Source of the DNA: a virus | DNA length: 64,000 nucleotides | Strand: one strand, 5' to 3' | Virus record (IMG/VR): IMGVR_UViG_3300044993_000080 | Span: 1 to 64,000 of that record | Shown here: one piece after another, positions 1-64,000 of the stretch | Layout of the letters: the number at the start of each line of letters is the position of its first letter | How positions within the stretch are numbered: position 1 is the stretch's first letter | Made by a program: the position numbers and the translations under genes | The notes under the pieces: model-generated | What the model was told of the DNA's origin: nothing | What the model saw: only the letters and a program-made list of their open reading frames with translations | Databases searched by the model: none

Positions 1-3000
1 GCCGGGTTCACCGTGACAATGAAGTCCGGGTCGCGCTGCCACTGCATCAGCCAATCGACCAGCGGCTTGAACCGCAAGCCGGTCTGGATGCTTTCGCGCC
101 ACAGCTTGTTTCCGGGGATGCCGGTCAGGGCCTCAAAGTAGGGCGTGAACGGCCCTTCGAGTTCCTTGAGCGGGTCGATCAGGTTTTGATCGAAGTGCCC
201 GGTCGTGGGGTCGAGATACTCCTCTTTGATGCAGTGCGTCGCGCTGGGAACGCCGGGGTAGTTGGTAACGACCCCTGCCGTAATGCCATTCGCTCCGATG
301 TTGTTGTGCGCCCCGGTCAGGGTCCCGCCACCGATTATCTCGATCTTGTTCGAGATATTCTCCTCACCTGCCCGCGTAGGGAGCCAGACGTTATTCAGGG
401 TCAGGCTCATCTGCGGAACGTCTACGGAGACCAGCCCCATGACCTGATCGGACTTGTTCGCCAGCAGCCGTTTGAAGTGATGAGGGATGGCGGCATAGTT
501 TGTCACGCTGAACATCGTCGGCGCACCGGGGTTGGTGCTGCTCTTTGTAAGCAACTGGTTGCGGAAGCCGCTCATGTGAACATGGTTTTCGACCGTCACA
601 TTGCCGAAAAGTCCGGTGCCCATCTGAAGGAAGACCGGCTGGGTTGGCGAAACGCTGATCCACGAACCGATATAGGTGTTGGGCAGGTTGGTATCCGCAA
701 GGTGCGTTTGAATGCCGTCGTGGTGCGTGGCGATGTTGTAGATCGCTGGGCCGCTTCCGTTCGACCAGACGTTGTTTGTCCAGGTGCCGTAGCGGCAGTA
801 GAGGCGCACCCAAGGCGTTGCAGGGGACGGCGCGAATTTCTGGGCGATGACAAAAACATCGCCGTTATCCGGAGCGGCTTCGAGAGTGCCATTCCCAATC
901 AGCATACCATTATAGGCGAACTGGAAATTAGGCTTGTTTTGATTGGCGTTCCCGAAAAACTGCGAGTAGTGGGCGACCATGATCCGGCGGCCTCGGATAG
1001 CCGCTGCCTCGTTCAGCGTGTTGGCGGTGTAATCGTAAACCCCAGCGTGATAAGCCCACAGGCCGCGAGGAAGATCGGCCGCCGCACTAAGGCCCGCCGC
1101 AGTGACGTTCTGCCAGATCGGGCGATTATTGCTATCCACACTCACCGCTACCTCAATCTCCTTGGTGCTCTGCATCAGGTCCAGCCTCATGCCGGTCGAG
1201 CGCCCAAGAAATACGTTGTTGGTGGAGTAAGTGATCGTCCCGCCGTGCAGGTAAGTGGCATCGTTCCATACGCGGTCGAGATAGAAGTTTTCCTGGCTCC
1301 AAGTGAATGTCCTGCCGGGCGGGCCGTCCGGGCTGAGGCCGCGAGGGACCATCTGGCAGGACGAGTTATCGACGTTCACGCTGGAGCCGTTTGGGGCTTG
1401 GGTCATGTTGATCGTCAGGTAGCCCTGAAAGATCGAGAGCGTCAGGTCGTCCATGTCGTCCTGAACCGTGACATTGCGCCGGTTCCGGGTATGCGTCGGG
1501 ATCGTGCCAAGCTGGATCGAATGGTTGAAGTTGAAGCTCCCTGCCGGGCGCAGCGTATGGGTGTTGCTTGTCCCAAGCTGTGTCTGCGAGACAAGTTCGC
1601 CTTCGTTGCTGCTCAAGGGAAAGACGCAGATATAATCCATCTTGGTCAGACCGGTCAGGTTGGTCTGACCAGTTGTCGCCCCTACCGCATTGAGCAAGCG
1701 GCTGATCCAGCCGTAAAGCCGAACGTCGTTCTTGAATGCCGAAGTGAGCGTGAAATTGTGCAGGTTCGGGCGAAACCAGCCGCCAGATACCGAAGGCAAA
1801 CACTCCTGCGTGTAGCGCCCCGGCCCCAAATTCAGCGTATAGTCATCCACCCGGTTCGAGTTGGTAGCCGTCTGCGGCCCGAAGTCGTAGCGGTCAGTGC
1901 TGTTCGGAAGGATGCCATAGGTATCGGTCGTCTCATTGGACGCCACAATCTCGATGCGAGGCACTAGCGGAAACCAGTCGCCCCCGCTCATGTAGCGGCT
2001 GTTGAGCAGCGCCAGCTTGCCGTTCGTGATTGCCGTTCGACAACGAGCAACACCGTGAAACAGTGCACCGATCTTTCCGGCAATGTCGGTGTTGATCGTC
2101 TCGGCAACAAAGTCCTTGTAGTAAGGCGCGCTGCCGGTTGTCGGGGTGATAAGCTGCGGAGCGCCCGAAGGCGGTGCTTCCAGATTGTTGCCCGCCGTCC
2201 AGTCGTGGATCATCATTTGGACGCCAACAGGGACATTGGCGAGGCTAACCTGCGGGAAGAAGTTTGTTCCAGCGGCGATGCCGTCAAATTGCGCCCACAC
2301 AAGCCAAACATCGTTCCCCGCGCTGTCCTGATAGGGCATCTTGGAGACGCCTGTAACGTATGCGCGAGTGGCATTGATGGTGGAGGAAATGGTAATCTCA
2401 CCAGCCGCGTCCACGGCAAAAGACACGCTGCTGGAAGTCCAACCAATTGAAAAGCTCCACGCTGTCCCTTTGACAGGCAAGGAGATAAGCATACTGGTGC
2501 GGCACCGATTGCCGAGCGCAGGGTTGACAAATCCGATGTTGTCAGCCCTGATAACGGTGTTGGTTGCGCTGTTCTGGAGGCTAGTCAGCAGCACGCCTTT
2601 CCCAGTGCCGCCGTGGATGTCGGGGCCGCTGTGCTCGCCAGCGTAAGCGCGAGAAATCCGGGACGGTCCATTGTTGAACAGGTAGGCTGCGCTTGTGTTT
2701 GTGTGGGGTGCGTCAACCTTGTGCCACGGTGCGCCGTATATCCGGCGAGCGGGCTCCATCAGCGCCCCCAGATATGTCCCCGTGTTATCATGGTAGGAGC
2801 GTTCCTTGCCTGCAACGAGTTGCGCCCAGCTACCGTCGGCTTTCCGTCCCCAAACTCCGTCCGTCGTCGTCCAAGTGGCGTAATTGGGGATGGTGATTTC
2901 CGCTGTGGAAGAAAGGATTTTGACCAAAGCAGCCTTGCCAGTGGCGGCTTCGGCCCGATCCGCCTCAATCGAAGCAATCTGACTGTCGGTGTCCCCGGTG

Positions 3001-3359
3001 CGCAGCCATGCGGCTGGGTCTCCCTGATACGTGTAGCGCCCCGTGTTGGGCACAAGATCACCTATCGTGGCGAGTGAGCCGCCCAGAGCAAACTCCCCAG
3101 CAACAGCCGGGTGGAAGGCGCTGTCCGCCAGCACAACCGATGGATCACCTTCAATCATGTTGGTGGCGTCGAGAAGTTCACTGCGCAAGTTGAAGCCTCG
3201 CGCGATGATCGCGCGCTGCCGCAGCCTGTCAGCATCGTCACGCGCTTGTCCGGCCTGCGTTGCCGCTGCCTGCGCGTCTTGAACATGCCCGGCCACCCCG
3301 AGCACCCCCTGAATGGTGGCAACGTCTTCGGGCGACAGGTTTTCGATGGGTTTGGTCAT
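1..3359 (-). CDS. Tail fibre/tail spike (receptor-binding) protein, >1119 aa, runs off the left edge
   Basis: ATG at 3359 (MTKPIENLSPEDVATIQG...) with an upstream AGAGG RBS-like sequence. Frame stays open to position 3 when translated by eye. Lies directly downstream of J and is rich in beta-forming G/N/T residues. Absent from the ORF track because there is no stop in the window. Confidence 0.75.
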   Translation of the reverse strand, partial: MTKPIENLSPEDVATIQGVLGVAGHVQDAQAAATQAGQARDDADRLRQRAIIARGFNLRSELLDATNMIEGDPSVVLADSAFHPAVAGEFALGGSLATIGDLVPNTGRYTYQGDPAAWLRTGDTDSQIASIEADRAEAATGKAALVKILSSTAEITIPNYATWTTTDGVWGRKADGSWAQLVAGKERSYHDNTGTYLGALMEPARRIYGAPWHKVDAPHTNTSAAYLFNNGPSRISRAYAGEHSGPDIHGGTGKGVLLTSLQNSATNTVIRADNIGFVNPALGNRCRTSMLISLPVKGTAWSFSIGWTSSSVSFAVDAAGEITISSTINATRAYVTGVSKMPYQDSAGNDVWLVWAQFDGIAAGTNFFPQVSLANVPVGVQMMIHDWTAGNNLEAPPSGAPQLITPTTGSAPYYKDFVAETINTDIAGKIGALFHGVARCRTAITNGKLALLNSRYMSGGDWFPLVPRIEIVASNETTDTYGILPNSTDRYDFGPQTATNSNRVDDYTLNLGPGRYTQECLPSVSGGWFRPNLHNFTLTSAFKNDVRLYGWISRLLNAVGATTGQTNLTGLTKMDYICVFPLSSNEGELVSQTQLGTSNTHTLRPAGSFNFNHSIQLGTIPTHTRNRRNVTVQDDMDDLTLSIFQGYLTINMTQAPNGSSVNVDNSSCQMVPRGLSPDGPPGRTFTWSQENFYLDRVWNDATYLHGGTITYSTNNVFLGRSTGMRLDLMQSTKEIEVAVSVDSNNRPIWQNVTAAGLSAAADLPRGLWAYHAGVYDYTANTLNEAAAIRGRRIMVAHYSQFFGNANQNKPNFQFAYNGMLIGNGTLEAAPDNGDVFVIAQKFAPSPATPWVRLYCRYGTWTNNVWSNGSGPAIYNIATHHDGIQTHLADTNLPNTYIGSWISVSPTQPVFLQMGTGLFGNVTVENHVHMSGFRNQLLTKSSTNPGAPTMFSVTNYAAIPHHFKRLLANKSDQVMGLVSVDVPQMSLTLNNVWLPTRAGEENISNKIEIIGGGTLTGAHNNIGANGITAGVVTNYPGVPSATHCIKEEYLDPTTGHFDQNLIDPLKELEGPFTPYFEALTGIPGNKLWRESIQTGLRFKPLVDWLMQWQRDPDFIVTVNP

Positions 3360-3388
3360 AGACGCCTCTTGCAGGGTTCAAACTGGTT

Positions 3389-6300
3389 CTACGGTATATT
3401 GTAATTGGGGTCAAAGGGCCTGCGCCCGTAAAACTCGGGGAAGTATATGACATCAACGTAAAGGGACGTTTCCTGCGCGTCTGTATGGGTGTATGTCACA
3501 AGCATAACACCCGTATCGCTAGCGTTGGAAATAGTTATCAGGCCTGTGTTGGGGTCAATAGTGGCTGTAATCTCTGGATCAGGGACAATGGACCACGTTC
3601 CTCCCGTCAAGCCGGTGGAGCCCTCTAACGCCACCATGGCTACGCTGCGCGAGCTGGTGCTACCCTCGAACCACGTAGGCACTGACGGCGATGCTTCAAG
3701 CATACGAACTGCCCCGAGGCCAGTCAGGAAAGTTACATTGATGAGCAGGTCCGTGGCGACGCCATCGGTATGTGTGTAAACCACCACGAAAGAGCCTGAC
3801 CGCGTTACGTTGGAAAGCGCCACCAGCCCATTAGCGGCGTTTATCGAGAGCGTGGCACCGCCCATGATAACAGACTGGAGAGACCACGTCCCGCCTGACA
3901 AGGACACTCCGCCGCGAACCACATTGTGCGCCGCGTAACGCGTGGTGCCCGTAGCATTGCCCGCTGCGAACTCGCGGATTTCCAAGGTTGGAAACTGCGG
4001 CTCGATCTTGCGCTCGATAGCTGCAATATCCAGCGGGGTGGTTGCCAGCACATCAGTAGGCACGCCCGGCCCGAAAGCGTCATAGGGGACAACAATGACC
4101 TCGTGCACCTGAGCGGGCAGATCGACAAGATCAATCACCGTATTGGGGCCGTCGTATACGAGATCATCCTCTGCGACTGCGACACCTTCCGTCACGGTCG
4201 CTGCATAGACCCGCACTCCTCTGAAATCAGTGTCATTGGGCGGCAGATAAGTAACCCGCAGACCGCCAACATAGCCGAACACCGAAGGGGCATTGATGAA
4301 CTCTGGCGGGGGGTTGGAAACGGTAATTACCGAAGCTGGAGAGAGCCTCGCATACCTATCCCGGTAAACCACCGAAAACATAAGTTCGCGCGAAGGCGAG
4401 CCCTCGGTGTCCTCGAAGTTCTTCTCATAGCTGTAGACGTAATTCGTGTCGATTACGCTCTCCTCACGGAGCAAGGTCGTAGTCTCCCCGTCGACCGCGA
4501 ACACAGAAACGAGGCAATCTTGGAACATCGGGTCAGCGATGCCCTTAGAGTTCTCAGAGCCGGACAGACCTGCTTCCGATGCAAACGTGGATTGTGGTGT
4601 TACCAAACTCCACGTGATTTTCACGTCCCGGCCAGTGAACACAGAGCCGCCCTGCTGGAGTTGCAGGTCGGTAATCTGACCTAGGGCCAGTGCGTCATCG
4701 GGGGGCGCTACTGGCAAGGTGATGGTGTCCTCGATCACTGAGGAGTAAACCCCGTTGCGGTTAACCGCGAACGATTGGACGCGGTAATTACCCGGCTTGG
4801 CTCCACGGATCGAGAATGAAGGCGAGCCACTCGGCGGCAACGTCACCCACTCGCTGTTCTGATAGCTGTAGCGGGCCATGTAATGGTCGAGATACGGATC
4901 AGGGCTTTTACCTGCCCGAATGTCGATGATCCTCTGGTATTCGTCTATGCCGGTGACAAACCTTTGGGTCAGGGCGATAGACGGCGGGGGTGCTGTCACA
5001 GAAGAAGATGCCAGTGACATGTAGTTCGTCGTCTCAAGCAACCCGCCGTCTTCGTAGATATATGCGTAGCGCGCCTCGTCCCACTTCACGGCGGAGACCG
5101 TGAGCAGGTTTTCCCCCTCCTCCGAGATTTTCAAAACCACGTAGGTCTCTGGTGCAGCACCGTTCTGCAAAATCACGTATTGATCGTTCGGTGCAACCGG
5201 TTGCACAGGCGTTTCAAGAAGAGTGACGGTCTGGCCCGAATAGGTGCATTCGAGATATTCTATTGCGCCGTTGCTCGCGTGCTCGATCCAGATAATGCCG
5301 GTGCCGGATATGAACTCGCCCACAGTCAACGGTTCGCCGCCCAGCGTCAAGAGAGAGAACTTGTAGGAAAGTGCGTTATCGAGGTCAGTCGCAGGAACAG
5401 GACCGGGTGAACTGCTCACGGTCAACTCACTGCCATTGACGGCCAACACCCGGCCACCAGATACGGCGTTGCCGGAACGTCGGTCGCTGACAATGATGGT
5501 ATCCCCGGGAGCAAGGCCTAGTGCTCCGTCGCCGTCGACCGCCATGTGGTCGTAAGACGCCTGATAGGTAATCATGTCGCTCTCAAACTCTTGAGAGAAC
5601 AAGATCGCCCGGCCCATGCGGCGGGCCTGCGCACGACTGGAGCAGCCAAAAGCGCCGAAGTCCTTGGTCTTGTAACCGATCTCGCGGATCAGAGACGGTT
5701 CTTCGACACTCTCAATGGCCCGGCGAAAGAACAGGTCAGGGTCGTTCCATGAGACGTTGACGACGGAAACCCGCTGGCTGTCGCTCTCCCCCGTTCGGGT
5801 GAAACGCCCGCCGATCACGTTGGCATTAGTGACCAATTTGACGGGCGTGCGCGGCTGGTCGCCTACCACCCATAGGCGTGCCTGCATCCAGAACAGTGAG
5901 GCGCGGAAATTGGAGACGAGTTCCCTAAGAACTGCAAACGCTTCTCCGCGCGTGTTGATTACGGTGTTGCACACCCAGCGCGGCTCAAGACCTCCTTTGC
6001 CATCGCTGACCATCTCATCCGCAAACACCCCGGCTTGATAAAGCGTGGGGATGTCGAGGAAGTCAGGTTGCACGAACTGCCCCAGCCCGTAGCGTTTGTT
6101 AGTCACCAATTCATAGAGAACCCATGGGCCGCAGTTGGTGTAGTGCTTTTCTTCGGTCAGTGAGCCGTTGAATGGCCCTGTATACGTGCGGGTCACAGGG
6201 TCGTAGTTGTGCGGGATGCGGCACTTAATGCCTCGGACCCTGTATTGGCGTGTCGGGATTTGGTTGCCGAACTGCTTTGCGTCAATGACGTGCCCTACCA

Positions 6301-6985
6301 GCGCCAGATTGGGGTAGTAAAGGGTGTGCTCCACCACCCGAGTGTAGTTCGAAAACTTGATCCCGTCGTTGACTTTGAGGCTGTTCGCATCCGGCTTGGT
6401 GCGCTTTACCCGGATGGCTGTGATCCCGTTGGGGTCGCCGATGTCGATCCGATAATCGCGGTCGAAACCGTCAATCTGCTTCCCGGTGATGTTGCCGCTG
6501 TGGGCTACTTCGAACGGGCCTCCGTTTTCGCTGATCTCTATAACGAAGGTTACGGAAGTGCCGACTTGGTCCCCATCCTTCTCGACCTCAAAAAAAGCGC
6601 CTGTCGAGATTGTTACGATGACTGCGGTGACAGACCCGTCGTTGGGGAAACTGACCGTCTTATAGACATCGAACGGCAATTCTTGGTTCACCGGAATGGT
6701 GGAGAGGATGTCGGAGAACCCCGGAAAAGGGGCCTGCTCCGGGGTCCCGTTCGTGCCGTAAATCACCACGCCCTCGAAGTTCGGAGAACCGGCGCTGTCG
6801 ATCAGAGGGACTTCGTTGTAAAAGATGCTGCGCTTGCGCTCTTCCTCGGTGTCGCCTACCAGCCCTTCGATCTCTCCCTCTGACAAGAGGTCGAGCACAT
6901 GCGCAGTCTGGTTCGAAAAGAGGGTATCGGGAGCCTCTTTGGGTGTTTTGCCTCCTTTACCGGAGCCGGTCAAAAACATGGTCAC
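3389..6985 (-). CDS. Tail tip attachment/host specificity protein (lambda J-like)
   Basis: N-terminal GKGG...DLLSEGEIEGL, YPNLALVG, RYGLG and WNDPD motifs typical of J. Follows L-K-I. Confidence 0.92.
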   Translation of the reverse strand: MTMFLTGSGKGGKTPKEAPDTLFSNQTAHVLDLLSEGEIEGLVGDTEEERKRSIFYNEVPLIDSAGSPNFEGVVIYGTNGTPEQAPFPGFSDILSTIPVNQELPFDVYKTVSFPNDGSVTAVIVTISTGAFFEVEKDGDQVGTSVTFVIEISENGGPFEVAHSGNITGKQIDGFDRDYRIDIGDPNGITAIRVKRTKPDANSLKVNDGIKFSNYTRVVEHTLYYPNLALVGHVIDAKQFGNQIPTRQYRVRGIKCRIPHNYDPVTRTYTGPFNGSLTEEKHYTNCGPWVLYELVTNKRYGLGQFVQPDFLDIPTLYQAGVFADEMVSDGKGGLEPRWVCNTVINTRGEAFAVLRELVSNFRASLFWMQARLWVVGDQPRTPVKLVTNANVIGGRFTRTGESDSQRVSVVNVSWNDPDLFFRRAIESVEEPSLIREIGYKTKDFGAFGCSSRAQARRMGRAILFSQEFESDMITYQASYDHMAVDGDGALGLAPGDTIIVSDRRSGNAVSGGRVLAVNGSELTVSSSPGPVPATDLDNALSYKFSLLTLGGEPLTVGEFISGTGIIWIEHASNGAIEYLECTYSGQTVTLLETPVQPVAPNDQYVILQNGAAPETYVVLKISEEGENLLTVSAVKWDEARYAYIYEDGGLLETTNYMSLASSSVTAPPPSIALTQRFVTGIDEYQRIIDIRAGKSPDPYLDHYMARYSYQNSEWVTLPPSGSPSFSIRGAKPGNYRVQSFAVNRNGVYSSVIEDTITLPVAPPDDALALGQITDLQLQQGGSVFTGRDVKITWSLVTPQSTFASEAGLSGSENSKGIADPMFQDCLVSVFAVDGETTTLLREESVIDTNYVYSYEKNFEDTEGSPSRELMFSVVYRDRYARLSPASVITVSNPPPEFINAPSVFGYVGGLRVTYLPPNDTDFRGVRVYAATVTEGVAVAEDDLVYDGPNTVIDLVDLPAQVHEVIVVPYDAFGPGVPTDVLATTPLDIAAIERKIEPQFPTLEIREFAAGNATGTTRYAAHNVVRGGVSLSGGTWSLQSVIMGGATLSINAANGLVALSNVTRSGSFVVVYTHTDGVATDLLINVTFLTGLGAVRMLEASPSVPTWFEGSTSSRSVAMVALEGSTGLTGGTWSIVPDPEITATIDPNTGLITISNASDTGVMLVTYTHTDAQETSLYVDVIYFPEFYGRRPFDPNYNIP

Positions 6986-7764
6986 TGATCGGCCTCCGTG
7001 AGCCGCTGCTCGATAAAGAAGTCAAAAGAACCGGGACCGAACCCTTCCTTGGGCACAGGGCCTAGTTTGCCCCCGACGTTTCGGTAGTTGCCACTACCTA
7101 TAGCCGCTGTGGTAATCGAAGCGGCCACACGAACAGGGCCTGTAATGACTTCTCCGATGATGATGGGGATAGCGCCGCCTTCGTCCTCTATTTCGCTAGG
7201 TCCGTCAAAACCGAAGGAAGTCGGGGTCCTCTCTTCCGTGCTCGTGGTAGGCGAGGGAGCAAGAAGTTGGTTGATACCCCCGAGAAACAAAGACGCTCCC
7301 AGCAACGCTACAGAACCATAGGACAGCCCGAGAAACCCCGTGCTGGTGGCGAAGGTCGCGCTAGGTGCGGCCCCGAACGCCCCGAATGCCGCGCCGCCCA
7401 CGCCGGTTGCTAGCAAAGCACCGCCAACTACGACCGAAAAAACGGTTTTGAGCGAACGGCTCTTCGACCCCTGCATCGCGGGTATCAAGTGCCAGTCGCC
7501 GTTGGATTGCGGGACGGTATACTGATGGGGGAGAACTTCGACTACCGTGCTGTCACCTAGCGTGATCTCGTCTTCCGAGTAGGTTATCCGCCCGGTGCCA
7601 CGCGCCAGATGGAATTGGCGGCGACGTAGGTAGATGTTGAAGCCGGGGTGGTTGCAGTCGACAATCCGGATTGCTTCGCCGATGGTCGCGGCGCATACGT
7701 CGTGTTCAGGTCCGTAAATGTCCGCCATCTCACCGTAAAGGTGGAGTTTTCTCAAGACCGTCAT
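6982..7764 (-). CDS. Tail assembly protein (lambda I-like)
   Basis: LYGEMA..G..H ubiquitin-like N-terminus, Gly-rich hydrophobic middle, and F.G.....G..IPIIIGE C-terminus. Confidence 0.88.
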   Translation of the reverse strand: MTVLRKLHLYGEMADIYGPEHDVCAATIGEAIRIVDCNHPGFNIYLRRRQFHLARGTGRITYSEDEITLGDSTVVEVLPHQYTVPQSNGDWHLIPAMQGSKSRSLKTVFSVVVGGALLATGVGGAAFGAFGAAPSATFATSTGFLGLSYGSVALLGASLFLGGINQLLAPSPTTSTEERTPTSFGFDGPSEIEDEGGAIPIIIGEVITGPVRVAASITTAAIGSGNYRNVGGKLGPVPKEGFGPGSFDFFIEQRLTEADQ

Positions 7765-8515
7765 AACGAAACACCGTGTCAATGTAAGGCCACCACCTCA
7801 ACAATGAGGTAGGGCCACTGAGAGAGGCCGGAGCGTGGTGTAGCATATAATCCCCGCCTGTATATACGGCGCAGTGATTTGGGAACCGCCCCCTGATCTT
7901 CCCCACCAGCATGTCGCTTCTTCGCAGGTCGTGCATGGGTATTTTACCCAGATTTCTCAGCCCAGCCGCCTGACAGTTCTTGAGGAATACGTCTTCACCC
8001 GCCTCAACGAAGTCGGGGTCGCAAGCAAAGTTCGGCAAGAGAACGCCGTGCTCCAGCCGCATCCAGTCTCGATACAGGGACCAGCAGTGGAATACTCCCC
8101 ACAGAAACTTGCGTCCTTCCAGCGGGGCTACGGGGAGATCGTCTCCCCACCACGTGACATGCCCTGCAACAACAGCGGGCGTTTCGTCGTTGTAAACTTT
8201 CATCACGGGCACGATGCCCCACGTGCGACCGTCCGCGATCTGCGCCACCTGATCCTGATAGCTGGGGGTCGGCTGGCCGTCCGGGTGGCTGTGAACGAAC
8301 GCCAGTGCGCGTTCGCTCGCCAGTGCAACGGCAACGGGATCGACAGAAAAGTGATTGGTGGGGTCGGGATGCACGTTTTTGGCTGGGACGTAGCCCTCGG
8401 GCATGACAAAGCCCACGGCCTCTTCCGGGTAGGCCGCGATTGCGTGCGCTTGAATATCGGCGATCACTGATGCCGGGAATGGATCGGGATTTCTAAGGGT
8501 GACAGCGGAAGCCAT
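7730..8515 (-). CDS. Tail tip assembly protein K (JAB/MPN + NlpC/P60)
   Basis: JAB motif E...HSHPD..P.PS..D. NlpC/P60-like C(WSL)...NHCAVY...LHH. Confidence 0.92.
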   Translation of the reverse strand: MASAVTLRNPDPFPASVIADIQAHAIAAYPEEAVGFVMPEGYVPAKNVHPDPTNHFSVDPVAVALASERALAFVHSHPDGQPTPSYQDQVAQIADGRTWGIVPVMKVYNDETPAVVAGHVTWWGDDLPVAPLEGRKFLWGVFHCWSLYRDWMRLEHGVLLPNFACDPDFVEAGEDVFLKNCQAAGLRNLGKIPMHDLRRSDMLVGKIRGRFPNHCAVYTGGDYMLHHAPASLSGPTSLLRWWPYIDTVFRYDGLEKTPPLR

Positions 8516-8517
8516 GT

Positions 8518-9276
8518 CTAAACCTCCTGCACGCCGCGCACGCCGGGGAAGGCCGAGTATGGCAGTGGGGCTGATTTACCGAAGCGGGCGACGCAACCCG
8601 TCGTTAGTTCTTTCGAACAGCGGTCGGCGGCGGGAGTAGTCGGCTCACCATTGACATCGAAGCACAACTCCCCCGTGTAGGGGCACCCGCCGTCCTCGAC
8701 AGGGAAGTAAACGAAGTCCCCCTGCCCGTCCGGGACGCGGTATTTGGCGTCGCACCAACGCTTGCGGACGATCCTGAGCGGTATTTGAACGCCGTCAAGA
8801 TCGGCAGGTGACTTGAGTTCCAACTCGACAAAAACATCATCAGCGGATGTCTTGCGGTTGACCACAAACAACTCTTCGCGGATGCGCGCGGAAGGATCGG
8901 CGTTGGGGTTAGGCACTACACCTCCCGCCCCGTCAGGCATGACATCAAGGAACTCGGCAAAGGTGGTGTATCTGCGAATTATCGCCCTGCGAAGATCGCT
9001 ATATTGCTGGAGCAAAGCGGGTATCGGTCCACCTGAGGACGCAATAGAAAAATTCGGCGAGGAAGGAGAACCACGACTGTCTGTTTCGACATCCGACATG
9101 GACACTGCAATCTGAACGTAGGTGTTTCCCCCAAAGACTATAGGAATGCGCTCTACGAAGACGTTGTTCGTGAAATAATGGACCGGGCCTCCAAGATGGG
9201 ACAGGTCCAACTCGTAAAGAGATACCACAGTGCCGACTGCGAATTGGCGGGTGATGCCCTTGAGAATATCACTCAT
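8518..9276 (-). CDS. Minor tail protein L
   Basis: LYELDL...F, RRYTTFAEFLD and C-terminal Fe-S cysteines (WC, GCPY, RC, GC..RFG). Confidence 0.92.
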   Translation of the reverse strand: MSDILKGITRQFAVGTVVSLYELDLSHLGGPVHYFTNNVFVERIPIVFGGNTYVQIAVSMSDVETDSRGSPSSPNFSIASSGGPIPALLQQYSDLRRAIIRRYTTFAEFLDVMPDGAGGVVPNPNADPSARIREELFVVNRKTSADDVFVELELKSPADLDGVQIPLRIVRKRWCDAKYRVPDGQGDFVYFPVEDGGCPYTGELCFDVNGEPTTPAADRCSKELTTGCVARFGKSAPLPYSAFPGVRGVQEV

Positions 9277-9636
9277 TTACGCCTCGATGTCGAAGACCTC
9301 TACGAAGGTCGCGGTTATATTGTAAATATCGAAGGCCACTGTCTCGACCTCCCATTCAGGGCAGACATATAGTCTCGGCTGGGTCTCGTCCAGCAGTTGG
9401 TAGTAGAAGCTATTTACGCCCCTAGCTTCTGTCAAAAAGCCGTCGATGTAATCGGCTTCTTCCTTGGTAAGAGTAGACCACGAAAACTGACGCCGTAGAG
9501 GGTTGCTGTTGATGCCGTCTTGCGCCCGCTGCGCGAAGCCATCGCCGAACTCGGCCAACAACACCTTGGGCTTCATGGATCGGCGAGTGCCGGGGTTGAG
9601 CGGAACGCTGGGAGAAAATGTCAAAAACGAAGGCAT
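9277..9636 (-). CDS. Minor tail protein M (distal tail)
   Basis: FGDGFAQR..DGIN motif, located after the tape measure gene. Confidence 0.92.
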   Translation of the reverse strand: MPSFLTFSPSVPLNPGTRRSMKPKVLLAEFGDGFAQRAQDGINSNPLRRQFSWSTLTKEEADYIDGFLTEARGVNSFYYQLLDETQPRLYVCPEWEVETVAFDIYNITATFVEVFDIEA

Positions 9637-9638
9637 GA

Positions 9639-12600
9639 TTAGTTCCTCGACCTCGCAAGCCTGCCGCCGGGCTTGGCCTCATTCTGCACCCAGCGCTCCA
9701 GAAACTTGCCCATTTCCTGCTCAAGAGACTTGGACAATTCACGGCCCTGCTCGACACTCAAGTCTCCTGCGCCCCTACCTTCGTAAGGTATGGAGACCGT
9801 GACCTGTGGCGCAATGATAATGTTGCCCGCTGAGGCTTGTTGTTGGGGCAAACCCGACAAAACAACCGGGATGCGCCCACTCGGAACCGGAACGTAGGCC
9901 TCGGGGGTCGAGCCCTCACCGAACACCGCCACCTGCGGGCTTCTGGCGACACCGCCACGAGAATACTTGCGCAACGGCAGCTTGCCGTGCTCGGTCATCA
10001 CACCGCCGTCTTTGAAAAACGCACCTGCGATTGCGCCAAGGATGCCGCCGCCACTACTACCTAGTAGTGATTGCAGGAAGCCCACGAACCCTGACGCGGC
10101 TTCGCCTACACCGCCCTTGAATATATCAGCCGCCTCCACGGCCCCGGCGACTAGGGCCTCGGCTGGGTTATCGTTGGTTGCTGCACCCGGTTGCAAGAGC
10201 GATCCTAGACTACCTGTGTTTTGGATAATTACCGGGATCGCCCGATTAACCTGAAGGTAGCGATCAAGGATAGATGTCGGTTGTCCCGCTGCCTGCCCGC
10301 GCTGTCCGAACAGCCCGCCCAGTGCGTTGGTCGCTTGTCCTAGTATGCCGTTGACCCCGGCCCTGATGATGCCCCTGCTGATGCTCTGCACAAAGCCCCG
10401 AAATGATAACTTTCCGGTTTCGATAAACCCGGTGAGGCTGTCAGACAGCGATTGGAATGCGTCAGTGACGAAACCGCGTGCCTGATTGCGGAAGTTGCTC
10501 CACTCCTCCGAAAGGTCCATCAAGCCTTCTTGGATACCACCCAGCCAATCGCTCCGCGCGGCCAATTCGGCGGCTGCGGCTGCGTCCACTGCCTCGGCGT
10601 AAGCCCGCATCATCTCAACGCCCTGCGTAGTCGAATAGAGACCCTGTTCCTTTAGGTAGTTCTCGTATTCGAGCAGGCTGTTGATACGGTCACGCTGATG
10701 TTCCAGCACGCCGGACAAGCGGATTTCCATGTCTAGGTTGGTGAGCCGGTCCGCTAGATCGTTTCGCGCAGTAATTACCCCGCTAATGCGTTGCTGCTTA
10801 TCAAACTGCCGGATAAGCTCCTGCGTCTCTTCGCTGGCGATGTCCACGCCTTCCCGGCGCAACTTATTGATGAATTGCGCTCTTGCAATCGCCCGCTCTC
10901 GCAGTGCACCAATCCGACCCAGACCTGCCGCTTCATCTTCGTTCGTATTGATTGCGTCCTGCAATGCTGTGCGGGCCGTGTCGAGCGCTGTAAGTCGGCG
11001 AAGCTCGGCGGCCTGTCGGCGATATTCAGCAGTCTGAGTAGCGGTCAACTCGGTGTTGAGGCTGCGTGCTTTGTTCTCAAGTTCGATCAGGCCCTGCTCA
11101 TCTTGACGAGCGGTGCCCATGACTTTGAACAACCTAACCTGCTCGTTGTATGTCCGGGTCGTGTCGAACATGATGTCTAGTTCTTCAGTCCGACGCCGGA
11201 TGACCGATGCGGTTAGGCGCTCAACCTGCTCGGTTGACAGCCCCATTTTACGCAACGCGGCATCGCCCAGTGCGAGCGTCGAGTTGAGGAACCTCAACTG
11301 CTCATCGAACTCGCGCGCCTTTGCGATGAGCGGGTCATACGTGCTCTGAAGTTGCTTGAGTTTGTCAGCGGTTTCCTGTGCCCTCTCCGCTGCACCTCCA
11401 CTACCACTACCACCGCCAGTCGCCAAGGCGGGGTCGCCTGAACCGGGCCGGGCAATGCCACCCAGCGGGGTCTGCCGCGCGTTGGCAGTGCGCACGGCGG
11501 CGCGCTCCAAGATGCCGCTCACATAAGTCTGCTTAAACTGGTTCTGCGCGTTCTTGGCGAGGTCTTTACCGGTGCCGCTAATGCCTTTGACTGATAATCC
11601 TAGTTCTGCCGCACGCCCAAAATCGCCGGACAAGAGAGCAGCGCCCGCTGCCCCCACCTTGGCGATGTCGCCTAGGATATTGGCGATGATGATGCCAATA
11701 GACTGGCCAATAGTCAGGAATAGATTGATGACGTTATCCGCAAACGACACAAAGAAGGCAAGGCCGGTAGTCGTGGCGTCTTTAGTGTCCTTCTTTACGC
11801 CGCCGGTCATCCAACTCCAGTTCTCGGCGATCTGCTGGATGCTTTTCCCTATGCCCGCTGCAACAGTTGCAAATGTCTCGGTCACGATGTCGCCAAGCGC
11901 GATCTGTTTCCCAGCCAACTGCACAGTGCTGTCACTGAACACAATCATAAGCGCGATAAGCGTGCCCAGTGCTGTCAGTAAAGCACCAAACGGGTTCTTG
12001 GCCGCCGCCAGCGTCATGACCTTCATAGACGCAACCACTGACGCCGCCATACCCGCGAAACCACCCCTGACCGCGATGGCCGTGGCGATAGCTGTCAAGC
12101 GCAGCCGGATGAAGTTCGTGACAGTGAGCGCCAGCGCTACCTTCAGCACTGGTAGCAGGGCGATGAACGCCTTAAAGGAAACAATAGCTACGTCCATGGC
12201 GAGCTTGAGCCCCGTGCCGATGACCTGCACGATGTCCTTCAAGCCTTTGATGACTGCCGGGTCTCGCAGCAACAAACCCAAGTTTTGAATGGCCTGCGCG
12301 AAGCCTGCGGTGACGCCCGTGCTCTGCTCTATCTCGCCTACTGCAACGGTTGCAGCGGTGCGAAGCACAGTGAACGCCTGTCCAATGGTTACGGGGAACT
12401 GCGCAAACTCGGTTTCCAGCACGTCCTTCTGAGTGAGGATGGCCTGTATGACCGTCTCGGAGGTAATCTTTCCTTCTTGCCCCAGAATACGCAACTGACC
12501 TACGGTTGTGCCCATGCCCTCGGCGATGGCCTGCGCCAGTCGCGGGGTCTGTTCGAGCACTGACCGTAGTTCATCGCCGCGTAGCGTGCCGGACGCGAGA

Positions 12601-13493
12601 CCCTGCCCCAACTGAATGATGGCCGCGTTTGCGCTCTGCGCGCTAGCGCCGGAAACGGTGATGGCTTTGGCGACGAGTTCGGTCGCAACGAACGCATCTT
12701 CCTGCTCAATCCCAAGCTGCTGCGCCGCCTGCGACAAACGATAGTAGGTCGTGACGATGCCTTCTAGGCTCTGCCGGGTGTTGGTGGCGATGCCGACAAT
12801 GCGGTCGAACGTCTGTTTTTGCTGCTCAAGCCCGGTCGTGGTCAGTGACACGCGGGCGTAGAGGTTCTTGTATTCGTCCGAAAGTGAGGCGTAGGTGCGA
12901 ACGGCAAGCGCCGCTGCGCCAATGCCCGCAATAGAGCCAAGCCCTACGCCGCCACGTGCAAGCGCACCTGCTGCCGCCCCGGCCCCTGCGCTCACCCCGC
13001 TGCCCCCGGATCGGGGTGCGGCGCGCGCCATGCGCTCCAGCGCAGTCGTAGCCCGCAAGGCTGCCGTCGCAAGCCCCCTGAAACGACTACCCAGCTCCCC
13101 TGCCTCTGCTAGCGGTGATCCACGCCGACCTGCACCGCCCGCACGTCCGGCCCGGCTCCGGGCTATTCGATCAAGGTTCGTGGCCGCGCTCCGGGCTGCT
13201 CGGGCCAATATCGCAAGGTCTGTAGGGACGGAACCGCCGCGTCCACCTGCCCCGGCTGCGCCGCCTTGCCCGGCTGCGAGCCCACGCCCGGCCCCTGTGA
13301 CGGATCGAAGGGCGCGCGCTGTTTCCGTCGCTTTCTTGCGCAAGCGCTCCAGCGCCATCTCCTGAGCGCGGATGCCTTTGGTGCCCGCTTGGCCAGCCTG
13401 CCCTACACCCCGCAAGTCGCCCTTGATCTGGGTAAGCGCGGCCTTGGCTTGGTTTCGAACCTTGATGACGAAGAGCAGGTCTTTGTTCTTCAC
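9639..13493 (-). CDS. Tape measure protein, 1284 aa
   Basis: QLGQGLASGTLRGDELRSVLEQTP tape-measure motif, long helical Ala-rich body, FGEG..PEAYVP C-terminus. Confidence 0.95.
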   Translation of the reverse strand: MKNKDLLFVIKVRNQAKAALTQIKGDLRGVGQAGQAGTKGIRAQEMALERLRKKATETARALRSVTGAGRGLAAGQGGAAGAGGRGGSVPTDLAILARAARSAATNLDRIARSRAGRAGGAGRRGSPLAEAGELGSRFRGLATAALRATTALERMARAAPRSGGSGVSAGAGAAAGALARGGVGLGSIAGIGAAALAVRTYASLSDEYKNLYARVSLTTTGLEQQKQTFDRIVGIATNTRQSLEGIVTTYYRLSQAAQQLGIEQEDAFVATELVAKAITVSGASAQSANAAIIQLGQGLASGTLRGDELRSVLEQTPRLAQAIAEGMGTTVGQLRILGQEGKITSETVIQAILTQKDVLETEFAQFPVTIGQAFTVLRTAATVAVGEIEQSTGVTAGFAQAIQNLGLLLRDPAVIKGLKDIVQVIGTGLKLAMDVAIVSFKAFIALLPVLKVALALTVTNFIRLRLTAIATAIAVRGGFAGMAASVVASMKVMTLAAAKNPFGALLTALGTLIALMIVFSDSTVQLAGKQIALGDIVTETFATVAAGIGKSIQQIAENWSWMTGGVKKDTKDATTTGLAFFVSFADNVINLFLTIGQSIGIIIANILGDIAKVGAAGAALLSGDFGRAAELGLSVKGISGTGKDLAKNAQNQFKQTYVSGILERAAVRTANARQTPLGGIARPGSGDPALATGGGSGSGGAAERAQETADKLKQLQSTYDPLIAKAREFDEQLRFLNSTLALGDAALRKMGLSTEQVERLTASVIRRRTEELDIMFDTTRTYNEQVRLFKVMGTARQDEQGLIELENKARSLNTELTATQTAEYRRQAAELRRLTALDTARTALQDAINTNEDEAAGLGRIGALRERAIARAQFINKLRREGVDIASEETQELIRQFDKQQRISGVITARNDLADRLTNLDMEIRLSGVLEHQRDRINSLLEYENYLKEQGLYSTTQGVEMMRAYAEAVDAAAAAELAARSDWLGGIQEGLMDLSEEWSNFRNQARGFVTDAFQSLSDSLTGFIETGKLSFRGFVQSISRGIIRAGVNGILGQATNALGGLFGQRGQAAGQPTSILDRYLQVNRAIPVIIQNTGSLGSLLQPGAATNDNPAEALVAGAVEAADIFKGGVGEAASGFVGFLQSLLGSSGGGILGAIAGAFFKDGGVMTEHGKLPLRKYSRGGVARSPQVAVFGEGSTPEAYVPVPSGRIPVVLSGLPQQQASAGNIIIAPQVTVSIPYEGRGAGDLSVEQGRELSKSLEQEMGKFLERWVQNEAKPGGRLARSRN

Positions 13494-13918
13494 CGCGCTG
13501 GCCTCTTTGGTGTCAGACGCGCGCCGCCCCTTGGATTACGCTCGTCCGTTGCGTTCTTCCGGCGCTCCTTCTCAAGCTCTTCCTGCTGGTGATGCTCTAC
13601 GGTGCTAATCGCCCCGTCGATCACCCGGAACATGGTCATCATATGCCCGGATTGATCCAGCAAGCCGCCCGCTTCGGGTAGTCGCCCTCCTTTGTAGTTG
13701 GCGTAATACCACAGTAGCTCGGAAACACCAGCCTCGTCTTCGTTGCCGGGCATGAACAGGCGCTTGGGGCACCTCGTGAGAGGCACCCCTTCGATTTCAT
13801 ACTTCTGCTTGGTGGGCTCCTCGCAACCCCACGCTACTTTGTTTCGCGCGGTGCAGGCTAGACAGTCTCGCTCTGGTAAGAGGTGGGTTGCGAGAATTGC
13901 GAGCCGGAGCCGTTTCCC
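13490..13918 (-). CDS. C-terminal part of tail assembly chaperone (GT-like), reached by -1 frameshift
   Basis: Open frame GKRLRLAIL...LPEAGGLLDQ starts at slippery heptamer GGGAAAC (13918-13912) near the end of the upstream chaperone. Confidence 0.8.
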   Translation of the reverse strand, partial: GKRLRLAILATHLLPERDCLACTARNKVAWGCEEPTKQKYEIEGVPLTRCPKRLFMPGNEDEAGVSELLWYYANYKGGRLPEAGGLLDQSGHMMTMFRVIDGAISTVEHHQQEELEKERRKNATDERNPRGGARLTPKRPAR

Positions 13919-14370
13919 TCTTCTACGGTGGGCTGCTGACCTGTCATGATGATTTCCGCCAATTCGGCAATCACGATGTCCGGGATCAGGCCCATCGTTT
14001 CGTTGGTGACAATGTCGTAACTCTTGCCGCCGATGTTGCGCTTGCCGGTCTGCCACTTGACCTTCCGGGTGCACTCGGCGTCGAGATAGAAGTCCTCGGG
14101 CTCTTCAAGAGCCAGCGAACACACGTCGAAGTTGAACTGGTTCTGGCTGACGTGCGTGGTGATTTCCTCTTCCGGCTTTGACGGGTCGATACCGATCTTG
14201 GTCGTCTTGTCCTTCAGCAACCCCAGCACGCGGCTGTCGAGCACCTTCCACTTCCACTTGGTGGGCTTGTAGGTGTCATGGCCGGGCTCGCCTTCCTTGG
14301 GGCGAACGTCGAACTTGGAAACGTGGGTGAAGGTCTGGCCGACCTGAAGTGCGCGAATAGCCATAGTCAC
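13858..14370 (-). CDS. Tail assembly chaperone (G-like)
   Basis: Lies between tail tube and tape measure genes, has a CAGGAG RBS and a slippery site near the 3' end. Confidence 0.8.
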   Translation of the reverse strand: MTMAIRALQVGQTFTHVSKFDVRPKEGEPGHDTYKPTKWKWKVLDSRVLGLLKDKTTKIGIDPSKPEEEITTHVSQNQFNFDVCSLALEEPEDFYLDAECTRKVKWQTGKRNIGGKSYDIVTNETMGLIPDIVIAELAEIIMTGQQPTVEEGNGSGSQFSQPTSYQSETV

Positions 14371-14426
14371 TGTGCTCCTGTAATGGTGCTCGTTCCTGCA
14401 ACCGGGTGCAGGGGCCCATCTCTACA

Positions 14427-14606
14427 TCATCTCTTGCAGGTAAGGGAAGGGTGCTTGTTAGCGACAAAGCGCTCAATCCACGTTCCGGCGTATTGATCCC
14501 GGACGGCCTCAGCGGCTGCGAGGGTCAGTTTTACGTCGAGCACTTCGACGTTAGGTTTGTCGCCGCCACGATGAAAAACACGGCGCAACACCACATACGT
14601 CTTCAT
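14427..14606 (-). CDS. Small hypothetical protein inserted in the tail operon
   Basis: 59-aa ORF MKTYVVLRRVF... filling the gap between tail tube and chaperone. Confidence 0.55.
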   Translation of the reverse strand: MKTYVVLRRVFHRGGDKPNVEVLDVKLTLAAAEAVRDQYAGTWIERFVANKHPSLTCKR

Positions 14607-14714
14607 TTCGAGCTTCGAGCTGCTCACAGCCTTGTTCCCGTCCGATCCTGCGCCATATTACGCTACTATAACGCAACGTGGCACCGGTTCCTTTGCGGCG
14701 TTCCGCCCGGCGCG

Positions 14715-16016
14715 TCAGCAGAAAACGATAATCATCTCGTCGTTGCCGTTGATACGCTTCAGCATCGCCGACTTTTCGTAGGTCAGCAATCCGTTGCGGT
14801 CGCCGAACGACTGTTCGCTGGTCTGCGCTTTGCCACCGAAAAAGACCACTTGGTTGCCTACTTCGGTGCCCACACGGGTGATGAACGTCTTCGACTTCGC
14901 GCCAAGGAACTCGGCCCAAAACGGATGGTCGCTTTCGTGGGTCGCTTCCGGGTTGAAGCCGATAACCGGTGCGCGGCCCGCGATGCGCGAACCGAAATAG
15001 CCTTGTCGGTGGTTGACGCTCGGGCGGACCTGAATGTCGTTTGCCTGATCGAACGTCCACTGCTCGATCATCAGGTTGCGATTACCGCCCCACGTCAGTG
15101 TGGACAGTTCCACCTGCGAGGGAAGCGGCAAGTCACCGAAGTCCGCCACGGGGTCCGCCGCGTCCACCGGGTCCACGAAAGTGGTAGTGAAGTTGAATGT
15201 GACACGGGCAATATCGCCCGCCGGTGCCGTGATCTGGAATGTGCCAAGACCGGCGTTGCCTTCCATCTTGATCCCGTCGCGGAAAAGCTCCAGCGAAGCT
15301 GTCTTGAAGTCGCTGCTGACCGGCATGAGCTTGAGGCCCACGGGGAAAACTGCGACATACCAGCGCTGGCCCACGGTGAGCGAACCCGCCCACGTCATGG
15401 TAATAGACCCGCCCTTGGCCCCCAGTGCGATCTCGGTCACGCCGCTCTCGACACCTCCCTGCTCGGCGGGAGCGGCGATGTAGTCCCCATGAGCGGCGTC
15501 CTCGTCCTTGCTGTTCGACGTGACGGTGACGCCTGCGACCGTGGACGCACCTGCCGTGGTGACGGTAATGGTGTAAAGCACCGGGGCGGCGACTGTCGTG
15601 GCGTCGCCCGTGTTGGCGAAGGCGACGCGCGGTGAAGTCTTCGGGTTGTCCGGGTCCGGGATGACCGGCGACTGATTGTTGGTGCCGTCCATCTGGGTGA
15701 GCGCGTAGCCACACGCCCTGAACAACTTTGACAGGATCGGCTCGTCAGCGCTGAGGCCGGATTGTGCTCGCCCGTTCGACCGCACTTCTGTGGTGAAACT
15801 GAAGCCCGCTACCACTCGACCAATGAGGCTCTCGAAAGGCGAGAGATCGCCGGACACGTAGTCGCGCTCACGAAGCGAAGGATCGACCGTGAACTCCGGC
15901 TCCTGCACTTCGATTGCATCGTCTTCATCGAGGCCCGGATTGACGCCGACGGTGTTTTCGATCCCGAAAAGCAAAGTTGCCTTCTTCGTCAGAAGCCCGC
16001 CCAATTCACCCGCCAT
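14715..16016 (-). CDS. Major tail tube protein
   Basis: 433 aa, beta-rich, E..G..P N-terminus and GDRNG...Y....L....GNDE C-terminus. Position fits. Confidence 0.85.
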   Translation of the reverse strand: MAGELGGLLTKKATLLFGIENTVGVNPGLDEDDAIEVQEPEFTVDPSLRERDYVSGDLSPFESLIGRVVAGFSFTTEVRSNGRAQSGLSADEPILSKLFRACGYALTQMDGTNNQSPVIPDPDNPKTSPRVAFANTGDATTVAAPVLYTITVTTAGASTVAGVTVTSNSKDEDAAHGDYIAAPAEQGGVESGVTEIALGAKGGSITMTWAGSLTVGQRWYVAVFPVGLKLMPVSSDFKTASLELFRDGIKMEGNAGLGTFQITAPAGDIARVTFNFTTTFVDPVDAADPVADFGDLPLPSQVELSTLTWGGNRNLMIEQWTFDQANDIQVRPSVNHRQGYFGSRIAGRAPVIGFNPEATHESDHPFWAEFLGAKSKTFITRVGTEVGNQVVFFGGKAQTSEQSFGDRNGLLTYEKSAMLKRINGNDEMIIVFC

Positions 16017-16122
16017 GGTATTTCCCCTTCTCTAAGGTTAGCCGCCCTTCGCGGGCAAATCGACCCAAGCACGTGAGCGGCGTTATCGTGGATCACTCAG
16101 TAACTGTCAAGTTCGCAACACG

Positions 16123-16635
16123 CTACCGGGCGAACGGATTGTTCGGCTTGGTGCGGTATTGCACTTCAATAATAAGCACACCCGCCGCTACGCTCGGCTT
16201 TTCGGACCCGACGTCCAGTTCGGAGCCCCGCTCAGTCGTCTGAAGCGCCAGCTTGTAGGCGGGTGCCGGTGGGTCCGCGTAAATGTCGCTACACTGAATG
16301 TCGAGCCCCGCAACCCGTTGCACTTCGCCAAGGACGGCGTTGAGGAGCGCCCCCACATCGTCCGTCTCTGCGTCACTGATCTTGACGTGGAACTCGAACA
16401 CGACGTTGAGGTAACGCAAGTCGTGTCCGATTTTTGGTTCGACCTTCTCGCTAGTGTCGTAGATACCCAGCGCGTAGCCCATCAATTGCTGTTGCTTTGT
16501 CAATGGCTTTCGGGACACGACATCCCACGTGATGAGCGCACCGTCCTGTCCGGCGATCTGCGACAGGTAGCGCCTCTCGAAGTGATTGACGATCCGCTCC
16601 CGGAAAGTCTTCTGTGATAGCAGTAAGTCCGGCAT
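16123..16635 (-). CDS. Putative tail terminator/completion protein
   Basis: 170 aa immediately upstream of the tail tube. C-terminus IEVQYRT...PF. Confidence 0.6.
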   Translation of the reverse strand: MPDLLLSQKTFRERIVNHFERRYLSQIAGQDGALITWDVVSRKPLTKQQQLMGYALGIYDTSEKVEPKIGHDLRYLNVVFEFHVKISDAETDDVGALLNAVLGEVQRVAGLDIQCSDIYADPPAPAYKLALQTTERGSELDVGSEKPSVAAGVLIIEVQYRTKPNNPFAR

Positions 16636-16642
16636 AGCGCCC

Positions 16643-17290
16643 TCACAAGTTCGCGTCGATGATGTCAGACATCTCTTCGAGTAGCTTGCTCTCGAAGTAG
16701 GACATCTCGGTCATCAGGGTTGGCTCCATCCTAAGTCGTGGCTTGATATAAACGCTCGACTTCAGAATGTAGAGAGGGGTCAATTCACGTGCCGATGGCA
16801 GCTTGCGGAAAATGATGAGGTTGCCGCGCCGTGACCGCTTCACGAACGTGTTGTCCCAGTCGCGGGCTCGGCGACGCAAGGGCACGCCCCTTGGATCAAG
16901 CGCGGCTGGCAACGGGATAGTGAGATACTGCGCGCGGGTGGCCCGGATAGTGCCACCCTCCTCGTGGAATGACAACGTGCCACCACTGATTTCCCCGACT
17001 GCTATCAGGTTGCCGTTGGCCGCTGCTACCTTGATGCTATCCGCGATAGAGCGAAGCCCACTACCTGACCGGCGCTGGAGTTTGTCACTGGGGTTGACGA
17101 CACGACCATTCCAACCGTTCCCGTGCATCTTCACTAGTTCTGCACTGACCTTCTCCAGCGACTGGAGCAAGAGCGGGCTGACCCGGACGACTGCCTTGTC
17201 GAACCCCGCTTCAAGGTCCGTGGCGAGCGCGGCAAAACCGGCTGCTACGTCACGATAGAGCGTGCCACTGATCCTGACCTCTACTGCCAT
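16643..17290 (-). CDS. Putative neck/tail completion protein
   Basis: RSG.LRSI, HEEGGTI...YLTIP and V.IKPR motifs. Position fits. Confidence 0.65.
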   Translation of the reverse strand: MAVEVRISGTLYRDVAAGFAALATDLEAGFDKAVVRVSPLLLQSLEKVSAELVKMHGNGWNGRVVNPSDKLQRRSGSGLRSIADSIKVAAANGNLIAVGEISGGTLSFHEEGGTIRATRAQYLTIPLPAALDPRGVPLRRRARDWDNTFVKRSRRGNLIIFRKLPSARELTPLYILKSSVYIKPRLRMEPTLMTEMSYFESKLLEEMSDIIDANL

Positions 17291-18021
17291 CAGCCCTTCC
17301 CAGTGCGCACGCGCTTGAGGCTGGCGACAATACTCGCCGCTTCCGGGGTAAGCCCGCCCCGCGCCATGAACGGTGCCGAATGCACGCGGTCCTTGCCGGA
17401 CACAGTGCGTTCACTGTCCATGCCCACGTTGTCCGCGCGCAGCTTAACATTCAGGAACTGGGTTTGGATCAGGGCCGCCGTCTTGAGGTAACTCGGAGCC
17501 GCGCCGGATAGGGTGCCGTCAGCTTCCGGGTAGCCTGCCGTGTAGCGGACTTTGATCCCGCGCAGGCGATACCGCGTCGAGACGTAGAGCACCACTGCAT
17601 CGTTCTCGTAGTCGATCCCGTAATGATCGTCCCGGCGCAACAGGTCGCGGTCGCTATGCCCGTCCTGCCCGGCGGGGTTGGGGTCATACCAGACATCAAA
17701 ATCGGCGTCCGGGTCGATGTTGACGCCTGCCAAGTAGATGATCTGCGGGTTGACGATGCTGCGCAGCCCCTGATCGTTGGTGTAGCGCCCACCGTTGAAG
17801 TCTCCCGCGCCGCCCAAGTCGTAGTCGATGCGCGTGTTGTCACGTGACGTAAAGAACTCGACATGCTCTTGGCGGGTCAGGAACCGGCCAGTGGCCTGCT
17901 CGATCTGGGTGGTGGCGAGCTTGGCCAGCGCGGTGTAGCGCGCGTCCAGCTTAGTGACCTCGGGCCGGACATCGAAGAACTCTTTGACTTCTTCTAGAGT
18001 GACCAGCGGGTAGCTCTCCAT
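17290..18021 (-). CDS. Head-tail adaptor (gp6/gp15-like)
   Basis: LVTLEEVKEF...IE..TGR and V.YTAGY...P..LK.A motifs. Confidence 0.8.
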   Translation of the reverse strand: MESYPLVTLEEVKEFFDVRPEVTKLDARYTALAKLATTQIEQATGRFLTRQEHVEFFTSRDNTRIDYDLGGAGDFNGGRYTNDQGLRSIVNPQIIYLAGVNIDPDADFDVWYDPNPAGQDGHSDRDLLRRDDHYGIDYENDAVVLYVSTRYRLRGIKVRYTAGYPEADGTLSGAAPSYLKTAALIQTQFLNVKLRADNVGMDSERTVSGKDRVHSAPFMARGGLTPEAASIVASLKRVRTGKG

Positions 18022-18095
18022 GGCGTGCTCCTGATAGCATAAGGGCCGAAACGGTGATCCCGCCCGGCCCTTAATCTACCGTATTCGGTATCGGG

Positions 18096-18419
18096 TCAAG
18101 ACTTGTGGACCTTGACCGCTGCGCCGGAGCGGCTGCGTTCGCGCGGCTCGACCTTTGATGCAGGCTCCCCTGCCTTGCGGAAAATGAACTTGCAACGCGG
18201 CTCGTATTCTTCCTCGCCGTCTTCGTCGATTGTGCCGGTTCGGACCATCTGAACCGCCTTCCGTTCGAGACGTGTCTTGGTGCTCTCATCTACGGGTGTT
18301 TCGACACCCCGGACAAAGTGCATCGGCTTGTCTGTGCCCAGTGTGTAGGACCGCCCTCGCGTGAGGGTGGCGATCCAAGGCAGGGTTTCTTCGATATGGG
18401 TTTCGGCGGCTTGGCCCAT
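18096..18419 (-). CDS. Hypothetical head-associated protein
   Basis: 107-aa ORF with AAGGAG RBS between capsid and adaptor. Confidence 0.6.
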   Translation of the reverse strand: MGQAAETHIEETLPWIATLTRGRSYTLGTDKPMHFVRGVETPVDESTKTRLERKAVQMVRTGTIDEDGEEEYEPRCKFIFRKAGEPASKVEPRERSRSGAAVKVHKS

Positions 18420-18537
18420 CGGTATTGCTCCTTGCTGCGGTTATGCTGCGGATACTGGTCTTGTATGCGAACAGGGCGGGGCTTGCAACCCGTTGCAGGT
18501 GCAAACCCCGCCCCAATCACCAGCGGGTGTCTGGTGC

Positions 18538-19470
18538 TTACGCGCCCAGATCGACCAGCTTCACGACCGCATCGACTTCTTCGATGGCAAAGCCGATGCG
18601 CATGGTCAGGACGATGATCCACGACCGGGCGCGAATATCGCGCTCCCGCTCGATGCGGACGTTCCGCTGGATACCGAAGATGACGTTCTTCGGGTCGAGC
18701 AAAAGGCCGTTCGCTTCGGGCATGAGGGCTGCACCGATAAGCGGGGTGCCCAGCACCGGCAAAGGTGCGTTGCCCAGCAGGGTGGCGTCTCCGAGGTTGG
18801 TGCCCCGGTTGGCAACCTGCACGCGGTAGTCACTTTCGACATCCATCGAAGTGATGTAGCGCAGGCTCGACAAGTTGCGGCGGAACCGCGTCGGCATACC
18901 CTTCTTCATTTCGTTGAACACGTTGATCGAGATCGGATCGCCGTCCGCGTCGATGACGTTCTGGTCCGACATCTTCAGGACGCCGTCGAGCGTGGCGAGG
19001 TAGGGATCGCCCGAACCCGTGTCGCCGAGGATCAGGAGCTCCTCAAGGTCCAGCGCGACGCGCTCGGCCAGAAGGGTCAGGATCGTATTGGCGAGTTGAT
19101 CCCGCTCGATGTTGTCTTCGAGCAGGTCATCGTGGATGTGGATTTCCGCGATGTATTCGGTGGTTTCGAGCAACACCTGCCCGAAGTCGGGCTTCGCACG
19201 ATCAGCCGCCGCCAGATAGCGGGTGTTGTTGTTCGCGTTGGTAAACCCGCCGCCGCCCGTGTTCGGTGCCGGACGCAACACACGCGAGCCGAAACCGATC
19301 TTCGGGATTTTCGCCGAAGGTGCATTCATCTGCTGCGGACGCACCTGACGGATCAGCGTCGGTTCGTCGATGATGTTCTGGTAGAAGGTGTTCTGGTGCT
19401 CGGCGTCGAGCACACCCCCATTGGCGGTGAGATCGGCCAGTGCCAGATCAGCGCGCTGCACTTTGTCCAT
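18538..19470 (-). CDS. Major capsid protein (HK97 fold)
   Basis: GGVL..E....F, LEDNIE, DLEELLILGD and IFGIQRNVRIERERD motifs. GAGG RBS and strong codon bias. Confidence 0.92.
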   Translation of the reverse strand: MDKVQRADLALADLTANGGVLDAEHQNTFYQNIIDEPTLIRQVRPQQMNAPSAKIPKIGFGSRVLRPAPNTGGGGFTNANNNTRYLAAADRAKPDFGQVLLETTEYIAEIHIHDDLLEDNIERDQLANTILTLLAERVALDLEELLILGDTGSGDPYLATLDGVLKMSDQNVIDADGDPISINVFNEMKKGMPTRFRRNLSSLRYITSMDVESDYRVQVANRGTNLGDATLLGNAPLPVLGTPLIGAALMPEANGLLLDPKNVIFGIQRNVRIERERDIRARSWIIVLTMRIGFAIEEVDAVVKLVDLGA

Positions 19471-19525
19471 TTCGTGTTACCTCTTGCTTGAGTGGGTGGT
19501 TGTTAGTTTCGCTAGAGTGCTGCGC

Positions 19526-20857
19526 CTAGTCCCGTGCGTGGCGGCTCCCAAAAGCCGAGAGAAGGGACTTGCTCGCACGCGAGCGCTCCTCGGGCTTCTT
19601 GTCGGTGCTTTCAACGCCGGGCAGGTCTTCTGCTCCCTTACGGGTTTGGCTGGTCGAATTGTCGGCCTCCACCCGCTCCTGAAGCTCCCGCTCGGCTTTG
19701 TCGGCCCGCTCCGTTGCCGCGCGGGCTTCGTTGCTTGCCGTCTCGGCGCGTTGGGTTGCTTCAGCCGCAGCCGTCAGGGCAGCGGCAAGCCGCTCGTTGA
19801 CAGGCTGCATCGCCTTCTCGACAGCAGCAGCAACCAGTGCTGTGATGTCTGTCGGCTGTTCAACTGTCGAGACCGCCGAACGGGTGGTTTCGACAGCTTC
19901 GCTCTCTTCGGCGGTGCGGAACACTGCCGTGAGTTCTTCGGCGGCCTCACTCGCCGCCATGAGGTAGGCTTCCAGAAGTGCCAGTGCGGCGGTCTTGATG
20001 GCCGCCACCACTTCATCCGAGAGACCGGCGTAATCGGCGTCGTAGACGATCCAACCGAGTTGGTTGACGACGCGCCCCAGTTCGCCCGCTTCATAGACAC
20101 CCTTGGTCTTCTGCGTCTTGGCGATTTGTTGCACGATCTCAAGAGCGCGCTCTTCGTAGGTTTGCTCGACCGTCGCAGGCTCGTCGGTCTGTCCTTCCGG
20201 CACAAGCTCTTCGCCCGGCTGGCTGACCGGATCGGTCTGTTCAGAGACAGGCGCTTCGCCGCCGTCGCCCTCTGGTGTGGTGCGGGTGCGCGCGGGCGGG
20301 TCGATAACCGACTTGTCGCCTTCGGGCTTCTCTTCCGAACGAGCGGTGTTTTCTTGCTGGCCGACTTCCGGGGCCGCGCCGGGTCCGTCGCTTTCAGCAG
20401 GCTCGTCCGCCACATCTTCGCCGGTGAGCTTGCCCACGAATACCGAAACGCCGTCTGCTGCGGCTTCGATGCGCGCCACACTGCCGGTCTCGAAGCGGGT
20501 CTCGCTGTCCGTGACCTCGAAGCCCTTGGCGGTGGCGGTGATGGTGTAGTCTTCGTAACCTCCCGCATCGAGCCACGCCTTGACAGCGTTCTCGTCAGCG
20601 AACTGGCTCTTCTGGAACTCGAACTGCATGATGCCGTAGCCTTTCGGTGCGATGGCCTCGACCTTGGCGCTTGCCTTCTGCTTGATCTTCATAGTCGGGT
20701 TCTCCGTGCCTGCCCCGGACGCCGGAACGGCTGCGTCCATCTTGATTACTCGATAAGGTCGTTGGTTCGCTCCCGCCCGAACCTGCGAAACAAAGCTCGG
20801 GTCCGGGTTGCAGAGTGCGGTCGCCTTGATCGTCCGCTTGATCGGCCTGATCTTCAT
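19526..20857 (-). CDS. Capsid scaffold-like protein
   Basis: N-terminal VSQV..GAN.R.Y..IK motif, acidic low-complexity linker and coiled-coil C-terminus, directly upstream of the capsid gene. Confidence 0.7.
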   Translation of the reverse strand: MKIRPIKRTIKATALCNPDPSFVSQVRAGANQRPYRVIKMDAAVPASGAGTENPTMKIKQKASAKVEAIAPKGYGIMQFEFQKSQFADENAVKAWLDAGGYEDYTITATAKGFEVTDSETRFETGSVARIEAAADGVSVFVGKLTGEDVADEPAESDGPGAAPEVGQQENTARSEEKPEGDKSVIDPPARTRTTPEGDGGEAPVSEQTDPVSQPGEELVPEGQTDEPATVEQTYEERALEIVQQIAKTQKTKGVYEAGELGRVVNQLGWIVYDADYAGLSDEVVAAIKTAALALLEAYLMAASEAAEELTAVFRTAEESEAVETTRSAVSTVEQPTDITALVAAAVEKAMQPVNERLAAALTAAAEATQRAETASNEARAATERADKAERELQERVEADNSTSQTRKGAEDLPGVESTDKKPEERSRASKSLLSAFGSRHARD

Positions 20858-20869
20858 GGTTCGCGCTCC

Positions 20870-21460
20870 CTAAACCAAATCGAAACGATGCGAGTGGCCG
20901 GAGACCTTCTCGGTCATCGTGCCGTGCTTGATGATGTGCGTGTGGCCGTCAGGCCCCGGCGACGTCATGCCGCGAACGACGCGGCCCCGATCATCGACCT
21001 GCACGAAAAACAAATGCTCGTGATCCACACCCTTGATTGTGCGGGTCTTGCCCACGTGATCCCGGACCACGCTGCACTCGACCTCATATTCGACTAGGTT
21101 GACCATAGCCTCGAAGCTGAAGCCGTTGAGGTCGCCCTTCAAGACGGCCTCCCACACCTCGTCTCTCGGGCACTTGACGCCCATAACCCATGCGCCTTCG
21201 GTGAAGTCCGGGTCGCCAGCGCGGGCCACGAAACTCTCGATAGGGTAGGAGCCGTTCGGGATGTTGTCGTGGTTGGTGTCGATGACGTTGGCCAGATCAA
21301 GCTGCATGAACTTGTGGGCCATCTCTTCGACGTGCTCGGGCAACATGAACTCACCATAAGTGTCGAGCACATTAGGCGCATAAACCTCCGCATACACAAT
21401 GCGGCGATCAGCGTCGATGCGCCGGATCATTGCCGTCATTTTGCGTGCTTCGGTTGTCAT
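20870..21460 (-). CDS. Prohead protease, XkdF-like
   Basis: RIVYAEVYAP..LD..GE, IDTNH, ES.VA, G.WVMGVK and W..V.KG.LNGFS motifs, with a His-rich C-terminus. Confidence 0.88.
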   Translation of the reverse strand: MTTEARKMTAMIRRIDADRRIVYAEVYAPNVLDTYGEFMLPEHVEEMAHKFMQLDLANVIDTNHDNIPNGSYPIESFVARAGDPDFTEGAWVMGVKCPRDEVWEAVLKGDLNGFSFEAMVNLVEYEVECSVVRDHVGKTRTIKGVDHEHLFFVQVDDRGRVVRGMTSPGPDGHTHIIKHGTMTEKVSGHSHRFDLV

Positions 21461-21559
21461 TACCCTACCCGCTTGGTGGTGAATGACGGCGTTTTATGCT
21501 GTCACGGTATGTGCGTCAAGTGCGCTTGCAACGGGTTGCAATATAGTTTGCCGCTACTA

Positions 21560-22519
21560 TTAGTAATCAACCGCAACAAGCCGGGACCGGCAATTGCCGT
21601 GAAGCGGCGGCACTGCAACACCCGCTGCGAGCATCTGCTCCGGGGTCAGTCCGGTCACGTCGCTGGCTTTCAACCATGGCGCTACAATTTTGATCTCGTC
21701 GCCTTGCGCAGCCGCCACGCGATCCATGTATAGGCTCAAATCACCAATACGCCAGCGCGTGCCGTTAGTCGCCTGACAAATCTCGGATGTTCGGCTGTCG
21801 ATGGTCGCCTGAAACATCATGCCCGTAAAGCCGTATGCTTGCGCAGTCTTGATGTAGCCGTAATGGTAAGCACGCGATGCAGCGCCGTTGGCGACAAGGC
21901 TCCAGTAAGGAACACTGCGCAGCCGCCGATCCAGCAGCGCGCGGATTGCCCTCAACTGCTCACCGTCATTGGCGAGCCCATCGAGCACGGCGGCGTGCAC
22001 TGCGTCTACCACGACTGGCATGACGTGCACGTTGAAATACTGGTTGGTGTAATACTTTGCGCTGGCACTCATCCCGTTGGTGATCTGTAACCGCTGAAGA
22101 TCGGACAATAGCGGCCCGAACGCTATGTCGTGTTGGCCTAAGGTGATGATGTTCCACAAGGTCTGCCGGACACTGTTGTCGAGCCCACGTGGCCAATGCT
22201 GCGCCTGCCAGACCGCCCCGGCTGTCACCATGGCCGCTGTGATGTGTTGCTCATCGACATAGGTGCCGGACAGGGCCGCCTCCAAGTCGGGCTGGATAAT
22301 GTCAGCTATTCGGACGGCGTTGTCGCTCAACTGCTGGGTAAGTTCGATCTCCCCATCAACGAACGGGGCATCGCCGGTCTCTTGCCTCAATACCCGGCGC
22401 AAGCCCGAATAATCCACAACTGCGCGCTCCAGCCGCATCAACGTGATCCGGTCAAGAGCGTCCTCAGTCGCGTGGGTTCCGCAGCACCCGCAATTGATGT
22501 GCTCGGCGAAAAAGCTCAT
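21560..22519 (-). CDS. Head morphogenesis protein (SPP1 gp7/Mu F-like)
   Basis: ATIDSRTSEIC...NG and PPLHGNCRS motifs. Confidence 0.9.
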   Translation of the reverse strand: MSFFAEHINCGCCGTHATEDALDRITLMRLERAVVDYSGLRRVLRQETGDAPFVDGEIELTQQLSDNAVRIADIIQPDLEAALSGTYVDEQHITAAMVTAGAVWQAQHWPRGLDNSVRQTLWNIITLGQHDIAFGPLLSDLQRLQITNGMSASAKYYTNQYFNVHVMPVVVDAVHAAVLDGLANDGEQLRAIRALLDRRLRSVPYWSLVANGAASRAYHYGYIKTAQAYGFTGMMFQATIDSRTSEICQATNGTRWRIGDLSLYMDRVAAAQGDEIKIVAPWLKASDVTGLTPEQMLAAGVAVPPLHGNCRSRLVAVDY

Positions 22520-24351
22520 TGGACGGCCACCACCTGCTCTCGCGCCGGGTTGAAGTCGGCGGTCAGGTGAGAGCCCTCATCCAATGGACTGATGCGTGGT
22601 CTGGTTCGGGGTGGTGGGCTGACTTCGCGGTCCCGGTAGGAGGCCTGCTTGTTGGTTTGCAGCAATGTGGCCAAGTCACCCATGACGCGGCGGATCGCAC
22701 GGCGTTTGCGCTGCGCGGTTTCCTCCTCTACTTCTTCTGCGCCTTCTGGTTCTTCATCACCTTCGGGGTCTTCCTCGAACTCCTCGGTTTCCTCGATGGC
22801 GGCCATGATCTCCTCGAAGCCCTTGATCTTACCGGCGGTGGCAAGCGCCCTCACCACCGCCCACGGGTAATTGCCCCACGGCTCGATAATCGTGGGGATG
22901 TCGAGCCCGAATTGTTCATTGGCTAGGCCGATAGCGACGTTCGGTGTCATCGCGCCGACTTCGTCAAACGCCCTCACGGCGCTGACGACCCCTTCCGGGT
23001 TGCTGATGCGCGGCGGGTTGGAACGGACCTCCCAATACTTAACGCCGTAAGGCCCCAGAATGTGTCGGTTGATGATGTCGTCCAGCACGGCCCGCTCCGG
23101 CCCGAATACTTGGCTCTCGGCGACCTCGTAGGCCACCTGTGCCGTGGAGCGGGTAAAGTCCTGTGAGTGGCCGGTAAAGAGCGCAGACAGCCGGAAGCTC
23201 GACCGCACTTTCTCCTGCTGTGCCTTGTCGTATTCGAGAAACTGCCCTTCCTTGATGCGCTCGCCTGCCAGTGGCTTCAGGTCCACTTTCGGGGCCGGAA
23301 TGGTGCCATCCTTTGACGCGGCGGTCTCATCACCCTCGACTTCGATGATGAGCACGCGGTTCTGGGCGGCGCGCCCACGGGCCGCTGTGACATGGCTTTC
23401 GATCTGCTCGATGGTGCCCGTCGCCAGCGTGCCACCGCTCACCAGCACGGCCATCGCCGGGATGGCGTTCTCCTTGAAGAAGTCAAGGTTGGTCAGTTCT
23501 GCCTGCCTTGATCCTTGAATGGCAACAAGATTGTTGAACCACCGGGGCAATCCGTAGTCCTGCCCCGGATAGTATTGCCTGACCATGATTATCTCGGTCG
23601 CGGTGTCCTCATACTTAAGGTTCTGCTCGACCTTGCCGTTGGTCGGGTTGATGTCTCGTGGGTCTCCGAACTCCTTGAAGTAAACCTTCTTGGTGCCGAC
23701 AATCTGGACAAAGCGCCGGAAGTGGCGGCGGGTGACGGCGTTCGCCTTGCGCCCAAACTGATTGACTTCAGTGACAACCTGCACGGCCTCCTTCTCGCGG
23801 GTGGTAATCCGCATGGTGTGCGCCGGGATGTGGCCCATGAAAACAGGCAACTTGTCCTTGGTCCTGCCCACCTCGATGTAACTGAAGCCCAGACCCTCAA
23901 TATCCCAGCGCAGCCGCTTGCGTAGCTCGACCAGTGAGTGCTCGGGGTGGATCGACCCCAGCAGGCTTTCAATGTTGGCCTTCTCAATTTGCGCGGCCTC
24001 AGTCTGCTCCTCACCGTCCGGCCCGACGTATTCGAGCCTCCAACCGTGGCCTTCGATGTTGATGACCATGGCTTCGATGCACTGACGCAAAATCGAGTTG
24101 TCGTTCGGCATCCGCAAGAGTGCTGCGAGGTTGACGGGAGGCGGCTGAATACGGAAGTCGCTCGCTCCCCCGACATCGTAGAGGTTATAAGTGCTGAACG
24201 GGTCCGGAATGGACTGCGAGAAGTCACCCCGCTGGACGGACTGAAGAATATCGTCCCCGTCCTGCGCGGTAGAACGACCCACGACATAAGTGCGGTCCCC
24301 TGCCTTACGACGTGCACGTGTCCGGGCAGGCGGGTTGATCGTGACGGCCAT
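22516..24351 (-). CDS. Portal protein
   Basis: G.SYIEV.R, HIPAHTMR, YGLPRW and N..FF...AIP motifs. First gene of the head module. Confidence 0.9.
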   Translation of the reverse strand: MAVTINPPARTRARRKAGDRTYVVGRSTAQDGDDILQSVQRGDFSQSIPDPFSTYNLYDVGGASDFRIQPPPVNLAALLRMPNDNSILRQCIEAMVINIEGHGWRLEYVGPDGEEQTEAAQIEKANIESLLGSIHPEHSLVELRKRLRWDIEGLGFSYIEVGRTKDKLPVFMGHIPAHTMRITTREKEAVQVVTEVNQFGRKANAVTRRHFRRFVQIVGTKKVYFKEFGDPRDINPTNGKVEQNLKYEDTATEIIMVRQYYPGQDYGLPRWFNNLVAIQGSRQAELTNLDFFKENAIPAMAVLVSGGTLATGTIEQIESHVTAARGRAAQNRVLIIEVEGDETAASKDGTIPAPKVDLKPLAGERIKEGQFLEYDKAQQEKVRSSFRLSALFTGHSQDFTRSTAQVAYEVAESQVFGPERAVLDDIINRHILGPYGVKYWEVRSNPPRISNPEGVVSAVRAFDEVGAMTPNVAIGLANEQFGLDIPTIIEPWGNYPWAVVRALATAGKIKGFEEIMAAIEETEEFEEDPEGDEEPEGAEEVEEETAQRKRRAIRRVMGDLATLLQTNKQASYRDREVSPPPRTRPRISPLDEGSHLTADFNPAREQVVAVQ

Positions 24352-24398
24352 CAGTGTCCTCGCGGGTTTGTAACCGGGGCACCATAATCGGGCATCGC

Positions 24399-25910
24399 TT
24401 ACATATCAAGCTGCACCCGCCTCTTGGCTCCCATGGTGCTTGTTGCAACGGGTTGCAAAACCCCACTCTCCGTGAACTGCAACTCGTTGGGCGGCAAATC
24501 CGCAAACAACTGGGTCAGGGTGTTGACGTGGTGATTATGCCCACTCCGCTTCGCATCCTTGCCAACGCTGGAGTAGTTGGACCCGCAAAGTATCACCCCG
24601 CCCGGTGCGTTGCGCAAGAGCACCGGGAAATTCTTGGTGCATACAGGAAAGTCGGGGCGACCATCCCACACGATCTTCGAGCGCAGATACTTGCGGCGGT
24701 GCATGGCGTGCTGAAGCGCGCTGGCGAAGTAGGTGTTAGACTGAATAGCGTGGGTGACGCGTGGGTCCATGCCGCGCTGTGGTGATAGGGGCGCGCTCTG
24801 GGTGCATTCGGCATCAGAGACAGCAACAGGAAGGATAAAAGCGACTTTGCACGTCTCAGCGATCCGCGTCCGCCACATGACGTGCTCGATGAATAGGAAC
24901 CGATGGTAGCCGTTGCTGCGGTGGATCAGCACGTGATCGCCGCTATTCAGCACATCCTCGGCTCGCCGTCCGTAGCGCCCGTCCGGGAATGTGCGAAATG
25001 CCAGCAACCGCCCGGCGCACCCACTGACCTGTCTGTTGTCATATGCGTGCTCGACCGGGAACGGGGTGTTGTTGCGGTCTTCGAGCACGAGCCGCCGTTT
25101 GCTGTATCGGTGCTCTGCGCCCTTATCGCCCTTTACGTGACCCTGTGTCGCAGCCAGTGCGGCGCGGGCGGTGTTGACGGCTGACGCCCGTAAGTTGTTG
25201 TCCAGTTTTTCCTTGTGCAGTTCGCGGTTCGAATTGGCACACCATTTCTCGTATATATCCGAGATTACACACGTGAACCGACTATTGACCTGCATGTGGG
25301 TGTAGCCGACCTCGCGCGGCTCCAGCCACGGGTAGCGGGTGTCGTAAATGAGCGCCACCCAGTCGATATACCATAGAAGCTGGCCGTCCACTTCAACATC
25401 GCAGTCTTTAGGGTTGGAAATGTCAAAGTGGGCGACTAGGAAATCATAGGTTCGTATGTTTGTCCCGCCGATACATTGCGCCGCCGTCAATAGCTCGTCG
25501 TGACTGATTTCGGTATAGACCACGGTGTCTTCGCCGCTGTCGTTCGGGATAGTGGAGAGCACCCGGACGATCTCTGCCTGAAGCCAATCGTCGTCTATCG
25601 AAAGCACAGGCACAACCTGATCTTTGTGAACATCCTGCGTCATACGCCAGCCCTGAGGAATGTGCGGGAACTTGGCATCTTCGCCGGGCGCAAGATAGTA
25701 ACAGATGCTGTGGCCCCAGTAGCCGTTATGGCCGCCAATGTTGTAGTGGGCTCGCCGCGCTTGCAGAACATGAACGTCGAGCACCGTGTAAGCCCCGTCG
25801 CAAACGGTCTCGTCTCCGATCCTGCTGAACTCGGGTCTGTAATGGAAGCGGCTGCTGCTCCAATCGCGTGTGTGCCGGACGTGGATGGGGTTAATACTGA
25901 TACGCGCCAA
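24399..25910 (-). CDS. Hypothetical protein (~503 aa)
   Basis: Long ORF with its own TTGACA promoter and GTCGAGAGGAGA leader. TTG start at 25910 inferred from SD spacing. Confidence 0.7.
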   Translation of the reverse strand: MARISINPIHVRHTRDWSSSRFHYRPEFSRIGDETVCDGAYTVLDVHVLQARRAHYNIGGHNGYWGHSICYYLAPGEDAKFPHIPQGWRMTQDVHKDQVVPVLSIDDDWLQAEIVRVLSTIPNDSGEDTVVYTEISHDELLTAAQCIGGTNIRTYDFLVAHFDISNPKDCDVEVDGQLLWYIDWVALIYDTRYPWLEPREVGYTHMQVNSRFTCVISDIYEKWCANSNRELHKEKLDNNLRASAVNTARAALAATQGHVKGDKGAEHRYSKRRLVLEDRNNTPFPVEHAYDNRQVSGCAGRLLAFRTFPDGRYGRRAEDVLNSGDHVLIHRSNGYHRFLFIEHVMWRTRIAETCKVAFILPVAVSDAECTQSAPLSPQRGMDPRVTHAIQSNTYFASALQHAMHRRKYLRSKIVWDGRPDFPVCTKNFPVLLRNAPGGVILCGSNYSSVGKDAKRSGHNHHVNTLTQLFADLPPNELQFTESGVLQPVATSTMGAKRRVQLDM

Positions 25911-25969
25911 TTTCAATCTCCTCTCGACACTGGCATATTGCCATAGCCTAGATTTATTGTCAAGCGCAA

Positions 25970-26641
25970 TCAGTCGAGATTGATCTGGCGAGTGCTAGGC
26001 CTGACAGGCAAACGCCTTGCCGAGATATACCCTTGCTGCGTATTATTCATGGTCTCTGACCATGTTTTGCAGTTAGTGCCCCCCGCGCTGTCCATTAACC
26101 GGTTGACTACATCCGGCGTCTCCCGTGCGATGCGCAACAACACAGGGTCGTCTATCCTGCTTCCTACTTCGCCTGTCATGGCCCTGACCAGTCGAGAGAG
26201 CCCTGCGTGCTCTGATGTGTGAACATAAATGAACTGGTCCGCCGCCGTGATAGCGAAAAAATGATTGTAGCCCTCCGTGTCTCGGAAGGTGTTCTCATTC
26301 CACTGCCCCACATGCGGTTGCGGCAACGCGCTCCACGATCTCTGGTGTTCCACGGACAACCAGATGACCGGCACGTCGGTGTCGATCATGTCCTGATCCG
26401 TAGGCTCTCGGTCGCTGACGACGATGACCTGCTTCGCGTCCTCAAACGCCAAGGGCATAGTATGCCGCCAATTCTCGCCCGCCACGTTGCGGTCCCGCAA
26501 GTCTTTCAACTCGGCTTCCTGCTGACCGCACTTCATCAAGAGCGCACGATACTTCCCCAGAATGCCTACCCCGGAATAAACCGTCATACCCGTGGCGATA
26601 ACGAGACCCATCACTAACCACGCGCTGACATCACCCATCAC
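25970..26641 (-). CDS. Hypothetical protein with N-terminal TM helix
   Basis: Hydrophobic N-terminus WLVMGLVIATGMTVYSGVGIL, translationally coupled to the upstream gene. Confidence 0.65.
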   Translation of the reverse strand: MMGDVSAWLVMGLVIATGMTVYSGVGILGKYRALLMKCGQQEAELKDLRDRNVAGENWRHTMPLAFEDAKQVIVVSDREPTDQDMIDTDVPVIWLSVEHQRSWSALPQPHVGQWNENTFRDTEGYNHFFAITAADQFIYVHTSEHAGLSRLVRAMTGEVGSRIDDPVLLRIARETPDVVNRLMDSAGGTNCKTWSETMNNTQQGYISARRLPVRPSTRQINLD

Positions 26642-26991
26642 TGCCGCTCCTTCGTCGCAAACTTCCCTCTGCCTGCATTAAACGGATAGTCTAGCGGGTG
26701 CTTGCTCTTGCCGGTTTTCGGGTCTCGCTCGTGCATCCACCTACGGAAATGAGCGTCGAACATGTAGCAGGGCAGTTGCGCGTTCGGAAACTTGGTCTGG
26801 TTCGGGTGTGGCACCTGCAACGTCACAACTGGCCATCCGAGCTTGCGAAGCTCGCTGCACCGAGCGTTGATGGCAAAACAGTTGTATTCGATGATGCTGC
26901 TAATCGGAGTGATCTTGTCGCCGGACAGCAAACCCATCAAAACACGCCACTGCTGGGTGCCCTCTTCGGGTAGTGGATTAGGGCGGGTCAC
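26638..26991 (-). CDS. Helix-turn-helix domain protein
   Basis: Q..RVL..L.SG.KIT......YN...INAR.SELRKLGW is a phage HTH pattern. GTG start overlaps the upstream stop. Confidence 0.7.
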   Translation of the reverse strand: MTRPNPLPEEGTQQWRVLMGLLSGDKITPISSIIEYNCFAINARCSELRKLGWPVVTLQVPHPNQTKFPNAQLPCYMFDAHFRRWMHERDPKTGKSKHPLDYPFNAGRGKFATKERQ

Positions 26992-27218
26992 AGGGGATAC
27001 TCCAACCGCTTGAGGTAAGCCGCCGCATCGAGATGGGGACGACGAGTGCGCAACCAATGCACCCAATAGACGTCAATAGGCAACGGGGAGCGGTGAGGCC
27101 GGGGCGGCACGGGGCCGCGACTGCCGGATGCAAAAGGGAACGCCTTGCAGAAGGCGTCGAACGCATCGAGCACTTCGCAAGAGCTAGGAAGGCCAGCGGG
27201 AACAAAAGGTGCAGACAT
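26988..27218 (-). CDS. Hypothetical protein
   Basis: Preceded by a TTGACA promoter and GTCGAGAGGAGA leader. Confidence 0.65.
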   Translation of the reverse strand: MSAPFVPAGLPSSCEVLDAFDAFCKAFPFASGSRGPVPPRPHRSPLPIDVYWVHWLRTRRPHLDAAAYLKRLEYPL

Positions 27219-27278
27219 ATCAAATCTCCTCTCGACCCTTACGGCCTAGCATAGCTGAGATTTGATGTCAACCCATGT

Positions 27279-27317
27279 AAAAAACGGCCCTGTCTCGCAG
27301 GGGGAGACAGGGCCGTT
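27279..27317 (-). terminator. Rho-independent terminator
   Basis: AACGGCCCTGTCTC-loop-GAGACAGGGCCG followed by TTTTTT on the minus strand. Confidence 0.9.
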
Positions 27318-27392
27318 CGTTTCGGCTAGTGGAAGGCGACACGAAACCTTGTCGAGAGGGAAACGTGCCTTTCTCAACACTCGCCTACTTAA
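27279..27392 (-). ncRNA. Candidate small regulatory RNA (~114 nt) antisense to early-gene leaders
   Basis: TTGACA(27427-27422)-17bp-TAACTT promoter, stem GGCACG/CGUGUC enclosing UUUCCCUCUCGAC, and a strong intrinsic terminator. No complete RBS-led ORF inside. Confidence 0.65.
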
Positions 27393-27456
27393 GTCCCCAA
27401 GTTAGACTGGCAAACCCTGAATGTCAAGCGGGCTATGATGCAACCCGTTGCACGCT

Positions 27457-27765
27457 TTAAGCGTTGAGACGCTCCGCGATCCACGCGGCGGTCGATCCCC
27501 GGACATCCAAGTCGCCATCCAACACCACGCAAATGCTGCGCCCTTGACTGTCGAAAACGTTGGGGCCGTCGCTGTGATAAGGCCCCCGCCCACGCTTGCG
27601 CCCCCCGGATTGTGAGGCCTCGACTGCACTGGTGTCCGGGGTCTCTTCCTCGGTTTCAAGTGCTGATGACGGCTCGGCGGCCACCACGCCCGTGGGACCT
27701 TCGATAGCTGCGGTGTCCGGGCGAGTGACGCGGGTGCGCGGGCTCGGGGTCTTGGTCTCGCTCAT
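27457..27765 (-). CDS. Hypothetical protein
   Basis: 102 aa, AGGAGG RBS, disordered N-terminal half. Confidence 0.7.
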   Translation of the reverse strand: MSETKTPSPRTRVTRPDTAAIEGPTGVVAAEPSSALETEEETPDTSAVEASQSGGRKRGRGPYHSDGPNVFDSQGRSICVVLDGDLDVRGSTAAWIAERLNA

Positions 27766-27840
27766 AATCTTCCTCCTTCGCTGTGGTGCTTGATACGCTG
27801 CCTATTAGCCGCCGTCCAGATTGATCGTCCGTGGGCGTTC

Positions 27841-28098
27841 TCACTGGCGGACAAGGGGGTCGCTTGCGAGCGCCGCTCTACCCGCTGCGGTGACGCTGTA
27901 TGTCACTAGATTGTGCTTCACTTCATGACGGGACACGAAACCTCGTTCCCTCAATGATCGTAGTGCAGGAGCAACCCTGCTGGAAGCCTTGGCGCGCTCA
28001 TGACCCAGAGCCAACCCCAGCAGGGTTGGTGTAAAACCGTCGCCGATTTGTTTTGCTGCCCGAAGTGCAGCTAATTCAGATTTCTTCAGCCTATCCAT
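27841..28098 (-). CDS. Winged helix-turn-helix DNA-binding protein
   Basis: L.SL.ERGFV.R......Y.VT.AGRAAL is a wHTH (MarR/PadR-like) pattern. GGAGGAG RBS. Confidence 0.8.
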   Translation of the reverse strand: MDRLKKSELAALRAAKQIGDGFTPTLLGLALGHERAKASSRVAPALRSLRERGFVSRHEVKHNLVTYSVTAAGRAALASDPLVRQ

Positions 28099-28158
28099 TT
28101 GCTCCTCCGTGGTCCGCCTATACTCATTGGTTGTGCGGGTTGCAACGAGTTGCAGCCG

Positions 28159-28845
28159 TCATAACATAACGCCCCCTTTGTCCGCGACATATAGCTTGGG
28201 TGACTGGATGCGCTGTTTACCCGCGCCTTCCAACGCGCTACGGATAAGCGCGATCCCTTCGTTTTCGTTCATTATCTCGCCGTGCCGCCAAACCTCGTAA
28301 TCTACCCAGCGCTTGATGTGCACTCGCCCGGTGTCATCGAGCCGGTAGTCGCTAACTGGGTATAGTTTGCGGTCCACCGCACGCGGCCACGTGATCGAAT
28401 AACTATAGGACCGCGCCTGCACGAATACGACTGGCCGATCCGGCATGACGGTGTGGTCCACCGCAATGTCGAAGGGCACACCGTTCTTAGTGGCCGGTAG
28501 CCCGTCCAGCCGCTTCGTGTATTTCGGTGCGGCGAGGTAAGGGCAGACCTTGAGCGCGTAGCTGGAGCACTCGTGGTGCATAGGGCTGTCGATGTAGCAG
28601 CCGTGAGGGTGGAAAGCCGATAGCGGCCCTCCTACCCACCATAGGTCGCCGATCTCCAGCTCTCCGCCGCATATCGGGCAAAGCATTTCCTCCAACGCCT
28701 GCCACGACTTGCGATCATCGTTGACCGTAAACAGCGGCTCCCCTGCGTTGTCACGCGCCACGTTCCATGGGATAGGGAAGCCCCGCCGATCTCTCGGCAG
28801 GTGCTCCATGCGTTCAGGGACAGGCACGTCCCACCACTTAAACAT
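28159..28845 (-). CDS. Hypothetical Cys/His (Zn-binding) phage protein
   Basis: RGFPIPW, CPICG and P.H.EC..YA...CPYL motifs. Confidence 0.7.
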   Translation of the reverse strand: MFKWWDVPVPERMEHLPRDRRGFPIPWNVARDNAGEPLFTVNDDRKSWQALEEMLCPICGGELEIGDLWWVGGPLSAFHPHGCYIDSPMHHECSSYALKVCPYLAAPKYTKRLDGLPATKNGVPFDIAVDHTVMPDRPVVFVQARSYSYSITWPRAVDRKLYPVSDYRLDDTGRVHIKRWVDYEVWRHGEIMNENEGIALIRSALEGAGKQRIQSPKLYVADKGGVML

Positions 28846-29878
28846 GGCAATCGACCGCAACAAGGATCGTGTCCGGGTCCATGGCTTCGAGCCGGGCCAT
28901 GATTTCGCGGTGCCAGTGCTTATTCTCACCGGCAACTACGGCGAACATCAGCATCTGGCCCTTCTCGTGCCAGCCGTCCTTATCGACCAAAGCAAAGGGC
29001 AGGACGGTCGTGGCGGCCTTGCGGAATACCACGTCATCACGCGGGCCGATCCAGTCGGTCACGCTGTCGAAAAAGTCAATGATCTTGCCCCCGGCCCAAT
29101 GCTTTCTGTTTTTGTCGGTCGCGTCGAATGCCACGACTTCACGGGCCGCTACGATTGCGGGCTGCTGGTTGAATACCTTCCGGGCCGTGTCGTAATCAGA
29201 AGCATAGCGTTCTTTGATAGTCTCCCACGTCTCGGGCTTGGGGTGCTGCGCCATCGCCGCGTGGATGTCGTCATAGTAACGTCCGTAACGCTCCGTGGCA
29301 GTCTCGATGCGCTGCTTGAACGGCCAATCGCCCAGCCGGATCGAGTTGCCGTCTCTGCGAAAGCCCTGAAGCGCAGCCGGGACGTTCGGGTTGTCCTCGG
29401 TGCCCTCCTCGCTGAACATGCCGCTCCAGCGCCCGCCAATGACATACCAGTCCCACTTACGGTTCGGGTTGGTGCGGTTCACCACGCGGATGACCTCGTG
29501 CTCGCAGCCGACAACCTTGCCGTCATCGGCTGCGAGCTTGATCTGGAGCTTGGCTTTGGCCGGGCGAACTTCGATGTAGCCGTATTTGTGTTTACCGCTG
29601 ATGTCCGGCGTCTCGCCTTCCATGACAAACTCCAGCCCGTAGTGGCTGCGCGCCCAGTCGGCGAAGCTCGTCACTTCCCCGCTGCGGGTCGTCGCGTATT
29701 CCCAGCTTGCGCGCGCCCCGTCGGTCTCGTCGACATCGACCACGTATTCGTTGTCTATGCCGGTGCACTCGAACTCGTGGTAAGGTGCGAGCATCGGGGC
29801 GATGGCCGCGCTCAGATCGCCATTGGCCTCGGCCACCTTCTCTGGCGGCACCGCTACTATCACGACAAAATGCGACAT
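28838..29878 (-). CDS. Conserved hypothetical phage protein
   Basis: MSHF.V.V, NPN.KWDWY.IGGRW.G and terminal VDCH motifs. Confidence 0.75.
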   Translation of the reverse strand: MSHFVVIVAVPPEKVAEANGDLSAAIAPMLAPYHEFECTGIDNEYVVDVDETDGARASWEYATTRSGEVTSFADWARSHYGLEFVMEGETPDISGKHKYGYIEVRPAKAKLQIKLAADDGKVVGCEHEVIRVVNRTNPNRKWDWYVIGGRWSGMFSEEGTEDNPNVPAALQGFRRDGNSIRLGDWPFKQRIETATERYGRYYDDIHAAMAQHPKPETWETIKERYASDYDTARKVFNQQPAIVAAREVVAFDATDKNRKHWAGGKIIDFFDSVTDWIGPRDDVVFRKAATTVLPFALVDKDGWHEKGQMLMFAVVAGENKHWHREIMARLEAMDPDTILVAVDCHV

Positions 29879-29892
29879 TCATTCAACTCCTG

Positions 29893-30609
29893 TTATGGGT
29901 GGTGTCGGGTTTGACCCACTCCGGGTGCTTCGCCCTCTTCCATCTTGAGAGAGCCTTCATTCCAGCCTACCGGCCATCTAAAGGTGTCACTGTTGACGCC
30001 CCAGAGGTGGTATTGGTTAGCTGTATCCACCACGCGATCCTCGCATGGGTAGAGTTCGACGGCCTCGCAGTTCGGGCCTAGCAGTTCGTTCTTGATGCGC
30101 TGCATGTCCGCCCAGTGGGCGCGCAACGGCTTCTGGTCGTGGCGCTTGATTGACAGGTGCACCATCTCGATCACGCCACCTTCACCATCCATGGTGAGAG
30201 TGCGCCGGACCGCCACGTGATACCGGGAATTGATGTAGTGCTCGTCTTCCATAGTCGTGAGGTAGATCGCGCGCATCTCTTCCATGGTCTTGCCGGACTT
30301 GGCACCTAGAATGCGAAAGCGCTCTTCCGCTCCGGCGGTGAAGAGCTGGCGCAGGTCTACGTCTGCGGGCTTGAATGGCGTCCATTCCGGGTCCGCGTCG
30401 AGCCGCCGCAGCCGCTCTCGGTAGAGGTCGTCGAGTATCCGCTCGTAATCCTGTGCCGGGCGCTGGCCAATCTCCGCGACGGCATACTTGAAGTCCTCGA
30501 CCATCTCGGGGATATTCGAGTGCAGTCCGGCCACTACCGCCATAACACGGTCGATCTTTTCTTTCAGGTCTGCGTCGGTGAGCCCGCGCAAAATTTCGGG
30601 AGTAATCAC
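29893..30609 (-). CDS. Hypothetical protein
   Basis: C-terminal HLSIKR.D.....W..MQRIKNEL.G...EAVE.YP......D.AN.YHLW domain common in phages. Confidence 0.75.
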   Translation of the reverse strand: MITPEILRGLTDADLKEKIDRVMAVVAGLHSNIPEMVEDFKYAVAEIGQRPAQDYERILDDLYRERLRRLDADPEWTPFKPADVDLRQLFTAGAEERFRILGAKSGKTMEEMRAIYLTTMEDEHYINSRYHVAVRRTLTMDGEGGVIEMVHLSIKRHDQKPLRAHWADMQRIKNELLGPNCEAVELYPCEDRVVDTANQYHLWGVNSDTFRWPVGWNEGSLKMEEGEAPGVGQTRHHP

Positions 30610-31400
30610 AGCCTAACCACCCTTCGTTTCGTATATGAGGTCGCGGAACCGGACGGTGCTTTGGGTTGCTTAGTTGCAACCGGGTGCAGCGCCACGGGCG
30701 GGTCATCATGGCCGTAGCCCAGCCGGGTCGCCCTGCGCGGAAGGTAAGGCTCCGGGCCGACCTGCGAACGATCCCAGTTGGCGTAGTGTGCACGGGACCA
30801 CGTGTCTTCGGGATCAGCTTCAGCGCGGGCCTTGTCGCGCTCCAGCGCGACCATCAAAAGGTGAAGGCGAGGCACTTGACCCTCCGCCATGCTTTCGCGG
30901 CAAGCCCCCGCGTCAGTCCACCACGTGCCGCCTGCGAACAGGTAGAGGTATTCGCACCACGTCTCATTGTAGGCGTCCCAGAGGTCTGCGAAACTGGCAT
31001 AGCTGCCCATCATGCGCTCGTAATCGCCTCTGTCCCGCCCGTAGAAACGACACATGCGGCTCTCAGGCATGGCGCTGATCTGGGCAAGCTCGTAGATAAC
31101 GCGGCTGGGCTTGCCGTCTGTGTCGAGATACTGGCCCTTCTCTTCCAGAGACAGGGCGTCGAACTCGGCTCTGAAGTTACGCTTGATGTTAAAGCGCCAC
31201 TCGAAGTCGTGCTTGACGCCGATCACCTCACCCAACGATGACATATCACCGTGCCGGAACAGGTGCCGCGCGCCGTTGAAGCCGTGGTAATACTTCATCA
31301 GATACACGCCGTTGTAGGGCAGGTATCCGTCGCTGTGGCAATAGATCGCGTCGTAATGACCGTCCGGCTGGCGGATGGCTAGGCAACTGCGGGTGCTCAT
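30606..31400 (-). CDS. Conserved hypothetical phage protein
   Basis: MSTRS...IYCH.DGY....G..L and EY.YLF motifs. Own promoter and leader motif. Confidence 0.75.
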   Translation of the reverse strand: MSTRSCLAIRQPDGHYDAIYCHSDGYLPYNGVYLMKYYHGFNGARHLFRHGDMSSLGEVIGVKHDFEWRFNIKRNFRAEFDALSLEEKGQYLDTDGKPSRVIYELAQISAMPESRMCRFYGRDRGDYERMMGSYASFADLWDAYNETWCEYLYLFAGGTWWTDAGACRESMAEGQVPRLHLLMVALERDKARAEADPEDTWSRAHYANWDRSQVGPEPYLPRRATRLGYGHDDPPVALHPVATKQPKAPSGSATSYTKRRVVRL

Positions 31401-31451
31401 AATCAACTTCCTCTCGACTAGGCGAGACTATGGCCTAGGCAAGATTTGTTG

Positions 31452-32021
31452 TCAAGCGATTTTTCGCAGTTTGTCCTTGTAATGTATCTCGATCTGAAGG
31501 GCGCTTTCCATGTAGAACGGCCCCACACTGGTCGTAAAGTCCATTACGATTCTGCCGCCCACGATCTGGGTGATGCACTTCTGGGTCGCGTTGAGTTCAT
31601 TGAAGTGCTCGATGATGTGCTGCTCCAGTTCGAGATAACACTCGTCATCCATGAGCGCCCATTTAAGCAAAGTGCGCAGCGTGTATTCGTAAAAGAAGGC
31701 CGGGGCGGCATAGACGGGTAAGGCCCATTTGCGATCACCTGATCGGACCTTCCCATATTCCTCGACTACGCACTTGATCGTAGGCGAAAGCTCTTTCTTG
31801 TAGCGCGGGTCCAGCACGACCGGGACTGGTAGTCTCGGGTCAGCGTAGCCCGCCTCTCGATACATAGTCCTGCCTGCCCCAGCAGGGACCCAATGCGCGT
31901 GATCCTCTAACGGTTGCTGACGTGCGGGCGGAATGACTGAGACTGGGGCCGGACGGCTACGAGCGCGCGGCGCTAAAGTGACGGGTGGGCGTGAGCGCGG
32001 CGGAGGTGAAACAACTGTCAT
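31452..32021 (-). CDS. Hypothetical protein
   Basis: TTGACG-17-TACTAT promoter and AGAGGAG RBS. Confidence 0.7.
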   Translation of the reverse strand: MTVVSPPPRSRPPVTLAPRARSRPAPVSVIPPARQQPLEDHAHWVPAGAGRTMYREAGYADPRLPVPVVLDPRYKKELSPTIKCVVEEYGKVRSGDRKWALPVYAAPAFFYEYTLRTLLKWALMDDECYLELEQHIIEHFNELNATQKCITQIVGGRIVMDFTTSVGPFYMESALQIEIHYKDKLRKIA

Positions 32022-32080
32022 GGGGCTCCTCTTTGTGAGTGCCCATAGTAAAGTAACCGGGATTTTACGTCAAGCGAAAC

Positions 32081-32407
32081 TTAGAGCAGACTGATGTTCC
32101 TGCACGCCTTGATTTTGAAGATCGAGTAATAGAGACCAACAAAACAAACGATCATAACGACCGCAAGCGGGACAAGACACAGCCCCAAGATGAACGGCTT
32201 GACGTAGGGCATGAGGTTGTCCAGCGTGTGAAACAAACTCAATGCTACGGCGGGTATAATCACCGTGGAAAGCGATGACAGCATGAACAGGATGAAGCGC
32301 CCTTGCCACGTCATAAAGATGTGACCCCCACGGACACAGAACCCTTGGGCTTTGCACTCTTTGCAGATGTTTCGCGCCTCTCCAATCTCGCGCTCCAATA
32401 ACTGCAT
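32081..32407 (-). CDS. Hypothetical membrane protein (2 TM)
   Basis: Two long hydrophobic segments. Start uncertain. Confidence 0.5.
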   Translation of the reverse strand: MQLLEREIGEARNICKECKAQGFCVRGGHIFMTWQGRFILFMLSSLSTVIIPAVALSLFHTLDNLMPYVKPFILGLCLVPLAVVMIVCFVGLYYSIFKIKACRNISLL

Positions 32408-32553
32408 TACACTCGCCACCTTGGGTGTGGCCAAAACGGCCAAGCTGGGTAGTTTAATGAACCTCGACGCAATAATTGTCAAGTGCCTCAGGTTATGGCC
32501 ACAGCCCTTGCAATAGCAACGGGTTGCAAATTACGGGTTCGTAAATCTTGGTC

Positions 32554-32901
32554 TCAATCACGGTCTTTCGGTTCCTCAATAAAGACTTCTGGGGTTCCGA
32601 TTACCGCCCCTGTCGCCGCCGCAAAAGCGGTGACTGCTTCTTCCATGAGGAAAAGGATCGTGGCCCCGATGTCCGGTTGTCCGTCCGGAGCGATCTGGTT
32701 TGCGACCTGCTCCGAGGTAAAGCCCCGTGCTTCACCTACGAATATAGCTGCGGTGCGCAGCCGCTCCTCGCTAGTGATACTGATGTCCACCACGTAGGTG
32801 GCGATTGTGGCAGGCCCAGATACGACAATCGGGCGGGACCGCGCCCTGACTGCCACAGGCGTTGTCGCCCTCGCTGCACTGTGCTTTGCTTTGATGGTCA
32901 T
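32554..32901 (-). CDS. Hypothetical protein
   Basis: 115-aa ORF in an operon. Confidence 0.6.
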   Translation of the reverse strand: MTIKAKHSAARATTPVAVRARSRPIVVSGPATIATYVVDISITSEERLRTAAIFVGEARGFTSEQVANQIAPDGQPDIGATILFLMEEAVTAFAAATGAVIGTPEVFIEEPKDRD

Positions 32902-32907
32902 ACATCA

Positions 32908-33657
32908 TCACCCCGTGTAGTATTTGCCGCCACTCCAGCGCTCCACAGTGCCGTCAGCCAACACCCGTTCGTAAAACTGGCCATCGTCGTCTAGTTCCCA
33001 CTGCGACGCGTCCCGGATGGCGGCCATGGCGAGCACCGCTGCGCGGTCTACCTCACCGGGCTCCAGCGCTTCCGCATATGCGTCCATGCCATCAGTCAGC
33101 GCCTTGCGCGGCATCATCTCGCCAAAGGCTAAGAGGTTAGGGGTCCCGTGCTCTCTAAACCATGCAAGGTGGTTGGCGAGCGGTATGCTGATCCCCATGT
33201 AAACACACCGGGCACGGTATCCGGGAATGAGGTCACTCTCGGTCATGCTGTTGACGATAGACAGCCATGTCGGGTCTGACACTGATCCGTCAGGGTGCGT
33301 TACCCAAGCGTGATGCGTGGGCACCGACTGCTCCATACAGGCCCACCCCTCAGTGTATCGAAGCTCGCGGTGCTCAAGCGCCAACTGCATAGCGTTGGCA
33401 AAACAGTTGCCCGCTTTCATCTCCGGAAACGCGGACGCTGTGATTAACGCGGGTTTGGCTGTCGTGTTGAATAACACCATCTCCTCGGTGCACGAGTAGC
33501 GAAGCCGGAACGGCGGTGGCTGCCTCTGCACCATCTTGCGGCGCAACCACGTAGCTGCGGCAAGCTCCAACTTCAGAAACCGCACCAACAACTCCATGCG
33601 GTCTTCGGGCGGGGCAGTGAAGACCGAAGCATAATGCCGGAGCCCAGCGCCAATCAC
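32908..33657 (-). CDS. Hypothetical protein
   Basis: G.CF.NA.......Y.EG.A......HAW.....G...DPTW conserved phage motif (Cys-His-Asp order as in transglutaminase-like folds). Confidence 0.7.
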   Translation of the reverse strand: MIGAGLRHYASVFTAPPEDRMELLVRFLKLELAAATWLRRKMVQRQPPPFRLRYSCTEEMVLFNTTAKPALITASAFPEMKAGNCFANAMQLALEHRELRYTEGWACMEQSVPTHHAWVTHPDGSVSDPTWLSIVNSMTESDLIPGYRARCVYMGISIPLANHLAWFREHGTPNLLAFGEMMPRKALTDGMDAYAEALEPGEVDRAAVLAMAAIRDASQWELDDDGQFYERVLADGTVERWSGGKYYTG

Positions 33658-33962
33658 GATCTCTTCACCAGCTTGACGCGGGCACCGCCGGTATAGGTGT
33701 AGGTCTTCTCAACTACCCAGTCGTCGCCTGTGTGCTCCGACAGGATGTCGGCGACTTTGCGCGGCGTGAGCTTCGAGTGCTTCGCCAGTTCGGCGTGCGA
33801 AAACTCGATCTCGCGGATCGCTACACTGGTATACATCAGGACGGTAACGTCCAGCCCGTGCGCGTCGCGGTAGTGAGCGATGATCTCGGCGGCCTCACGG
33901 TCACGCGCCTCCTCCATCATCGCCTCTTCACGGTCTTCGTCGTATGTCCGGTCACAGTCCAT
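33654..33962 (-). CDS. Hypothetical protein
   Basis: Own TTGACA promoter and GTCGAGAGGAGA leader. Confidence 0.7.
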   Translation of the reverse strand: MDCDRTYDEDREEAMMEEARDREAAEIIAHYRDAHGLDVTVLMYTSVAIREIEFSHAELAKHSKLTPRKVADILSEHTGDDWVVEKTYTYTGGARVKLVKRS

Positions 33963-34037
33963 TTTAGTCTCCTCTCGACATAAGAGGAATGGCATAGCCC
34001 GGATTTTATGTCAAGCAAAAGCTGTGGAAAACTACCG

Positions 34038-34424
34038 CTAATGCAGCGCCTCTCGGAGCAAACGAACCGCATGGTCCAACGTGTCTTCGTAGTCCCACCC
34101 CTCGATCTCGGTAAGATGGTAGAACACGTCATCAGGCGAGTGGCACGACTGACCGCCGAACCATTCCTTGCACCGCTCGCAAGCAAGTAGCAGACCCTCC
34201 GAAGTCAGGCGGTGGTAGCCGTGAACGGATAACCGGATCATCTTGTCCGGCAAGACAAGTATGTTGGGGCTCGGTGCGTTCAGAAGATGACGAGGCATAG
34301 GGCGAATATTACCATCCACATCGCCAATGACGCCCCGAATATGACCCTGCCCCTGATATACAGCGGGTATTTCTTCATCTGCGACTTCGGGCAGTCTTCG
34401 CGCATGGGCCGCGTCCTTCTTCAT
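34038..34424 (-). CDS. Hypothetical protein
   Basis: 128-aa translationally coupled ORF. Confidence 0.6.
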   Translation of the reverse strand: MKKDAAHARRLPEVADEEIPAVYQGQGHIRGVIGDVDGNIRPMPRHLLNAPSPNILVLPDKMIRLSVHGYHRLTSEGLLLACERCKEWFGGQSCHSPDDVFYHLTEIEGWDYEDTLDHAVRLLREALH

Positions 34425-34933
34425 GCAATCCTGCTGTCGATAGGGTTGATATGTTGGTTATTGAGCCGTTCCCGCTCAAAGTCGTTCAACTCCTGTGGGA
34501 TGTCGATCAAATAGGGCTCCCAAAGCTCGGGCGGTAGCTCGTAAGCCGGAAGGTGCGTCCAGCCCCAGTAAGCGGCCCGGGTGTAGCGGTGGATGCCGTC
34601 AATGATAAGGTGCTCGTCTGGTGTGTCGATACCAACGCCGGGCATGTGCGCGAGCAAGATCGGGTAGTTGCACACATCGTGCGCAGTGATGCGGTTCCAG
34701 CGGTGCGCCTCGATCCCACGATGCTGCATGGCGAACATGGTGAATGCCAGATCAATCGGGCACTGGATAATCGGAGGCGGTGCAGCCATCTTGGCGATTG
34801 CGTTATTGATGCGCTCGACCGCGAAGTGCCGGACTACGCCCGTCTTGTTGTCCACGTGGCTGAACACAACCTCACCCCGCACAGGGACGCCCTGTTCGTC
34901 GAACTCAAGGTCCAATTCCCACCAGCGGATCAT
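34421..34933 (-). CDS. ParB/Srx-like domain protein
   Basis: YPILL...HLIIDGIHRY.RA...G motif. Confidence 0.6.
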   Translation of the reverse strand: MIRWWELDLEFDEQGVPVRGEVVFSHVDNKTGVVRHFAVERINNAIAKMAAPPPIIQCPIDLAFTMFAMQHRGIEAHRWNRITAHDVCNYPILLAHMPGVGIDTPDEHLIIDGIHRYTRAAYWGWTHLPAYELPPELWEPYLIDIPQELNDFERERLNNQHINPIDSRIA

Positions 34934-35115
34934 GTGCGCACCGGTCGAAGATCGCCGCACAGTCGGCGCATAGCAAATTGAATGAACGCACGCTTCTCAG
35001 GGTTCGTCTCGGCCTCAAGCTCGACACGATAGCGTTCATAGCCTTCCAGTCGGCGCTGACGCTCCTGTTGGTTTTCGACCGGCTGTTGGGTCCCGTAGTT
35101 TCGAATGACGACCAT
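34930..35115 (-). CDS. Small hypothetical protein
   Basis: Own promoter and TCGAAAGGGAGA leader. Confidence 0.65.
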   Translation of the reverse strand: MVVIRNYGTQQPVENQQERQRRLEGYERYRVELEAETNPEKRAFIQFAMRRLCGDLRPVRT

Positions 35116-35560
35116 GTCAGTTCTCCCTTTCGATAAGTGAAGACTGCCATAGGCTAGATTTGTTGTCAAGCGCCACGGTCTGGCTCGTCGAAAATGAGCG
35201 CCCGTGACGGGCGCGCTGCAATAGGTTGCAAGCACTTGGGTTCGACCTTCGGCGCGAAGGGCGTCCTTCGCCGCTTCGTCTGGTTTGGCGGGTCATTGGG
35301 TATCATGCGCCCATCAGGTGTGGGTGCTGATGCTCGACATCTCGGCGTTGCGATGTTGATTGCGGCTGGGTGGTGGCGCGGTCGCCTGCGTAGGCTCGCT
35401 CGGGCAACTCACGGGCGATCTCTCGCGGGTGTAGCCTAGCTCACGCCCTGCCTCTTCCATCAGGATCAGGACACGCCGGGTGGTGCGTGGGTTTGCGAGG
35501 CTTGCGGGGATCGATACCAGACCCGGCATCACGCCACAACCTAGTTTTGATGCCAAGCCG

Positions 35561-35971
35561 TCACTCGGCGATGGGCGCGCGGGTCTTCTGGAGCCGGGCG
35601 TAGTTGGCCGCCCCGGTGTGGCCGCTGATGTAGGCGTCCTTGGCTGTGGTTTTGGCTGGGTCGCCACGATACTCGGCGCGGTTGTCCTCGCCCTTCTCGT
35701 AGTCCTCCCACCCGCGCCTGAAGTCGGTATTCCATCCACCCTTGTTAACCGGGCCTGCCGTGGTCTGCTCGATCTCGGGCTTGGGCGACTTGACGGGCTC
35801 CGGAGCAGGCTCGGGCTCTACCTTAACGACAGGTGCGGCCTCGGACGTTACAGGCGAGAGTTCCTTGGTCTTCGGCTTGGATGTGCGTTTGGGTGCGGAT
35901 GTCTTTGCTGAGGCGGTCGCTGCCGTCTCGGTCTTCTGGGTCCGGGCGGGTGGGTTGGGTGCGTCCGACAT
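35561..35971 (-). CDS. Hypothetical Pro/Lys-rich protein
   Basis: GGAGG RBS before MSDAPNPPART. Confidence 0.65.
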   Translation of the reverse strand: MSDAPNPPARTQKTETAATASAKTSAPKRTSKPKTKELSPVTSEAAPVVKVEPEPAPEPVKSPKPEIEQTTAGPVNKGGWNTDFRRGWEDYEKGEDNRAEYRGDPAKTTAKDAYISGHTGAANYARLQKTRAPIAE

Positions 35972-36024
35972 GGTGGCCTCCGTTGCAATGAGGGCACCAC
36001 CCTTACGCCTGCTGGGTTTTATGG

Positions 36025-36252
36025 TCAAGCAATGTTCCGGGCCTGACCCTCTTTCTGACGCGCGGCCCACGCCAACGCGGCGGCGCTCGGTTTGCCTGCC
36101 GCGTTGGCGGCTTCGAGCGATGCCAGTAATTGCTTGGCGAGCCGCTTGCCCTCGGGCAACTGGATCACCATCCAACATGGCTGCGTCTTGCCCCGGTGCT
36201 CAGCGGTGGTCTCTATACGGAACTCAAGCCCGCCGTGCCTCGATCTGCCCAT
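36025..36252 (-). CDS. Hypothetical protein
   Basis: 75-aa ORF MGRSRHGG... filling a gap. Confidence 0.45.
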   Translation of the reverse strand: MGRSRHGGLEFRIETTAEHRGKTQPCWMVIQLPEGKRLAKQLLASLEAANAAGKPSAAALAWAARQKEGQARNIA

Positions 36253-37000
36253 TAGCACTGGCTGCAACTGCCCGATGCCTTCGAATATCCGGCAGTGCCC
36301 AATCTTGGTCCTGCGAGATAGACGCAATAATCGGTATGGGTCGTTGCAACGGGTTGCAGCCAATCGCTTCCTCGGGCTTTCCATAGTTGTCCTCTAACCA
36401 GTGGTTCCAAAAGTCCTTCGGCATGAAAGGCCGATACCATTCCGGGGGATCGAAACGTGGGTGCGCAACAGGTAACAGGCCGTCGCTGCTTGGTGGTGGC
36501 TCTTCGTAGCCGAGATGGACCAGCTTCCAGTAAAGCCGCTGGTTGCTGTTCTGCTGCGCTTTCTGGGCGCGGCGGGTAGCGTGGTAGCGGACGTTTCTCT
36601 CTGCCACGTTGTCGGCCATCGACTGAGGCCTGACGTGCTCGATACATAATGAGTTGGGGTTGCCGTCCGGGGTGTGAGGACAGTAATGCCCTGCTGTGTC
36701 TGTGCCGAGGTCGAACCCGTGAATATAGACGGCGCTCCAACGGTGAGCGAACCATCTGCGACCCTCGAACCAGAACGCGCCGTAGCGGGTATTGCAGCCT
36801 TGGCCTGATGTGGTGCCGCCCGTCCAGACGACGCATCCGGTCTCGGGTTCGAAGCGGCACTTAGACGCAAAACGCTCCAGTGCTGTCTTCGGTTTGCGAC
36901 CCGCTGGTTCTTCGTAGCTGCCTGCTTGGGCTCGCGCTTGAAGAACTTCGCGCTCGGCTCCCCGACCGTCACAACCGCGCATTGCGTATCCACACCACAT
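36224..37000 (-). CDS. HNH/His-Cys-type endonuclease-like protein
   Basis: GC..WTG....YG.F......AHR.S...HG.....H.C......N..C..H.......DN motif. Start uncertain. Confidence 0.75.
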   Translation of the reverse strand: MWCGYAMRGCDGRGAEREVLQARAQAGSYEEPAGRKPKTALERFASKCRFEPETGCVVWTGGTTSGQGCNTRYGAFWFEGRRWFAHRWSAVYIHGFDLGTDTAGHYCPHTPDGNPNSLCIEHVRPQSMADNVAERNVRYHATRRAQKAQQNSNQRLYWKLVHLGYEEPPPSSDGLLPVAHPRFDPPEWYRPFMPKDFWNHWLEDNYGKPEEAIGCNPLQRPIPIIASISQDQDWALPDIRRHRAVAASANGQIEARRA

Positions 37001-37101
37001 CGGAGTTTGTCATAGAACACCCCATAGCTGATCCGATAGAATTGACTGCGCTTATAGTAGTAGCAGTCGCAGTTAGTCCAAGAATAAGTACTTGCTGCAA
37101 A

Positions 37102-37156
37102 TTATGACACATCCTTTCTATACTGTCAACATGACATGAACGACTTTCATTGTCAA
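37102..37156 (-). promoter_or_regulatory. Tandem sigma70-type promoters in an AT-rich island
   Basis: TTGACA-17-CATGTT overlapping TTGACA-17-CATAAT. Confidence 0.65.
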
Positions 37157-37197
37157 GCACCACTGCAACCCGTCGCAACGACCTACTCTTCGTTTTA

Positions 37198-37761
37198 TTA
37201 GGGTTGTAATGAGCGAGCGCGGCGCTCGAAATCGTATGCCTTGGTCTCGATGTGGGTCAGGACATCCGGGTTCCAGATGCAGCCACTGGCGCAATCCCAC
37301 CCGTAATACCAGTTGCTAATCTGGTTGGTGATGTCACCCATCCCGCCCAGTCGGCAAGACCAGAAGTAATGGGCGATGACGATCCCGCCGAAGTCGCGGG
37401 CAACCCGGTCCCACTCTATGTTGTAGCGGGCGAACCGCGAGGAAAGCCGCACGTCCCTCGCATACTCGCGGTGGAAGGCGCACATCTCATCAAACTGGGT
37501 GATGAGCTTCACGCCGGACGTGTCGAGTTCGTAGGTGTGCACGAACTTCAGGCTGTCCAGTCCCCACCCCTCACTCTTGCACCATGTCGGCCAGTCGTGG
37601 TTGCTGTCCGGCACGCTGATCCACCCGCCCATGGGCTTACCCACTGGAGCCTCGCGCCCGTCTGGCAAGAAGTATCCACCTCCCTGTGGTTGCTGCTCCG
37701 GGGTGTAGCGCCGCTCCTCCCAATCGTAGGTCTCGGCCTTGGTGTATTTCTCGACAATCAC
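37198..37761 (-). CDS. Hypothetical protein
   Basis: KP.G.W.S, W..WC and WYYGWDCASGCIWN motifs. Confidence 0.75.
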   Translation of the reverse strand: MIVEKYTKAETYDWEERRYTPEQQPQGGGYFLPDGREAPVGKPMGGWISVPDSNHDWPTWCKSEGWGLDSLKFVHTYELDTSGVKLITQFDEMCAFHREYARDVRLSSRFARYNIEWDRVARDFGGIVIAHYFWSCRLGGMGDITNQISNWYYGWDCASGCIWNPDVLTHIETKAYDFERRARSLQP

Positions 37762-37765
37762 GTAG

Positions 37766-39556
37766 TCAGCCTTTCACGTGGTAGTGGTGTTCGACCGGCT
37801 TGTTGGGGTCGCCCCGGCCATTCGGATAGGTGCGCCACGTGCGCTTCGCGCCACAGTTCAAGCACTCCCATTTGTTGGGTTCGAACTCGGTCCACCATTC
37901 GCCGCCCGGCCCGTGATCGCACAGGCCCTTGGCTTTGACCTCCCGGTAGCGCTTGTCGTGCACGAAATGACCGCGCACGGTGTGCCAGCCGACGTGGCGC
38001 TTCTCGCGGTCCTCATCGTGCTCTCGGCTGATAAGCTGGACGCCGGGAGCCCGGTCGAGGTCTATGGTGACGATGCGGTGGGCATGAAGCGGTCGCTTGC
38101 CTTTGTGTGTGGAGCGCCAACGCCGGGGCACGTCCGTGTATTTGATAGCCTGATTGCTCGGCGTGTTGATCGCCAATAGCAGCGCCACGATGAGCGGCAC
38201 GTCCCCGGCGAAGTGCCCATAGTAGATTTGCGATAGCAAGGCGGCTCCACCAGGGCCGGACAGGACGCCGAACCCGTGCTGCGCTCTAAGAGACAAGGCC
38301 ACGTTGTCGCCTGCGAGGTCGAGCAACGTCTTGCCCATGTAAAAGCGATTGAGGTCCGCCCGCGTGCCGTTGATGCGTTCGATCTCACGCGCCAGCTTGT
38401 CCTGCGACGGCACAGTGTTGAGTTCGTAGTAGATCGGGCTCCACACAGGCGGCAAGCCGGGCGCTTGGCTGGCAACATAAACCCGACCTCCGGTGAATAA
38501 GAACCCTATGCGCTCGTCTACGTCCGGGCCCGACTGAGCTTGATTGAGTCCGAAGTGGTCAGCCCATACGATACTCGGCAACTCGATCCAACACTGCTCG
38601 AAAGGTGGTCGGGCAAACTCGGCGTTTTGCGCAAGCTGCTCCGGGAAGGCGCTAACCGCTTCTGCAACCCGTTGCACGGCTGCGCTGTCGAGCACCATCT
38701 TCTCGACGTGCTTCAGCGTGTTCGTGAGGCGCTTGATCGTCTGGCCGGTGATGACCCGCTTCTGGTGGACCGGCGAGTGCACGATCTCGTCTGCCAGTGT
38801 CGGCCACTTCCATAGCTCGCCCTCGCCTTGCACGGGAACGGACATCAGGCTTTCCACCACATCAGCCGGGACCGGCGTGCCGTTGGCGACGAAGCGCCCC
38901 AGCAAGTCCCCCATGAAGCGATGCAGCGATGGGGTGACGGGCTTGTTGGCCTCCATCCGCTGAATGAACTCGCCCAGCATGTCACGCTCGTGGCGTAGGC
39001 TGTCCAGCGTCGCGCCGGGCAAGGTCTCAAGCTCGAAACCAGAGAACACCTTGCGCACCTGATCTTTGAGCGCAACGGTGATGGCGTCGATCTGCGCCTG
39101 CTCGGCAGCATCAGCGTCCACGGTGATCTCGACTTTGGCTTCCCAGTTCTCGGCCTCCAGACGGGCAATCTCTTCGTCCGTGAGGGAGCCGGGGTCGGCG
39201 TGGATTTTGTTCTCGATGTCCCGATACCACTTGTCCTCGTGGTAGGGCGGCGGCATCCCGGTATCGCCGTGCACCAGTCGCAGGAACTTGGTTCGCTGGA
39301 TATTGTCGCGGTCGATGACGATTTCTGCCAGTGGCCGGGGCGTGCCCCTCTCGTGCTTGGCGAGATACTTGGCCGCAGCGCGTGGCGACATTATCTTGAA
39401 GCTCGGCGGCCCGCCGCCCACGATCTCTGTCTTGGTCAAGTCCAACGTCTCGTCATCGTGTATGATGCGAGGCCCGCCCTTGGCGTTGACCAGCACCGCG
39501 ACCTTGCCAGTCGAAGCTCGGCGCTGACGGCGTGTCAACGGATCGCCGTCTGTCAT
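37766..39556 (-). CDS. Hypothetical protein (596 aa)
   Basis: RPPF..CWIE and C-terminal H.VRGHF...RGD motifs seen in phage accessory proteins. Confidence 0.75.
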   Translation of the reverse strand: MTDGDPLTRRQRRASTGKVAVLVNAKGGPRIIHDDETLDLTKTEIVGGGPPSFKIMSPRAAAKYLAKHERGTPRPLAEIVIDRDNIQRTKFLRLVHGDTGMPPPYHEDKWYRDIENKIHADPGSLTDEEIARLEAENWEAKVEITVDADAAEQAQIDAITVALKDQVRKVFSGFELETLPGATLDSLRHERDMLGEFIQRMEANKPVTPSLHRFMGDLLGRFVANGTPVPADVVESLMSVPVQGEGELWKWPTLADEIVHSPVHQKRVITGQTIKRLTNTLKHVEKMVLDSAAVQRVAEAVSAFPEQLAQNAEFARPPFEQCWIELPSIVWADHFGLNQAQSGPDVDERIGFLFTGGRVYVASQAPGLPPVWSPIYYELNTVPSQDKLAREIERINGTRADLNRFYMGKTLLDLAGDNVALSLRAQHGFGVLSGPGGAALLSQIYYGHFAGDVPLIVALLLAINTPSNQAIKYTDVPRRWRSTHKGKRPLHAHRIVTIDLDRAPGVQLISREHDEDREKRHVGWHTVRGHFVHDKRYREVKAKGLCDHGPGGEWWTEFEPNKWECLNCGAKRTWRTYPNGRGDPNKPVEHHYHVKG

Positions 39557-39789
39557 CTGAACACCTTGGTCTTGGTGTTCGGGTGCACGCTGGCATGTGT
39601 GTTCAAGAACTCGGACAACTGAATATCGTTGACCGGCACGTCGAACTCATCAACGATCACCATGTTGTTGTCGCGCTTGCCGCACGCGGCGGCCTCTGCC
39701 AACCTGCGGTTGCTGTCGCTAAACCACGCGACAAGTGCGGGCTCACGCGGATCGCCGATGTAGATGTGGCGAATAAGTTTCCGTGGCAT
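39553..39789 (-). CDS. Hypothetical protein
   Basis: 78-aa translationally coupled ORF. Confidence 0.65.
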   Translation of the reverse strand: MPRKLIRHIYIGDPREPALVAWFSDSNRRLAEAAACGKRDNNMVIVDEFDVPVNDIQLSEFLNTHASVHPNTKTKVFR

Positions 39790-39790
39790 G

Positions 39791-40459
39791 TCAAGCTCCC
39801 CACCCGTAGGACTTCTCGCAGACCGGGCCGATGCCCTTGGCGACGCTCTTTGGGTCCGTCAATTCGCGCCCGCAACAGCAGCAGACACCAAACTGCTTGC
39901 CGTAGGCGATAGCGGCGGTGTGCGGGTCTGCGCAGACCTTCAGGATCGCCTGTTCGGTCTCTTCGTCGCACTCGCGGTAGCTGCGAACGAACCGCCCTTC
40001 GTGGACTTTGCCGTAATAGGTCCCATCGTGACGGCTCTTGACATAGACCGCGCCGGGGTTGCGGCTGCGAACGCCAGCCGGGCTGAAGGCGAAGTCGGCG
40101 AACCGCAGCTTGGGATACTTGATCCCTGCGTCCTTGGCCTTGGCGAATGCGGTCTCCAGCGCCGTGACTGAACAGGACGGCGCGCTCGCTTCTATCTTGC
40201 GGATCGCGTGAGTGCGCTCGGCGTCCTTGCGGATGCAGTTGTGGATGGCTGCGACCTGCCTTTCGGTCAAACTCCCGTAGCGGTGAAGCCCGGCATTGAG
40301 ACTGCACGCAAAATCGAAGCCACGGCGTGATTTCTCCTCGATCCACGCCCATTCAGTCGGGTGTGCGTCTTTCCACGCCTGCACGACTGCGTGATCGGCG
40401 TTGGCCGGACGTGCGGGTGATGCGTGTTTCTGGTAGAAGCGGTTCTGGTAGTAAGTCAT
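39791..40459 (-). CDS. Zn-finger (DUF6011-like) protein
   Basis: C..CGRELTDP.S...GIGPVC C-terminus. Own promoter and leader. Confidence 0.8.
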   Translation of the reverse strand: MTYYQNRFYQKHASPARPANADHAVVQAWKDAHPTEWAWIEEKSRRGFDFACSLNAGLHRYGSLTERQVAAIHNCIRKDAERTHAIRKIEASAPSCSVTALETAFAKAKDAGIKYPKLRFADFAFSPAGVRSRNPGAVYVKSRHDGTYYGKVHEGRFVRSYRECDEETEQAILKVCADPHTAAIAYGKQFGVCCCCGRELTDPKSVAKGIGPVCEKSYGWGA

Positions 40460-40629
40460 TTCAATCTCCCTTTCGACCCTCACACATTGGCCTAGGCGAG
40501 ATTTTATGTCAAGCGGAAAGTTGCAACGGGTTGCAAATCTACTCTATCATCAGCGGGCGGTGTGAGCCCACTCACCGTCTTGCATGGAGCTTGCAGGGCA
40601 CCGGGGCTCGATGTCAAGCGCCGGGGCCT

Positions 40630-41376
40630 TCACAAGACGATGGCCCTGCGCTTACGCCCATCATGAACAGGCTGGGCGACTTGCACGGGAGATGCGAGCC
40701 CGGTAAAGCCCGCGATCCGGCACACGTAGCGGCAATACCCATACCCCTCAGTATTAACGAGGTAGTGGTCCCTGCCGCCGACCTGCACAATCAGTGTGGT
40801 GATGTTGTGCTTGTCAAACTCGGCCTGAACCGCTTCGGAAAAATCATCGCACGGCTCGTAGTTACTGCCTGACGGGAAAATCTCACGTCGATTGAGGATG
40901 GGAATGTAATGCCGCAAGATGGCGATCTGGTCCCACTCGATCTCTTCGTCAACGTCGCCCCAGCAAGACGGCTTGCGGTTAAAACAGGGCAGCGCGCCAA
41001 TCTCACCAGCGAAGCGCCCGCTATAACCCAGTATGGCCTTGCGGACATCAAGCGCTGCATCCACGTGGTCTTGGGTAACAACATGCAGCGTCGGCGCTGC
41101 AAGGGGTTGCGGAACGGACGACTGAACCCGATCAGCTACATTGAAGAGCATGGCAAACCACTCAGCGTAGCTGACAACCTGAACCCCGTATAGAGCCGCT
41201 GCGCGTATTTTGCTGGTGCCACTATTAGGGTTGGCCGCCACAAGGTAGGTGACGTCGAAGTCCACCTTGTCCCGGACGTTGTGACCGGCTTGGGTCGTGA
41301 GTTGCTCCCACTGTTGGCGGGTGAGATGCTTGCCGCTTGGTGTGAAGCCCCGGCCCGTGAAAACGACTGTGCTCAT
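40630..41376 (-). CDS. BRCT-domain protein
   Basis: VVFTG......R........G..V...V....TYLV.......SK...A...GV.V.SY.EW is the NAD-ligase-type BRCT pattern. Confidence 0.8.
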   Translation of the reverse strand: MSTVVFTGRGFTPSGKHLTRQQWEQLTTQAGHNVRDKVDFDVTYLVAANPNSGTSKIRAAALYGVQVVSYAEWFAMLFNVADRVQSSVPQPLAAPTLHVVTQDHVDAALDVRKAILGYSGRFAGEIGALPCFNRKPSCWGDVDEEIEWDQIAILRHYIPILNRREIFPSGSNYEPCDDFSEAVQAEFDKHNITTLIVQVGGRDHYLVNTEGYGYCRYVCRIAGFTGLASPVQVAQPVHDGRKRRAIVL

Positions 41377-41401
41377 CTATGGTCTCCATCTAGGGTGGCT
41401 G

Positions 41402-41959
41402 TCACGCACGTCTCCGTCTGGCAGGCGGATTGACCACTGGTTCTTGGGCTTTGGCAAGTTCGGCTCGACGCTGCGCGATGATCTCTTCCAGCATCTGAAA
41501 ATGCGCGGGGTCAGTCAGACCCATCACCAGTTCCTGAAGCTGACTGCGGTTTTCGAGCGCGGCCATGGCGACTGCGCCCTCCCACGTCCGGGCACAAGCC
41601 GGGCACTGCTTGCCCTCGCTGATGCCCCGACGATTGCCGTGCCATTTGCTATCGCTGCCGTCGCGCAACGGATAAGGCTCCGCGCCAACTGCGAACTCGG
41701 GGATGGCGTCCGGGGCAGGCTTTGGCCTAGGCGGCAGGGAGATCGTCGAGTTGCCGCCCTTGACCTTCACCTGCCCCGGTTCCGTGTTATCGCCGCCTTG
41801 GGTGGCTGCGACTTCGGAAATGATCTGGTTGAAGGCGTTCGTCAGCCCGGCGTGGCTGGTGTCCACGTCCCAAGGACCGAATGATGCGCCCGTCGCCTTT
41901 GCGTCGCTCTGTGTGCGGGCGATGGTCAACGGGGTGGTATCGCAGCGATAGAACCTCAT
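41402..41959 (-). CDS. Hypothetical protein
   Basis: 185 aa, GGAG RBS, CPAC motif. Confidence 0.65.
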   Translation of the reverse strand: MRFYRCDTTPLTIARTQSDAKATGASFGPWDVDTSHAGLTNAFNQIISEVAATQGGDNTEPGQVKVKGGNSTISLPPRPKPAPDAIPEFAVGAEPYPLRDGSDSKWHGNRRGISEGKQCPACARTWEGAVAMAALENRSQLQELVMGLTDPAHFQMLEEIIAQRRAELAKAQEPVVNPPARRRRA

Positions 41960-42183
41960 TGCGCCATCTCCCAGATGACCTGCTCGGCGATCTGCTCGAT
42001 CCGCGCGGCGTCTGCTTCGTCCTGCGCGTCCCAGTCAAAGTCCAGTGCGTCCTCGATACCTGCGAGGTATGCGCCCTGCAACACGACCGGGATACCGGCT
42101 TCGCGCATGTGGGTGGTCAGGTCATGGAGCGGCGCGGTGTGCGCGGCGGCCTGACCGGCTTGGTATGCTTCTTCACGGGTCAT
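41956..42183 (-). CDS. Hypothetical protein
   Basis: Own promoter and GTCGAGTAGGAGA leader. Confidence 0.7.
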   Translation of the reverse strand: MTREEAYQAGQAAAHTAPLHDLTTHMREAGIPVVLQGAYLAGIEDALDFDWDAQDEADAARIEQIAEQVIWEMAQ

Positions 42184-42234
42184 TTGACAATCTCCTACTC
42201 GACCATCATATGGTGGCCTAGGCGAGATTTTATG

Positions 42235-42511
42235 TCAAGCGGAAAAGTGCAACGCCCGTGCACCATCGCGGCAAATCATCTCGGGGCGCACGGGCCTAAC
42301 TGGCTTGTGCGGCAGGAACTCGTGATCCCAATTAACCCATACCCCGTCTACGCGCCCGCTAGAAAGGTGCGAGACCGTGCCCTTCCAAATGACACGCTGG
42401 TTCTCCCGTGGTGATCGTGAATAAAGGACCGCCCCGGCTTCCGGTGTAAACGCTGAAAGTGACGCCCATGATCTGCGGCTCGGGCCGGGCGACAGGGCGG
42501 ACGCGCGGCAT
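42235..42511 (-). pseudogene. Frameshifted paralogue of the 59076-59324 gene
   Basis: 42399-42235 encodes QRVIWKGTVSHLSSGRVDGVWVNWDHEFLPHKPVRPVRPEMICRDGARAL. The coupled ATG at 42511 is one base out of frame. Confidence 0.7.
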
Positions 42512-42900
42512 TACCCCTTGGTCAGCCATTCGTCCTTGCCCACGCGGCGAATATGCGTGCTCTTGAGTTGCGGGTATCGTCGCCTAAAGTGAGCCAACGC
42601 GCCAGCCATTGTAACAGCATCGCTGTAGAAGGCCGCCCTGCTGTCTTTCTCTGTAATGAAGTAGATTGCCCATCGGCGGGTGCCGTCATGCTCGTGGCCG
42701 TCTATCAGCGTCACTTTACCACCCGACATCGGCGGCTCCCATTGGTTGATAATGGCAAGATTGCGCATCTGCCCGGCGTCGAACACCTCAACCGTGCCAG
42801 TCGGTGATGTCACGCGCCAGCGGCTCTGCGCGAGCGGTTCGATAATGAAGCCCCGGCTTCGACAATGGGCGACTACGCTGTCCAGTTCATTCGTTGGCAC
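42511..42900 (-). CDS. Hypothetical protein
   Basis: GTG start with GAAGGG RBS-like sequence. Confidence 0.6.
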   Translation of the reverse strand: MPTNELDSVVAHCRSRGFIIEPLAQSRWRVTSPTGTVEVFDAGQMRNLAIINQWEPPMSGGKVTLIDGHEHDGTRRWAIYFITEKDSRAAFYSDAVTMAGALAHFRRRYPQLKSTHIRRVGKDEWLTKG

Positions 42901-43051
42901 TTGCGACCCTTCAACCTTTCGCACCGTCGCTCTCGATGCTCTCGATGCTACCAAACCTGTCTGCAACCCGTTGCAGGACACGTCAAGTGAAACTCTTGAT
43001 CCAGTCGGATAGGGTTCCCGGCGACTGACGAGCCCAACACAACAGACCTGC

Positions 43052-43243
43052 TCACGCTACGGTCCTTTCCGTCATCAGCACCATCATGGACGCGCGCTGC
43101 GCGATCTGGCCCACCGGCAGTCCGTTGGCGTGAGCGATAAACAGCGCGCCCGCCGCAATCTCGGTGAGCACATCCTGAAGCTCATCGAGTGTCTGGATAT
43201 CCCGGACCCGCGACATCATCGTCTCTATCAAAGGCCTGTCCAT
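43052..43243 (-). CDS. Small hypothetical protein
   Basis: Translationally coupled ORF MDRPLIE... Confidence 0.55.
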   Translation of the reverse strand: MDRPLIETMMSRVRDIQTLDELQDVLTEIAAGALFIAHANGLPVGQIAQRASMMVLMTERTVA

Positions 43244-43620
43244 CAATGGACACCCATCATGACGCGGCGGCACTTGTCGGCCATCAATTCCGGGTGGTCG
43301 AGCATGTCGAGCGTGGTGAAGTTGTTTTGTCCTCCCCTGTAGTCCTTGCGGCCATTGCAGGTGCGATAGAGGATGTCATTGCCCCGGCCCATGCACGACT
43401 GCGAGACCTGCACGTAGATGCGCTCGCCGTGCAGCGTGGTCTCTCCGGACACTGCCGGACCGGCCATGTTGGTGCGGATGTCGTAGCTGCCAGCGGGCAA
43501 TCCTAGGTGCTGGGCTACCTGCTTGAGCCGCGACTTGGCGGTGCGGTGGAATTTGCGTTTGTGGGCGTCTTCGTCAGCGGTGTAGCCCTGCACGGGCTTG
43601 TTCCAATCAAATGTCGGCAT
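43243..43620 (-). CDS. Conserved hypothetical protein
   Basis: K..FH......L..LA..LGL..G.YDIR.N..GPAVSGE.TLH motif. Own promoter and leader. Confidence 0.75.
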   Translation of the reverse strand: MPTFDWNKPVQGYTADEDAHKRKFHRTAKSRLKQVAQHLGLPAGSYDIRTNMAGPAVSGETTLHGERIYVQVSQSCMGRGNDILYRTCNGRKDYRGGQNNFTTLDMLDHPELMADKCRRVMMGVH

Positions 43621-43682
43621 AGTCGCCACTCCTTCTCGATAGATCAGGTGTAGCGTAGCCGGGATTTTATGTCAAGCGGAAA

Positions 43683-44024
43683 GTGGGGCGCTTCTGTTTC
43701 CCGGTGCGCCCCGAACCGATGTCAAGCGCAGTTAAGCGGCGAGACGAAGTGCAGTTTCCTGCGGGTTGTCGTTGGCATTTCTGCTAACTGTCCCGTCACG
43801 GTGGGCCAATCCGGGTCGCGTCTCTGTGTCCAGTCTGGCTGTCGATCCTGTTTCACCCCCGTCAAGAGCACCGCACCTACCCTCGCTTTCGCGTTTTTGC
43901 GCCCGAAGTAATCGCCCATGCACAGACTTTCCCTACCCGACGAGGTAGCAGCGACGCTCATGGTGGAGGTGGCGGGCACTGCCCCCGCGTCCAGCCGTTC
44001 CTTCGCAGGCCGTATATCGACCAT
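43683..44024 (-). ncRNA. ssrA: Circularly permuted (two-piece) tmRNA
   Basis: Acceptor piece ends GCGGG-GGCAGTG-CCCGC-CACCTCC-A-CCA (43961). A 100-nt intervening segment follows. The coding piece starts GGGGGTGAAACAGGATCGAC (43860), giving an acceptor stem with G3.U. Tag frame 43776-43732 reads ANDNPQETALRLAA*. Promoter TTGACT-17-TATTGT upstream. Confidence 0.95.
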
Positions 44025-44200
44025 AGACGCACAATAACCTACACCGGATTTGTAGTCAAACCCTGTTTGGCAAGTCCGTGCGCCCCCGCATACGGCGTTC
44101 GTTCCGAACCGGGTCTCGCTGATAGCCCTCGTGTGCAACGGGTTGCAGCGTGCTCGGTGTTCGGGTAAGCGTCCGGGTGTAATTCAATGGGAGCCCGGAC

Positions 44201-44476
44201 ATGGCCAAGATCACCCTGACTTTCTTCAAGCGCGCCGCCGCCGTGGATGGTGTGCCCTCTTCGGCTGGCGGCGCGCCCACGGGCCATGACAGCCTGACGG
44301 CGGCGGGCTCGGCAGATGCCGCCCCTGCGGGATCGAAGCTCGTGCGGATCGCCACTGACACTGCCTTTACCAGCAATGTCTACGGGGCGGGCACTGAAAC
44401 GCTCCACCCGGCCAACTCGGCGGAGTTGTTCCCCGTGAAGGCCGGGCAGATCGTCACGTTCACTGCCGTGGCGTAA
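44201..44476 (+). CDS. Small hypothetical beta-rich protein (only credible plus-strand gene)
   Basis: GGGAG RBS, phage-like codon usage, sits in a gap with no minus-strand gene. Confidence 0.7.
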   Translation: MAKITLTFFKRAAAVDGVPSSAGGAPTGHDSLTAAGSADAAPAGSKLVRIATDTAFTSNVYGAGTETLHPANSAELFPVKAGQIVTFTAVA

Positions 44477-45095
44477 GCTCTGGCGTCGCCTCATCGGCCT
44501 CTGCCTGATTGCCTGCCTGATTGCCGTCCGCAAGTGCCTTGGCCCACAGGGCAATGGCCTGCTGTTTGGAGCACGTGGGTGTCTTTTCCACGCATTGAAG
44601 GTATTGCTGCATCCCGGTGATGCTCACCGTAAGGTAGGCCAGCCGCTCGCCGTCCTTCATACCGGCGCTGTAGCCGCGCGGGTAAATGACGCCCACGCCG
44701 ATCAGGATACCCGCGACAAGCCCCAACGCGGCGGTCAGGATCGTCCCCTTGAGGTTGATTTTTGACGCGGTGAACGGCGTCGCACAGTCCAGAAACGCGA
44801 ACTTGTCGTTGGTGGGCAAATCATCGAAGTCAGTGCAGCCAACCATGTTAGCTGCGTCGAGCGCCAGCAATTCGGCGTCCATCGACAGGCCTTCCTTGTC
44901 GTGGTCCGGTGCGTCTGGCACTGGCAACGGCTTGGCCTTCTTCTCGAAAGACGGCTTCTTCGCTGTGCGTGGCTTGGCCGAGGCTTTGGTTTTCGGTGCG
45001 TCGGATACGTTGGGCTTCTTCGCGGGCGGGCGCGTAATGCGCGGCTTGACGGAAGGGGCTTGGGCCTTTCTCACAGGTGTTTTCTTCTCGGTCAT
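44460..45095 (-). CDS. Hypothetical membrane protein
   Basis: Lys/Pro-rich N-terminus and a single TM segment (ILTAALGLVAGILIGVGVIY). Confidence 0.7.
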   Translation of the reverse strand: MTEKKTPVRKAQAPSVKPRITRPPAKKPNVSDAPKTKASAKPRTAKKPSFEKKAKPLPVPDAPDHDKEGLSMDAELLALDAANMVGCTDFDDLPTNDKFAFLDCATPFTASKINLKGTILTAALGLVAGILIGVGVIYPRGYSAGMKDGERLAYLTVSITGMQQYLQCVEKTPTCSKQQAIALWAKALADGNQAGNQAEADEATPELTPRQ

Positions 45096-45421
45096 TTCTG
45101 TGTGTTCCTTTGCAGCTTGTTGGCGAGCCTCCTCATCGCGTTTTCTCCCAGTTCAGTTAGCCGGACCTCGCCTTTCCCGGCATCAAACTGAATGAGTTTG
45201 TGGCCACCACCTTCCGCCAGATAGGGGAGTTTGCGGATAATATGTAATTCCATAGTGTCGTAAATACTCTTGGCGAGCGAATACGGCAGGATAGCCCAAT
45301 CATCTCCGCCCATGGTCTCCAGCGTGTCCCGACACGCCCTGCTGGCCGTAGGCGGGCATACCGCGATGCCCAGTGCGATCACCCCTCGCTGCACTGCGAT
45401 GTCGCGTTCGTGTTCGTTCAT
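45092..45421 (-). CDS. Hypothetical protein
   Basis: Translationally coupled ORF. Confidence 0.65.
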   Translation of the reverse strand: MNEHERDIAVQRGVIALGIAVCPPTASRACRDTLETMGGDDWAILPYSLAKSIYDTMELHIIRKLPYLAEGGGHKLIQFDAGKGEVRLTELGENAMRRLANKLQRNTQK

Positions 45422-45720
45422 AGTCTCTTCTCTTCCTCAAGTAGCTGATCGTGTGCCCGCGCCAGAGCCTGCTGAATGCCCAACGGATACTTGGCCTCGA
45501 CTGCGTAGGCGAAACCCTGTTGTAGCATAGCTCGCGCGAAGGCGATGAAGTCCTTGTGCGTGAGGCTGACCACATATGCCGCGATGCCGCCGGAGACAGC
45601 GCGGGTCAGTCCCAGTGCGTCCCCCGCCTCAATACTGTTGCCACTGAATGTCTCGAAGTGGATGATCGCCTCGTGGATCGCATCCTCCAGCGACTTGGTT
45701 TCCAGTATCTGCTCTGTCAT
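45418..45720 (-). CDS. Hypothetical protein
   Basis: Translationally coupled ORF. Confidence 0.65.
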   Translation of the reverse strand: MTEQILETKSLEDAIHEAIIHFETFSGNSIEAGDALGLTRAVSGGIAAYVVSLTHKDFIAFARAMLQQGFAYAVEAKYPLGIQQALARAHDQLLEEEKRL

Positions 45721-46448
45721 GTCTGTTTTCCTGCAACGGGTTGCACCGGTCTCGACCGGGCAGGTGGGTTGATCTCTGTGTCGGGGTTTTCATCACACCA
45801 ATGCGCCACGGTCGAGTAGAGCCCTGCGCGGATGTATCTGCGAACGGCCTTCTTCTCCTCGACCGTGCGATGGCCTACCTGACGGTTGCACAGGGCGTGC
45901 GCCAAAACGAGGTTGTCGAGATTGTCGGTGCCCCCAAGGTGGCGCGCCAGCAAATGCTCGACCGTGGGCTTCATATCAGGATTGGTCTCGTCTTCAAGAC
46001 AAGGCTGTCCGCAATACCAGCATTCATCGCCGTCCCGCTCACGCAAGAGGTCTCTGGTTCTACGTGCCCACGATGGGCGCTTGGAGCCCGGTTCGCGTAG
46101 GCGCTTGCGCTCGGTCTCCTTCATCAGCTTCATGCGGCTCTGATCCGGGAAGGGTCTCCGGGCGACAAACAGGCTCCAGTGCATGGACGAGCAGCCGCTG
46201 AAAGTGACGCGCCCATCATTCTTGCGCCATACTATGTGCGTCGCCGGGCGCTTGGCTTTGCCTCGTTGGGTCGCATCCCATGCGAGGTATCGCAACACCT
46301 CGAACTCGCTCTTCGTATCAACGACCACCCCGCCGCCCGACTCGATCCATAACACGAAGTCCTTCAATCGAGCCCGGAAGGCGAGCGCCCGTGCCTCCTG
46401 ATATTCGCTGGAGTTGCCATGCACGCTGGGTAATGCGCGGTTCTTCAT
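45717..46448 (-). CDS. HNH endonuclease
   Basis: RDG.ECWYCG...TVEHL....GG.D...NLVLAH..CN motif. Confidence 0.85.
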   Translation of the reverse strand: MKNRALPSVHGNSSEYQEARALAFRARLKDFVLWIESGGGVVVDTKSEFEVLRYLAWDATQRGKAKRPATHIVWRKNDGRVTFSGCSSMHWSLFVARRPFPDQSRMKLMKETERKRLREPGSKRPSWARRTRDLLRERDGDECWYCGQPCLEDETNPDMKPTVEHLLARHLGGTDNLDNLVLAHALCNRQVGHRTVEEKKAVRRYIRAGLYSTVAHWCDENPDTEINPPARSRPVQPVAGKQT

Positions 46449-46528
46449 TCCTTGCTGTCCCTGCCCGGCGTGGGTGCCGTGAGGCGCACGTCGATCTCGG
46501 TCTTGGGAGCGCCGGGCCTCACCCGACC

Positions 46529-46894
46529 TCAGCCACGGTCCGGGCGTTGGGTGAGACACGACCCTGCGAGCGCCTGTATCTCGGCTTCGCTGATGCTGGC
46601 GGGGTTGCGCAGCGCACGGGCGGCGATCTTGCCGACCTCTTCGGATGTCAGTTCGCCGGACGTGGGCAAGCGGCTCGGTTTCTCTTCTTCGCCCGCCTCG
46701 ATCTTGGCTCCGTGCCGGGGCTCGACCGCGCCTGACAACAGGCACTGAATAACGGTCACGTCCTTGTGATCTGCCCGGAACTCGGCAAGCGCCTTTTCCA
46801 TGTTGTTGGCGGTGTAATAGACCCGCTTGTGGGTGGCGGTGTTTCGCTTGTCCGCGATGTGCGCGGGCATGAAGGTTATGACGTATTGTTCCAT
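46529..46894 (-). CDS. Hypothetical protein
   Basis: GGAGG RBS. C-terminal TSEEV..IA.R.LR......LAGS.LTQ motif. Confidence 0.65.
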   Translation of the reverse strand: MEQYVITFMPAHIADKRNTATHKRVYYTANNMEKALAEFRADHKDVTVIQCLLSGAVEPRHGAKIEAGEEEKPSRLPTSGELTSEEVGKIAARALRNPASISEAEIQALAGSCLTQRPDRG

Positions 46895-46921
46895 GATGTG
46901 GACCTCCACCTATGATGCCCG

Positions 46922-47119
46922 TTATCTACCGCCTGCGTGATCCGGGCAATAGTGCTCCCACTGGCCGTTAATCTCATTCCTGCGGGTTCGCCAACGAGCC
47001 CTTTTAAGCTCCTCTCGGGCTTCCATGAAGTCGTCGGTCTCACACTCCACGATCTCGGCGCAACGCTTGCCGTCGCACTCGAAGTAAATGTCACCGTTGG
47101 GCTCGCGGGATACCGTCAC
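46922..47119 (-). CDS. Small Zn-ribbon hypothetical protein
   Basis: FECDG..C...W.......HYCP.H motif. Confidence 0.7.
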   Translation of the reverse strand: MTVSREPNGDIYFECDGKRCAEIVECETDDFMEAREELKRARWRTRRNEINGQWEHYCPDHAGGR

Positions 47120-47190
47120 TGATCCGCCCCGACGTAAATACCTGCCTCAACTCTCTTGGTGGCTACCCCCCTGTTCGTAATGACGCTCAC

Positions 47191-47451
47191 TCACGTTGCG
47201 TTCCTTCTGTTGGCTTCGTCCATGGCGAGTGCCATGCCGAAGGCGGCCTGCTCGGCAGCGATCTTGGCGTCCACTGCGGCTTGCGACACTGCCCAGCATG
47301 TCTTCTCTACCATGCGTCCGAAGAACGGGCACTTGGTGCGGATAAGCTCTCCCCGGCGCACGGCGGCGTTGAGGGCACGCTTGGCGTCCGCGTCGATCTG
47401 CCCGATGTCGATGATCGGCTGCGTCTTGGCTACGGCCACCCAATCCGTCAT
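47191..47451 (-). CDS. Hypothetical protein
   Basis: Translationally coupled ORF. Confidence 0.65.
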   Translation of the reverse strand: MTDWVAVAKTQPIIDIGQIDADAKRALNAAVRRGELIRTKCPFFGRMVEKTCWAVSQAAVDAKIAAEQAAFGMALAMDEANRRNAT

Positions 47452-47663
47452 ATGCGGTTGCCCCACGAACGGCTGTCAGTATCAGCCCGCCCTGACTGAC
47501 TGGCGATCAGAGCGCGCATCTGCTTAATGTGCTTGCGCATGAAGGCCGGGTCATGGCGCAACTGGTTGTGAATACGATCACGCTGCTGGACGTGCCGGTA
47601 GGCTTGCATTTCGTCCATACCGGTTTCGGCCATGATTTCCTGAATACGTGCTTCACGTGCCAT
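47448..47663 (-). CDS. Hypothetical protein
   Basis: Own promoter and GTCGAGAGGAG leader. Confidence 0.7.
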   Translation of the reverse strand: MAREARIQEIMAETGMDEMQAYRHVQQRDRIHNQLRHDPAFMRKHIKQMRALIASQSGRADTDSRSWGNRI

Positions 47664-47742
47664 CTCAAACTCCTCTCGACTTGATAACGTTAGAATAGCG
47701 CACATTTATTGTCAAGAGGATAAACCTGCACCCGGTTGCAAG

Positions 47743-47773
47743 AAAAAGGGCCAGTCGTAAGACCGGCCCTTTT
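47743..47773. terminator. Bidirectional intrinsic terminator
   Basis: AAAAAGGGCCAGTC-GTAA-GACCGGCCCTTTT. Confidence 0.85.
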
Positions 47774-47838
47774 GAAGTATGGGAGAGGATGCTTAAAGGC
47801 GCGTCCCTTATAGCACGCCCACGCCGAAGTGCAAGACC

Positions 47839-48564
47839 TTACGGCGTGGTCGTGGTCACGTTGATCGTGCGGTTGACGGGCGCAGTCACACCATCGGTGA
47901 TGACCGCGACAAAACTGAACGTGATGTTCGCACCGAAGGCTGGGGCGGTGAGCGCGAAATTGGGGGCCATGGTGAAAGTGACGCCGCCGATAACGACCTC
48001 GCGGTCGAGTTCCCAGTTCTTGCCGTCCACCGAAAGGACCGATAGGGTCTCCGTGGTGTTCTCGGCGTTGGTGACGCCCGAGAGCAAATTGATGTTGAAT
48101 GCAGCGTCGTTGGCGATGCTGTAGTTGAGCGGCGCAGCAACCGGCTGCGCACCCCGGTTCGTGGCCCAATCGTCAGCAAGATCGGACGGGTCCGGGATCG
48201 TGCTTTGGTTGTTGTCGGCGGCGAACTTCTGGAGCTTCGCAACAATGCGCTGGGCGCTCGGGAAATAGCCATTGTTCGACGCACTGACACTGGCGAGCGC
48301 GAAGTCGGCCAGTGCTTCCGCATCGGCGATGTAGTCGTCCCAGTCGGTGCCATCCGCATCGAGTTTGGCGAGTTGGGCGGTGCGCAGCTTCAGCAGTGCG
48401 AACGCTGCCAGCGCCAGCGCGTCGTCTGCCGGGATGATCGGCGGGTTGCGGTGCACGTCGCCCTTGACGAGTTTCGCCATGGTCGTGAGGTTGTGGTTGA
48501 TAAGGAAACGGCGGGCGAGATATTCGACCGGCTGCTTCTGCGAGTTTACGGGGATCGTGACCAT
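47839..48564 (-). CDS. Hypothetical protein with C-terminal Ig/cadherin-like beta domain (possible virion protein)
   Basis: CAGGAG RBS. C-terminal INLL.GVT...E.LSV...F.....TDG.....TINV pattern. Strongly biased codons. Confidence 0.65.
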   Translation of the reverse strand: MVTIPVNSQKQPVEYLARRFLINHNLTTMAKLVKGDVHRNPPIIPADDALALAAFALLKLRTAQLAKLDADGTDWDDYIADAEALADFALASVSASNNGYFPSAQRIVAKLQKFAADNNQSTIPDPSDLADDWATNRGAQPVAAPLNYSIANDAAFNINLLSGVTNAENTTETLSVLSVDGKNWELDREVVIGGVTFTMAPNFALTAPAFGANITFSFVAVITDGVTAPVNRTINVTTTTP

Positions 48565-48651
48565 GGCATGGCTCCTGTATGATGGAGACTACCCGCTACA
48601 CCGTTGCAACGGGTTGCACGTGGTGTAGCAGGTCAGTGGCCGGATAGCAAG

Positions 48652-50652
48652 TCAACGGCGGCGGATGACCGCCTTGCGGCGGACTTGCTGCTTGCGGCGG
48701 CTGGCCGGAGGTGTGCGCTGGCGGTTCCCGTCACTGTCTGTAGTCTCCATGCCTGTGCGGATCAGGCGACTAGTCAGCGCTTCGTTGATAGCCCCTACTA
48801 CACCGTCCGATACGTCCTTGGTGCCGCGCGGTGGATGGTCTACTTTGTTTTTGATCGGAAAGTGCTCTACCGTCTGCCACTCATACTTGAGCAATTCGCA
48901 GCCCGGCTGGATGTCTAACCGATCCTGATACAGGATGTCGCGGGCGGCCTCATACGGCGCGGTGCCCCGGTCCACACTCACCACGTCGCTGTGCACGCCG
49001 AACTTGCGCGTGATCTGAATGCTTTCTGCGGAACCGAACCCGTCGAACGTGAGGCTCTGAAGATTGACGCCATGTCTGGTGAGAGAAAGCACAAACTGCC
49101 GGACCCGCGCGATGTCGATCTCATTCATCACATCAGGCTGAATGCCGATAGCCGCTACCACGGTGAGCTTGGGCAGAACCTCGAACGTGCCGGGCTCGAC
49201 ATCGCTCTCCTGATTGATCCATCCGTCATGCCGGACAATGCCGATCCCGCAACGGTCCTTGTTCTTGGACAAGTCAACGTGTGCAAAGTGCGGGCGGTCC
49301 CGGACGCGCTCTCCGGGTAAGTTGTCGATGATCCACTCCGGAAAGTCGTCTTCTGCCAGCACCCACTCGTCTTGTTTAACCCATGGTTTGAGCCCGCGCT
49401 CTTCACCGCGTTGAATGGCATCTGTAATCTTGTTCTTCCGCCGAAAGAATGGCGTAATGGCATCGGTGGAAATCCCGATAACGTCTCGGAGCGCAGCATC
49501 GGGGTTTTTCTTGAATTGCACCTTGTAGGGCATCGGCACTTTGTAAATAGTCGCATCAGCGGGGAAATGGACGCCCGGCTTCTCCCAGTCTTCCAGCACC
49601 CGGCTTCCGTATTCGTCGGTGCCCACCAGCAAGTCAAACGTGGCGTATCCGCCGTCTGCGAAGCGCGGGTTCTTGGCAAACTGGCTGTATCGCAGTGTTA
49701 TGAAGTTCTTGGGTATCGGATTTGCGCCGTGCCGCTCTTCCTCATAGATGCGCTCCATTTCGTCGATCTTGCGATCCAAGAAGTCGTTCTTGTAGCGGGT
49801 TGATGACACCGCGCTGATCGAGCCTATGCTAACACCCTTTGTGGTAAATGAACGCTGGCGACGGCGTTCGATGTTGCTGAACACCTCTTCGGCCTGATCG
49901 TAATAGCCGCCCATGCCTTGCGCGCCGGGCACCTGCTTACTGTCTTCGATGATGGCCATGAAGTTAACCTCGTCCAGAATGGCCGCGAACACCGCCTGCC
50001 CAAGCAAACTCTGGAGACTGGCCGCCGTGGGCACGATCTGGATGTTGCCTTCAAGCTCAAGCAGGCTCTCCAGCTTGTCGTTCCATCCTACCCACTTCTG
50101 GGTATATCTCATGCCGGTGAACATCTTGCGGAACGGCTGGTAAAGCACGCGCTTGGTGATCGTCGGACTGACACTCTGAAGCATCCCCACAATGGTCGTC
50201 ATTGGTGTAAGCCCGAATAGCCGCTGTGGTTGCTCATAGCACGTCAAGAGGTAGGTCTGGTAGGCCAGCGTCCCGGTGGAAAGATGCGACTTTCCCCAGC
50301 CGGTAGCGCCGCCTAGCAAATTGAGGTGAATGGGCTGCTCGCCAATGAGCACGTCCGGGTTCATCATCCTAAGCTCTTCGCGCAGCGTTGGCCAAATATC
50401 GTATTCGACCCCTGCAAGAAACTCCTTGCTCTCCACGAACTCGTCAATGGTAACAGGGGTGCGCCTCATCCGCCCGATAGCTTCAAAGAACGCCGGATTG
50501 TCGCGCAGGATAAGCTCTTCGGCGGCGTTCTTGAATATTGCAGCCTCGCGCGGAAAGCCGGACGCCAACGCGTGCGAATAGGCACGCTCGGCATCGAGCT
50601 TCAATTGGGTAAGACGGGATCGGTGCGATTTGTTGGTCTTGGCTAGGCTCAT
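48652..50652 (-). CDS. terL: Terminase large subunit
   Basis: Walker A GATGWGKS, Walker B AAILDE, and nuclease motifs HVDLS..KD, TFDGF.S and DHP..GTKDVSD. Confidence 0.92.
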   Translation of the reverse strand: MSLAKTNKSHRSRLTQLKLDAERAYSHALASGFPREAAIFKNAAEELILRDNPAFFEAIGRMRRTPVTIDEFVESKEFLAGVEYDIWPTLREELRMMNPDVLIGEQPIHLNLLGGATGWGKSHLSTGTLAYQTYLLTCYEQPQRLFGLTPMTTIVGMLQSVSPTITKRVLYQPFRKMFTGMRYTQKWVGWNDKLESLLELEGNIQIVPTAASLQSLLGQAVFAAILDEVNFMAIIEDSKQVPGAQGMGGYYDQAEEVFSNIERRRQRSFTTKGVSIGSISAVSSTRYKNDFLDRKIDEMERIYEEERHGANPIPKNFITLRYSQFAKNPRFADGGYATFDLLVGTDEYGSRVLEDWEKPGVHFPADATIYKVPMPYKVQFKKNPDAALRDVIGISTDAITPFFRRKNKITDAIQRGEERGLKPWVKQDEWVLAEDDFPEWIIDNLPGERVRDRPHFAHVDLSKNKDRCGIGIVRHDGWINQESDVEPGTFEVLPKLTVVAAIGIQPDVMNEIDIARVRQFVLSLTRHGVNLQSLTFDGFGSAESIQITRKFGVHSDVVSVDRGTAPYEAARDILYQDRLDIQPGCELLKYEWQTVEHFPIKNKVDHPPRGTKDVSDGVVGAINEALTSRLIRTGMETTDSDGNRQRTPPASRRKQQVRRKAVIRRR

Positions 50653-50653
50653 G

Positions 50654-51382
50654 TCAAAGCTCGCCGACTATTTTCGACCCCGGCACCAGTCCGACACGTG
50701 GCTCCTGATAACCACCCTCAAGAAACCTCTGCGCCATCTCTTTCAGGACGTTCGCACTGCCGCTGTCTTCGTCGTCACTCACCAGCGGGGCTCGCATCGG
50801 CGTGCTCTCGAACAGCCCGGCGACCTGCAACAATCGCGCCATGTCCATGTTGCTCCGCAGGATGACCTCCAAGGCGCGCATCCTACGGTTCCAATTCTTT
50901 GCGTGGTTTCCGGACAAGGCTATCTCGCGCCATGCGACCGCGCGCGCTTCTTCCATCTCTGCGATCATTGGGCCAATGAAGTCGAAAGCATCGCGCCCCT
51001 TGGCCTGCTCTCTGATCCTGCGGGTTAACTTTTCGCGCAACCACTTATAGGAGCCGTATGAGATATTCATCCGCTGGCAGATGACATTCACGGGCGTCTT
51101 GGCAAGCAAGAATTGATGCAGTGTCGAGAGCAACACGTCTTGGCCCGCGTCTTTGTCAACGCGCGACATCGCGTCAGCTACATCCCGGACGTGAACCTGC
51201 GGGATGGAAGTCTCGCCCGTGGCAGGGTCTCGCACAGGCTGCATTGCGGGCGGACCATCCCAAGCGGCGAAGTGGCCGTTTTCGGGATCATCCATGGGGA
51301 CCGGGCGCTGCGCTGTCCGGGCGCGCGAACGGGGCGGCGGGTCAGCCGCTGGCCTCACCCTGCGCCTCGGATTGATCGCCAC
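50654..51382 (-). CDS. Putative terminase small subunit
   Basis: Directly upstream of TerL, with an HTH-like segment followed by helical oligomerisation-like helices. Confidence 0.6.
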   Translation of the reverse strand: MAINPRRRVRPAADPPPRSRARTAQRPVPMDDPENGHFAAWDGPPAMQPVRDPATGETSIPQVHVRDVADAMSRVDKDAGQDVLLSTLHQFLLAKTPVNVICQRMNISYGSYKWLREKLTRRIREQAKGRDAFDFIGPMIAEMEEARAVAWREIALSGNHAKNWNRRMRALEVILRSNMDMARLLQVAGLFESTPMRAPLVSDDEDSGSANVLKEMAQRFLEGGYQEPRVGLVPGSKIVGEL

Positions 51383-51403
51383 GACCTAGCCCCTGCCTAG
51401 GCT

Positions 51404-51943
51404 CTATGCCGTCTTCGGGCGTTTGCCGCTCCGGTCAGCCGGAACCCATGCCCGACTGTAGGCGTGATCCGGGATTTCGAGCTTCGTGAATACGCTTTCT
51501 TGCAGGAGCAAGTCGATCTCGCTGCGGTCCGCGCCAAGCTCTTCGCACAACTGCGGGATCGGCACTGCGTGGTCTCGCACTAGGCTCGTGACAAGTTCGT
51601 GCATCCGGGCGGCGACGTGCGATCCCTTAGCGCGATTGATGCGCACGGTCAGCATCTTGCGCTCGGCGTCGGTGATGTCGAGCACGGCGCACGGAACGGC
51701 AGTGCCGAACTTGGCGCGCAAGTCCTCGTCCACCTTGGCGAGTGTCGAACGGTGGAACCCGTCAATGATAAGGTAACGCCCGTTTGCAGTCTCGGCCACT
51801 AGGACCGGCTGTATCCAGCCTTGTTTGAGAAGCGATAGCTTCAGCAGCCGCATTTCCGGGCCAATGACCACATTGGGGTTGTAGTCGTTGGCGTCAAGAA
51901 GATCAACGTCGATCCACTGGATGTTGTCGATAGGGTGGTTCAC
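51404..51943 (-). CDS. ParB-N domain protein, IbrB-like
   Basis: P.DN.QW....L.ANDYNPN.V..PE..LL..S....GW.QP, IIDGFHR and TVR.NRAKG.H motifs. Confidence 0.9.
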   Translation of the reverse strand: MNHPIDNIQWIDVDLLDANDYNPNVVIGPEMRLLKLSLLKQGWIQPVLVAETANGRYLIIDGFHRSTLAKVDEDLRAKFGTAVPCAVLDITDAERKMLTVRINRAKGSHVAARMHELVTSLVRDHAVPIPQLCEELGADRSEIDLLLQESVFTKLEIPDHAYSRAWVPADRSGKRPKTA

Positions 51944-52033
51944 TGTCTATCCCTCTGTTCTGCTCCGGTGCAACGGGTTGCAAGCCGGGATGCTGCCGAG
52001 ACTGATCTTCTTAGCCCGTGCCGGGCGTCCGCG

Positions 52034-53254
52034 TCAATTACAGCCCGCGCGTGCAGCGGCCTCAGCCTCAGCTTGCCGCTCGTAGTCGATCATACTCTGG
52101 TCCGGGTTCGAGTGCACTTGGATACCTTTTTGCCAGTCTCCGCTCACCACCTTCTGGAACACGTGCAGGATCGGGTAGCCGAAGCACGCGCCTTTATCGC
52201 TGTATTTTCCCCTGCGCTTGTTGTTATTTTTGCTGATCCACGCCGTCTTGACGGCCTTGATCGCGCGCTCCCGATTTACCGGGTCGTCGATCTCGTCTTC
52301 GATGTAGCGGATAATCCCCTCGAAACTCTTGGGATACCGACTGATGACAGCGAAGCGATCCACGTCCTTCCAGTAGCGCTCGTGGGTAGCGACCTCAGGG
52401 AATACGTCTATGATCTGCTCGAAAAACTTGGGATACATGACCCGCAAGCGCTTCAAGTAGTTGTATGCTTTGTCGTGGAGCGGGGTCGAAACGCGCAGTG
52501 GAGCGCCAGCGAATAACTCCTGCTCGTAAATTCGACAATAACTGATCCCCCGGTCATAGAAGTAGCGGAATACGTCCCGCTCACTCCAGTCGTAAATCAC
52601 CTTGATGAAGTCACTGTCCTTAGCGCCGCCGCTGTCCCCCGCGATGTAATTGTAAGTGTTCTTGATTACGTTCGAGGCCCGGAACCGCATCAGGCTCTCT
52701 TGGGCTCGGATGCCGTTGAATACCCCGATCTTCCCTTTCCACCCCAGCTTCAGGTTGGTAAGCGCCTGCATCTCGTGCTGGTCGAGCGGCAAGTTCTCTG
52801 GGTGAAGCTGGCGGATCGCACAAGAAGGCGGTTCCCGCAGATGCTTGCGGTTTACGTCCCACTGCACGTAGGGCAGGTGCTTACCCATGATGAAATAGTG
52901 CGACTTCATCGGCACGGCGAAGTAATGAAGCCGCCATTTTTCGGGTTCGTCATTGAGCTTCAGCACGAAGTCGATGACCTCTTGCGGGATAAGCTCTTCG
53001 TCGCGGAACACCACGTCAAGCGGCTGGGTCCACCCCATTTCGTCCATCACCTCGCGCACAAGGTGGAGCACGACTAGGCTGTCCTTACCACCCGAATAGG
53101 AGACAGCGCAGCGGTCGTAGATCGTCAGGCAATGCCTGATGCGCTTCTTCGCTTCGGTCAGCACATCGCTGTCGATATAATGGACGCGGTTCTCGGCGAA
53201 AACATGCGGGCGATCTGCGGGGGCGATAGCCCTCTCTGCCTCGTAGGACAGCAT
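52034..53254 (-). CDS. PAPS-reductase-like PP-loop protein, IbrA-like
   Basis: SYSGGKDS PP-loop, F.DEE, GIRAQES..R and IYDW...DV motifs. Confidence 0.9.
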   Translation of the reverse strand: MLSYEAERAIAPADRPHVFAENRVHYIDSDVLTEAKKRIRHCLTIYDRCAVSYSGGKDSLVVLHLVREVMDEMGWTQPLDVVFRDEELIPQEVIDFVLKLNDEPEKWRLHYFAVPMKSHYFIMGKHLPYVQWDVNRKHLREPPSCAIRQLHPENLPLDQHEMQALTNLKLGWKGKIGVFNGIRAQESLMRFRASNVIKNTYNYIAGDSGGAKDSDFIKVIYDWSERDVFRYFYDRGISYCRIYEQELFAGAPLRVSTPLHDKAYNYLKRLRVMYPKFFEQIIDVFPEVATHERYWKDVDRFAVISRYPKSFEGIIRYIEDEIDDPVNRERAIKAVKTAWISKNNNKRRGKYSDKGACFGYPILHVFQKVVSGDWQKGIQVHSNPDQSMIDYERQAEAEAAARAGCN

Positions 53255-53255
53255 G

Positions 53256-54008
53256 TCAGGCTGCCTCGACTTCGAGGTTGGCCGGGAAGCCCATGTCCGT
53301 CAGCAGCAATTGCAGGCGCTCGCCGTTCGTGCCCGCCAACGGGTAGCGGGTGCGCAGCACTGACAGCATGTGCGTGAAGCGATTGTAGGACAGGTCCGAA
53401 GCGAAGCGCAGCGACGTGCGGTGCACGGGCGGGATGTAACCGGCCCAAGCCTTGCGGTTCGCCCCGATCCCGTTGTCTTCGATCTTGGCGTCCGCACTGC
53501 CGGGTCCGGCGTCGCGCTCTTGGTATTCGCCGCCGTCCGGCGCGCTCCAGTTGTCCCCTGCAAAGGGCTCGCCCACGTCTCGCATACCGGGCATGAACAA
53601 CACGTCCTCTTCGCTGAAGCCCAGCGATATGTAGTCGCCTGACCCGACATCGAGGCGCTTGAACTCCTCCGCCACTGCGGCCATGTCCATCGGCGTGATC
53701 TGTTGGATTTGGTTGTGGGCGATGGCATAGCCCTTGCGCTCGGCCTCATCAAGCGTGAGCACGATGCAGGGCACGTCCGTCATCCCAAGCTCGGTAGCCG
53801 CGTCGAAACGCCCATGGCCTTCCACGATCATGTAGTGGCCTCGGCGCGACGGGTGGCGCACCACGCCGATAGGGTCGAGAAACCCAAAGCGCCGGATACT
53901 GGCCATGATCTGGTTGATATTGATCTCGTTGTGGGTGTTGACATTTTCGGGGTCAGGGACCAGCCGGTTAAGGGCGATCTGCTGGATGCGATCTTCAGAC
54001 AGTGACAT
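53256..54008 (-). CDS. ParB-N domain protein
   Basis: P.PEN.N.H....I..I..SI.RFGF.DPI, IVEGHGR..AA and IAHN motifs. Confidence 0.88.
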   Translation of the reverse strand: MSLSEDRIQQIALNRLVPDPENVNTHNEININQIMASIRRFGFLDPIGVVRHPSRRGHYMIVEGHGRFDAATELGMTDVPCIVLTLDEAERKGYAIAHNQIQQITPMDMAAVAEEFKRLDVGSGDYISLGFSEEDVLFMPGMRDVGEPFAGDNWSAPDGGEYQERDAGPGSADAKIEDNGIGANRKAWAGYIPPVHRTSLRFASDLSYNRFTHMLSVLRTRYPLAGTNGERLQLLLTDMGFPANLEVEAA

Positions 54009-54711
54009 GGGCCTGCTCCTTTTCAATATCGGGATCATCGGTATGGCCTGCCAGATAGTCAAGCGGGATGTCGCCGGGGAAAGCCGCTGCGAGCTCCGCA
54101 TAGAGCACCGGATCGACCTTGGCGATTGCGGCCATCAGGACTTCGCCGCCCATGGACTTTGCTGCGCCCTTGCGCACCTCTTCGGCCATGAAGGCACTGA
54201 ACCGGGCCTTGTCTTCCTTGCTGTCCCACACCACGTCATAAGTCAGTGGTGCGCCATCAGCGGCGGTCGAGCCCTGCTCGGCTCGCTCCTCTGGGTCCCC
54301 AAAGTGAACGAATAGGTTGTCTACGATCTTGTCGCTGAAGCCCATATCCCCGAACGCAATGTCGTGGCCCTCTCCCACCAGCGATTGCAGAGTAGTGAAT
54401 AGAGCACCAAAGTCAAAAGTCGATGTCAGCGCGATCTTGTTGTGCGCGATGCGGTAAAGGTCGAGATCGTCCGCACTGGCGTCGCTTATGACCAGCACGG
54501 GCACGTCCACCAGTTGAAGCCTTTGCGCGGCAAGCCACCTGCCGTGACCTTCGACAATGACCCCTTCGGGCGTGATTGCGATGGGGTCGTTGAAGCCAAA
54601 TCGCGTGATTGACGCGGCGATTGCGGCCACGTCTTCATCATTGTGTTGCTTCGAGTTGGTCTCATAGGGCACGAGTTGATGAACCTCGCGCCGCTCCATT
54701 ATCAGCTTCAT
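53995..54711 (-). CDS. ParB-N domain protein (paralogue)
   Basis: L.PY..N.K.H, SI.RFGFNDPI, IVEGHGR.LAA and YRIAHNK motifs. CAGGAGG RBS. Confidence 0.88.
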   Translation of the reverse strand: MKLIMERREVHQLVPYETNSKQHNDEDVAAIAASITRFGFNDPIAITPEGVIVEGHGRWLAAQRLQLVDVPVLVISDASADDLDLYRIAHNKIALTSTFDFGALFTTLQSLVGEGHDIAFGDMGFSDKIVDNLFVHFGDPEERAEQGSTAADGAPLTYDVVWDSKEDKARFSAFMAEEVRKGAAKSMGGEVLMAAIAKVDPVLYAELAAAFPGDIPLDYLAGHTDDPDIEKEQAHVTV

Positions 54712-54920
54712 GTCCGATGCCTCCTGAACGGTTTCCGCCTCATAAACTGCGGGGCGGCCCGATGTCCAGTGTTGCAACGGGTTGCAGCGTAATTTCAGAT
54801 GGGTGAGCCGGGATCGTCCTAGACCTGCCTCGAAGGGCTCTTGGGTCAGGCGTCCCGGCTCGCAAGCGGGGTGGGCGATCTTGGGGCCGTGGCCCGGTGC
54901 AGCGCCCGCGCTTGCTTATG

Positions 54921-55136
54921 TCAAACGAAACGCCGCAAACGACACGCCGCAACCCGTGACGCAACCCGTGACGCAATCGCATCTGCAATCGGGTCTTTGG
55001 CGCTCAATACTGCGGCGACCTCGCCTGCGGTGGCGACACCATTTTCGACCAGCTTCATCATCTCGACAATCTGGCGAGTGGTGTCTTTCTCGTGAACCAT
55101 CTGGATGATGGCGATCTTGGTCTTCAGTTCGGTCAT
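54921..55136 (-). CDS. Hypothetical protein
   Basis: Driven by the 60-bp promoter-leader cassette. Confidence 0.7.
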   Translation of the reverse strand: MTELKTKIAIIQMVHEKDTTRQIVEMMKLVENGVATAGEVAAVLSAKDPIADAIASRVASRVAACRLRRFV

Positions 55137-55193
55137 TTGAAATCTCCCTTTCGACCCCTTAATCATGGCTTAGGCGAGATTTTATGTCAAGCG
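55134..55193 (-). repeat. 60-bp promoter+leader+ATG cassette, copy 1
   Basis: CGCTTGACATAAAATCTCGCCTAAGCCATGATTAAGGGGTCGAAAGGGAGATTTCAAATG. Identical at 58583-58642, one substitution at 60714-60773. Confidence 0.95.
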
Positions 55194-55218
55194 GAAAGTT
55201 GCAACGGGTCGCAGAAAT

Positions 55219-55386
55219 CTAACTCTTGAGCTTGGTGTTATGCTTGGCCTTGAACGCCTCCCCCGCCTTGCAGTAGGCGCACGGCTTCTTCGTGGCGTAT
55301 CCCTTCTGGCCTAGCGAGGCCGCCGCCCGGCCCCAACGCCAGCCCTTGTCGAGACAGTAAGCGCACGAAGCCGTAGGCTTGCTCAT
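55219..55386 (-). CDS. Small Zn-finger protein
   Basis: Two CAYC motifs, translationally coupled start. Confidence 0.6.
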   Translation of the reverse strand: MSKPTASCAYCLDKGWRWGRAAASLGQKGYATKKPCAYCKAGEAFKAKHNTKLKS

Positions 55387-55976
55387 GGCGATACTTGACG
55401 GCGGCGTCCGCGCGGCTGGATCGGCGACAGCGCCGCTTCCGGGGGGCTCGGGAAGCTCCACAGTGCGTGGATGGGCTCTCTCAGGTCTCGGGCCTTGAAC
55501 AGGTCGCGCCCCAGCCCGCACGCCGTGGCATAACTTGCCCAGAGTTCACCGTCCTTGGGGAGCCCGCGCGGATAAATGCGGTCGAAGCCCCAATTCCCCA
55601 GCACCTTGGTTGGGCTCATCACCAACATCGTGAACCACGCACCGTGCTGGTAGTGGTCATAGACGAGATCGAACCATGATCTGGGATCGGTGAAGCGGGC
55701 GTGCAACCGGGCGTGGGTGCGCTTGCTGACAGGATACCAGTCGCCCACGTTGCGGTAGTCTTCGAGATGGGTGAAGATGTAACCACTACCCCTCAAGTCG
55801 TCCGGGCGGCTGAAGCCGGTGATGCTGCATGTGTCCGGACTTCCGCGTTGGCGGCGCAAGATGCGCTGCGGTGGGTTGGTGGCGATGCGCTCTTCCCAAC
55901 TGAAGCCGTTGTAGCGTCGGGACTTGGACAAGAGCTTGCCCGTGGCGAGGAGGTCGTTGATCGTTGCAATAGCCAT
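55383..55976 (-). CDS. Hypothetical protein, degenerate HNH-like
   Basis: YNGFS..ER, CSITG, H.EDY and H.RLH.RF motifs. Confidence 0.65.
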   Translation of the reverse strand: MAIATINDLLATGKLLSKSRRYNGFSWEERIATNPPQRILRRQRGSPDTCSITGFSRPDDLRGSGYIFTHLEDYRNVGDWYPVSKRTHARLHARFTDPRSWFDLVYDHYQHGAWFTMLVMSPTKVLGNWGFDRIYPRGLPKDGELWASYATACGLGRDLFKARDLREPIHALWSFPSPPEAALSPIQPRGRRRQVSP

Positions 55977-56041
55977 GTATCAATGCTCGCATAAGCTGAG
56001 GGGTAAGTGAAGCCCGAACTCGCCATTCGGGCGGGTTCGGC

Positions 56042-56776
56042 TTAGTCGGCGGGCACCATCAGCACGGCGTCCTTATGTCGGAACACTTCACGCCATGTCG
56101 GGCCGAGTGCGTAGATTTCCCGGTCCGTGTTATAGATCGGATGTGCGACCCGGTTCTTGTAGGGTCCGTATGCCCGGCCCTGCAATACGAGGTAGCGCAC
56201 CCCGGCCTCACGTGCAGCCTCGCCAAACGCATGACCAGCCGGTTTCCAGATAGCTTCGGAGCGCGCCCACGGGTCTGCGTCCTCTGGGTGCTTCTTCGTA
56301 GCCCCTTCCTTCGCGTAGGTCGTGGCAAAGAGTTCTGACAGGACGCGCCGGGCAAGCCACGTAGTGAACCCCTGCTGCACCCATTCCCGCGCTTGGGCCC
56401 GAAACGCCTCACCCCGAACATCCAGCGGCACTGCGGCCATGGTCACGCCGGGGCACCGGGCGCGAAGGTGCATGTTGAACACCTCCACGCTGGGAGCATC
56501 GAGCTCTAGCCCTAGGCACTTGGTCCACCCCATCTGCACTGCCCGGATTGCCAGCATCCCATGGCAGGCCCCGAAGTCGATTGCGCCCGTGCGATCTGCG
56601 ACGGGTATCTGCGCCATGGCCACCGCCATTTGATCGTGAATAGCTGGAAGTGTGCCATCCGCGAGATAGGCGTCGATGTGCTTGAAATCGGCAAATACAC
56701 TGCCATTGTGCTGCGGCTTCAGGGTCTCTTTAAGGCTCATACGATTGGCAATCCTTGGGTTCTGCCCTATCGGCAC
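56042..56776 (-). CDS. Class I SAM-dependent methyltransferase-like protein
   Basis: AIDFGACHG motif I and LGLELD motif II. Own TTGACT-17-TATCGT promoter. Confidence 0.75.
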   Translation of the reverse strand: MPIGQNPRIANRMSLKETLKPQHNGSVFADFKHIDAYLADGTLPAIHDQMAVAMAQIPVADRTGAIDFGACHGMLAIRAVQMGWTKCLGLELDAPSVEVFNMHLRARCPGVTMAAVPLDVRGEAFRAQAREWVQQGFTTWLARRVLSELFATTYAKEGATKKHPEDADPWARSEAIWKPAGHAFGEAAREAGVRYLVLQGRAYGPYKNRVAHPIYNTDREIYALGPTWREVFRHKDAVLMVPAD

Positions 56777-57020
56777 ATTGAGTTGGTTTTATGGGTGGCG
56801 TCAGGTCTCTCTACGATAACGTAGCGTGGATTTTAAGTCAACGCGCGGGTTCGCAAATCAGGTCTCTGATCTGCATGTTATCTAGAGCAGGTTGTGCGGA
56901 TTGTGTCTGTAGCGCCAGTGGTGCTTGGCCAGTCGGCCACACTTGTCCGGGGCGAATGGGCGCGGTCTTTGCGGCACTGATGCTTTGGTGCTTTCGGAGC
57001 CGGTGGTGTATGTTCGAGCT

Positions 57021-57332
57021 TCACCGACCCATCTCTTCGCGCCACTGCATAGCAACCCGTTGCAGGGTCTGGACTGCGAGCGCGAAATCCTTGTTAGTTT
57101 CGATCTTGGCGGGCGCAGCTTTGAGCGCGTGGAATACCGTGCTGCTGTTGTATCCGAAGCGCCGGGCGATCCGATTGCGAGACCATCCGTGCTCTTTCAG
57201 GACATACCAGACAGCATGGCGCGCTTCGATCATCTCGCTCTCTTGGCTCTTGGTAATCTTGCGCACACCATAGAACGCCGCCGCGCTCGTGGTCAGGCGA
57301 TCAGAAAGTGCGACGGGTAGGCCGTCATTCAT
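57021..57332 (-). CDS. DnaA C-terminal-like HTH protein
   Basis: A.FYG....I........AR..VWY.....G.S...IA..FG...STV.HA pattern. Confidence 0.75.
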   Translation of the reverse strand: MNDGLPVALSDRLTTSAAAFYGVRKITKSQESEMIEARHAVWYVLKEHGWSRNRIARRFGYNSSTVFHALKAAPAKIETNKDFALAVQTLQRVAMQWREEMGR

Positions 57333-57456
57333 GCGCTTCCCGCCTCTCTAGGTTCCATGTCGCGGCCCACCCATCCATAGTCCTGATTGAACACCGTGCG
57401 TCGGTGCATGGTGCTGGCGGCGGGGAATGCCTCGTCATCGCAACCCGTTGCAAGTG

Positions 57457-57720
57457 TCATGCCCTGAACTCCCCTGTGATCGTGCGGCGGCGATTGATGT
57501 CGCGGACGGCCTGCACCATCACCCGGCTGTCCGGCCCCAACTCGAACGGTCCGTAGAGCGTGACCTCTTGCCGGGTGCCGACCGGGCGCGGGATGCCCCT
57601 CGCAAAGCTGAGGGCACCCGGCATCGCTGCTTTGGCGCTGTCGGCCTCGATCATCGTTTGCTCAAACCAGACCGAGCCATTGTCAGGCTTGTTCTCGACA
57701 CTGGCGACATAGAACATCAT
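57457..57720 (-). CDS. Hypothetical protein
   Basis: Translationally coupled ORF. Confidence 0.6.
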   Translation of the reverse strand: MMFYVASVENKPDNGSVWFEQTMIEADSAKAAMPGALSFARGIPRPVGTRQEVTLYGPFELGPDSRVMVQAVRDINRRRTITGEFRA

Positions 57721-58157
57721 CGCTGGACCCCCACGATTTCGATAGCCTGCACGTCACCGCGCGCCACCGCCATGTGGGCGATGTGTGGGTATGTTGTCGC
57801 CAGCGGGAATACCCACTCCATCTCGGAGCCATCGTTGAAGATGACATTCACGGTAATACGGTCCGTGTCATTCAAGTCGATGGGGTCCGGCACGTCGGTC
57901 ATCTGGATGCACCGTGCGATGCTTTCGGGTGTGTGAGTTACAATCATCGGTCGTGTCTCCTCTGGCTCAAGGTTGTGAGGCATGATAGATACCAGCGGCG
58001 TGAGTTGGTTCGTCTCGCCGGGCGCGCGATCCAGCCGGACAAACACAAACCCGCTTTCAGACATACCTTCTACAGCCCCGGTGCGCCCGGTGTAGGTGGA
58101 GAGCCCGGTGCCAATATACCGGACGCGGGCTCCGTAGGTTACGGCCTCGGGTGCCAT
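57717..58157 (-). CDS. Hypothetical protein (SH3-like N-terminus)
   Basis: G.RVRY.......G..G.V......VFVRLD pattern. Confidence 0.65.
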   Translation of the reverse strand: MAPEAVTYGARVRYIGTGLSTYTGRTGAVEGMSESGFVFVRLDRAPGETNQLTPLVSIMPHNLEPEETRPMIVTHTPESIARCIQMTDVPDPIDLNDTDRITVNVIFNDGSEMEWVFPLATTYPHIAHMAVARGDVQAIEIVGVQR

Positions 58158-58585
58158 CAGTCAGCACTCACGAGGCGGACGGTGGCACCAGATGCGATCT
58201 GGAACGACTTCGGGATGCCGTAGAGATCAGCGGCCTTTTCAGTGACCCAGTAGAGATTGTTTTTGCGATTGCGGTTAAAGCTGGCGTCGCGCTTGATCGA
58301 GCCGTTGTAGTAAATCTTGTCGAACGCGGCCTCGCCAAGATGCTCCAGAATGTCGATCTGATCCACTGCGCGGTTGTTGCGCAAAAAGTGAGCGATCTCG
58401 TCGTCAGTCGGCTTCGACTGGCGGACCTTGCGACCGGCGTAGTCGGTGATGAAATCAGCCTCTTCGACCACCGGCAGATAGGTCGCGGTGACGGCTGCGC
58501 ACAGGATTTTGGCTGCGCGGCTGTTGGCCTGAGCCTCGCGCTTGACGCGACGGTTGGCAATTTGGCGGGCGGTAAGTTTGGTCAT
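58157..58585 (-). CDS. Hypothetical protein
   Basis: Driven by the promoter-leader cassette. Confidence 0.75.
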   Translation of the reverse strand: MTKLTARQIANRRVKREAQANSRAAKILCAAVTATYLPVVEEADFITDYAGRKVRQSKPTDDEIAHFLRNNRAVDQIDILEHLGEAAFDKIYYNGSIKRDASFNRNRKNNLYWVTEKAADLYGIPKSFQIASGATVRLVSAD

Positions 58586-58642
58586 TTGAAATCTCCCTTT
58601 CGACCCCTTAATCATGGCTTAGGCGAGATTTTATGTCAAGCG
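58583..58642 (-). repeat. 60-bp promoter+leader+ATG cassette, copy 2
   Basis: Identical to 55134-55193. Confidence 0.95.
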
Positions 58643-58689
58643 AAAAAACGATATTTAACGTCGATTTTGCAACAAGTTGCAAGAGTTGA

Positions 58690-59079
58690 TTAACTCTTTC
58701 GAGCGTCCACAATCTTGCCCCAGTCTGCCCGCGTCTTGTTTTTGTGGCAAATCTTGCACCGGGTCCGCAAGTTGCTCGGTTGCCAGTGTTCGGGCCTATT
58801 GGCGAGCCGCAAAGGCGTATCGTGATCGGCTTCCCAATCATCGGTGATTTGGCCGCAATCGCAGCACTTGCCCTTATCGCGGCCCCACAGAAAACGCCGG
58901 GTAACGGCGGGGTCGCTCATTATCTTCCACCTGACTAGACATAGCTGATGCCAGCGGCGGCGGGTCTGGATCATCCCACCCTCGGTGATTGGCTCTCCGC
59001 ACATCCGGCACCATCCGGGCCTTGCGCTCTCGTAAAACGGTGGGCGGGGTGGACGACGGTGAACCTGCTTCCGCGTCAT
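58690..59079 (-). CDS. HNH endonuclease
   Basis: RD.G.C.DCG...WEADH..PL......NL.T.C..CH..KT motif. Confidence 0.88.
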   Translation of the reverse strand: MTRKQVHRRPPRPPFYESARPGWCRMCGEPITEGGMIQTRRRWHQLCLVRWKIMSDPAVTRRFLWGRDKGKCCDCGQITDDWEADHDTPLRLANRPEHWQPSNLRTRCKICHKNKTRADWGKIVDARKS

Positions 59080-59324
59080 ACCACGATGGCCCGTGCTTCC
59101 TCCCGGCATAGCATCTCGGGCCGGACCGGGCGGTTGGTCTTGTGGGGTAGGAACTCGTAGTCCCAGTCAACCCATACGGCTCCGACGCGTTCGCTGGAAA
59201 GATGCGAGACCCTGCCGTGCCACACGACCCTCTGTCCCCTCCGCTTGGCGAGGATAGAGGTCACTAGACAAGGCTCGACCGTGCGAACGCGCATACCCGG
59301 CTGGAAGTCTTCTCGGTCCATCAC
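59076..59324 (-). CDS. Hypothetical SH3-like protein
   Basis: F.PG.RVR....G.V......V.VDWD pattern. Paralogue remnant at 42235-42399. Confidence 0.7.
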   Translation of the reverse strand: MMDREDFQPGMRVRTVEPCLVTSILAKRRGQRVVWHGRVSHLSSERVGAVWVDWDYEFLPHKTNRPVRPEMLCREEARAIVV

Positions 59325-60286
59325 ATATCCAGTGGTGAGCGAATGTTCTTGAATGAAGGGAAGCGCGGGGCCTTCTGCGCGCCGTGCGGCTTGTGTCTGT
59401 AGGTCAAGATCGCGCTCCCAATGTAGCGGTCCCGGTTCTCCCAGAACTCTTTGCCCATAGCGTGGTCAAATCCCGTCCCGCAGTCGAACTCGACCCCTGT
59501 GAGCCGGTCCCGGCACTTCCACGCGCCTAGCCGCCCCAGAGGCCGCCGTGCGTCAACCGTGGACGCCCGCTCTAGGAACCCCTGCTCGTTGCGCACACCC
59601 TCGTTAGTGTTCTCGAATGCCTCGACCGCTCCGATGATGTCGGCTTCGGAAGTCGCCCACGCAGTGAGCCGCATCAAGCCCTGTTCCTTTACAGTCGAGC
59701 GCCCGAACTTGTAGGGCGCATCCAGCCTGCGGTAAACTAGGCCTTCCAGCCGCTGCTCGACAACCCAACGCCGCTCTACATGATCCACCTGCTCCTGTGA
59801 GCGGCAAACGGTAAACGGCACGATGTCAACCCACTCGGGCACCCGGCGGTCTGCCACCATCGCCTCGATGTGCTTGCGGCGATCCCGAAAGGGCATATCG
59901 CGGTCGATGCCGTTCTCGGGCGTCGGTTGGATGTCGAACAGATACCAGCGCAACTTCGGAGTGTAGGCTACCGTCATCACTGCGCTCGTAGTGCGGTTGC
60001 AAAGCCACTGGCCGCCCGGATCGAATACACCGTCCGTATCGGTGATAAACTCACCGTCGAGCCCGTCGAGATTGAAGCCTGCGTCGTGCGCCATACTGAA
60101 CATGTGGTTGAGATAGCGATTGGGGAACGCCTTCAGGCGGCGGGTGAAGGGCTTCGCGTGGCGGCACAAGCCACGCACTCCGTCCACCTTGCCGGTGACG
60201 CCGATGGGCCACGTGATCTGGCTGGGGTCCGGCGCGGTAGCGGCAAGCATGGGGTGTCCCGGAAACTTATCAGTAGGCGCAGTCAC
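59321..60286 (-). CDS. ATP-dependent DNA ligase
   Basis: PMLA, motif I KVDGVR, LDGEF, LFDI, EGLVYR, GTGF and PRFPSF...R motifs. Confidence 0.93.
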   Translation of the reverse strand: MTAPTDKFPGHPMLAATAPDPSQITWPIGVTGKVDGVRGLCRHAKPFTRRLKAFPNRYLNHMFSMAHDAGFNLDGLDGEFITDTDGVFDPGGQWLCNRTTSAVMTVAYTPKLRWYLFDIQPTPENGIDRDMPFRDRRKHIEAMVADRRVPEWVDIVPFTVCRSQEQVDHVERRWVVEQRLEGLVYRRLDAPYKFGRSTVKEQGLMRLTAWATSEADIIGAVEAFENTNEGVRNEQGFLERASTVDARRPLGRLGAWKCRDRLTGVEFDCGTGFDHAMGKEFWENRDRYIGSAILTYRHKPHGAQKAPRFPSFKNIRSPLDM

Positions 60287-60516
60287 GAGACCTTCTCCTT
60301 CATCTTGGTAGCGAACGCGATCCCGCCAGCTACCCACTGCTCGTGGGCCATGTCGCTGAAGCGCGGGCACATCACGCTCTGTGTTTCAAAAGCCCCGGTA
60401 GGTCCGTCGATGTCATCGAACTCGTAGTAGTGGTAGCCATCACCCCGGTATAGCCTCACCTCCGGGTGCCCTGCCGCCGCGATGGCCTTGGTGACAGTGT
60501 GAACGCCGCGTGCCAT
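60283..60516 (-). CDS. Hypothetical protein
   Basis: Translationally coupled ORF with L.RG.GY.Y motif. Confidence 0.7.
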   Translation of the reverse strand: MARGVHTVTKAIAAAGHPEVRLYRGDGYHYYEFDDIDGPTGAFETQSVMCPRFSDMAHEQWVAGGIAFATKMKEKVS

Positions 60517-60716
60517 CAGGCGAACTCGGCCACGAGACAGGCAAGCTCTTCGTCCATGTCGATCATGCGGCTCCAGTCATCTTCCGACAGGTGCTCGCGC
60601 TGATCGTCGCTGATCCACGGATAGGCTTGCGACAGGTGGATGATGTCCCCGTCCGCGTTGCGTTGGAGCGCGGCAAACTCGGCATCGGTGAACTGCTCGG
60701 TGCGGTCATCAAACAT
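60516..60716 (-). CDS. Hypothetical acidic protein
   Basis: Driven by the promoter-leader cassette. Confidence 0.7.
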   Translation of the reverse strand: MFDDRTEQFTDAEFAALQRNADGDIIHLSQAYPWISDDQREHLSEDDWSRMIDMDEELACLVAEFA

Positions 60717-60773
60717 TTGAAATCTCCCTTTCGACCCCTCAATCATGGCTTAGGCGAGATTTTATGTCAAGCG
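60714..60773 (-). repeat. 60-bp promoter+leader+ATG cassette, copy 3
   Basis: 59/60 identical to the other two copies. Confidence 0.95.
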
Positions 60774-60806
60774 AAAACCGCAACGGGTTGCAAGGTTTCA
60801 TTAACG

Positions 60807-60841
60807 AAAACCGCCGCCTCTCCCAGCCGGAAAGGCGGCGG
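60807..60841 (-). terminator. Intrinsic terminator after the 60872-62131 gene
   Basis: CCGCCGCCTTTCC-loop-GGAGAGGCGGCGG-TTTT. Confidence 0.8.
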
Positions 60842-60871
60842 CTCTGCTTCGTTACGACCGGAAGGTGGCCC

Positions 60872-62131
60872 CTACGCGGTCGCTTCGGTGACTTTGGGTT
60901 CTTCGACTTCCGCCCCAGCGTCGAACTCGAACTCGCTGCCGTCCGCATCGACATAGCTGATCTTCTGGAGACCAAACTTGGCGGCCATCAATTCGAGCGT
61001 GTCTTCGAGCGAGAGGTCCGTGCCGGTTCCGGTGCCGCGCCAGTCGCCGCAGATGTATATCAGCGCCTTGTTCAGGTCCTGCTCGCCGATCTGGGTCTGC
61101 GCTTCCTTGAGGGCTTCGTTGACCGTGTTGGCGTCCTCTTCGGCGATCTTGAAGGTGAACGTGGTCAGTTGCACCGTCTCGTTCTGACCGCGCGTCGTGA
61201 CCTTGTAGGACTTCTTGATGTGCGCGATCAACTCGTCCCGCGTCATCTCGTCGGCCTTCTTGGTCAGCTTGTCGAAGTCGCGCTTCAGTTCCGCCGCGTC
61301 GATGCGCGCCAGTTCCTTGAGCTTCGACCACCCGATGCTGGCGAGCGACGCTTCGTCCGCGCCGATCATGGCGAACTTGACGTAAATCTTCATCAGGTAG
61401 TCGGCCTTGCGCGGCTCGATACCCAGCGTCTCGCGGACGTAACTCTCGAAGCCCTTGCTGCCGTCGTAGCCCAACGATTTGTAGGCCCCGGTCTCACGGA
61501 TATGGCGCAAGACGCCGCCCAGCGTGAAATCGGTCTGCTCGGCACGATCCACCAGCGCCTTGGCGGCTTCCAGTGCATCCTGCTCGGACAGGATTTCCTT
61601 GACGCTGGCGAGGTCCGCGATTTCGGTAACGGCGGTCGCCTTGATTTCGGCCTTGGGTTCCGTCTTGGCGGCGGCCTTGGTGTTCGCCTTGGTGTTCGCC
61701 TTGGACTTGGCCTTCGGAGACGCCTTGGCAGGCCCGGCAGCGGCGGCTCCGGCTTTCGCCTTGGCAGTCGCCTTGGACTTCGCAGCCGGTTTCGCTTCGA
61801 CCACCTCTTCGACTTCGACCGCCTCCTCGACTTCGACCGCCTCCTCGACCGCCTCCTCGACTTCGCCTTCGTCATCGAGTTCTGCGAGTTCCAGCTCTTC
61901 GGGGAACACGCGCTCGGCATACTTGGGCGTGCCGTCATCATTCAGGATGTCGTTGCCTTCATCATCGACGGCTACCACCACGATGTCCGCTTCGTTTTCG
62001 AAGCGTTCGATCCGCACGGGCATATCCGCTTCAAGGACGGTCTCCTGACCTTCCTCGATTTGGGCGTAGCCCTTGAAAATCGCGTAGCCGTTGACCTTGA
62101 AGCCAGCGGCGATTGCAGGATGTTCTGCCAT
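60872..62131 (-). CDS. Putative abundant DNA-binding protein
   Basis: Acidic EEAVEV repeats, histone-H1-like Ala/Lys tract and an HTH-like F..YV...LGI..RKA.YLM region. Own promoter and terminator. Confidence 0.7.
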   Translation of the reverse strand: MAEHPAIAAGFKVNGYAIFKGYAQIEEGQETVLEADMPVRIERFENEADIVVVAVDDEGNDILNDDGTPKYAERVFPEELELAELDDEGEVEEAVEEAVEVEEAVEVEEVVEAKPAAKSKATAKAKAGAAAAGPAKASPKAKSKANTKANTKAAAKTEPKAEIKATAVTEIADLASVKEILSEQDALEAAKALVDRAEQTDFTLGGVLRHIRETGAYKSLGYDGSKGFESYVRETLGIEPRKADYLMKIYVKFAMIGADEASLASIGWSKLKELARIDAAELKRDFDKLTKKADEMTRDELIAHIKKSYKVTTRGQNETVQLTTFTFKIAEEDANTVNEALKEAQTQIGEQDLNKALIYICGDWRGTGTGTDLSLEDTLELMAAKFGLQKISYVDADGSEFEFDAGAEVEEPKVTEATA

Positions 62132-62259
62132 TTTCTCACTCCGTTTATCTGACCCTTAGGTCAACCTAGGCCCGCTCTCCTCTCGGCAACGGGCCTGCAC
62201 ACAATAGGCAAAACGACATTTTATGTCAAGCGAAACTGCAACCCGTTGCAAGCGCAGGG

Positions 62260-62832
62260 TCACACCATCAACTCGACAGCGGCTAGGGCATCTTTTTGGG
62301 GAGAGGTGAGACTGAACGCATCACCATGTAGAAACGCTCCGATTAAGATGCTGACACACGCTGCGTCTGCTTCGTCCTCTTGCTCGACCGATATGCCGTA
62401 ACGCTGGCGCAAATGCAAGCGCACTTCCTTCTTGGGTGTGTTGCCCTTGCAAGTTATGAACTTCTTCACGGTCGTGGGCGTCCCTATGTAAGACACAACG
62501 CCGCGCTCCAGTAGCTCCAGCTTGGCAACCCCGCCCCACTCTCCGAGTGCGTGGTGCCGGGATGTGGACCCAAACGAGTAACCCTCAACACCTCCGATGA
62601 CTTTGCCCGTCCAGCAAACATTGCAGTCCAGCACCCGGCGCATCCGGTCCCGTAGGTCTCGCAGACGGTGAGTGCCGCGAAGTGGCGAGGCAATTGAGAA
62701 AGTCTCGATATGGCCGTCTTTATAGACAGCGATGCCCGTGTTGGTCAGCGATAAGTCCAACCCGATAATCGTCTCGGAAAGCCGGGGGAGACCCGACTGT
62801 ATTGGCCGGGTGCGAGGGCGCGGGCTCGTCAT
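62260..62832 (-). CDS. RuvC-like Holliday junction resolvase
   Basis: IIGLDLSLTNTG, VEGY, P.TVKKF...GN..K and DEADA motifs. Confidence 0.88.
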   Translation of the reverse strand: MTSPRPRTRPIQSGLPRLSETIIGLDLSLTNTGIAVYKDGHIETFSIASPLRGTHRLRDLRDRMRRVLDCNVCWTGKVIGGVEGYSFGSTSRHHALGEWGGVAKLELLERGVVSYIGTPTTVKKFITCKGNTPKKEVRLHLRQRYGISVEQEDEADAACVSILIGAFLHGDAFSLTSPQKDALAAVELMV

Positions 62833-63776
62833 GGCAAGCTGAAGCACAGGTTGGCTCGCTTGCACCCCTTGGCGCGGGTGCATGTCGGCGTTACGCATGG
62901 TCTGGGCAAAAGGCGTCGATCTAGGTTGGCTTCCTTGATGCGCTGCGCGGCTGCGAACATCGCGTCGATCTGCGGTTGCCACTGTTCCCAATGGACGTGG
63001 TATTCCTTATAGACAGCACGGGTGCCGCCGAACTTAAAGTCCTTTCGGCCATAGACGATAATGGCTATGTCCATCACCGGATAACCCATCAACTTGTAAA
63101 GGTGACGGTATCCGAGAACCTGCAACACGTGGTCTGCCAACGGGCTCTTGAGCGCGTCGAACTGGTCCTTGGCCATGCTCTTGATTTCTACGGGCAGATA
63201 GAAACCCATTTCAATCAACGTGAAGTCCGGGGAGCCAACTACGGCAGCCTCGTGGTCAATCAATAGCGGCTCGCGGTAATACTCAAGGTGCCCCCAGCAC
63301 GTCCCACACGTGCGCGTGGCGGGATAGCTACCCACGTGCTCCGAATGGCCGCACCTGCATACCCATTTACCGTGGACGCCATGGAAAGCTCGCGCCTTGA
63401 TCGCGCTCTCTCGGATGTGCTTTTCGACCGCCCGGCCTATCGCCCAGATAATCTTCATGCCGCCACTCACTGTCTCGTGGATGGGCACGCCGTGCTGGCG
63501 ACTGATTGTCTGTTCACGCTCACACACTCCGATCAGGCTGGAAAGGTGCGTGTATCCGTATTCGTTGCCCCCAGAGCGAGTGATGCGCGGATTGGCGTCC
63601 CCAGAGCCGACAAGCCGGGTAACATGCTCCGGATCAAGCTGCGGCTGGCTTCGGGTAATTTGTCGGACGTCCGGCGTGGGTAAGTCATCCGCGCTGCGCG
63701 ACAGGACCGGGGCGCGGATGGTTGTGGGTTCCCGGGTAGTGACGATCCGGGGAGTGGGCGGCTCGTAAGGCATCAT
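62829..63776 (-). CDS. PD-(D/E)XK (Cas4-like) nuclease
   Basis: H.SS..G.C.R, G...E, GSPD...VEIKS, Q..GY and terminal cysteine cluster. Confidence 0.82.
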   Translation of the reverse strand: MMPYEPPTPRIVTTREPTTIRAPVLSRSADDLPTPDVRQITRSQPQLDPEHVTRLVGSGDANPRITRSGGNEYGYTHLSSLIGVCEREQTISRQHGVPIHETVSGGMKIIWAIGRAVEKHIRESAIKARAFHGVHGKWVCRCGHSEHVGSYPATRTCGTCWGHLEYYREPLLIDHEAAVVGSPDFTLIEMGFYLPVEIKSMAKDQFDALKSPLADHVLQVLGYRHLYKLMGYPVMDIAIIVYGRKDFKFGGTRAVYKEYHVHWEQWQPQIDAMFAAAQRIKEANLDRRLLPRPCVTPTCTRAKGCKRANLCFSLP

Positions 63777-63856
63777 GTGCTTAATGTGCTTAGGGCCATG
63801 CACCGGGTCTTCGCGGACCGGGAAGGGCGAGTGTCGTGTGAAGCGCTCAAAAAGGC

Positions 63857-64000
63857 TCACTTTGCACCCCGTTGCAAAAGCACGTCGAGAACCCATGTTT
63901 CCATGACTAGCACGGTCTTCGGGCTCCGGGACGTGTTATCAATCTCGATCTCCATAACTGGCACCTCGCCTGCCTGAAGCGCGGCGGTCTCAATCTTCTC
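63857..64000 (-). CDS. 3' end of a gene entering from the right edge (possible resolvase-like nuclease)
   Basis: Open frame EKIETAALQAGEVPVMEIEI...LLQRGAK*. Confidence 0.5.
   Translation of the reverse strand, partial: EKIETAALQAGEVPVMEIEIDNTSRSPKTVLVMETWVLDVLLQRGAK

Follow-up and report, generated by a model that had tools for sequence, protein, structure and literature searches.

A hairpin loop complementary to a leader common to promoter-cassette mRNAs: a candidate regulatory RNA element in an uncultured hot-spring phage

The phage studied here is uncultured and known solely from a hot-spring mat metagenome. The window, that is the whole stretch of 64,000 nucleotides that was analysed, belongs to its genome (G000), in which essentially all genes lie on the minus strand, as do all 15 copies of the promoter sequence CGCTTGACA found genome-wide (0 on the plus strand). 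Two relatives, a 93-kb phage (G001) and an 85-kb phage (G005), are used for comparison. The locus closes the operon starting at P31455 and is followed by a cassette driving a 76-aa ORF and a coupled HTH_39-like gene (26638-26991). Its features, read in the direction of the genes, are as follows.

27439..27452, minus strand: palindrome TGCAACGGGTTGCA, 11 nt upstream of the -35 box
27399..27427, minus strand: promoter-like site, CGC-TTGACA (27427-22), 17 nt, TAACTT (27404-399)
27279..27393, minus strand: predicted non-coding transcript of ~110-115 nt, with a start near 27392 inferred from promoter geometry and its end at the U tract
27338..27369, minus strand: hairpin a, stem GGCACG/CGUGUC with a 20-nt loop
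27351..27363, minus strand: anti-leader sequence UUUCCCUCUCGAC, of which CUCGACA (27356-50) is predicted to be exposed
27279..27318, minus strand: intrinsic terminator, 15-bp stem, 7-nt loop, U6
27226..27271, minus strand: next cassette, TTGACA at 27271-66 and leader GGGUCGAGAGGAGA at 27236-26

This anatomy is established at the level of sequence, and every sequence statement of a preliminary description, made from the letters alone, could be located either exactly or 1-4 bases away. The TTGACA-17-TAACTT promoter that it proposed is present as CGCTTGACA-17-TAACTT; the consensus promoter scan did not call the site at 27399..27427 because TAACTT fits TATAAT at only three of six positions. The candidate promoter shares both CGCTTGACA and the upstream palindrome with the phage's own promoter class. 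The palindrome, TGCAAC-N3-GTTGCA, is abundant and precedes several other cassette promoters of the phage, and in distant relatives the same palindrome is found immediately upstream of the HTH_39-like gene. The terminator, which had been called strong, is listed by the terminator scan, folds into a stem of 15 bp with U6 behind it, and also closes the upstream operon starting at P31455. The predicted transcript folds with -49 kcal/mol (z = -4.7), a value equalled by 0 of 200 shuffles. At gathering level, Rfam returned only a tmRNA elsewhere in the window and nothing at this stretch. When 27150-27550 was scanned with E up to 1, the only match was the Pxr sRNA (RF01812), which was rejected because its 24 bits (E = 0.034) fall short of the gathering score of 80.

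The loop of hairpin a carries an inverted copy of a motif that recurs throughout the phage. The window contains GTCGARAGGRR 10 times, with 0.22 matches expected and 0 of 100 shuffles reaching that number; nine of the copies lie on the minus (gene) strand, and one is inverted, on the plus strand at 27351-27361. As a leader, the motif opens about a dozen operons of the phage, and variants noted beforehand near 42191 and 43629 are indeed there.

25918-28, 27226-36, 31408-18, 33969-79, 40467-77, 47670-80, 55145-55, 58594-604 and 60725-35, minus strand: copies of the motif
35126-33, minus strand: tenth leader, TCGAAAGG
42202: variant leader, GGTCGAGTAGGAGA
43639: variant leader, TATCGAGAAGGAG

The motif is a component of a repeated promoter cassette, in which TTGACA, 17 nt, a hexamer, 7 nt and then TCGA follow one another in 11 cassettes, with the motif beginning 36 nt past the initial T of TTGACA. 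This geometry, together with the start ATG of the HTH gene in G001, which abuts TCGAAAGGG, and the AAA leader in G005, which starts 7 nt past the -10 element TGGTATTGT, places the motif at the predicted transcription start. Given this location, the motif would form the beginning of the mRNA together with its ribosome site. In the region from -22 to -1, TCGARAGG is found at 7 of 12 promoter-proximal genes and 0 of 100 internal ones in G000, and at 6 of 16 and 0 of 103, respectively, in G001. Restriction of the GUCGA extension to promoter-proximal genes is thus established. For the conservation of this non-ribosomal part, which the preliminary description put down to something other than the ribosome, the predicted transcription start in the 11 cassettes offers an alternative cause. 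Extended Shine-Dalgarno pairing, assessed with an assumed 16S 3' tail, was rejected as the main cause of GARAGG, which among internal ribosome sites is present at 1 of the 100 of G000 and at 5 of the 103 of G001.

An inverted motif could itself serve as a ribosome site for a small protein, encoded by a 31-codon plus-strand frame (GTG at 27365, behind GTCGAGAGGGAAAC) or else by a 44-codon minus-strand frame (GTG at 27380). The plus-strand GTG does lie 4 nt past the motif copy, as a ribosome site requires, and both ORFs, 27329-27460 (plus) and 27246-27380 (minus), are listed. However, neither a TTGACA cassette nor any other promoter is seen upstream on the plus strand, and the inverted motif of G001 has no start codon at a usable distance. 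The statement that the minus strand has no ORF led by a ribosome site is borne out by the ORF list: its sole ORF, 27246-27380 (44 aa, GTG start), lacks such a site and passes through the terminator into the next promoter. We consider a coding function hardly credible.

Hairpin a was predicted as first described, with the anti-motif in a loop closed by GGCACG/CGUGUC, except that the CCC of the anti-motif is partly paired with GG 27348-47. The stem has an unpaired probability of at most 0.02, and CUCGACA (27356-50) is unpaired with a probability of at least 0.92. Folded alone the hairpin is weak (-9.6 kcal/mol, z = -0.2), and GUUGAG at 27378-73 is a possible competitor for CUCGAC. The 8-mer CCCTYTCG occurs twice in the 10,290 nt of non-coding transcribed strand of G000 against 0.34 expected (P = 0.047), an enrichment that is marginal taken alone; in the non-coding transcribed strand of G001 it occurs three times against 0.09 expected (P = 1e-4).

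At least nine contiguous pairs with the loop are formed by 6 of 112 translation-start regions, compared with 0.2% of 5000 coding windows. Complementarity to the individual leaders is as follows.

25918..25928, minus strand: P25963 leader, 10 contiguous pairs (UGUCGAGAGG)
31408..31418, minus strand: P31455 leader, CCUAGUCGAGAGG, pairs at 12 of 13 positions, -21.1 kcal/mol
33969..33979, minus strand: P34014 leader, 10 contiguous pairs
35126..35133, minus strand: P35169 leader, UAUCGAAAGGGAGA, imperfect match
40467..40477, minus strand: leader GGUCGAAAGGGAGA of the palindrome-associated promoter P40512, 12 of 13 pairs with one A.C mismatch
47670..47680, minus strand: P47715 leader, 9 contiguous pairs
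55145..55155, minus strand: P55190 leader, of the same type as that of P40512
58594..58604, minus strand: P58639 leader, of the same type as that of P40512
60725..60735, minus strand: P60770 leader, of the same type as that of P40512

The P25963 leader, among the best matches of the loop, heads the operon of the 505-aa gene, portal and capsid, and the early regulon of the preliminary description is at most a putative one. For ten proteins of promoter-proximal genes no informative PHROG was found. The five identical GAAAGGGAGA leaders, previously counted as targets, can pair with the loop only across an internal A.C mismatch, which breaks the duplex in two. The complementarity itself is established, and RNA pairing of the loop to the leaders is likely. 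Energies of the loop with many leaders are similar (-19 to -23 kcal/mol), so loop a is not operon-specific. Ranking start regions by duplex energy did not separate targets from shuffled controls: with a 33-nt piece of the RNA run against all start regions, 72 of 112 reached -14 kcal/mol or lower, compared with a mean of 67 for shuffled loops, and the ranking is therefore uninformative. A generic k-mer count for complementarity to any leader was also discarded, being swamped by palindrome repeats and no better than controls.

Relatives were sought with the portal, 505-aa, HTH, AAA and capsid proteins as anchors and also by cassette DNA patterns, and the near clade found in this way consists only of G001, G005 and a 7.8-kb fragment (L009). 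The cassette and motif were absent from 11 metagenome loci and 9 further viral loci carrying the HTH gene, all distant, and likewise from L083; G002 (L041) proved unrelated. The portal and capsid proteins of G001 are 66% and 83% identical to those of G000, and the two genomes have diverged by ~9 points of GC (G001 has ~50%) and ~40% of protein residues. Across this distance, G001 carries a counterpart of hairpin a, GCGCC-gaCCCUUUCGACAAucggaa-GGCGC, just ahead of the orthologous HTH gene's cassette. Both syntenic hairpins have the loop core CCCUYUCGACAA, and conservation of the loop at this site is established; its C/U difference tracks the leader type of each genome. Three of the five stem pairs are changed on both sides with all cells pairing, compared with 20-67% in slid controls, although stem covariation is weak, with two sequences only and 59 of 500 shuffles equal. 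Within its loop the G001 anti-motif is predicted to be partly paired, UUUCGA with UCGGAA, and the G001 region as a whole folds no better than shuffles (z = -0.6). Among the relatives only G001 has the element, its loop agreeing with the leader type there; hairpin a is absent from the more distant G005 and L060-L083.

In G001 the hairpin lacks a promoter of its own and lies in a 3' UTR, in the order palindrome-associated promoter, gene X, hairpin. Gene X is missing from G000, so that palindrome promoter plus hairpin are the same unit in both phages. The same arrangement is compatible with no dedicated function at all, in which case G000 would retain only the orphan promoter of a lost gene X and the operon terminator, with the inverted motif a relic of cassette recombination or a chance occurrence. 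Such a view gains from the marginal enrichment in G000 alone, from the lack of alignment between the G000 and G001 intergenic regions outside the loop core, and from the lack of a plus-strand promoter cassette at the inverted motif. Nonetheless, the loop core is kept at the syntenic site on a changed stem despite the divergence, G001 non-coding RNA has three anti-motifs, and three genomes have conserved a sister element behind the AAA gene. Absence of function is, in our view, quite unlikely, and the comparative sequence data now favour function.

The sister element is a second anti-leader loop of G000, located after the AAA-ATPase gene and outside the window. Its complementarity to the AAA gene's own leader spans 10 bp both in G000 (AUCGAGAGGG with CCCUCUCGAU) and in G001 (GACGAAAGGG with CCCUUUCGUC), as against 8 bp in G005, and among the three phages three differences between loop and leader are compensated while the three stems differ. 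The AAA leader deviates from the usual GU, reading AU in G000 and GA in G001, and the post-AAA loop follows the variant of its own gene. Rfam gave no match at the post-AAA hairpin with E up to 1, and pair counts from MAFFT and RNAalifold on the three hairpins were discarded, the alignment being out of structural register. With two anti-leader loops in G000 and three in G001, the idea of a switch made of one RNA no longer holds. In addition, the G001 promoter P15429 is spanned by a perfect 12-bp inverted repeat, UCCCUUUCGACC-N16-GGUCGAAAGGGA (-27.5 kcal/mol, z = -6.1).

These additional elements raise the possibility that loop a acts only in cis, within one transcript, and that no global regulator exists. 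The loop could pair with the P31455 leader of its own operon, 4.1 kb upstream, as the post-AAA loop apparently does and as is known of the icaR 3' UTR (see below), and the location of hairpin a at the 3' end of that operon, whose CCUAGUCGAGAGG leader gives the longest span, speaks for this form, as does the specific match of the post-AAA loop to the AAA leader variant of each genome. Alternatively, in read-through RNA the loop could mask the next leader (27236-26), 115 nt downstream, so that only promoter-initiated mRNA would be translated; correspondingly, the inverted repeat at P15429 would hide the ribosome site there in read-through RNA alone. Lack of its own promoter for the G001 hairpin fits either form. 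However, hairpin a of G000 has directly upstream a plausible promoter of its own, for which an element acting purely in cis would have no need, the downstream leader lies beyond a strong terminator, and the energies of loop a are alike for many leaders. We regard an exclusively cis-acting loop as unlikely.

Pairing would be irrelevant altogether if motif and anti-motif were one protein recognition site, in DNA or RNA, used in either orientation. At many promoters the motif overlaps the predicted start, where repressors classically bind, and on either side of the P15429 core stand two inverted copies, in the manner of an operator with two half-sites. Two winged-helix proteins, HTH_39-like and PadR-like, are encoded beside the stretch, with Pfam matches below cut-off (16.8 bits against 21.3 and 20.7 against 27, respectively). 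By contrast, four of the five anti-motif copies of G000 and G001 sit in loops whose closing stems differ between genomes, whereas a double-stranded DNA site needs none; the post-AAA loop tracks the deviating AAA leader and not one fixed consensus; and the palindrome TGCAAC-N3-GTTGCA is a more obvious operator for helix-turn-helix proteins. A protein site is accordingly rated as decidedly improbable.

Our proposal, to which we give nearly but not quite even credence, is that hairpin a belongs to a non-coding RNA whose loop, as the reverse complement of the 5'-terminal leader common to promoter-cassette mRNAs, lowers their translation. The RNA could exist in two forms, as a discrete ~110-nt RNA from its own palindrome-associated CGCTTGACA-17-TAACTT promoter and as the 3' end of the upstream P31455 operon stopping at the same terminator. 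Pairing would begin between the exposed CUCGACA and (U)GUCGAG at the extreme 5' end of target mRNAs, and the duplex would then extend across the ribosome site (GAGGG), lowering translation initiation, and possibly stability, of the first cistron in several operons. The strongest effect would be expected on GAGAGGAG-type leaders at 25.9, 27.2, 31.4, 34.0 and 47.7 kb. In this proposal we infer transcription of the RNA, the start sites, pairing in vivo, repression, action in trans and shut-off.

A wider reading, which we hold to be doubtful, extends the proposal to a genome-wide RNA-RNA network in which leader tags and anti-tag loops time phage translation. The first cistrons of most operons would carry a 5'-terminal RNA tag, (G)UCGARAGGG, made by a duplicated host-type promoter cassette, the phage appearing to depend on host-type promoters throughout. 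The anti-tag loops would comprise one free sRNA from the palindrome-regulated promoter class and others at operon ends, and tag and anti-tag would change together as one unit from phage to phage (GAGAGG with CUCUC, GAAAGG with CUUUC).

It had been supposed that no phage system of this form is described; the shared leader on many operons does set this phage apart, but the element resembles c4 of phages P1 and P7 as well as icaR-type pairing. Loops of the c4 RNA (immI), a small RNA encoded by these phages, pair with same-strand phage mRNA around the ribosome site and block translation (PMC12197685). The phage element likewise has a loop complementary to same-strand mRNA sites covering the ribosome site; unlike c4, which acts on a single antirepressor operon in temperate phages, its leader is repeated on ~13-15 operons, and no sign of lysogeny genes was seen in the parts of the phage examined. 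Loop and target of c4 differ together between P1 and P7. Rfam includes a c4 model, and the scan of 27150-27550 with E up to 1 gave no sequence or structure homology to it.

In icaR of Staphylococcus aureus and hbs of Bacillus subtilis, an anti-ribosome-site sequence downstream of the coding region is reported to pair with the leader of its own mRNA (PMC3868564, PMC5737220). The icaR type is a close fit for the post-AAA loop and a possible one for hairpin a with the P31455 leader. However, icaR and hbs are single host genes, whereas the phage leader is common to many operons, and the phage anti-leader sits in a large hairpin loop, with one copy having its own promoter. Exposed C/U-rich seeds that pair with the ribosome sites of several mRNAs are known from 3'-UTR sRNAs of the DapZ/MicL type and from the C-rich loops of RsaE and AbcR. 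As in such bacterial RNAs, the candidate promoter lies just inside or after the last gene of an operon and the terminator is shared with the mRNA. Unlike bacterial anti-Shine-Dalgarno sRNAs, the phage seed reaches the non-ribosomal GUCGA at the predicted mRNA 5' end, and both targets and regulator are phage-borne. Phage T4 has the RegA repressor and the RegB nuclease (GGAG), proteins acting at the ribosome-site region of many early mRNAs; the present candidate would resemble them in acting post-transcriptionally on many phage mRNAs at once, with an RNA as regulator. To our knowledge, known phage antisense RNAs that block a ribosome site each act on one operon. If the proposal is true, one short RNA sequence would address ~12 operons through a leader copied along with the promoter, a compact post-transcriptional coordination of gene expression. 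Co-varying leader-loop pairs across phages of very different GC give direct falsifiable predictions, and the case shows that in uncultured phages the loops of intergenic hairpins can be compared with leaders of the same genome.

A megablast search of the phage collection with 26000-30000 found no match; judged by the portal protein, the closest named relative is Rhizobium phage L338C (51%). The eight runs matching 25900-28200, none of them RNA, are DNA contigs from hot-spring or microbial-mat metagenomes, two of which may be the source; four of these DNA runs, when compared, had zero variant letters, the stretch itself being covered by the probable source only. Closer HTH homologues (P0002-P0008, 67-88% identity) are present in the protein database.

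The window contains 10 matches to GTCGARAGGRR (0.22 expected), with 9 on the gene strand and one inverted at 27351-27361. The inverted copy falls within a candidate RNA unit (27279-27452, minus strand) composed, from 5' to 3', of the following elements.

27439-27452, minus strand: palindrome TGCAACGGGTTGCA, 11 nt before TTGACA
Minus strand: promoter-like TTGACA, 17 nt, TAACTT, about 7 nt before a non-coding stretch of about 110 nt
About 27338-27369, minus strand: hairpin a, GGCACG-UUUCCCUCUCGACAAGGUUU-CGUGUC, inside the 110-nt stretch
27279-27318, minus strand: terminator (15-bp stem and U6) 3' of hairpin a, the next promoter coming immediately after

The motif, promoter, hairpin, terminator and lack of a complete RBS-led ORF given in the preliminary description were all recovered. 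Scanning the stretch on both strands revealed no credible ORF, and a small ORF is a highly improbable explanation of this region. The predicted fold of the candidate RNA (z = -4.7) keeps the hairpin stem firmly paired while exposing CUCGACA (27356-27350). A consensus promoter scan did not call the promoter of the unit because its -10 box matches TATAAT at just 3 of 6 positions. An Rfam scan gave a sub-threshold match to the Myxococcus Pxr sRNA at 27279-27386 (minus strand; whole model 1-109), scoring 24 bits where the gathering cut-off is 80 and probably reflecting a generic architecture of stem-loop plus terminator.

Every gene-strand copy of the motif sits in a repeated promoter cassette, cgCTTGACAtaAAATcT...-(G)TCGARAGGRGA-N6-9-ATG, and TCGA starts exactly 36 nt past the first T of TTGACA in 11 cassettes, a distance that fits a -35 box and a weak -10 hexamer spaced 17 nt apart, followed by 7 nt. 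Given this fixed geometry, transcription is therefore predicted to start on or just before GUCGA. Two independent findings fit this start: in the related phage G005, GUCGAAAGG starts 7 nt past a clear extended -10 TGGTATTGT, and in the related phage G001 the start ATG of the orthologue of the HTH_39-like gene directly abuts TCGAAAGGG, which implies a putatively leaderless mRNA. Thus, the 36-nt geometry, the G001 start and the G005 spacing mark the motif as a predicted mRNA 5' end plus ribosome site. In this G001 region (L054 14150-14186, minus strand), the ATG lies 6 nt past the -10, with the cassette motif forming codons 2-5. Using gene sets from a rough gene caller, TCGARAGG was found in G000, the record containing the window, at 7 of 12 promoter-proximal genes and at none of 100 internal ribosome sites; the G001 counts were 6/16 and 0/103. 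The earlier argument that the ribosome alone does not explain GUCGA holds; its conservation might also stem from a role in the promoter and transcription start.

At least 9 contiguous Watson-Crick pairs with the 20-nt loop of hairpin a were predicted for 6 of 112 start regions versus 0.2% of 5000 coding windows. Ten pairs are possible at leaders 25916 and 33962, as they are at the two UCGAGAGGGA leaders outside the window; leaders 47663 and 31406 allow nine. Leader 27236-27226, read by hand because its ORF was missed by the gene caller, also gives nine. The P31455 leader, heading the operon that ends at hairpin a, pairs at 12 of 13 positions, as do four identical palindrome-class leaders GGUCGAAAGGGAGA with an A.C mismatch. 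Our tentatively preferred reading is an anti-leader RNA with two origins, its own promoter and the 3' end of an operon transcript. Beginning at CUCGACA, this RNA would pair with the 5' ends of several cassette mRNAs, the resulting duplex occluding the ribosome site. The proposed 'early regulon' is not established, because the best targets include P25963, the head of the portal and capsid operon. Most promoter-proximal genes are small ORFs for which family searches gave nothing informative. The promoter of the candidate RNA is of the palindrome class, whose own leaders match the loop imperfectly, and the best-matching leaders, at 25-34 kb, belong to promoters that lack the palindrome; we infer that this would suit a delay of the 25-34 kb operons rather than early shut-off.

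The window takes in bases 1-64,000 of G000, a record of 84,416 bases with 59% GC and nearly all genes on the minus strand. A nucleotide search with 26000-30000 gave no near match among deposited phages. The G000 portal and the Rhizobium phage L338C portal share 51% identity. Public runs containing the stretch derive from metagenomes of hot springs or microbial mats. G001 (IMG/VR; 93,409 bases, about 50% GC, terminal repeats) is syntenic with G000 (portal 66%, capsid 83% identity) and carries about 27 cassettes of the form CTTGACATAAAAT...(G)TCGAAAGGGAA as well as the palindrome TGCAAC-N3-GTTGCA. G005 (85,340 bases, 54% GC) is farther away (capsid 66%, AAA protein 55%), with a different promoter cassette. 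The 7.8-kb fragment L009 (portal 71%) has a single cassette and GTCGAGAGGAG.

A counterpart of hairpin a, GCGCC-gaCCCUUUCGACAAucggaa-GGCGC, lies at G001 14354-14325, non-coding and directly upstream of the cassette of the orthologous HTH gene. The two share the loop core CCCUYUCGACAA, whose single C/U difference tracks leader type (GAGAGG in some of the G000 leaders, GAAAGG across G001). Their flanks do not align, and the stems differ: both sides have changed in 3 of the 5 pairs, and every cell still pairs (slid controls, 20-67%), a covariation that is statistically weak with two sequences (59 of 500 shuffles equal it). The G001 hairpin comes after a palindrome-associated promoter and gene X and is therefore a 3' UTR element there; in G000, without gene X, the palindrome promoter stands directly before hairpin a. 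On the strand opposite the genes, G000 has a single GTCGARAGG (27351) and G001 has two (14338, 15412), all three upstream of the HTH gene in the same neighbourhood. On the non-coding transcribed strand, CCCTYTCG was found 2 times versus 0.34 expected in G000 (P = 0.047) and 3 times versus 0.09 in G001 (P = 1e-4). That the inverted motif at hairpin a is a relic or chance match, we consider unlikely. The second G001 GTCGARAGG falls within an inverted repeat of the leader motif with perfect 12-bp arms, UCCCUUUCGACC-N16-GGUCGAAAGGGA (L054 15383-15424; -27.5 kcal/mol, z = -6.1), across the P15429 core, spanning the spacer and the start of the promoter. This repeat could be a two-half-site DNA operator, or a hairpin whose masking of the ribosome site would be limited to read-through RNA. 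That the motif and its inverted copy at hairpin a are a protein recognition site is distinctly unlikely.

A second anti-leader loop follows the AAA-ATPase gene (G000 80029-81777, outside the window; Pfam AAA, 2.7e-29).

G000:C1 79952-79989 (L080 15952-15989): post-AAA hairpin UCCGGCUGGCA-CCCUCUCGAUAAGUGA-UGCCAGCCGGA, between the AAA-ATPase gene and the next gene; -26.4 kcal/mol, z = -5.5
G000:C1 81753-81762 (L080 17753-17762): AAA leader

Its loop, CCCUCUCGAU, exactly complements AUCGAGAGGG of the gene's own leader (81762-81753). The syntenic G001 hairpin has a different stem (-20.5 kcal/mol) and loop CCCUUUCGUCAAUUGU, in which CCCUUUCGUC complements GACGAAAGGG of the G001 AAA leader. Between the G000 and G001 leaders there are three differences (A to G, U to A, G to A), each of them compensated by the loops, which also match the deviation of the AAA leaders from each genome's usual GU. 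In G005, the sole coding-strand TCGARAGG is at the AAA leader, and a hairpin past the AAA stop, whose stem differs from the other two, contains CCUUUCGA, which would pair with that leader over 8 bp. These comparisons are good evidence that such leaders and loops pair as RNA, and the post-AAA loop is better supported than hairpin a. They also suggest that the AAA leader-loop pair is ancestral, the leader spreading later together with the promoter cassette. For hairpin a, action solely in cis, of the icaR type or by read-through masking, is a minor but real possibility.

Anti-ribosome-site sRNAs are among the systems closest to the anti-leader RNA we tentatively prefer. None of the titles listed in our literature searches describes a phage RNA aimed at a leader common to many phage operons, which does not prove absence from print. 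Closest known are also the c4 RNA of phages P1 and P7 (PMC12197685) and 5'-3' UTR pairing as described for icaR and hbs (PMC3868564, PMC5737220), and long-range anti-RBS sequences are the subject of a preprint (PMC12697547).

The palindrome TGCAAC-N3-GTTGCA is dispersed in G000 and G001 and frequently precedes the -35 box by 7-12 nt, with copies at window 21525-62250 and beyond (e.g. 27439-27452, 40521-40535, 48604-48618, 51969-51982, 60780-60792, 62238-62250). It is probably the operator of the HTH_39-like protein, because in distant relatives one copy directly adjoins that gene upstream. The palindrome-class promoter P62229 (62131-62229, minus strand) has a 65-nt leader whose first hairpin, GGCCCG/CGGGCC, displays the sense-like GCCGAGAGGAGAG in its loop; pairing with the anti-leader loop is predicted at -22.2 kcal/mol, and this hairpin could be a kissing partner or decoy. 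At 37129-37161 (minus strand), two overlapping TTGACA behind a palindrome are followed by UAGAAAGGAUGUGU, with no obvious gene start within the 14 nt inspected; this may be a further orphan promoter.

A 76-aa ORF (27218-26988, minus strand) ends in CTGTGA, overlapping the GTG at which the HTH_39-like gene (26991-26638) begins, a translational-coupling arrangement; a longer 142-aa TTG frame (26638-27218 region) is probably not used. A two-piece (permuted) alpha-proteobacterial tmRNA gene lies at 43641-44077 (minus strand; tag ANDNPQETALRLAA; Rfam 117 bits and ARAGORN). The 505-aa protein upstream of the portal (24399-25916, minus strand), without a match in a family search, shares only 28% identity with its counterpart in L009 (220-1812), although portal and capsid are 71-82% identical, marking a fast-evolving gene.

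Follow-up and report, generated by a model that had tools for sequence, protein, structure and literature searches.

A two-piece, circularly permuted tmRNA gene of the alpha type in a lambda-like-tailed siphovirus

The window analysed here, a stretch of 64,000 nucleotides, belongs to an 84,416-bp virus contig (IMG/VR record IMGVR_UViG_3300044993_000080) with 127-bp direct terminal repeats. On its minus strand, ARAGORN made a single call, a permuted tmRNA with the tag ANDNPQETALRLAA* (43641-44053). The Rfam model RF01849 (alpha_tmRNA) matched 43682-44077 on the same strand from end to end (model positions 1-355; 117.3 bits against a gathering threshold of 50; E = 2.4e-31), and RF04321 (tmRNA_permuted) matched over model positions 1-213 with 91.5 bits against a threshold of 47. 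The RF01849 score lies well under those of ordinary host ssrA, which reach 205.5 and 150.2 bits in two members of the Sphingomonadaceae. No further Rfam family, riboswitches included, was found at the tmRNA region up to E = 1, and the tmRNA is the sole tRNA-like gene of the whole 84,416-bp genome. The gene follows the permuted order, in that an acceptor piece with its CCA is followed by an intervening segment and then by a coding piece that opens with the 5' acceptor strand (Table 1). A two-piece alpha-type tmRNA had been proposed here in the initial annotation; the gene is complete in the phage, ARAGORN and both Rfam models agree on it, and every element then listed is present.

Table 1. Elements of the tmRNA gene and its surroundings, in the numbering of the window
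Feature	Position	Strand	Remark
Promoter-like site TTGACT-17-TATTGT	44059-44031	-	Upstream of the tmRNA; -35 element TTGACT at 44059-44054
Acceptor piece (3' half of tRNA-like domain; 5' strands of long-range helix P2)	44024-43961 (about)	-	Parsed; Rfam
T-arm GCGGG-GGCAGTG-CCCGC	43988-43972	-	5-bp stem, 7-nt loop, GGCRGTR type
3' acceptor strand CACCTCC	43971-43965	-	Within acceptor piece
Discriminator A	43964	-	
Encoded CCA	43963-43961	-	
Intervening segment, 100 nt	43960-43861	-	Ends pair: GAGCGTCGC/GCGGTGCTC
Coding piece	43860-43682	-	GAAACAGGATCGAC, P2 3' strands, mRNA-like region, 3' hairpin
5' acceptor strand GGGGGTG	43860-43854	-	Start of coding piece; G3 paired with U
Tag frame GCC AAC GAC AAC CCG CAG GAA ACT GCA CTT CGT CTC GCC GCT TAA	43776-43732	-	ANDNPQETALRLAA*
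3'-terminal hairpin GGGGCGC-ACCGGGAAACAGAA-GCGCCCC, then ACTTTCC	43712-43685	-	RF01849 model about 325-355
Mechanical ORF, 138 aa, TTG start	43722-44138	-	Overlies the tmRNA gene; ORF list
Next promoter motif copy TTGACATAAAATCC	43662-43675	-	46 nt upstream of ORF 43243-43629

The conserved core of the tRNA-like domain is present, with GGAC ahead of the T-arm and GAAACAGGATCGAC behind the acceptor strand. The 7-bp acceptor stem, G3.U pair and A discriminator that had been read from the letters were all recovered, since GGGGGTG and CACCTCC form seven pairs and are followed by A and CCA. The tag frame has a GCN resume codon, an ANDN start, a hydrophobic end in AA and a stop codon. The loop of the 3' hairpin (ACC..G.AACAGAA) is kept in host and phage alpha-type tmRNAs; this hairpin may double as a terminator, a role not picked up by the consensus scan. 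Thermodynamic co-folding of the two pieces returned the acceptor stem, the T-arm and the 3' hairpin without the long-range helix P2 of Rfam, in whose alignment mismatches are flagged in helix P2b. The intervening segment, presumably removed by processing, contains no tRNA or Rfam motif. It had been described as self-pairing and does fold on itself (MFE -37.1 kcal/mol), but at only z = -1.5 relative to shuffled sequences.

The ORF that overlies the gene exists, as had been noted, and its description as spurious is borne out: it has no Pfam family, and its GC content is flat by codon position (0.55/0.58/0.66, against about 0.6/0.45/0.75 in real phage genes). We judged it from these features to be non-coding, and the annotation of the window is corrected to a non-coding RNA gene in place of an ORF. 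A promoter consensus scan gave 2 sites against 0.4 expected. The phage moreover carries a repeated promoter motif, TTGAC-N3-AAATC[CT], which matches 16 sites of the window where 0.64 would be expected, a count reached in none of 100 shuffles. The coding strand bears all 16 copies, and an ORF begins 19-65 nt downstream of 12 of them. The promoter claimed for the tmRNA turned out to be a copy of this phage motif, the most diverged of the 16, with an uncertain putative -10 element. Because copies stand directly before and after the gene, the tmRNA would form a transcription unit of its own, the end of which is marked by the downstream copy.

Among the matches listed, the nearest relatives of the gene, at 76-81% identity, belong to other viral contigs whose backbones are unrelated, and in the tree the window tmRNA falls in a clade of 14 (support 95/96) without typical bacterial ssrA. 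The best bacterial match, by BLAST against 301 Sphingomonadaceae, reached 70% over 182 nt; no near-identical host ssrA was found in these genomes or in two pattern scans of 185,579 species genomes, and a metagenome scan with a clade-specific 20-mer gave 4 loci, none above 81%. One member of the clade lies on a phage contig whose bin is a gammaproteobacterial MAG; this MAG encodes a one-piece tmRNA of its own. For another tmRNA, from a Sphingomonas MAG (G001), a native host origin was considered and rejected, as the ordinary tmRNAs of two genus-mates and its non-syntenic flanks speak against it; the tmRNAs of these two have the tag ANDNEALAIAA, a CCGGG stem and scores of 205 and 150 bits. The backbones of the tmRNA-bearing phages likewise differ: the capsid of the window phage was found in none of five large tmRNA-bearing viral contigs and its PolA in none of four cultured tmRNA phages of alphaproteobacterial hosts, and a fifth record searched, Alcaligenes phage QDWS595, matched this PolA only weakly (25% identity, E 5.5e-7). 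On these sequence comparisons, the window tmRNA is neither a copy of any host gene sampled nor a recent host capture, and its lineage circulates among unrelated phages.

The initial annotation had considered a two-piece tmRNA unusual in a phage, which is overstated. According to the accessible part of a published survey (PMC9004378), 402 of 18,146 phage genomes carry a tmRNA, 53 of the 133 unique forms are two-piece, and the alpha type occurs in a phage of a non-alphaproteobacterial host. At least 120 permuted tmRNA loci are present in IMG/VR, and cultured phages yielded five further two-piece tmRNAs, of which four had no annotation. As two-piece phage tmRNAs have already been published (PMC9004378, same part), the window gene adds to a known kind.

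Within the clade, both fold and tag appear to be under selection. All five P2a pairs and all five T-stem pairs are kept in 11/11 members compared, with compensatory changes in the helices (for example T-A/C-G and G-C/A-T). Apart from one misaligned row, the pairs of the acceptor stem are conserved with compensatory changes as well, and G3.U is present in all 11. In the 3' hairpin the stem covaries and the loop is conserved. Some pairs of P2b and P2c mismatch or fall out of register in the MAFFT alignment, where one position shows a conserved G-A, so that these two helices are putative. In the 10 clade members having 14-codon tags, tag codons 8-14 (TALRLAA) show 2-3 synonymous variants each and otherwise a single change from R to K. 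Helices that covary and tag codons that vary almost only synonymously argue that the RNA is folded and the tag translated, and we regard it as likely that the window gene is a functional phage-encoded two-piece tmRNA.

The tail, portal, capsid and protease genes of the record are those of a lambda-like-tailed siphovirus, which also has its own PolA, DnaB, RecA and lysozyme. The absence of smpB noted for the window holds for the whole 84-kb record, in which no Phage_integrase or Resolvase (tyrosine or serine recombinase) was found up to E = 1 either. The tmRNA sits amid early or middle ORFans, the seven ORFs around it having no PHROG or Pfam family. A 20-kb megablast and a locus blastn against 50,697 phage records gave no close relatives at E<=1e-5; no IMG/VR locus was related by two neighbouring or nearby proteins, and the only capsid relative in IMG/VR was one 7.8-kb fragment (82%). 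A permuted tmRNA was present in none of the five nearest cultured capsid relatives (Rhizobium phages RHph_I4 and L338C, Agrobacterium phage JP1, Stenotrophomonas phage DLP_5 and Rhodobacter phage RcZahn). From the capsid relatives, Alphaproteobacteria are still the best guess for the host. The tmRNA itself, which had been taken to point to the host class, is a weak marker, being in a phage-associated clade: the comparisons suggest that phage tmRNAs form a lineage of their own and are not host copies, which would make tmRNA type unreliable as an indicator of the host.

These data also bear on whether the gene is a passenger without a role for the phage, such as a host ssrA that was captured recently or is decaying, a leftover of an att site or a chimeric assembly. 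The ssrA gene is a frequent integration site of phages and islands, fragments of which can be carried along (PMC9004378, in the part available), and the record comes from metagenome assembly, with a completeness rating of 77%. Against this, the gene is complete and not a fragment, no recombinase accompanies it, no host gene is nearly identical to it, its G+C content (61.4%) fits that of the phage (59.4%), the phage's own promoter motif frames it, and within the clade selection acts on both its structure and its tag. The att-remnant alternative raised at the outset thus falls away, and the passenger reading as a whole, very improbable in our estimate, is largely refuted.

If the gene functions as a tmRNA, its transcription, processing, charging, use of host SmpB and benefit to the phage may be pictured as follows: (i) host RNA polymerase would make one precursor of ~340 nt from the sigma-70-like phage promoter, (ii) host tRNA-processing enzymes would excise the intervening segment, RNase P presumably cutting at G1 of the coding piece, (iii) the acceptor piece with its CCA end and the coding piece would stay joined via the acceptor stem and helix P2, (iv) host alanyl-tRNA synthetase would charge the molecule through G3.U and the A discriminator, and (v) the charged tmRNA, with host EF-Tu and host SmpB, a partner required from the host since the phage has no smpB, would enter stalled ribosomes. 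Translation would then resume on the tag frame, (A)ANDNPQETALRLAA would be added, and the LAA end would route the product to host proteases. Of the five sequencing runs listed, none is registered as RNA. The likely benefit would be an extra or host-independent capacity for ribosome rescue during infection.

Keiler, Shapiro and Williams are said to have described, in 2000, the Caulobacter example of a two-piece tmRNA. With the alphaproteobacterial two-piece tmRNA (RF01849) the window gene shares the permuted order, a full-length model match, an ANDN...AA tag and a 3' hairpin with the AACAGAA loop, as well as the tRNA-like core of GGAC, a 7-nt GGCNGTN T-loop, G3.U and ACCA. It differs from the host genes in its score (117 bits, hosts 150-205), in its T-stem (GCGGG/CCCGC, hosts CCGGG/CCCGG) and in being encoded by a phage, one without smpB. 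Among phages, as far as described in the accessible part of PMC9004378, the OM43 phage Melnitz and Pelagibacter phages resemble the window phage in that a complete permuted alpha-type ssrA, unlike the host's own gene and preceded by an early-type promoter, is carried by a lytic phage without integrase. In contrast to the window phage, these marine phages are T4-like myoviruses (same source) that carry tRNAs too, and the 3' domain of the Melnitz gene includes a glutamine riboswitch, whereas Rfam found none in the window gene. The marine-phage tmRNA clade is also a different one, Mosig being placed elsewhere in the tree. The nearest cultured relatives, within the clade of 14, are the unannotated tmRNAs of Erythrobacter phage vB_EliS-L02 (OL955261.1) and Mesorhizobium phage Cp1R7A-A1 (MT188704.1), which share with the window gene the GCGGG/CCCGC T-stem and long intervening segments (88 and 93 nt) but differ in the acceptor stem (GGGGGCG/CGCCTCC) and the tags (VNDNDVVVARDEVRLAA and VAANDNHFEARALAA). 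Their genomes, of 131-150 kb, do not carry the PolA of the window phage and are not among its listed capsid matches, and in L02, unlike in the window phage, tRNA genes adjoin the tmRNA. The mycobacteriophage Bxz1-group tmRNAs (PMC4131195, accessible part) are likewise phage-borne and rely on host SmpB, but are of the one-piece, standard unpermuted form. In the same source, the form in phage DS6A consists of the TLD only, has no tag frame and is regarded as inhibitory; an inhibitor of this type was rejected for the window gene, whose 14-codon tag frame is present and conserved.

The outer T-stem pairs of tRNA tune the affinity for EF-Tu. Among the matches listed, 103 of 105 host alpha-type tmRNAs have the T-stem CCGGG/CCCGG, against 25 compensated T-stem variants in 105 unique viral genes, which form their own clades and differ systematically from the hosts at the two outer pairs. 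Tags and intervening segments are also longer in viruses (segment median 74, hosts 28, among the matches listed), so that the 100 nt of the window gene are typical of viral ones, and its 14-residue tag compares with 12-13 residues in 86 of 96 hosts, also among the matches listed. Such a variety of T-stems with the structure kept, together with the position amid early or middle ORFans without assigned function, would suit the counter-defence role suggested in the initial annotation, in which the phage tmRNA rescues ribosomes stalled by abortive-infection RNases or toxins, or replaces a nuclease-destroyed host tmRNA, its divergent sequence sparing it from cleavage. This would be a special case of ribosome rescue and not a separate mechanism. 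We consider it unlikely as the specific role: no gene for defence or anti-defence was recognised next to the tmRNA, no tmRNA-cleaving defence was found documented, and faster evolution under weaker constraint would explain the divergence equally well.

The systematic departure of viral T-stems from the host form might also fit a competitor or decoy, a phage RNA that titrates SmpB, EF-Tu or AlaRS from the host tmRNA and so damps or redirects host trans-translation, for example so that phage proteins escape tagging under host control, and that would not serve to enlarge the capacity for rescue. Having no smpB, the phage depends on the pool of its host, the TLD-only DS6A form is reported to resemble a strong tmRNA inhibitor (PMC4131195 and PMC11915505, accessible parts), and a counteracting role was proposed by the authors of Sphingobium phage Lacusarx (PMC5648845, accessible part). 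A pure decoy, however, would have no need of the intact tag frame, whose peptide, LAA end included, is under purifying selection, and 62 of the 64 unique viral tags sampled among the matches listed end in AA; we hold this role to be improbable.

For the wider group, we propose tentatively, and with somewhat less than even confidence, that alpha-type phage tmRNAs are no scatter of recent host captures but descend in a few old, virus-maintained lineages that cross unrelated phage backbones and host orders, with modules reshuffled, and that have escaped a sequence-specific constraint on host tmRNA or been selected to diverge from it. If this is true, the outer T-stem pairs of the viral genes vary freely yet stay paired, while Alphaproteobacteria are fixed at CCGGG/CCCGG, and the window gene would typify a separate viral branch of the trans-translation system. 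The contrast between viral and host T-stems, with the separate viral clades, may be the new element in this wider picture. An invariant host T-stem facing a freely covarying viral one would imply an unexplained constraint on host tmRNA, for which EF-Tu affinity, a host factor or nuclease, and island integrases using the T-stem stretch as attB would be candidates. The several cultured phages with unannotated tmRNAs offer a knock-out route to the role of phage trans-translation. The window phage itself is a medium-sized lytic siphovirus with the tmRNA as its only translation-related gene, which suggests that ribosome rescue alone can be worth carrying.

Read on the minus strand from 44250 to 43500, the window contains every element that the initial annotation had listed for a permuted two-piece tmRNA gene (see table), and both searches proposed there recovered it. 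ARAGORN called a permuted tmRNA with the tag ANDNPQETALRLAA* at 43641-44053, its sole gene of the window and the only tRNA-like gene in the 84,416-bp record, while the Rfam alpha_tmRNA model RF01849 matched 43682-44077 over its full length with 117.3 bits (E 2.4e-31; gathering score 50) and the general permuted model RF04321 reached 91.5 bits (gathering score 47); a permissive Rfam rescan of the locus returned no other RNA family. An energy-based co-fold of the acceptor and coding pieces recovered the acceptor stem, the T-arm and the 3' hairpin, and not the long-range helix joining the pieces. The intervening segment, described as self-pairing, does fold back on itself (-37.1 kcal/mol), though at a z-score of only -1.5 against shuffles. 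The ORF overlapping the gene (43722-44138, 138 aa) was rightly regarded as spurious, its GC by codon position being flat and no Pfam family being found in it. Overall, a complete two-piece tmRNA gene, as first described, is confirmed.

Elements of the phage tmRNA gene (window coordinates) and tmRNAs called by ARAGORN in cultured phage records that lack the annotation
Feature	Position	Strand	Details
Sigma-70-like promoter site of tmRNA	44059-44031	minus	TTGACT, 17 nt, TATTGT; -10 uncertain
Acceptor piece	about 44024-43961	minus	T-arm GCGGG-GGCAGTG-CCCGC, 3' strand CACCTCC, discriminator A, CCA
Intervening segment	43960-43861	minus	100 nt
Coding piece	43860-43682	minus	starts GGGGGTG; seven acceptor pairs including G3.U
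Tag frame	43776-43732	minus	tag ANDNPQETALRLAA*
3' hairpin of tmRNA gene	43712-43685	minus	
Next motif copy	43675-43662	minus	directly after tmRNA 3' hairpin; drives following ORF
Unannotated tmRNA, vB_EliS-L02	OL955261.1, ~75.7 kb		
Unannotated tmRNA, Cp1R7A-A1	MT188704.1, ~58.7 kb		
Unannotated tmRNA, DSS3P8	KT870145.1, ~9.1 kb		
Unannotated tmRNA, QDWS595	OK149171.2, ~55.2 kb		

Phage-borne two-piece tmRNAs are not new as such and cannot be called unusual, since the accessible text of PMC9004378 reports tmRNA in 402 of 18,146 phage genomes, with 53 of the 133 unique forms being two-piece; it also describes the tmRNA of Melnitz, an alpha-type two-piece gene behind an early promoter. According to the accessible parts of further papers, unique bacteriophage tmRNAs number 79 (PMC11915505), mycobacteriophages carry tmRNA genes and, in DS6A, a TLD-only form (PMC4131195), and single tmRNAs occur in Sphingobium phage Lacusarx (PMC5648845) and Caulobacter phage Shash (PMC13459779).

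The claim that the gene has its own promoter was borne out by a sigma-70-like site whose -35 region is an instance of a recurring motif, TTGAC-N3-AAATC[CT], the tmRNA copy being the most diverged of this 16-copy phage family and its -10 uncertain. With one mismatch allowed, the window holds 16 matches (15 on the minus strand) against 0.64 expected, a number reached in 0/100 shuffles. A stricter pattern gives 16 copies across the entire genome, every one of them on the coding strand; 12 of these precede an ORF start by 19-65 nt and have a GGAG-type ribosome site after them, and the rest are found upstream of the tmRNA (1), ~205 nt from the next called ORF (2) and inside an ORF (1). Because copies precede and follow it, the tmRNA gene stands as a cassette of its own, in the regulatory style of the phage. 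Sixteen promoter-like cassettes (window 25950-60770 and genome 81804, minus strand) have the form CGCTTGACATAAAATCY..GCCTAnGCCAT, then TCGAGAGGAG, with ATG ~45 nt on; many have a T-rich run ahead of them, and they cluster mainly between the replication module and the structural module. Their sequence suggests that they are the early/middle promoters from which host RNA polymerase transcribes the phage.

The window covers bases 1-64000 of the IMG/VR virus record, which is listed with direct terminal repeats and a CheckV completeness of 77; the exact repeat measures 127 bp, the G+C content is 59.4%, and the minus strand carries almost every gene. PHROGs matches comprised structural proteins (lambda-J-like central tail fibre, tape measure, minor tail proteins, portal, head protease, capsid protein) as well as HNH endonucleases, a ParB / PAPS-reductase / ParB cluster, a ligase and an exonuclease, to which Pfam added a family-A DNA polymerase, a DnaB-type helicase, RecA, an AAA ATPase and a lysozyme. 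The ParB-like, PAPS-reductase-like and ParB-like trio (phrog_2159, phrog_2302, phrog_620; 51404-54101, minus strand), together with a nearby methyltransferase-like gene (56042-56776), is probably a DNA-modification module. In the 993-aa polymerase (L002:8065-11046; genome 71864-74845, minus strand), a match to the uracil-DNA-glycosylase superfamily at the N-terminus (PF03167, 26.2 bits) precedes the 3'-5' exonuclease and polymerase domains. Up to E=1, neither SmpB nor a tyrosine or serine recombinase was found in the record, and the statement that the window lacks smpB therefore holds. The context is that of a phage, a host locus or prophage edge being ruled out. A passenger gene or an att remnant, the latter of which had been expected to show near-identity to host ssrA beside an integrase, is largely excluded, recombinases being absent and the best bacterial BLAST match, among 301 sampled Sphingomonadaceae genomes, being 70% over 182 nt.

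Searches of genome and virus collections likewise gave no host copy. The locus had no nucleotide match at E<=1e-5 in 50,697 phage records. The exact phage sequence of T-arm and acceptor strand (30 specified bases) occurred at 5 loci in 185,579 species genomes, namely 4 gammaproteobacterial beta-type tmRNAs and 1 Sphingomonas MAG, and at 42 loci in IMG/VR, 38 of them with an ARAGORN tmRNA, while the tag-type pattern NDN-xxx-TAL[R/K]LAA* was found at 2 loci in species genomes vs 10 in IMG/VR. Neither of these two genome loci is an ordinary host gene: the first lies on a 42.9-kb contig packed with genes for phage heads and tails, and the gammaproteobacterial MAG into which this contig was binned encodes a one-piece tmRNA of its own (205.6 bits), and the second lies in the Sphingomonas MAG among chromosomal-looking neighbours (PAS-GGDEF-EAL, permease, GroEL). 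The latter (L126/L155, G001:C228:1859-2253; tag ANDNSPVTALKLAA) is the sole tmRNA match in that MAG. Two genus-mates have ordinary tmRNAs (11-residue tag ANDNEALAIAA, CCGGG stem, 205.5 and 150.2 bits) with no synteny to its flanks, and the phage-clade gene may have replaced such a gene, may be an additional copy in a MAG that is incomplete, or may lie on a contig binned wrongly. All 18 tmRNA calls from the 301 Sphingomonadaceae genomes had 11-residue tags. The flanks of related viral copies encode terminase, Mu-F-like head protein, T4 gp59-like protein, PhoH or no-family proteins, with no integrase in 38 flank ORFs scanned and no protein in common with this phage.

For a broader comparison, one 20-nt pattern was run on IMG/VR and the species genomes, giving at least 120 matches each, and the tRNA-like domains were parsed from the matches listed (105 unique bacterial and 105 unique viral sequences). 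Among these matches, the T-stem CCGGG/CCCGG was present in 103/105 bacterial vs 12/105 viral sequences, other T-stem variants numbered 2 vs 24 (all five pairs complementary in all 24), bacterial tags had 12-13 residues in 86/96 cases vs mostly 10, 13 or 14 in viruses, and the median intervening segment was 28 vs 74 nt; G3.U was universal (105/105 in each group). An earlier pass through the matches listed, made without the pairing filter, left the contrast unchanged. By its GCGGG/CCCGC stem, 14-residue tag and 100-nt intervening segment, the tmRNA of this phage is, as judged from sequence, of the viral kind. A non-host T-stem and an intervening segment of between 44 and 106 nt were present in each of five cultured phages with a two-piece tmRNA (Erythrobacter vB_EliS-L02, Mesorhizobium Cp1R7A-A1, Roseobacter DSS3P8, Alcaligenes QDWS595 and Pelagibacter Mosig), which confirms at the sequence level that these features hold outside metagenomes; in all but Mosig, the fetched stretch of the deposited record carries no tmRNA feature. 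ARAGORN also called a tRNA-Val(gac) inside 3/118 long intervening segments (L168, L187 and L194, from IMG/VR) and a tRNA-Phe inside that of the metagenome contig L352; therefore, the excised spacer may carry cargo released by the same processing.

Trees were built from the acceptor and coding pieces, leaving out the intervening segment, on rows subsampled from the matches listed. In a FastTree of 189 such rows, 4 viral/bacterial label changes were counted against a shuffled mean of 63. IQ-TREE was run on 99 rows (45 viral and 40 bacterial sampled, plus all rows of interest; four beta-type gammaproteobacterial rows dropped) and, for the rows sampled among the matches listed, placed 40/42 bacterial rows in one clade (96/80 support), those outside being the gammaproteobacterial-binned phage contig and the Sphingomonas MAG. 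The phage tmRNA sits in a clade of 14 (95/96) with nine other IMG/VR rows, these two bacterial rows and the Erythrobacter and Mesorhizobium phages; its top identity to other rows is 76% over 238 columns. Caveats to this tree are its ~245 alignable columns, the fast-evolving viral rows, the arbitrary root and the sampling among the matches listed; long-branch effects could have pushed viral rows out of the bacterial clade. The 83,254-base IMG/VR contig L047, which has direct terminal repeats and a completeness of 100, carries a long-branch relative of the same tmRNA clade, and its phage does not share the capsid of this one. The ARAGORN tag of L047 is long and does not end in AA (AQGLTREPGNRTSGTDPVTSKRRFA); the frame may be degenerate or mis-called. 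That phage tmRNAs form phage-specific clades with T-stems contrasting with those of hosts is, with moderate probability, a wider pattern, and possibly a new one, as it is not described in the accessible passages of the open-access papers found on phage and viral tmRNA.

As to the host, an alphaproteobacterium is the best guess from sequence, because the capsid is Rhizobium-phage-like and clade-mates occur in Erythrobacter and Mesorhizobium phages. The best cultured capsid relatives are Rhizobium phages RHph_I4, L338C and P11VFA (65-66% identity), followed by Agrobacterium, Aeromonas, Stenotrophomonas and Rhodobacter phages (43-48%); a permuted tmRNA was found in 0/5 capsid relatives checked. 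The gene had been taken to point to the host class, but tmRNA type alone is a weak indicator, since the gene is not a host copy but a viral-kind gene in a phage-associated clade. Among the public runs listed, those that contain the record in full carry hot-spring and microbial-mat metagenome labels; they may be its source data.

In a MAFFT alignment of 11 clade members, all five P2a positions of the long-range helix are paired in 11/11, with compensatory changes (G-C/G-T/A-T, G-C/A-T and T-A/C-G), as is the T-stem; the acceptor stem is paired except in one row shifted by a base, and P2b and P2c are out of register in this alignment, one position being a conserved G-A. The clade tag frames read xNDN-xxx-TALRLAA, and in the 10 tags with 14 codons, codons 8-14 have 2-3 synonymous variants each, R to K being the sole amino-acid change, a pattern that marks the tag as translated and under purifying selection. 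Because the tag is conserved, a role of the phage tmRNA as a decoy is less likely. A mosaic tmRNA of the clade, L205 (G302:C29:17387-18828), has an mRNA-like region near-identical to that of L209 and a different tRNA-like domain (ACGGG/CCCGT stem, TGCAATT loop, GGGGCCG acceptor), which suggests that tmRNA modules recombine. L205 lies between head-morphogenesis and scaffold genes on a phage contig, and the gammaproteobacterial MAG that includes this contig has a one-piece tmRNA besides.

The phage gene is complete, bears the phage promoter motif, has no accompanying smpB and is under selection for structure and tag. Following established tmRNA biology, parts of which PMC9004378 and PMC11915505 summarise, a single precursor RNA would be made, the intervening segment cut out by tRNA-processing enzymes, and the product charged by AlaRS via G3.U and delivered to stalled ribosomes by host SmpB and EF-Tu; the tag would then be added to the peptide, its LAA end serving as a protease signal. 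A specific, putative counter-defence role, as initially proposed, is possible. The four cultured phages with an unannotated tmRNA could serve as experimental systems. The benefit is likely to be added or host-independent ribosome rescue: the phage would gain such capacity while its transcription and mRNA turnover yield broken messages.
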